Shown here: positions 1 through 12,822 of the stretch, piece after piece | Layout of the letters: every line of letters begins with the position of its first letter | Position numbering within the stretch: position 1 is the stretch's first letter | DNA from: Candidatus Latescibacterota bacterium | GTDB taxonomy: Bacteria; Latescibacterota; UBA2968 | Assembly (NCBI GenBank): GCA_038279365.1 | Contig: JAYODI010000120.1 | Coordinates: 1-12,822 of the forward strand | Direction of reading: 5' to 3' | DNA: 12,822 nt | Notes under the pieces: model-generated | What the model saw: the letters and a program-made list of their open reading frames with translations, nothing else | What the model was told of the DNA's origin: nothing | Database searches by the model: none | Translations under genes and position numbers: made by a program

Positions 1-1
1 C

Positions 2-907
2 TTACCCATCCACCCGCTCACCCAACGCACAAGAAGCAGGCGTGCCATCGGCCTCCACAAACGCCGCACCAAATTCTTCCTTGCTCACCTCATAGGTGCT
101 TTCACCTCGATATTGAAACTGCAAAGCTCGGCGTCTTCCAGCACTGCCATTGGGGGGTGTTTGGTGAGGCAACATCGCCGAAAAAAACATAGCACCACCC
201 GCCTTGAGTTCAATAGGCACCGCATCAGAATAATCCAATCGCCCAGGCACAATCTGGCAATCGATGGTATGGCAATGTTTAAACGCGCCTTTGACATGCA
301 TACCAGGCAAAACGTGCATACACCCATTTTCAATGGTCGCATCATCCAACGCAATCCACACCGTTGCCACCAATTCCAAAGGTAACCAATTAAAATACGC
401 ATTGTCCTGATGCCACGGTTTTTCAGACCCAATAAAAGGCGGTTTTGAAAGCGCCATCGTGCCCTTTAAAATTGCCTCTTCACCCAACACTTTTTCAATA
501 AACCCTTTTGTGCGATCATGGTTGACCAACGCTTGAAAAACAGGGTGCTGTTTTTCATACCCATGAACCTTTCGAAACTTGGCTTCGGCTTCCTCAATCG
601 TCAAATCCATAGGGTTCAAGCCCGGCTCATAATGGATACCAAATCCACCCCCCTCTAAGGCAAGCAAACTCATGCCCGAATAATTTTTTGTAGCATTCGG
701 GTTGGCTTCTCTTATTCTGGCTCGCCCAGCTTTGGCATCTTCAAACATCCGAGCATGCACCTCTGTCAATGCCGCTCTGGCCGCCATGACCTCTTCTTTT
801 GTCAATACATTCTCAAAGGCCAAATATCCATTGCGATGAAACTGAGCAACCAACGCTTCATCCAAATCATTGGGGCAATCCAAAATTGCTGATGTTGTTA
901 AAGCCAT
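2..907 (-). CDS. Phytanoyl-CoA dioxygenase (PhyH) family Fe(II)/2-oxoglutarate-dependent dioxygenase
   Basis: Motifs F..NGYL, PWHQD (HxD iron ligands), WIALDDATIENGCMHVLPGMH, distal His (HQTPPN) and RRAL. ATG at 907 is preceded by GGAG overlapping the end of cysS (ORF track uses TTG at 913). TAA at 2-4. Confidence 0.9.
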   Translation of the reverse strand: MALTTSAILDCPNDLDEALVAQFHRNGYLAFENVLTKEEVMAARAALTEVHARMFEDAKAGRARIREANPNATKNYSGMSLLALEGGGFGIHYEPGLNPMDLTIEEAEAKFRKVHGYEKQHPVFQALVNHDRTKGFIEKVLGEEAILKGTMALSKPPFIGSEKPWHQDNAYFNWLPLELVATVWIALDDATIENGCMHVLPGMHVKGAFKHCHTIDCQIVPGRLDYSDAVPIELKAGGAMFFSAMLPHQTPPNGSAGRRRALQFQYRGESTYEVSKEEFGAAFVEADGTPASCALGERVDG

Positions 908-919
908 AACCAATCTCCA

Positions 920-2419
920 TTAAGCCAATTTTTGTTGTGCCACAGTACCTTCAGGGGATGAACGTACTTCATATCCACGCGCCACCAACTCATCGCGCAA
1001 CCGATCTGCTGTGGCATAATCTTTTGCTTTACGTGCCTCATCAATTTGTTTGCACAAAATCGCCACATCGCCATCATCTGTCGATTTCTCTGCAGCATCC
1101 AAATTTGCAATGCCCAACACCGAATCCATTTTCAAAAACACACCCAAAGCCTCTTTGGGATCTGTTACTTCTTTGCCTATCCATGTATGCATCACTGCCA
1201 ATGCCGCGCTGATATTCATATCGGCTGCCAACGCGCTCAAAAAGTCGTTCACAACAGGGTGATCATTGCCCACATCAGATGCTTGTCCACTTGCCGCTTC
1301 AGAAATGCGCTGACCAAACTCTGTAAACCGACGCACCACATTGGCCGAATCTTGAATGCCTTTTTGTGTAAAATTGGTCTGCGTGCGATAATGTGTTTTA
1401 ATCAGCTCAAAACGCAAAACAGATGGATGCACAGGGCGGCCCGTCACACGTCCTTCGAGCACATCTCGCGCCGTATAAAAATTGCCCTTACTCTTCGACA
1501 TTTTTTCGCCATCGACCATCAAATATCGTGGGTGAATCCAATAGCGCGCAAACTGCGTATGTCCCGTTGCACAACAAGATTGCGCAATTTCACACTCATG
1601 GTGAGGAAAAATATTGTCTTCACCACCCGTATGAATATCAATCACCTCTTGCCCCAACACCTTCATCGACATAGCCGAACATTCAATATGCCACCCAGGA
1701 TAACCCGCCCCCCAAGGCGAATCCCATTTCATAATATGCGACGCATCGGGCTTCCACAAAAAGAAATCGGCCGGATGACGTTTAACAGCCTGATGCTCAG
1801 ACACCAAACGCCCACCCGACCCCTCAATCAAATTTTCCAATGTGTTGCCACTCAAACGTCCATATTCCGAAAACGATTGCACACTAAAATACACCACCCC
1901 ATCATCAGCCACATAGGCATGATCTTTTTCAATCAACTTTTGAATCAATTCTTTCATCGCATCCACATGCTGTGTGGCATGGGGCATATTGTTTGGATAA
2001 TCTTGCGCCACCTTCATGCCCAACGCACAGGCATCGGCTACAAACGCATTGGCATAATATTGTGCCACCTGATAAGGGTCATCGGGGTTATCAACCACAT
2101 CTAAGTGTAATTCTCCCGACTTTTTAGCCTCTTTCAACTTGCGTGCAGCCACCGCCATTTTGTCTTCACCTGTTGCATCGGCCACGTCGTCATCGGTCAT
2201 ATGACCCACATCTGTAATATTCATGACATGGTGCACATCATATCCCACACATTCCAAAAATCGACGCAACACATCTGAAAACAAAAACGTTTTAAAATTG
2301 CCAATATGCGCAAAATCATAAACCGTTGGTCCGCACGAATACATGGTTACTTTGTTGGGTGTCAACGGTTCAAATAATTCTTCGCGATTTGTCAACGTGT
2401 TATAAAATCGAATATCCAT
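920..2419 (-). CDS. cysS: Cysteine--tRNA ligase
   Basis: [62 protein letters not shown] and a C-terminal [17 protein letters not shown] anticodon-binding region. Confidence 0.97.
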
Positions 2420-2451
2420 AACGCCTATTTAATTTTAGGTTAATGAAAATA

Positions 2452-2539
2452 AAACGCCAAACGTGAAACGGCAAATGTAAAACCTTTAAAATCTGTGAAA
2501 CGCCAAACGTGAAACGGCAAATGTAAAACCCTTAAAATC
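2452..2539 (+). repeat. Two near-identical 42-bp direct repeats (period 46), each built from heptamers
   Basis: 2452-2493 and 2498-2539: aaacgcc-aaacgtg-aaacggc-aaatgta-aaacc(t/c)t-taaaatc, one mismatch. Confidence 0.95.
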
Positions 2540-2573
2540 CAAAACGATCACGTAATCCAATCACCTGTTGATT

Positions 2574-2602
2574 CGTTTGCCGTTTGCCATTTGCCGTTTG
2601 CC
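2574..2602 (+). repeat. Four tandem heptamers C(G/A)TTTGC, inverted relative to the 2452-2539 array
   Basis: cgtttgc cgtttgc catttgc cgtttgc. catttgccgttt (2588-2599) is the exact reverse complement of aaacggcaaatg (2466-2477 and 2512-2523). Confidence 0.9.
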
Positions 2603-2610
2603 AATTTACT

Positions 2611-3867
2611 CTAATTCAAATCCGACGGCATAATATCTACCCCATCGGCCAAATCAATCTCAGGAAACGGATCTTCAAAGTCTGACCAATCCAAGGTCAT
2701 TTCCTCATCCGTTAACAAACACGCATTCAATTCTGCCACAATCATTTCTTCATCCAACTCCACACCAATAAACACAATCTCATTTTTGCGATCCCCCCAC
2801 ACCGGATCCCATGCCTCCCTAACCTCGGGATAAGCATCCAAGACTTCTTCGCGTTCGGCTTCTGGCAAATCGACCAACCAGTCCCCCCCATCTTCTATTT
2901 GAATAGAAGACCCTGCTTGCCCCATAATAATCACAAAATCATTGCGGGTGGCAAACCACAAAAACCCTTTTGAACGCACCAAACCCTCAGGCCAGCGCGT
3001 CCCTATCCAATCAAACAAACGCGCAGGATGGAAGGGGCGATATTGCCGATAGACAAAAGACGAAATACCATAGTCTTCCGTTTCATGAACATGATGATCA
3101 GGCAAATCATGTTCGTGGTCGTGTTCTGCCTCAAGCGCTTGAATCCAACCCGCAGAAGAAGCCACCTTGCCAAAATCAAACAAATGTGTATTCAAAATTT
3201 GAGATGGATCAATACGCCCTTGTTCGGCACGCACAAATATGGCTTCTGGTTGCAATTTGCGCAACATGGCTTCAAGCTGCCCCAAATCGGCATCGGGTAC
3301 CAAGTCGCACTTATTTAAAATCAACACATTGCAAAATTCAACCTGATCCACCAACAAATCCACCACCGTGCGATGATCACCCTCATCCACATTTTGCTTG
3401 CGCTCTAACAACGTTTCGCCAGAAACAAAATCTTGCCAAAACCGATGGGCATCCACCACCGTCACCATACAATCTAACCGACAAACCTCAGACAGTTTAT
3501 GGCTGATCACATCGTCCAACAGCGCAAAAGTTTGTGCCACAGGCATCGGTTCAGAGATACCCGTTGATTCAACCAAAATGTAATCAAAACGACCTTCTTG
3601 TGACAACCGCATAATCTCTTCTATCAGATCTTCACGCAAAGAACAACATACACACCCTGTTGTCAACTCAACTATTTTCTCTTCTGTGCGAGAAAGCGTG
3701 GTTCCTCGTTTAATCAACTCAGCGTCAATATTCACATCGCTCATATCATTAACAATCACAGCCACTTTCAACCCTGCGCGATTGTTCAAAACATGGTTTA
3801 ATACCGTTGTTTTACCCGCTCCCAAATACCCACTCAATACCGTTACCGGAATGCGCGAAGCACTCAT
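2611..3867 (-). CDS. COG0523/CobW-family P-loop GTPase, putative zinc metallochaperone (ZigA/YciC-like)
   Basis: Walker A GYLGAGKTT, VIVND, GCVCC (CxCC metal motif), ESTGISEP, NKCD, His-rich linker HDHEHDLPDHHVHE, CobW_C region (RPFHPARL, RSKG, WGDRKNEIVFIG). GGAG upstream of the ATG. Confidence 0.95.
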   Translation of the reverse strand: MSASRIPVTVLSGYLGAGKTTVLNHVLNNRAGLKVAVIVNDMSDVNIDAELIKRGTTLSRTEEKIVELTTGCVCCSLREDLIEEIMRLSQEGRFDYILVESTGISEPMPVAQTFALLDDVISHKLSEVCRLDCMVTVVDAHRFWQDFVSGETLLERKQNVDEGDHRTVVDLLVDQVEFCNVLILNKCDLVPDADLGQLEAMLRKLQPEAIFVRAEQGRIDPSQILNTHLFDFGKVASSAGWIQALEAEHDHEHDLPDHHVHETEDYGISSFVYRQYRPFHPARLFDWIGTRWPEGLVRSKGFLWFATRNDFVIIMGQAGSSIQIEDGGDWLVDLPEAEREEVLDAYPEVREAWDPVWGDRKNEIVFIGVELDEEMIVAELNACLLTDEEMTLDWSDFEDPFPEIDLADGVDIMPSDLN

Positions 3868-3888
3868 GATTCACTCTCCAAATCAAAA

Positions 3889-4653
3889 TCACTTACTTGA
3901 TACAACAACCGCATCACTTGCCAAATAGCGATTGTAAATGATAAAAACACCCACCACCACCAACCCCATGCTCACCCACTGATGCACCGTAAGCCCCCCT
4001 AAAACCTCAGGGGTGCGTCGAACAAATTCTACAGTAAATCGCGCAATGGCCATTAAAATCAAATACAACCCAAACAACATGCCCGGTTTGAGCCGATCGC
4101 GCAATGCCCACAAAATGCCAAAAATACACGCCATTTGCAACATTTCATAAATGGGTGTGGGATGCACATGGTCTAAGGTGGGTACTGCCCCATTGGGATA
4201 TGTTTTGCCCCAGGGCATATCGGTTAACACCCCATAACAACCATCACCCGAAAGCTCGCACCCTCCTCGTCCAAAAAAATACCCAACAACCAAACCCGGC
4301 GCAATGGCATCAATGGTGGCCCAATCCAAAGCATGGTGTCGTCGAATGGTCCACAAAACTGCCGCAGATCCACCCAAAAAACCACCATACCACGCCAAAC
4401 CATAACCCGAAAAAACAGTGCCCAACGGATCGGCCAAAAATGTGTGTGGATACTCCATTAAGTGAAAAGCTTTGCCACCAATCACCCCGCCAATCATGGC
4501 TGCAAAAACAATACGATCCGCCAAATTGGCGTCTAAGTTGCGATGCACCAATTCACGCCGTAAAATCCACAACCCACACAAAAATCCAATGGCCAGCATC
4601 ACCCCATAAGTGGCAATGCGAATGGGGCCAAATTCAAATAAAATAGGAGACAT
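3889..4653 (-). CDS. lgt: Prolipoprotein diacylglyceryl transferase
   Basis: Multiple hydrophobic segments with TYG, GLAWYGG, GRGGC, HPTPIYE and RFTVEFVR motifs. GGAG RBS. Ends in TGA followed by TTT TGA. Confidence 0.88.
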   Translation of the reverse strand: MSPILFEFGPIRIATYGVMLAIGFLCGLWILRRELVHRNLDANLADRIVFAAMIGGVIGGKAFHLMEYPHTFLADPLGTVFSGYGLAWYGGFLGGSAAVLWTIRRHHALDWATIDAIAPGLVVGYFFGRGGCELSGDGCYGVLTDMPWGKTYPNGAVPTLDHVHPTPIYEMLQMACIFGILWALRDRLKPGMLFGLYLILMAIARFTVEFVRRTPEVLGGLTVHQWVSMGLVVVGVFIIYNRYLASDAVVVSSK

Positions 4654-4789
4654 AAAATATCATTACTCCAAAAAATTAAGGCCTAATTCCAATATTTACA
4701 TGAAGATATAAAAAAGTCTAAAAATACCCTAAATCTTTTTATCCCACCGTATCTGATCAATCACAATACCCAGCACGTTGTGTTTTTCT

Positions 4790-4817
4790 TTGCCTTGTCA
4801 CCCAAATTCTCTATTTT
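4790..4817 (+). promoter_or_regulatory. Possible sigma70-type promoter for the UxuA-like gene
   Basis: TTGCCT-16 bp-TATTTT in the divergent intergenic region. Consensus match only. Confidence 0.25.
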
Positions 4818-4867
4818 GCACCCTCAACACCTCGTTTAGATCATACGCATCAGAAAGGACACAAGTC

Positions 4868-5854
4868 ATGCCCATTGCCGAACATGACCCCCAGAATATC
4901 AAAATTGGCCACCAAATTCGATGGGATGCCAGTGATAATGACCTTTTGTTTTACCAACAAATAGGGATGCGTTGGGTACAAATGAGTTGGGGCAGAGAAA
5001 CACCCAACCTCGACCATATGCGCCAACTTCAAGAACGCCTTTTAAAATACGACATTCAAATTTACAGTGGCCGACACGACGCCTATCACAGCCAAAAAAT
5101 ACAACTGGGTCAACCTGGTCGTGATGAAGACATCGAAACCTTCGCCATGTTCATTCGCTTTTTAGGTGAGCTCAATATCCCACTGTGTGTGTACGACTTT
5201 CACCCTGCCAACACCTATACCACCCACCGCGTGGAGCGCCGCGGCTATTCGGCTCGTGCTTTTGATCTGCACAAGTTTCGCACAGAAATAGAAAAAAACA
5301 AATTTGAGCGCGAATATCCCGTTGAAGAAATTTGGGAAAACTACACCTATTTCATCAACGCCATATTGCCCATCGCCGAACAAGCCAACGTCACCCTTGC
5401 CCTACACCCCGATGATCCCCCCGTTGCCGTGATGAATGGCGTGGGCAAAATCGTCACCCACTACGAAGGGTATCGCCGCGCCGAAGAGATTTCCAATGGC
5501 AGCAAAAATTGGGGCCTGCTCTTTTGTGTGGGCACCTGGTCCGAAGGCGGTGAACAAATGGGCAAAAATGTGCTCGAAATGATTGAAGACTTTGGTGGCA
5601 GAGGCAAAATTGCCGAAATCCATTTTCGCAATGTCAGTGCCACCATGCCCTATTTTGAAGAAACCTTTCCCGATGATGGCTATGTCGATATGAGCCAAGT
5701 GATGAACGCCTTGCGAAAAGTCAACTTCGACGGTCTCATCATCCCCGATCACATTCCCCAATTTGTCGAAGACAGCAACACCCGTGCGGGTTTGGCCTAT
5801 TGCATCTCCTACATGAGAGCCCTCCTTCGCCAAGCCAACAAAGAGGTGGGATAA
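4868..5854 (+). CDS. Mannonate dehydratase (UxuA) family protein
   Basis: IQLGQPGRDEDIE, YDF, WENYTYF, LALHPDDPP, FCVGT, IHFRNV, ETFPDDG and PDHIP motifs. ATG at 4868 has an AGAAAGGA RBS (preferred over TTG 4778). Substrate not certain. Confidence 0.88.
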   Translation: MPIAEHDPQNIKIGHQIRWDASDNDLLFYQQIGMRWVQMSWGRETPNLDHMRQLQERLLKYDIQIYSGRHDAYHSQKIQLGQPGRDEDIETFAMFIRFLGELNIPLCVYDFHPANTYTTHRVERRGYSARAFDLHKFRTEIEKNKFEREYPVEEIWENYTYFINAILPIAEQANVTLALHPDDPPVAVMNGVGKIVTHYEGYRRAEEISNGSKNWGLLFCVGTWSEGGEQMGKNVLEMIEDFGGRGKIAEIHFRNVSATMPYFEETFPDDGYVDMSQVMNALRKVNFDGLIIPDHIPQFVEDSNTRAGLAYCISYMRALLRQANKEVG

Positions 5855-5871
5855 AACGGCCACCATGCAGC

Positions 5872-5917
5872 AAATAAAAAAATTCACCCCTTGAGCAAAT
5901 TGCTCAGGGGGTGAATT
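5872..5917 (-). terminator. Intrinsic terminator between convergent genes
   Basis: Inverted repeat aattcaccccttgagcaa / ttgctcagggggtgaatt (5881-5917, one mismatch). The A-tract at 5872-5882 gives a U-tract on the minus strand. Confidence 0.8.
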
Positions 5918-5946
5918 AAGCATCAACTTCGCCATATCTTATGCAC

Positions 5947-7161
5947 CTAAACCTGAAATGGCACCAACCAATCTTCTTCAATCCCCAAATCAAAACCAGG
6001 CCCCTTGGGCTCAAATTCCAAATAACTGTCTCTTGGAATCAATGCCCCAGGTTGTGACACTTCTTCAAGGGGCACCCCAGGATCAGAGCCAATATAATAT
6101 TCACACCAAGGCATATTCGGCATCGCCCAGCACAAATGTTGCCCATAAGGATCACGCCCACCCCCGTGTAAACAAACCTCCAAACCCGCAGACGCCGCCA
6201 TATTGCAAATCTTCACACATGCTGTCATCCCACCCACCCACTGGATATCGGGTTGTATAATATCAATACACCGATTTTCAATCATCAACTGATACGGATA
6301 CGGTGTATAAAAATGTTCGCCACTGGCCAAGGCCATCCACGGCAAACGTTTCTTCAATTCAATATGCCCACCCACATCCTCAGGAATCAAACATTCCTCA
6401 ATCCATCGCAAACCATACGGGCGAATCCGATGCGCAAGACGCGTGGTATATTCCACATCAAATGCCATATAACAATCGAGCATCAATTCACTGTCATCAC
6501 CAATAATCTTACGGGCCTCCGCAATACGGGCCTCATTTTTTTTCAACCCCTCCAAACCATCTACCGGCCCATACTGACAAGGTAGCTTAAAACCTTTAAA
6601 ACCCAATTCTTTATACCAATCCACATCATCGCCCGTGGCATACACAAATAAACGATCCCTTACTGGCCCACCCAACAGTTCATAAACAGGTCTGTTCTGT
6701 AATTTACCAGCCAAATCCCAAAGGGCCAAATCAACGGCGCTGATCGCCAACGAAGCGATACCCGCTGTGCCAAACGGTTTGGACACCCGAAACATCATAT
6801 CCCAGAGCTTTTCAATGGCCAAACAATCTTCACCCTCAAGAATATGTGCAAACGCATCTTCCACCACCATCGCTGCAGGTCGCCCAGCCGACACACCAAG
6901 CCCCCACGTTCCATCTTCAGCGGTCACTTTCACCCCAAAGCGAGGCCATCGTTTGGCAGCATAAAGCTGGCGACGCGATTTAAAACGTGGAAACTTAGAC
7001 ATCGGGTTGGCCACTTCAATTTCGGTTGGCCAAGCCTTGCGATATCCTTTTGTCTTTGGCGCAAGTGCCGTTGACGATGCCATCGTTGTTCCCGAGCCCG
7101 ATGAAGCGTTTTGGGCACCCGGTCGTTCAATACTCACCACTTCAACAGATTTGATCTTCAT
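5947..7161 (-). CDS. Mandelate racemase/enolase-superfamily acid-sugar dehydratase, L-rhamnonate dehydratase-like
   Basis: ANPMSKFP, AISAVDLALWDL, LLGG, GFKL, metal ligands LMLDCYM / WIEE / SGEH, QPDIQWVGG, HG. Start chosen at ATG 7161 (MKIKSVEV). Confidence 0.85.
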   Translation of the reverse strand: MKIKSVEVVSIERPGAQNASSGSGTTMASSTALAPKTKGYRKAWPTEIEVANPMSKFPRFKSRRQLYAAKRWPRFGVKVTAEDGTWGLGVSAGRPAAMVVEDAFAHILEGEDCLAIEKLWDMMFRVSKPFGTAGIASLAISAVDLALWDLAGKLQNRPVYELLGGPVRDRLFVYATGDDVDWYKELGFKGFKLPCQYGPVDGLEGLKKNEARIAEARKIIGDDSELMLDCYMAFDVEYTTRLAHRIRPYGLRWIEECLIPEDVGGHIELKKRLPWMALASGEHFYTPYPYQLMIENRCIDIIQPDIQWVGGMTACVKICNMAASAGLEVCLHGGGRDPYGQHLCWAMPNMPWCEYYIGSDPGVPLEEVSQPGALIPRDSYLEFEPKGPGFDLGIEEDWLVPFQV

Positions 7162-7255
7162 AGTTCTTCCCAATTTGAATGTACGTTTTCATCTTATCCT
7201 GCCCAATACCCATTTATGCCTTCTATTCCAAACCAGACACATCTTCAATACCTTC

Positions 7256-8182
7256 TTATATCAACGCTCTGAGTTTTGTAATCAGCTCATTATCCAACAC
7301 TTCCAAACCAGCTCTGGCATTTGTCTTTGCTTGCTCTGGAGACTTCGCCCCCGGAATCACAACCGACACAGCAGGGTGTGAGATCACATATCGCAAAGCC
7401 ATTTGCACCATCTCCTCACCTGGTTTGGCAAATGCCTTCAATTGCTCCACCCGCTCAATATCTGCCTCAAATTTTGCCTGTGCTTTGGCATCTTCATGCC
7501 AAGCGGTGCGAATGCTGTCGGTAAACTTTGTCGTTTTGTCATATCGCCCCGACAACAACCCCTTGGCCAATGGTCCACGCACCATTACACCAATATTGTT
7601 CTCCAAACAATAGGGCAAAAACTCGGCCTCAGCCTTCCGATTCATCAACGAATAATCCACCTGCACCACACTACAGTTTCCCATTTCATGAAACCGTTTC
7701 AAAACATCCAAATTATTGGTCGAAATACCATATGCCCGAATCCGACCCTCTTTGATCAAAATCTCAAAACCCTCAATATAAACCGAAGGATCTTCAATCT
7801 CACCTTCGTGGCACAACATCACATCTATCCAATCTGTTTTCAAACGATGCAGAGATGCATGTACACACACCCGAATGGTATCGGGATAATCACGTGGAAT
7901 CAATCGGCCAATACGACGTCCCCAATTACCCGTTTTGCTCACCACCGTCACCCGATGCCGAATCCCTGCCAGTGCCATCCCAAGCCGTTCTTCTGAAGTA
8001 CCTCCCGGAATACCATAATTTTCAGCCGTATCAAAAAGCGTGACCCCATGATCAAAAGCGCTCCGTATCGTCGCAAATGCCGTTGCGTCATCCGTATCGC
8101 CCCACTGATTCCCAATATTCCAAGTGCCCAACCCCACAGCAGAAATATCAACACCTGTTTTTCCAAATATTCGATGAAGCAT
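7256..8182 (-). CDS. Aldo/keto reductase
   Basis: GLGTW, DTAENYG (Asp/Tyr), SK, SLHRLKTDWID, catalytic His, GRIRAYGIS, PLAKGLL, VIPGAK. GGAGG RBS. Confidence 0.93.
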   Translation of the reverse strand: MLHRIFGKTGVDISAVGLGTWNIGNQWGDTDDATAFATIRSAFDHGVTLFDTAENYGIPGGTSEERLGMALAGIRHRVTVVSKTGNWGRRIGRLIPRDYPDTIRVCVHASLHRLKTDWIDVMLCHEGEIEDPSVYIEGFEILIKEGRIRAYGISTNNLDVLKRFHEMGNCSVVQVDYSLMNRKAEAEFLPYCLENNIGVMVRGPLAKGLLSGRYDKTTKFTDSIRTAWHEDAKAQAKFEADIERVEQLKAFAKPGEEMVQMALRYVISHPAVSVVIPGAKSPEQAKTNARAGLEVLDNELITKLRALI

Positions 8183-8192
8183 GTGTTACCTC

Positions 8193-8666
8193 CTATTGGT
8201 GTAAACCATTACGCACCCATTTTAAAATCAAATCACCATTGTGTTGAAATATTTCAGCTCTGAGATCCTTAATAGAAAACCAATTCGGCTCAGAAGCTTC
8301 ATCATCCACAATCTCTTCATCAGGTGCAAGATCAAACGACAAAGGTTTGCATCGATAAAAAAAGCACAACCCATGAAAAGCCAAATCTTCGGGATCGTAA
8401 TAAAAAAAGTTCTCAGAAAATTCGAGAAAGCTTCCTACAGCAATAGAAATACCCGTCTCTTCTTGCACTTCGCGTTTCAATGCATCTGCCATCATCTCAC
8501 CAACATCAACCCCACCCCCCGGCAATGTATACTTTCCCGTATTCCGATTCTTCACTACCAATAAATGCCCCATATTTTCAATCACGCCATACACCGATGG
8601 TCGAAATGACAACTGTTCCTTGGAAATTTTCTTAACAGCACCATAAAATGTCACACATTCTATCAT
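8193..8666 (-). CDS. NUDIX hydrolase
   Basis: Complete Nudix box GGVDVGEMMADALKREVQEETG. Ends 10 nt before the AKR start. Confidence 0.92.
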   Translation of the reverse strand: MIECVTFYGAVKKISKEQLSFRPSVYGVIENMGHLLVVKNRNTGKYTLPGGGVDVGEMMADALKREVQEETGISIAVGSFLEFSENFFYYDPEDLAFHGLCFFYRCKPLSFDLAPDEEIVDDEASEPNWFSIKDLRAEIFQHNGDLILKWVRNGLHQ

Positions 8667-8868
8667 AAAAAAATCCTAAGTTTTGTTTATTTTAATACCG
8701 GTATCCATATTGTGTAGCAATATACACCCTTATCCCAATTTTCCAAGTCTCACCAACACCCTATTTCCCACTTGGCATTCCATCTATTATCTGTTTTATT
8801 TCACCTCAACGCAAACATCCCTGACATAAAAATAAACGAATGGATCAAACTTGTATTCAAGACCCGAT

Positions 8869-10680
8869 ATGTCTCTTTATGCAACAGTCATAAAGCCATT
8901 ACAACCGCAGCTTCTCGTTACCACCTATGTCTTGGCCATGCTCACCTTTTTTATATCCTGTACGCAAGACACCACCATTCCCACACAAACACCAACCCAG
9001 GTCACAACAAAACCGCCCGCGCCAATAAGACAAAAAATACAAGGTGACAGCACCTACAGCAACATCCGCAAAGCCGACTATGTAGGCCCCCAAGTCTGCG
9101 CTGAATGTCACCAAGAAAACTTTAAAAACTGGCAAAAACACCCACACAGTCGCATGAACATGCTGGCCACAGAAGAAACTGTGTTGGGTGATTTTTCGCG
9201 TGCCACACTGGATTATGGCAACAAAAAAGCCGTCTTTCGCAAACAAGACGGCCAGTTCCTTATTGAATATTTCCAAGAAGAAACGCTTCTTCGCCAATTT
9301 CGCATCACCCGCGTGATTGGATGGCGATATGAACAAGATTATGTCGGTTTTCAAACCCACGGTCCAGAACCGTCAGATGCACCCATTTATCAGCAAGAAC
9401 TCCGCGTTGGATTTTCTTACGACATAGACAGACAACAGTGGTTTCCACAAAGTTACCTCGAACCCACCGAATATCCAGGCGCAGAATATAATCCCGATGG
9501 CACATTTCGTCACGATCCATTTAAACCCACCACCGTTGCATTTAACCAACGATGTGCCCGATGCCACAACACATATGCCTATGACCTTCGCCTCTACAAA
9601 ATTTATACACCCGATGGCCTCCTTTCAGGTTTTCCACCTGGCCCTGGGGTTGAACGCCCCGTCATTCAAGCCCTTGCAGAACAAGCGGGTCACCCCAATT
9701 TTGAATCCACCACCACATTGCCTACAGACCAGTTTGTAAGCGTGGGCATCAGTTGTGAAAGTTGTCATTTTGGAGGACGAGAACATGCCAAACTCGGCAA
9801 AGAAATGCGCTTTGTCCCTACACATCCCTTACTGACCAAATGGGCCCCCGATTACAAAACCGCACGCAAAAACCCCTATGTGGTCAACGCCATTTGCCGC
9901 CAATGCCACCACTCAGGTGCCAGTGCGCCAGACAACTGGCCCGATGGATCAGCAGGTGTCAACTCCATGGAAGCCATCGAAATGGATCGCGGTGGTTGCG
10001 TCAGTGAAATGCGATGTACACACTGCCACAATACCCACGTCTCTGGCCCCAAAGCGGGTGGCCCCGACCAACCCGAACATGTAAACACGTGTATTACCTG
10101 TCATCAGGAGCTACAATCAGTACAAGCCGCCAACGCACACAGCCGCCATACCCCCAACCAAGCATCGTGTCTCGACTGTCACATGCCACGCATTGTACAA
10201 GGTTTTGGCATTGCCAATCGCACACACCGCGTCGCATCACCCACCGACCCCAAAATCTTAGGCACCGGCATGCCCAATGCCTGCAACTTGTGCCACCTCG
10301 ACAAATCACTTGCCTGGACGCAAAACGAACTACAAAAAATATGGGGCAAACAAGTGCCCCTTTCACAATCGCTCACAAAACAATTTGGTCCCAAATTCGA
10401 CAAACCAGCAGGAGATGCCTGGCTTTCTCACCCAGTCTCTCTCGTTAGACTCGTCACGGCCTATGCATACACCAACTCTCAATGGAGCAACGACAAACTC
10501 CCTCACCTCATCACATCTTTAAACGATTCCAATGCCTACAACCGCTATAGCTATCTTCAAGACATAGAAAAAATACTCGGTCACAAAATCAGCAACGATG
10601 AATACAGCATCACGGGACCACCCCAAAAACGTGCCAAACAAATTCAAAATTTAATCGCAAAGTATACGCAAAACAAATAA
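8869..10680 (+). CDS. Multiheme (8 x CxxCH) cytochrome c, probable lipoprotein
   Basis: CAECH, CARCH, CESCH, CRQCH, CTHCH, CITCH, CLDCH, CNLCH. N-terminal hydrophobic stretch ends in FISC, followed by a Thr/Pro-rich linker. Start uncertain (TTG 8851, ATG 8869 or ATG 8938). Confidence 0.9.
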   Translation: MSLYATVIKPLQPQLLVTTYVLAMLTFFISCTQDTTIPTQTPTQVTTKPPAPIRQKIQGDSTYSNIRKADYVGPQVCAECHQENFKNWQKHPHSRMNMLATEETVLGDFSRATLDYGNKKAVFRKQDGQFLIEYFQEETLLRQFRITRVIGWRYEQDYVGFQTHGPEPSDAPIYQQELRVGFSYDIDRQQWFPQSYLEPTEYPGAEYNPDGTFRHDPFKPTTVAFNQRCARCHNTYAYDLRLYKIYTPDGLLSGFPPGPGVERPVIQALAEQAGHPNFESTTTLPTDQFVSVGISCESCHFGGREHAKLGKEMRFVPTHPLLTKWAPDYKTARKNPYVVNAICRQCHHSGASAPDNWPDGSAGVNSMEAIEMDRGGCVSEMRCTHCHNTHVSGPKAGGPDQPEHVNTCITCHQELQSVQAANAHSRHTPNQASCLDCHMPRIVQGFGIANRTHRVASPTDPKILGTGMPNACNLCHLDKSLAWTQNELQKIWGKQVPLSQSLTKQFGPKFDKPAGDAWLSHPVSLVRLVTAYAYTNSQWSNDKLPHLITSLNDSNAYNRYSYLQDIEKILGHKISNDEYSITGPPQKRAKQIQNLIAKYTQNK

Positions 10681-10730
10681 GTTCAAACACATTTTATCAT
10701 CAATACACTTCAAATACGAAAGGGGTTAAA

Positions 10731-10940
10731 ATGCCCATTTATGAATACCGCTGTACGGCGTGTGATCACGCATTTGAAACCCTAGTACAAGGCAATCAAA
10801 AACCAAGTTGTCCGTGTTGCAAAAGCAAAAAGCTCCAAAAACAATTCTCAGCATTTGCTGTTAATGGTGCAACTGGCAATGTTTCCTTTCCCTCAGGCGG
10901 TGGCTGAAGCCTTGCAGGTGGACAGGGTGCCTGTTCATAA
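10731..10940 (+). CDS. FmdB-family zinc-ribbon protein, candidate selenoprotein (in-frame TGA at 10905-10907; 58 aa if TGA is a stop, 69 aa if read as Sec)
   Basis: Hand translation: MPIYEYRCTACDHAFETLVQGNQKPSCPCCKSKKLQKQFSAFAVNGATGNVSFPSGGG(TGA)SLAGGQGACS*. MPIYEY-CxxC...CPxC is the family signature. AGGGG RBS at 10721-10725. The gene call is strong; Sec readthrough is inferred. Confidence 0.85.
10918..10938 (+). promoter_or_regulatory. Putative bacterial SECIS element
   Basis: Hairpin GUGGACAGG-GUG-CCUGUUCAU (9 bp including two G-U pairs). It begins after a 10-nt spacer from the UGA and has G/U in the apical loop. Confidence 0.6.
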
Positions 10941-10942
10941 AT

Positions 10943-10980
10943 AAAAAACGACTTGTATATACGATACAAGTCGTTTTTTT
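10943..10980. terminator. Bidirectional intrinsic terminator
   Basis: Perfect 16-bp inverted repeat aaaaaacgacttgtat-atacg-atacaagtcgtttttt with A/T tracts on both sides, between the convergent FmdB-like gene and glgP. Confidence 0.9.
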
Positions 10981-11004
10981 GTGATTAAAAATCACCAGCG
11001 ACGC

Positions 11005-12822
11005 TTATTGCTGTATGCCCACCTTCACATCATCTTGCGAGAGCAATCGAATGGGCACAGGGTCGATATGCCAAATATCATTGCTGTATTCACGAATGGT
11101 GCGATCAGAAGAAAACATGCCACTGCGTGCCGTATTGAGAATCGACATACGCGTCCAATGTGCTTTGTCTGCATAAGCTTTATCCACTCGGGTTTGACAA
11201 TCGACATACGCCTTAAAATCGGCAAACACCATATAAGGGTCGTGATGGAGCAACCCATCTATCAAGGGCCGAAACAAGTCGCCGTCACCCCGAGAGAAAA
11301 ACCCTGCCTGGATCAACTCAATCACCCGGCGCAGTTCTGCATTGCCGTGATAATAATCCATAGGATTATAACCCGTGTTGCGCAAGGCATAAACCTCTTC
11401 TGCCGTCATGCCAAATTGAAAGAAATTTTCTGCACCCACGGCATTGCGAATTTCGATATTGGCACCATCCAAAGTACCAATCGTTAACGCTCCGTTCATA
11501 CAAAACTTCATATTGCCAGTGCCAGAAGCTTCTTTGCCTGCGGTAGAAATTTGCTCCGATAGCTCTGCTGCCGGATAAACCAAATGCGCATTACGCACAT
11601 TAAAATTGGGGAGATAAACCACTTTGAGACGACCATTTATTGCAGGGTCGCGATTGACCATTTCACCCACCGACGTGATGAGCTTAATGATCAACTTGGC
11701 AATGTGATACCCTGGAGCCGCTTTACCACCAAAAATAAACGTGCGAGGCTGAATATCTAAGTGAGGGTTTTTGCGCAAGTGATGATACAGTGCAATCACA
11801 TAAAAAATATTGAGATGTTGGCGTTTATATTCGTGAATGCGCTTCACTTGAATATCAAAAATCGAGTTGGGGTCTATGGCAATGCCTGTGCGTTGTTGCG
11901 CAAAAGCCGCAAATTCGTGCTTATTGGCCAACTTCACCTCTCGCCATTTTTCACCAAACGCCGCATCTTCGGCATAGGGTTCCAACTTTTGCAACTGTTC
12001 CAAATCTTTGGGCCATTCATCACCAACAACATCTGTAATCAATTCCGACAAACGCGGGTTGCTCAACTTCATAAAACGGCGCGGTGTTACCCCATTGGTC
12101 TTGTTGCTAAATTTCTCAGGCCACAATTCATAAAAATCTTTCAACACATCACTTTTGAGCAATTCCGAGTGCAAATTTGCTACCCCATTAATGGCATAAC
12201 TGCCCACACAAGCCAAATGCGCCATACGCACATATCGCCCATCATTCTCATCAATCAGTGACATACGCGCCACCCGATCATCATCGCCCAAAAAGCGCAG
12301 GCGCACCTCATCGAGAAACCGATCATTGATCTCGTAAATAATTTCTAAGTGGCGTGGCAACAAATAACCAAACATATCCACAGGCCAACGCTCCAATGCC
12401 TCTGGCAAAAGGGTATGGTTGGTATAAGCAAAGGTGTGCCGCGTAATCGACCACGCCTCATCCCACGCCAAACCATAATCATCGAGTAACAACCGCATCA
12501 GTTCCGGAACAGCAACCGCAGGATGCGTGTCGTTGAGTTGCACTGTAAACTTTTCGTGAAACTGAGACAGCGGAATATGTTGAACCCGCATAATGCGCAA
12601 CATATCTTGCAAGGAGCAAGATACAAAAAAGAACTGCTGCTCAAGACGCAACTGTTTGCCTTGCACTTGCGTATCGTTGGGATAAAGCACCTTGCTGATG
12701 TTCTCAGATGTCACCTTTTGATCTACCGCACCATAATAATCACCACTGTTAAACACAGCAAAATCAAACGACTCGGGGGCTTCGGCACACCACAATCGCA
12801 ATGTATTGGCCGTGTTGTTGCG
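11005..12822 (-). CDS. glgP: Glycogen/starch/alpha-glucan phosphorylase, 5' end outside the window
   Basis: [66 protein letters not shown] (PLP lysine), GTLDGAN, FSSDRTI. The frame stays open to the window edge. Confidence 0.97.

Follow-up and report, generated by a model that had tools for sequence, protein, structure and literature searches.

A candidate selenocysteine codon in the C-terminal tail of an FmdB-family zinc ribbon from a Candidatus Latescibacterota bacterium

Introduction

Selenoproteins of the FmdB family have been reported in print only from two Global Ocean Sampling (GOS) reads (PMC2398784), and the same pair is repeated in the tables of two reviews (PMC9312934, PMC13188914). 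According to the description in PMC2398784, the GOS proteins belong to a subfamily recognizable by ...GGGWYETDFK..., and their selenocysteine (Sec) lies in the first of two CxxC knuckles, as U-x2-U and C-x2-U at residues 8-11 (supplement file 2 of that paper). Sec close to the C-terminus has been described for other families, namely the UXX-star families NF041114 and NF041211 and the KCU-star family NF033934 (PMC13188914). In the tabulation of that review, only a few residues separate their Sec from the stop, in many cases with a Gly in front of it, and GxGU is listed for NF041211 (PMC13188914). When Sec is located near the C-terminus, the SECIS element has to overlap the end of the reading frame or follow it. 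No paper on a tail Sec in the FmdB family was found in the literature searched. Two papers on an "FmdB selenoprotein" were set aside, for the protein they deal with is the unrelated subunit B of formylmethanofuran dehydrogenase.

Here we describe a small gene in a 12,822-nt stretch of DNA from a Candidatus Latescibacterota bacterium (the whole stretch analysed, hereafter the window). An initial annotation of the window proposed that an FmdB-type zinc ribbon carries an in-frame UGA for Sec in its tail, and mentioned that FmdB-family selenoproteins had been predicted computationally; such predictions do exist, but as described in PMC2398784 their Sec belongs to the first CxxC knuckle instead of the tail. 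The window protein shares the MPIYEY start and the two CxxC knuckles with the GOS proteins, and in both cases the evidence is in silico only, consisting of a TGA/Cys pairing and a bSECIS-like hairpin (PMC2398784). In contrast to the GOS reads, the window protein has Cys at residues 8 and 11, so that there is no U in its first CxxC. Cys also forms its second knuckle, and the candidate Sec stands at position 59, in the C-terminal tail. It also falls in a subfamily different from that given for the GOS reads in PMC2398784.

The FmdB-like gene

The ORF list contains an ATG-started ORF at 10731..10907 (+), which encodes 58 aa and ends in TGA. When this TGA (10905-10907) is translated as U, the in-frame product reads MPIYEYRCTACDHAFETLVQGNQKPSCPCCKSKKLQKQFSAFAVNGATGNVSFPSGGG-U-SLAGGQGACS-stop, the stop being an in-frame TAA at 10938-10940 that follows after 10 codons. 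The arrangement MPIYEY-CxxC...CPCC...SGGG-TGA-SLAGGQGACS-TAA given in the initial annotation is therefore borne out by the ORF list and the translation. The proposed ribosome-binding site was likewise recovered by direct reading, as a purine-rich, Shine-Dalgarno-like AAAGGGG at 10719..10725 (+), 5 nt upstream of the ATG.

Codons 1-58 (10731..10904, +) form the zinc-ribbon coding part, as seen from the ORF list and profile matches. Both PF09723 (50.9 bits vs a cut-off of 34.4, E 1.6e-13) and TIGR02605 (61.2 bits vs a cut-off of 31.3, E 7e-17) score above their cut-offs, in agreement with the FmdB-type assignment made earlier. The family hallmark, MPxYEY followed by two CxxC knuckles, is present as MPIYEYRC-TA-C ... 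C-PC-C, the knuckles being C8-x2-C11 and C27-P-C29-C30, and the MPxYEY and knuckle columns are invariant in our alignments A1 and A3. The TGA is codon 59 (10905..10907, +), the candidate Sec codon by alignment with the first tail Cys of relatives, and is followed by the ten-codon extension SLAGGQGACS and TAA (10908..10940, +), in which Cys68 is encoded at 10932-10934. An NCBIfam scan of the read-through product gave TIGR02605 and a weak match to NF053663 only, with no tail-Sec model among the matches. In an AlphaFold2 model calculated from a 61-row alignment, residues 1-44 are confident and the tail has a pLDDT of 45-54, which permits no structural reading of the C-terminal arm. A PDB sequence search with the window protein returned no match below E 0.6.

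Genomic setting and use of TGA in the window

Upstream of the FmdB-like gene, an ORF at 8851-10680 (+) encodes a 609-residue c-type cytochrome that has eight CXXCH haem-binding motifs and matches multihaem cytochrome families weakly. A gap of 50 nt separates this ORF from the FmdB-like gene, and a simple terminator scan showed no terminator-like site between the two. Given the common strand, the short gap and the lack of such a site, the two genes may be co-transcribed. On its other side, the FmdB-like gene converges on glgP, a glycogen phosphorylase gene whose ORF ends at 11005 (-). The CysS protein of the window is 86-88% identical to proteins of MAGs named Candidatus Latescibacteria/Latescibacterota at NCBI, and about 62% identical to planctomycete proteins. 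Relatives of this CysS with 86-95% identity are encoded on contigs as long as 222 kb.

Two further loci of the window are mentioned for completeness. A COG0523 GTPase is encoded at 2611-3867 (-), between lgt and cysS, and scores 502 bits against a cut-off of 600 bits with the zinc chaperone ZigA model. A 177-residue ORF at 5402-5935 (-) has no family match and is probably spurious; it runs antisense to the 3' portion of a UxuA-like ORF of tentative start at 4778-5854 (+), in which residue 179 is the first one covered by the Pfam match.

TGA is an ordinary stop in the window. The 11 other ORFs taken as genes end in TAA (six), TAG (four) and TGA (one, Lgt). Lgt covers its full Pfam length (3-239 of 240), ends in TGA and is followed by two more TGAs within seven codons. 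No other gene of the window was sensibly merged or extended when TGA was read as a residue. The window (12.8 kb), which appears to be a complete contig, the longest contig of its cluster measuring 12,822 nt, holds no tRNA, hence no tRNA-Sec (selC), and profile scans of 11 ORFs revealed neither selA, selB or selD nor any other family of the Sec machinery. The literature on Sec use in Latescibacteria-like bacteria yielded nothing useful.

Relatives and the shared stop position

The first protein search returned 7 proteins at E <=0.001 among 11 candidates. P0003, P0004 and P0006, with 74-79% identity, end in ...P-x-G-G-G, at the residue just before the TGA of the window, and P0005 continues as ...MGGP-CGTCGDPRGPGACSL where the window has ...SGGG-TGA. 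A search with P0005 then gave 222 proteins at E <=1e-8 among 224 candidates, and the best 120 of the 222 were examined. Among these, 110 of 115 further relatives of P0005 match the complete-tail pattern CGxCGDPRGPG[AS]C. As for the remaining ones, one has a tail with T preceding the last Cys, two have a single tail Cys replaced by Tyr, one ends within the motif on a contig of 988 nt, and one, P0354 (58 aa), represents a fifth truncated form, ending ...LPAGGT.

In their protein sequences, P0003, P0004, P0006 and P0354 all end at the position aligned with the end of the 58-residue window ORF, as ...P-x-G-G-[GT]. The window protein and these four truncated clusters are mutually identical at 35-41 of 46 ribbon positions. 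P0005 is equally close, with 35-40/46 identities to the truncated clusters and 36/46 to the window, and the six ribbons group together in the tree with support of 91/74. Monophyly of the truncated forms with P0005 excluded received support of 68/0 in this tree, which at 46 columns is too short to settle the order within the six-member group. Judged by ribbon sequence, the Cys-tailed P0005 sits in a small clade, the other members of which, as predicted proteins, all stop at its first tail Cys. The four clusters P0003, P0004, P0006 and P0354 each occur on 1 to 14 contigs. All five truncated clusters of the clade are stored with ribbons of 58-62 residues that end here; an N-terminal extension brings one of them to 83 aa.

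The second knuckle of the window protein, C-P-C-C at 10809..10820 (+), contains an extra Cys (C29). In a comparison of 271 family proteins, an inner Cys in this knuckle was present in three only, namely the window protein, P0003 and P0006, and in none of the 266 proteins other than the five truncated clusters. The gain of CPCC in three of these five clusters would fit a remodelled thiol/selenol site. A profile scan of genome contigs with the clade alignment gave at least 80 loci, the best identity being 56% among the matches listed. Reading through TGA in the 81 FmdB-like genes of the 80 listed loci revealed no TGA followed by a Cys tail.

Tails of another kind were seen in P0011, P0021, P0034, P0090 and P0094, which carry Arg/Leu-rich sequences (...RLRSLRRSARS..LLDEL..) instead of the Cys tail. 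These look like the CGxCGDPRGPGAC region translated in another frame, as would result from frameshifts or gene-calling slips.

Comparison of the extension with the family tail

The initial annotation took the UGA to stand in place of a tail Cys. This agrees with alignment A3, whose 61 rows were mostly picked from Cys-tailed relatives: the column of TGA59 is at least 90% Cys, and it corresponds to the first Cys of CGxCGDPRGPGAC, a motif that is almost invariant in the closest subfamily.

The extension was compared with 91 distinct Cys tails in a tail-only test, in which all controls were given the same leading C, and the test was run in 15 combinations of alignment mode, gap cost and statistic. 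Depending on the combination, 0-1 of 256 other open stretches of the window led by TGA scored as high as the extension, as did 1-9 of 784 real 3' flanks of ORF ends in the 80 listed loci, 3-24 of 1000 residue shuffles and 0-3 of 1000 nucleotide shuffles. In addition, a G[AS]C located at most 5 residues from the end of an extension of 5-25 codons, a motif that was picked after the data had been seen, follows 2 of the 504 TGA triplets of the window, including the one considered here, and none of 2388 ORF ends in the 80 listed loci.

A whole-protein HMM built from 43 Cys-tailed homologs gave a different result. The truncated protein scored 82.5 bits vs 85.0 bits for the read-through product with C at position 59, a gain of 2.5 bits. 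Among controls grafted on in like manner, 101 of 1000 nucleotide shuffles, 130 of 1000 residue shuffles and 143 of 1877 real 3' flanks scored at least 85.0 bits, about 8-13% depending on the set, and the result is not significant. This test is blunted by the long deletion that has to be paid for. For the peptide downstream of the TGA, whose conservation would follow from the original proposal and which was judged from a single DNA sequence, that of the window, likeness to the family tail is apparent in the tail-only alignment, far above the controls, but not in the whole-protein HMM. Although the two tests disagree, we read the extension as homologous in sequence to the family tail.

Hairpins downstream of the TGA

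Folding of 10895-10985 predicted three hairpins. The one at 10918..10938 (+) is bSECIS-like, with 9 bp, a GUG loop and -10.1 kcal/mol; it begins 10 nt past the UGA, with 19 nt from UGA to loop, and covers the final codons as far as the first base of the TAA. The bSECIS model in the legend to Fig. 2 of PMC13188914 specifies a loop of 3-9 nt with an upper stem of 4-16 bp, a G in the first two loop positions, and 16-37 nt from UGA to loop with an MFE of <=-7.5 kcal/mol. The hairpin agrees with all four of the constraints taken from that legend (PMC13188914).

As a background, the two strands of the window contain 505 TGA triplets, of which 45 pass this model, 27 have a hairpin at least as stable, and 16 also have G[GU] at the loop start, the tested triplet being included in each count. 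A run allowing loops of 3-14 nt gave 57, 26 and 8. Since the model is this permissive, the support from the hairpin is limited: it counts for about a factor of ten at most, and taken alone is a chance event of about 5-9%. Rfam at gathering thresholds gave no matches in the whole window. At E <=10, the segment 10860-11000 gave 28 weak matches, with no SECIS family among them, all driven by the terminator (terminator ends of sRNAs).

The second hairpin, at 10943..10981, is terminator-like in both directions, with an A run, a 16-bp stem (10943-10979) and a U run. It begins 3 nt past the TAA and not after the TGA, so that the earlier statement that the terminator lies only behind the TAA holds in the fold. 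It is missing from the output of the simple terminator scan, whose rule counted fewer than three G-C pairs in it. Being symmetric and located between the convergent fmdB-like gene and glgP, it could terminate both. The third, a small hairpin at 10897-10915 (+), holds the UGA at 10905-10907 in a four-base loop.

Interpretation of the in-frame TGA

On balance, we lean towards the reading that the gene encodes a 69-residue candidate selenoprotein in which UGA59 is decoded as Sec. The central claim of the initial annotation is partly supported, by the Cys at the aligned position, the tail likeness and the SECIS-fitting hairpin, but it draws no significant gain from the HMM. A Sec close to the C-terminus also has accepted precedents in other bacterial families, UXX-star and KCU-star among them (PMC13188914). 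In the product, residues 1-44 would form the FmdB-type zinc ribbon, joined through a Gly-rich linker to a short C-terminal arm, G-G-G-Sec59-x8-Cys68-Ser. Decoding of UGA59 would depend on SelB and Sec-tRNA, under the direction of the 9-bp hairpin at 10918-10938. The arm can be pictured as a trimmed CGxCGDPRGPGAC tail with Sec for the first Cys and the last Cys kept in its G-A-C-S context; the middle tail Cys and DPR would have been lost, and the new Cys by the second knuckle (CPCC) may replace the lost one. Such an arm might act as a selenol/thiol redox or metal-binding site. The pairing of the TGA with Cys, the tail likeness, the geometry of the hairpin and the stop position common to the clade were observed; we infer the decoding of UGA, the presence of a Sec machinery in the organism and the redox or metal role of the arm. 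Against Sec stand the heavily altered tail motif, both the middle Cys and DPRGP having been lost, the non-significant HMM result, the permissive bSECIS model, the use of TGA as an ordinary stop in the window, the GGG ends of other FmdB proteins, the 81 genes of the listed loci with no TGA followed by a Cys tail, and the lack of Sec-machinery genes within the 12.8-kb window.

If the extension is homologous to the family tail and the TGA stands for a TGY Cys codon, the choice lies mainly between Sec and an untranslated relic. In the latter case, a nonsense change from TGY to TGA would have created a true stop, the ten codons would be the untranslated remains of a Cys tail, and the 58-residue ribbon would work tail-less. 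This would account for the tail likeness and for the alignment of Cys with the stop without any Sec machinery, in a window where TGA is an ordinary stop; decay would permit the loss of the middle Cys and four residues, and the hairpin could have arisen by chance (5-9%). However, the five clusters that share the stop position differ from each other at 5-11 of 46 ribbon positions, which suggests that the stop is old, provided, as we assume, that the stops of the orthologs are the same TGA. Behind an old stop, a neutral relic of 30 nt should have lost its frame, the G-A-C-S motif and a correctly spaced stop. Likewise, the extra knuckle Cys, which three of the five clusters have and none of 266 other proteins shares, suggests thiol chemistry that was remodelled rather than abandoned. 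We therefore consider a relic rather unlikely, although it deserves serious weight.

Alternatively, the TGA may be a true stop and ...P-x-G-G-G a natural, selected C-terminus, the downstream likeness and the hairpin being coincidental. Some 9% of the family representatives (14 of 155) do end in GGG, several of them as ...P-[ST]-G-G-G; three of the 14 come from the clade of the window, and seven have an earlier tail Cys. The single GGG-ending member outside this clade read at the DNA level, L032 from Ktedonobacterales, has GGG-TGA-SVRF-TGA, a plain stop, so that a natural ...P-S-G-G-G end is possible. Coincidence would also fit the non-significant HMM result and the 5-9% background of the hairpin, but it leaves unexplained why the extension stands in the top 0-2.4% of every tail-only control set. 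In addition, what comes after a run of at least three Gly in family tails is most often Cys (17 times), then the protein end (14 times) and Ala (8 times), and such a distribution of Cys and ends is also expected if some of the ends are unread Sec codons. A natural terminus at this position thus seems quite improbable to us. Finally, we regard two more readings as extremely improbable, namely a Cys codon turned into TGA by an assembly or read error, and a genetic code (4 or 25) in which TGA stands for an ordinary amino acid. Neither needs a Sec machinery. However, four more clusters, found on 1 to 14 contigs each, share the stop position, which argues against an error, and the alternative code is rejected on the full-length Lgt with its TGA stop and two further TGAs within seven codons; it also merges or extends no other gene sensibly.

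The Sec reading can be widened to the clade, with low confidence. It may be, though we think it unlikely, that a clade of Latescibacteria-like bacteria changed the first tail Cys to Sec, giving a U-x8-C arm, and added a knuckle Cys, and that part of the approximately 9% of GGG-ending family members are further Sec forms that were not read as such. In our searches, 3228 cluster representatives match the FmdB family at E <=0.001. FmdB-family zinc ribbons are very common, and we know of no established function for them. If the Sec reading is true, every gene caller truncates this 69-residue zinc-ribbon selenoprotein, and standard annotation would do so systematically for such genes; if the wider reading holds as well, they would be among the more widespread types of overlooked small selenoproteins. 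A Sec/Cys pair in the C-terminal motif would mark the tail, and not the ribbon, as the reactive redox or metal-handling site, and would offer a concrete handle on the function of the FmdB family.

Comparison with described systems

By ribbon, the closest relatives of the window protein form an unnamed subfamily with tails of the type CGxCGDPRGPG[AS]C-S-[LM]-[ND] (P0005, 36/46 identical). In both, the linker ends in Gly before the first tail Cys or the TGA, and G-A-C-S stands near the end. The window differs from this subfamily in having TGA for the first Cys and Ala for the second, in lacking D-P-R, in a tail that is four residues shorter, and in the gain of Cys29 in the second knuckle. In place of the three-Cys tail with D-P-R-G-P-G, the window tail therefore reads U-S-L-A-G-G-Q-G-A-C-S, with only the last Cys kept. 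In contrast to the UXX-star and KCU-star families, to which the NCBIfam scan found no sequence match, the candidate Sec of the window lies 10 residues from the end and is carried on a zinc ribbon. If real, the window protein would accordingly add a variant with another position of Sec to a selenoprotein family that has already been predicted, and would not be a new kind of system.
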